In this document: positions 1 through 5,103 of the stretch, piece by piece
How positions within the stretch are numbered: the first letter of the stretch is position 1
Layout: each line of letters opens with the position of its first letter
From: Octopus sinensis
Lineage: Eukaryota
DNA: 5,103 nt
Reading direction: 5' to 3'
Assembly (NCBI RefSeq): GCF_006345805.1
Contig: NW_021830385.1
Location: 1 to 5,103, forward strand
Made by a program: the position numbers and the translations under genes
Notes under the pieces: model-generated
Databases searched by the model: none
Told to the model about the DNA's origin: nothing
What the model saw: the letters and a program-made list of their open reading frames with translations, nothing else

Positions 1-108
1 CAAGCAAATCTGTGGTATTGAGCAGAATATTTGCTGTAGCCCATCTTTTATACCAAGACAAAACAATGTACATGATACCACTTCCAATCAGTAAGATCAG
101 AAGCCATG

Positions 109-110
<2 letters not shown>
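1..110. repeat. Possible fragment of an interspersed repeat, cut by the window edge
   Basis: Mixed-composition sequence that ends abruptly at the (TAT)n tract. It resembles an octopus interspersed repeat from recall only; no diagnostic motif is visible. Confidence 0.25.
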
Positions 111-140
<30 letters not shown>

Positions 141-167
141 GATTATAGTATTATATATGATTATTAT

Positions 168-198
<31 letters not shown>
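111..198. repeat. (TAT)n trinucleotide microsatellite, imperfect in the middle
   Basis: Directly visible TATTATTAT runs with a few substitutions. They explain the poly-Tyr and poly-Asn ORF ends. Confidence 0.97.
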
Positions 199-199
<1 letters not shown>

Positions 200-315
200 A
201 AGCATTGAACTGGCAGAATCGTTAGCGCGCCGGTGAAAGTGCTTAGCCTCATTTGGTCCATCTTTGCGTTCTGTGTTCTAATTACGCTGCGGTCGACTTT
301 GCTTTTCATCCTTTC
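200..315 (+). mobile_element. tRNA-derived SINE, family A, 3'-truncated copy
   Basis: A-box-like TGGCAGAATCGTTAG (211-225), degenerate B-box GTTCTAATT (275-283), then GGTCGACTTTGCTTTTCATCCTTTC (291-315). Positions 210-315 align without gaps to 384-489 (23 differences in 106 nt by hand count). Confidence 0.8.
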
Positions 316-375
316 ACTGACGATGAAATAACTACTGGGTTCGCTGTTGCTGACCCTGTGCCTATAGTTATCATT

Positions 376-590
376 AAAACTTGCTGACAGAATCGTTAAC
401 ACACCGGACAAAATGCTTAACATTATTTCATCCGTCTTTGCGTTCTGAGTCTTGATTCCACTGCAGTCAACTTTGCCTTTCATTCTTTCGGGGTCGATAA
501 ATAAAGCACTAGTTGAGCACCGGGGTTAACATGATTGACAAGTCCACTTCAACCAGATTTCATACCTTATACCTGTATTAGAAAGTATTA
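376..590 (+). mobile_element. tRNA-derived SINE, family A, near full-length copy
   Basis: A-box-like TGACAGAATCGTTAA (385-399), B-box-like GAGTCTTGATTCC (447-459), central GCCTTTCATTCTTTCGGGGTCGATAAATAAAGCACTAG (resembles the Meta/MESC-type SINE central domain, inferred), ending in a short TATTATT tail. Paralogous to 200-315. Confidence 0.82.
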
Positions 591-946
591 TTACCTCCGC
601 CTTAGCGAAGGGTGAGGGTGTATTGTTTCTTTCAGTCGTATTTCTTTGTTGGTTGGTTTGTTTGAACCGCAAGATGGATTCGGATGAAAGTTTCAGGGAT
701 GTTTGGCCTCGTGACTGGCACGAACTGATTAGATTTTAGGATCATCCAGTCCGGACAAGAATTCTGGATTATTTTTCCAGTTTTTTTAACTTAATGTTTG
801 AGAGCGATCGGGTTCACTGTTTAATTCTCTGTGAGAGCAGTCGAGTTTATTGAAATATTTCATTTCAAAAAATCATCCCCGTTAATCGTTGAGAGGACGT
901 TGGTGCTGCCTTGGCAGAGGTTTGCGCTCTCTGAGTGGTCTTGTAA
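591..946 (+). mobile_element. Non-autonomous Helentron/Helitron2-type element (HINE / DINE-1-like architecture)
   Basis: Starts at TT. 5' subterminal repeat ACCTCCGCC (593-601) with a nearby partial inverted copy AAGGGTGAGGGT (608-619); short (GTTT/GGTT)n tract at about 646-664; 3' subterminal inverted repeat GGCAGAGGT (913-921, 8/9 match); 3' hairpin CGCTC-TCT-GAGTG (925-937). Confidence 0.75.
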
Positions 947-960
947 TATTTATTTTATGT

Positions 961-1028
961 ATACATACATACATGCATACATAAATACATACATACATAC
1001 ATACAAGCAATACAAGCATACATACATA
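961..1028. repeat. (TACA)n tetranucleotide microsatellite, imperfect
   Basis: Directly visible ATACATACATAC runs. Confidence 0.95.
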
Positions 1029-1029
1029 A

Positions 1030-1421
1030 GCGTAGGAGTGGATGTGTGGTAAGAAGCTTGCTTCCCAACCACATAGTTCTAGGTTCAGTCCAGCTGCGTG
1101 GCACCTTGGGCAAGTCTTCTACTATAGCCTCGGGCCGACCAAAGCCTTGTGAGTGGATTTGGTAGACGGAAACTGAAAGAAACCCGTCGTATATATATAT
1201 GTGTGTATGTATGTGTATGTATGTGTATGTATGTGTGTGTGCGTATTTGTGCCTGTGTTTGTCCCCACCATCACTTGACAACCGATGTTGGAGTGTTTAC
1301 GTCCCCGTAACTTAGCGGTTCGGCTAAGAGAACGATAGAATAAGTACTAGGCTTACAAAGAATCAGTCCTGGGGTCGACTTCTTCCACTAATAGGCGGTG
1401 AATGAAACTAGTAAAAGAGTA
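1030..1421 (+). mobile_element. tRNA-derived CORE-like SINE, family B, near full length, with internal microsatellite
   Basis: A-box TGGATGTGTGG (1039-1049), B-box GGTTCAGTCC (1082-1091), CORE-like CCTTGGGCAAGT (1104-1115), internal (TA)/(TG)/(TATG) tract at 1190-1245, 3' module GATAGAATAAGTACTAG...CTGGGGTCGAC (1334-1379), end near GTAAAAGAGTA. The 3' boundary is from recall of the family. Confidence 0.82.
1190..1245. repeat. Compound (TA)n/(TG)n/(TATGTATGTG)n microsatellite inside SINE B
   Basis: Directly visible. Confidence 0.93.
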
Positions 1422-1448
1422 TATGTGTACAAACAGATAGACAAACAA

Positions 1449-1454
<6 letters not shown>

Positions 1455-1490
<36 letters not shown>
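1455..1490. repeat. (AG)18 dinucleotide microsatellite
   Basis: Perfect AG run, preceded by degenerate ACAA/AGAT units at about 1429-1454. Confidence 0.98.
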
Positions 1491-1494
<4 letters not shown>

Positions 1495-1682
1495 AAGAGA
1501 GAATTAGGCGGTACACTTTGTGTTACACAAATGTTAACAGAACCGTTCGAACTCTCGATACCAACTTTATGCAATGTTTCTCCATTGACAACGAAAATAT
1601 TTTGAGACCTTCATACCCCATCCGTAACCACCCGGATCACCTCAACAGATTTCGCTCTGAACTACGTTCATCCTGATGACGC

Positions 1683-2102
1683 TGTTTGTGTTGTTGTTCT
1701 TGCTATTGTGTGTTGTACTAGTGGTAGGGAGTCACGGTAGTGGTAGCAATGGGGTTGGTGTTGGTGGTGGTGTTGGTGGTGGTGGTGGTGGTTGTGGTAG
1801 TGGTGGTGGTGGTGGTGGTGGTAGTGGTGCGGTGGTGATAGTGGTAGTGGTAGTGGTGGTTGTTGTCATGTTTGTCGTTATGGTGTTGTTGTAATGGTAG
1901 TGCTTGTGGTGGTAGCTGTGATAGTGGTGGTTGTGGTGGTGGAGGTGGCTGTGATGGTACTTGTGGTGGAGGGAATGGTGGTGGTGGTGGCGTTGTTGGT
2001 GCAGGTGTTGATGGTTGTGGTGGTGGTTGTAGTGGCAGTGGTGTTGGTGGTAGTGGTTGTGGTGATAGTGGTGGCAGTGGAGAGGTTGTGGTAGTAATGG
2101 TT

Positions 2103-2147
<45 letters not shown>

Positions 2148-2295
2148 AGTGGTTGTCGCCATCATTGCGGTTGTCTTGGTCTTAGTGGTGGCGAGATGTG
2201 ATCGTGGTGGTGGCGGCAGCGGCGGTGCTGGAAGTGGCGGTGTGAGCGGTGGCGACAGAGGGGTTTGGGTTCTGTGGTTGGCGGTGGTGGTGTTG
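1683..2295. repeat. GGT/GTA/GTT/GGC trinucleotide low-complexity block, including a perfect (GTA)15 at 2103-2147
   Basis: Strong 3-nt periodicity and G+T skew on the + strand. The dominant triplet register shifts several times, so no single frame is favoured. Confidence 0.93.
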
Positions 2296-2400
2296 TCACA
2301 CCTATATCGAACGTGTGTCGAGTAGGTTGGATGTCAGCAGGTACGAATTAACATTGAAGAGGTCAGAAGAGTGTCCGGGTGGTGGTTAGTAAGTGTTGGT

Positions 2401-2483
2401 TCATAGGACCGGGTGGAGAGTGGCGAGGAAGTATTCACTGTCATTTATCATTGTGTTTGTTGTATCTGCTGGCGTATGTGTTT
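2401..2483 (-). CDS. Candidate short terminal coding exon of an unknown minus-strand gene (xTHTPADTTNTMINDSEYFLATLHPVL*)
   Basis: Minus-strand acceptor-like ATTCCCTTATCTTGCTTCAG (plus 2484-2503) with TTTAAT about 35 nt upstream. One phase reads 26 codons to TGA at 2403-2401; the other two stop within 14 codons. Lies in non-repetitive sequence. No homology recognised. Confidence 0.25.
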
Positions 2484-2613
2484 CTGAAGCAAGATAAGGG
2501 AATTATTGAATAGAAATTAAATCGAATCACACCAAATAGATTACAATACGAAACGCAATGCTAAATTCAATGCAAGGATGTAATACAACATTGAATAGAG
2601 GAATCTGGATACG

Positions 2614-2653
2614 AGGTAGGTAGGTAGGTAGGTGGGTAGGTAGGTAGGTAGGT

Positions 2654-2711
<58 letters not shown>

Positions 2712-2715
2712 TAGA

Positions 2716-2751
<36 letters not shown>

Positions 2752-2771
2752 TAGACAGACAGATATGTAGG

Positions 2772-2853
<82 letters not shown>
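2614..2853. repeat. Compound tetranucleotide microsatellite (AGGT)n-(GATA)n-(GACA)n-(GATA)n
   Basis: 240 bp of directly visible 4-nt units. It explains the YLSI/IYLS ORFs. Confidence 0.98.
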
Positions 2854-3004
2854 TGTTTCTTTATTAGCCACACAGGGCTGCACATAGACAGGACAAATTA
2901 CAAGGTAGAGCTTTTCTTTTGGGGGTAAAAAAAGGGGGTTTGGTTTTCGATCAAAAGGGAAAGAAAGAGGACAAAAAAAGGGGGGAATAAAATAAAAAAA
3001 AAAA
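2854..3004 (-). mobile_element. Probable 3' end of a 5'-truncated non-LTR retroelement embedded in a (GATA)n array
   Basis: The minus strand reads a T/C-rich tract, then ...CAGCCCTGTGTGGCT-AATAAA-GAAACA running directly into (TATC)n; AATAAA is at plus 2860-2865. (GATA)n resumes on the other side at 3005-3020. Confidence 0.55.
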
Positions 3005-3038
3005 AGATAGATAGATAGATGTGTGTAAAGGGTGAATA

Positions 3039-3350
3039 CCCCTTTCGGTCATCAATGACTATGGGATTACACCTAGAAAGTTACCCTCCAAGGCATAGGT
3101 CCGGGTAAAGTTGTTTATAGAAGACCAGCAGGTTGCCCACGCATACCAGCATCCCTTCTCCATTCCACCGATGTCATCCAAGGGAATGGCCAAGGCTAAT
3201 ACAGCTTGGTACCAGTGACATCGCAACCCTTTTCTACAGATGAGTGAACTGGAGTAACGTGAAATAAAGTGTCTTGCATAAGAACACAACACACACAGCC
3301 TGGTCCAGGAATCGAACTCACTACCTCTAACCACTCTAACCGCCTTCACA
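3039..3350 (-). mobile_element. tRNA-derived CORE-like SINE, family C, with a shortened tRNA head
   Basis: Minus strand: TGTGAAGGCG...AGTGGTTAG (A-box remnant), B-box GAGTTCGATTCC (plus 3308-3319), CORE-like TTGTGTTCTTATGCAAGACACTTTATTTCAC, then about 220 nt of body. The head resembles 4126-4210. Confidence 0.78.
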
Positions 3351-3366
3351 TATGTGTGCGTATGCG

Positions 3367-3465
3367 TATCTTCTTCCCTTCTTTCCTGAGCGTCCAATAA
3401 TACTTTATTTGTTCCACGTCCTCGCGTTGTTGTGTGTTTTTTTGTTTTCCTGTTTGGATTAACTT
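3367..3465. mobile_element. Interspersed repeat fragment abutting (TA)n, possibly a Penelope-like pLTR remnant
   Basis: T-rich segment ending ...GTTTGGATTAACTT at a TA tract. The family assignment is from recall only. Confidence 0.3.
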
Positions 3466-3504
<39 letters not shown>

Positions 3505-3514
3505 ATATATATAT
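3466..3514. repeat. (TA)n microsatellite
   Basis: Directly visible; near perfect to about 3499, then degenerate. Confidence 0.96.
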
Positions 3515-3588
3515 TTAAATTTTATTTGTTAGGGAATAAAAATTCCGGCATAACAGAGGTTCAAATTATTCCCAATGAAGAAATATAT

Positions 3589-3739
3589 TTTAATTTAGAG
3601 ATAGTAGACCCGGAGTGGTTTAGGAACCGGAGGATGTACCTCATGAAACACGCGTTGCCAAGTATTAAAACAGTAGGTATTTAAAATAAAAATTATTTTT
3701 ATATGGTGAGATGTAGGGGCCTACTATCTCTAAATTAAA
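3589..3739. mobile_element. 151-bp unit bounded by a perfect 19-bp inverted repeat (MITE-like, or inverted retroelement end)
   Basis: TTTAATTTAGAGATAGTAG (3589-3607) is the exact reverse complement of CTACTATCTCTAAATTAAA (3721-3739). ATATAT or (TA)n lies outside both arms. Confidence 0.6.
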
Positions 3740-4078
3740 TAAATATATATATACATACACGTATGCATACACATAAAATAGATAGATAGATATAACGAAT
3801 CAATCAAAGATTAAATTTATCATAATTTGGAACCAAGATATGAAAAAAATAGAAATGTCATTCACTCAAATTGCGGATGAAGATATGCTCGATAGTTGAG
3901 AAATATCTATTAATTGAGGAGAAACTTAGATATGTCTTGAAAGGACTGAAACGACAATCGTTCACGGAAGTCATAAAATATAATGATGTGCTAAGAAGAC
4001 GTAGAAAGAGGAGTGTTTGCGCATGAGCGTGATGTGTGTGAGTTTGTGTAAGAGTTTCACTGTGTGAGCGTGTTTGAA

Positions 4079-4096
4079 TGTGTGTGTGTGTGTGTG
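4079..4096. repeat. (TG)9 microsatellite with degenerate TG-rich upstream flank
   Basis: Directly visible. Confidence 0.93.
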
Positions 4097-4125
4097 GTAG
4101 TCGAATAACCTAACTAAATACTGGA

Positions 4126-4210
4126 GTGTGGAAGCTCGTGGCTTAGTGGTTAGAGGTTTCCATTTCTGGAGCGACCGATGCGTTGTATCCTTGAGTAAAA
4201 TACTTCACCC
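4126..4210 (+). mobile_element. Truncated tRNA-derived CORE-like SINE head, related to family C
   Basis: Canonical A-box TGGCTTAGTGG (4139-4149), decayed B-box GGTTTCCATTTC (4155-4166), CORE-like TTGTATCCTTGAGTAAAATACTTCAC (4183-4208). Confidence 0.65.
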
Positions 4211-4624
4211 ACATCATTCTGTTTGTTCTTATTCTTGCTCATATTCTTTTTCTGCCCTTTTTAAGAAAAAGACAAACACACTGTACCTATTGTTAACTGT
4301 TTCTTATATGTATTAGCCCTCCCAATCACTTAGACCCTCTGAAGAAGCCTAGGGGCACATTCATCATCCAAACTGTATCTGCCCATCACTACAGAACACT
4401 GAAAAGTTGTAGTAGGCAAGGAGGATTTCGTTGCCCCTTGGCAGAAACGGCGGTAAGGAACTAATACCTACTGACAATCTGATCTTTTGCTCTTTTCTGT
4501 AATATTAGTACATATGTATGTATTCTTCTAATATATTCTAGTACATTAGACTAATATTGACATACTAGAATGCCTACCGGTTGGTGTATGAGGTTTTGTA
4601 TCTCCTCCATTTTCTTATTTGCCG
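4211..4624 (+). mobile_element. Probable Penelope-like element pLTR or retrozyme remnant carrying the hammerhead motif (boundaries approximate)
   Basis: The segment begins where the SINE head breaks off, contains the hammerhead motif, is T-rich and ends at (TA)n. Penelope-like elements are known to carry type I hammerheads with a minimal stem III in their pLTRs. Confidence 0.4.
4330..4464 (+). ncRNA. Type I hammerhead ribozyme-like motif with extended stem II
   Basis: Core CTGAAGA (4339-4345) and GAAA (4444-4447). Stem II GCC/GGC (4347-4349/4440-4442) plus AGGGGCA/TGCCCCT (4351-4357/4432-4438). Minimal stem III AC-GGCG-GT. Cleavage triplet GUA (4453-4455). Stem I CCT/AGG (4336-4338/4456-4458) plus TTAG/CTAA (4330-4333/4461-4464). 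Confidence 0.72.
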
Positions 4625-4643
4625 TATATATATATATATATAT
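4625..4643. repeat. (TA)9 microsatellite
   Basis: Directly visible. Confidence 0.95.
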
Positions 4644-5103
4644 CTTATTATAAAAGGCAGATTTTATCTGCCTCCCTTTGTCAGTTATAGAAATCTACAA
4701 TATAGGATTTCTTCAATTACAATTTACCTAGCATTTTTAAGAGTAGAATGCATCGAGTCATGCCAGGTCCAGTTTTTAAAATTTAAACTCCAATTAAGCA
4801 AAATTTACAGAAAACTCACATTCTGGTGTGTATGTCAAATGCTGTTCTTAATGTGGTTTACACCACACGCACACGCACACACACAGTGTGCAACGAATAA
4901 AATGAAAGTAATTCACTGTGTGTGTGTTGACAGGTAGACAATAGAATGCGATGGCGATGGCGATGTAATATTTGTTTATCTGTCTATCACCTGATAGATA
5001 CATGAGTAAAATGTATGGCAAGCTAAGAGATAAGAGTGAGTGAAAATGTTCTTGGAAGAGAGTAAATAGCGAGAGTGATTTGAGGAAGACTTTACATTAA
5101 ATA
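4643..5103 (+). mobile_element. Possible Helitron-like non-autonomous element, 5' portion, running off the window
   Basis: Begins A|TCTTATTATAAAAG, matching the Helitron 5' TC after a host A. Hairpin AGGCAGAT-TTT-ATCTGCCT (4655-4673) and several more inverted repeats follow. The 3' CTRR end is not in the window. Confidence 0.4.

Follow-up and report, generated by a model that had tools for sequence, protein, structure and literature searches.

A long stem II in minimal type I hammerhead motifs of a Penelope-like retrotransposon lineage in Octopus sinensis

Introduction

Penelope-like retrotransposons are known to carry hammerhead ribozymes of a minimal type, which cleave weakly and as dimers (PMC4209133, PMC6765202), and whose in vivo role is termed unclear in PMC8557442. 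The hammerheads of PMC4209133 share with the octopus locus described here a short stem I, a tiny palindromic stem III, predicted cleavage as dimers, and room for an extra N10 or N11; the descriptor given in that source, however, allows a stem II of 3-7 bp with a loop of 3-10 nt, at most 24 nt together, and the octopus stem II is longer. What the same source terms a larger than usual helix II measures 7-8 bp, and the "long helix II" of PMC13725137 measures 6-8 bp.

The closest described relatives are the Hydra-clade elements (Craig et al. 2021, PMC8557442), including Hydra-1_Obim, which share with the octopus elements the C-terminal GIY-YIG endonuclease, the CxCX5C linker, the RWK/DKT motifs, (TA)n targets, and, close to the 3' end, a type I hammerhead with a frequent mismatch at positions 10.1/11.1. 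The Hydra ribozymes in File S2 of that paper have 3-7 bp stems and 3-10 nt loops, whereas stem II occupies 82-107 nt in the octopus lineage. Unlike the Hydra elements described in that text, which are mostly <3 kb, the octopus unit extends over ~5.6 kb, its linker is rich in Asn, and its 3' UTR measures 2-2.7 kb. A search of the supplement of the same paper for five short motifs from the octopus families found none of them. In Naiads, the half-cores lie 35-50 nt apart, and the available text does not give their fold (PMC8557442).

Two further systems merit comparison. The Poseidon element PAc of Anolis likewise combines a hammerhead in its pseudo-LTR (pLTR) with AT-rich targets and two 3' ends per family, but it belongs to a different clade, and the available account does not mention a long stem II (PMC11167929). 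Its ribozyme needs protein and is dispensable for insertion in vitro, and RNA ends at the cut were not found in the same study (PMC11167929). Non-LTR retrozymes likewise have a type I hammerhead with ties to Penelope repeats, but they are tandem and non-coding (bioRxiv 10.64898/2026.07.22.740005), in contrast to the copy examined here, which is dispersed, truncated, and derived from a coding element. Recently active Penelope families have been reported in an octopus, with ribozymes unmentioned in the main text (PMC13282606). Here, we analyzed one entire contig of 5,103 nt (hereafter, the window) from the 2.7 Gb genome of Octopus sinensis, for which a preliminary description had proposed a hammerhead ribozyme with an unusually long stem II.

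Results

The hammerhead of the window copy

The paralogue alignment, which comprised 31 paralogues from 30 fetched loci, covered positions 4201-4627 of the window and revealed an ordinary decayed transposon fragment, aged and 5'-truncated, whose features are compiled in Table 1. The conserved core motifs were found exactly where the preliminary description had placed them, with CUGANGA, GAAA, and NUH in order and the pairing of three helices around a core open at stem I. In hammerhead numbering, the cut is predicted between 4455 and 4456. Stem I and the basal helix of stem II were confirmed, but stem III, which had also been expected to pair, reached a pairing probability of only 0.004 as a monomer and was absent from the minimum-energy fold of 4330-4464, in which stem I and the long stem II were formed. 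The possible distal pairs of stem I were retained in 25-30 of 33 rows. As a whole, the 135-mer was no more stable than its shuffles (z = -0.84), and no hammerhead was matched by Rfam in the window at E ≤ 5. The ribozyme deviates from type I in two respects, lacking the short stem II implied by an Rfam or descriptor match and the G10.1-C11.1 pair; as had been anticipated for length-limited searches, both the published descriptor (3-7 bp, 3-10 nt loop) and Rfam overlooked it.

Table 1. Positions of element and ribozyme features in the window
Feature	Position	Strand	Basis or remark
5'-truncated 3' end (pseudo-LTR region) of a Penelope-like retrotransposon, likely of the Hydra clade	4201..4624	+	paralogue alignment, copy ends
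Possible distal stem I extension	4330..4333	+	may pair with 4461-4464 across a 2x2 internal loop
Stem I 5' strand, CCT	4336..4338	+	pairs with AGG 4456-4458
Core C3-A9, CUGAAGA	4339..4345	+	sequence match
Position 10.1, A	4346	+	faces A4443; mismatch instead of the usual G-C pair
Stem II, 96 nt	4347..4442	+	basal helix 4347-4357/4432-4442 and long interrupted hairpin
Stem II, family register	4367-4370/4419-4422, 4375-4380/4411-4416, 4383-4387/4406-4410, 4392-4394/4399-4401	+	family folds
Position 11.1, A	4443	+	aligns with sister families
Core G12-A15.1, GAAA	4444..4447	+	sequence match
Stem III and loop	4447..4454	+	8-nt palindrome, perfect in the family, broken here by G4452
GUA triplet	4453..4455	+	predicted cut between 4455 and 4456
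Stem I 3' strand, AGG	4456..4458	+	pairs with 4336-4338
(TA)n run at the element 3' junction	4625..4642	.	same junction in many paralogues

The stem III palindrome was perfect in 17/31 paralogues and occurred in two alternative forms across families, but it was absent in the window copy, in which G4452 stands at a position occupied by C in 26 and by T in 5 of the 31 paralogues, and by G in none. The calculated energy of the stem III self-duplex was -6.2 kcal/mol with G4452 versus -14.1 kcal/mol with an intact palindrome. By its sequence, the C-to-G change at 4452 breaks the palindrome that dimers are predicted to need, and the ribozyme of the window copy is probably impaired; because the palindrome is lost, this copy would also make a poor construct for cleavage assays. 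Within the 135-mer, the copy deviated from the majority of the paralogues at 13 positions (9.6% divergence, against a paralogue mean of 6.5%). Decay of the old copies was nearly even, with 96% conservation in the core and 93% in the insert among the 31 paralogues; the core was intact in 20/31, and core and palindrome were both retained in just 12/31. At the stem II pair 4353/4436, the window copy carries G-C and most paralogues carry A-U, although the same G-C was found in another paralogue.

Several additional observations concern the sequence in and around this copy. In the A.A lineage, named for its residues at positions 10.1/11.1, the stem I 5' strand, together with the CUG, is able to pair with the beginning of stem II (window 4336-4354), a conformation that would be expected to switch the ribozyme off. 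Whole subfamilies (L163, L168, L174, L177, and others) display a CCGAAGA core, in which U4 is replaced by C with all else kept. Window 210-510, 1030-1390, and 3000-3500 contain abundant short dispersed repeats, with 12-93 matches among the fetched loci, which we take to be SINE-like; simple repeats of (GGT)n and (GATA)n occupy 1756-2074 and 2654-2853. The stretch 4643-4690, after the (TA)n run, also recurs, with up to 11 matches among the fetched loci, and resembles a Helitron 5' end. Immediately 5' of stem I, the stretch 4290-4333 is pyrimidine-rich and ends in TTAG, similar to an intron terminus that has been described at helix I in Penelope of Drosophila virilis (PMC4209133).

Positions 10.1 and 11.1

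The "extra A" initially described on each side of the stem II base is present, but the two residues are not insertions, as A4346 and A4443 align to positions 10.1 and 11.1 of the sister families. All 31 paralogues exhibited A.A at these positions, and across families (37 rows) the combination was G-C in 13, A-U in 5, G.U in 3, and unpaired in 16. In a 39-row tree with a midpoint root, which does not order the changes, the 14 A.A rows formed one side of a branch with 100/100 support, beside the A-U families. A mismatch at 10.1/11.1 is of a kind already known in natural ribozymes: U.U is found there in many Hydra-clade ribozymes (PMC8557442 File S2) and is reported to be the best tolerated mismatch at this site (PMC3088659), and the published descriptor permits an "extra N10" and an "extra N11" (PMC4209133).

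The long stem II as a lineage trait

Folded alone, the 96-nt stem II of the window copy reached z = -2.5, with 5 of 200 shuffles equally good, and it is approximately four times longer than published search patterns permit. The three inner helices first drawn within it (ATCC/GGAT, TGCC/GGCA, and ACTACA/TGTAGT) are indeed complementary in the window copy, but as a family feature they held less well, pairing in 75, 66, and 68% of cells among 33 relatives. A shifted register paired in 87, 87, and 80% of cells in the same number of relatives, although it was derived from folds of the same family members and the comparison thus favors it. ACTACA/TGTAGT in particular had to be abandoned as a family helix, as two of its pairs form in only 4/33 and 6/33 rows; because the changes at 4388, 4410, and 4413 are private to the window copy, this helix is private to it as well.

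Exact patterns returned 1,428, 254, and 63 genome matches in overlapping sets, the last from a pattern specific to the window's own lineage, against 0 for reversed controls. Of 61 distinct pattern-selected stem II regions, 55 folded at z ≤ -2 (40 shuffles each), and among the 61 sequences stem II spanned 82-107 nt, with an unrelated 78-nt match as the single exception. When loci were selected by the 3'-end motif alone (30 loci), the five full family ribozymes all spanned 85-100 nt, with 8-140 permitted. The sister locus L080, located through its protein and not by a ribozyme pattern, shared the core, and its 85-nt stem II, which differed in sequence, folded at z = -3.9. The long stem II was common to all sister families sampled, and the hairpin, which varies in sequence and length yet continues to close at its base, fits a folding constraint.

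Covariation was assessed in 37 rows hand-picked from the 61 pattern-selected sequences to span families. Two-sided changes between families affected the third pair of stem I (U-A in 13 rows, C-G in 11), the sixth position of stem II (A-U in 19, U-A in 16), and the interior of the palindrome (A-U in 21, G-C in 12). In total, 45 cells changed on both sides versus 24.3 after shuffling, a value reached by 0 of 500 shuffles; because the rows are related, this count reflects few events and is not a probability. For most rows, the selecting pattern prescribed both the base of stem II and its range of lengths, so that the invariant base pairs of stem II were set by the search, and kinship inflates the covariation. 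With these limits, the relatives conserved both core and pairings, as the preliminary description would have predicted. When 33 decayed A.A and A-U copies were folded jointly with RNAalifold, the hammerhead was not recovered; the structure obtained was a competing hairpin in which the core CUG is buried.

Full-text literature searches returned no report of stems this long; the variant list of Lunse et al. 2017, Repbase/Dfam, and one supplement file of PMC4209133 lie outside this comparison and may bear on novelty. What appears to be new here is the long stem II in an otherwise known minimal Penelope type I hammerhead.

The parent element and its clade

The repeat family provided at least 43 matches from the best 40 of 352 candidates scored, the full-length ones being 84-89% identical. 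Among copies, the 5' end varied, the 3' end was fixed at either of two positions and followed by (TA)n, and an inverted partial copy often stood in front, an anatomy that PMC8557442 assigns to Penelope-like elements. The second fixed 3' end lies ~200 nt beyond window 4624 in longer copies, and the window copy uses the nearer one. In the window's own lineage, the locus L056 harbors the same ribozyme ~2.7 kb downstream of an endonuclease frame, a continuity that is backed by independent loci with overlapping alignments (L057, L058, L084-L087, L089). L056 contains endonuclease and RT-thumb pieces with CxCX5C and CxxC; a whole RT frame was not found among the copies of this lineage. At L056:3484-4190, the Asn-rich linker contains the 3' end of an unrelated LINE, with a zf-RVT match below the Pfam cut-off.

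A young sister family was reached via the endonuclease frame of L056. At L080:1-6260, direct repeats at 1-658 and 5604-6260 flank a single 960-aa frame combining RT and GIY-YIG endonuclease, revealing the pseudo-LTR organization of a Penelope-like element in its entirety, with a repeat-to-repeat unit of ~5.6 kb, a linker rich in Asn, and an AT-rich 3' UTR of 2 kb. Whole 960-aa frames were present at two loci of this family (L080, copies L081-L083), and because the three other copies are 98-99% identical to L080, the family was recently active. The L080 protein contains RWR, DKT, YRDD, CxCX5C, CxxC, and CxH, in agreement with the textual definition of the Hydra clade (RWK, DKT, a CxCX5C linker, and CxxC plus CxH in the endonuclease; PMC8557442), and the supplementary alignment was compared by eye. 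Insertion into (TA)n also agrees with this clade, and the unit exceeds its <3 kb, a size that is typical and not defining. On these motifs and the by-eye alignment, the element likely belongs to the Hydra clade; an initial reading as Neptune was dropped, as the motifs fit the Hydra definition. Pfam and PDB searches with the 960-aa frame and the endonuclease fragments returned nothing significant, and the ESM Atlas provided a GIY-YIG lead on 11% of the members of one cluster. Protein relatives were unnamed in both the word-based search (1) and the HMMER search (10,663). For the young pLTR, Rfam gave no hammerhead match (E ≤ 10), and no RNA run was listed as containing it in a search of sequencing runs.

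Insertion breakpoints near the predicted cut

Breakpoints were mapped at 90 loci from the first 100 listed of 1,689 3'-motif sites, yielding 52 mappable motif-bearing arms. In 29 of them, the 5' break fell in the range -140 to +160 relative to the predicted cut. In the sister families, 9 of these 29 arms broke within -5..+15, where 2.0 would be expected (binomial probability 1e-4; scan null over any window, 0.007); this interval was set with the data already in view, and the arms of one insertion are not independent. A second arm set from the sisters placed 7/27 in the interval, which was not significant (scan null 0.11); the pooled sister arms gave 16/55, and in a set picked for resemblance to the stretch behind the cut the figure was 4/13. 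The window's own A.A lineage, sampled at 38 loci that were part of 81 sites, showed no peak (2/26 versus 2.0 expected), although by eye one further insertion, L307, likewise begins at the predicted cut, which weakens this negative. A similar peak could arise from stalling at structure or from AT-rich microhomology; in most references, however, AT content peaked at +20..+40, a region with few breaks. The pile-up of the sister families just downstream of the predicted cut is best regarded as an indirect, DNA-level hint of in vivo cleavage.

Discussion

The reading we favor, with a probability of roughly 0.7, is that the window contains a minimal type I hammerhead in an aged, truncated Penelope copy, that its long stem II is lineage-wide, and that intact elements of the lineage would likely cut dimerically. 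The core, the pairings, and the anatomy of the element all uphold the preliminary description of a minimal type I Penelope-like hammerhead with a non-canonical long stem II. In the mechanism we propose, a repeat-to-repeat transcript would carry two ribozymes that pair with each other through the palindromic strands of stem III, and intact elements would cut their RNA as dimers after the GUA/GUC triplet (N17), by analogy with other Penelope ribozymes; these cuts may be slow or protein-assisted. The upstream product would then terminate in the long hairpin, and the downstream product would start the next unit. The breakpoint pile-up in the sister families suggests that cleaved RNA may sometimes serve as the template for reverse transcription, in which case some copies would stop where the cut template ends. 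Since the genomic copies continue for 170-410 nt beyond the cut, the RNA on which most insertions begin is likely uncut or re-joined. The long hairpin may be retained because closing back on itself would assemble the core, and it may double as a putative binding site for the protein of the element.

An unlikely alternative is that the ribozyme of the A.A lineage is catalytically dead and that its core and hairpin persist by descent or for another hairpin job, such as protein loading or priming. The substitution of the most conserved stem II pair by A.A, the missing breakpoint peak in this lineage, and the competing hairpin that buries the core in RNAalifold are all compatible with a dead ribozyme, and ribozyme mutants of another Penelope element still insert in vitro (PMC11167929). 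However, several diverged A.A subfamilies all retain the core, triplet, stem I, and palindrome, and mismatches at 10.1/11.1 are displayed by published Hydra-clade ribozymes (PMC8557442), with U.U reported to be the best tolerated (PMC3088659).

It is highly unlikely that the copies constitute a non-autonomous retrozyme or SINE-like family built on the ribozyme, as the preliminary description had partly envisaged in suggesting an undescribed retroelement or retrozyme. Neither half of that suggestion survived intact, since the element is not a retrozyme and its clade, Hydra, has already been described; the novelty that endured was the long stem II. Although most copies found are non-coding, 400-700 nt in length, and retrozymes have been proposed as Penelope-repeat derivatives (bioRxiv 10.64898/2026.07.22.740005), the window lacks a head-to-tail monomer array, and the 5' ends vary continuously and run into the endonuclease frame. 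The retrozyme reading is largely refuted.

Adoption of the ribozyme by the host for a function at this locus appears hardly credible: the intact core and the G-C at a stem II pair that is A-U in most paralogues could be read as preservation, but 20 of 31 other old copies likewise retain the core, another paralogue shares the G-C, and the copy has lost its palindrome and diverged beyond the paralogue mean (9.6% versus 6.5%). A chance match of short motifs, to which the unremarkable whole-region fold (z = -0.84) and the missing Rfam match might point, is negligible and is refuted by the exact genome matches (63, 254, and 1,428), of which the reversed controls had none, with the ribozyme lying at its expected place in the terminal repeat.

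More than 11,000 exact pattern matches with a 40-100 nt stem II were counted in the genome, unseen by Rfam and the published descriptors. A second set, larger than that of the lineage described above, with ACAYRTGT as stem III and a 40-70 nt stem II, comprised 10,246 exact matches (control 3), and the same flanks with 9-39 nt spans gave 230 (control 6), which suggests that the search blind spot is general in the octopus genome. These long-stem motifs often occurred in inverted pairs, and two examples (L085:8569-8662, plus strand; L091:4562-4655, minus strand) folded no better than shuffles. Tentatively, it is possible that hammerheads with a 40-100 nt stem II are the predominant form of ribozyme in the octopus genome, that their cleavage in vivo is frequent enough to have left the breakpoint footprint in the DNA, that the hairpin is a functional module of Penelope elements, which may act in protein loading or 3'-end protection, and that hammerhead counts in animals are badly underestimated.

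In a single genome, most of the hammerhead motifs that share one type of stem III can escape a length-limited search. The octopus genome offers a young intact family together with graded older families bearing natural G-C, G.U, A-U, and A.A variants, and it makes available a DNA-level test of whether insertion breakpoints mark the cut site.
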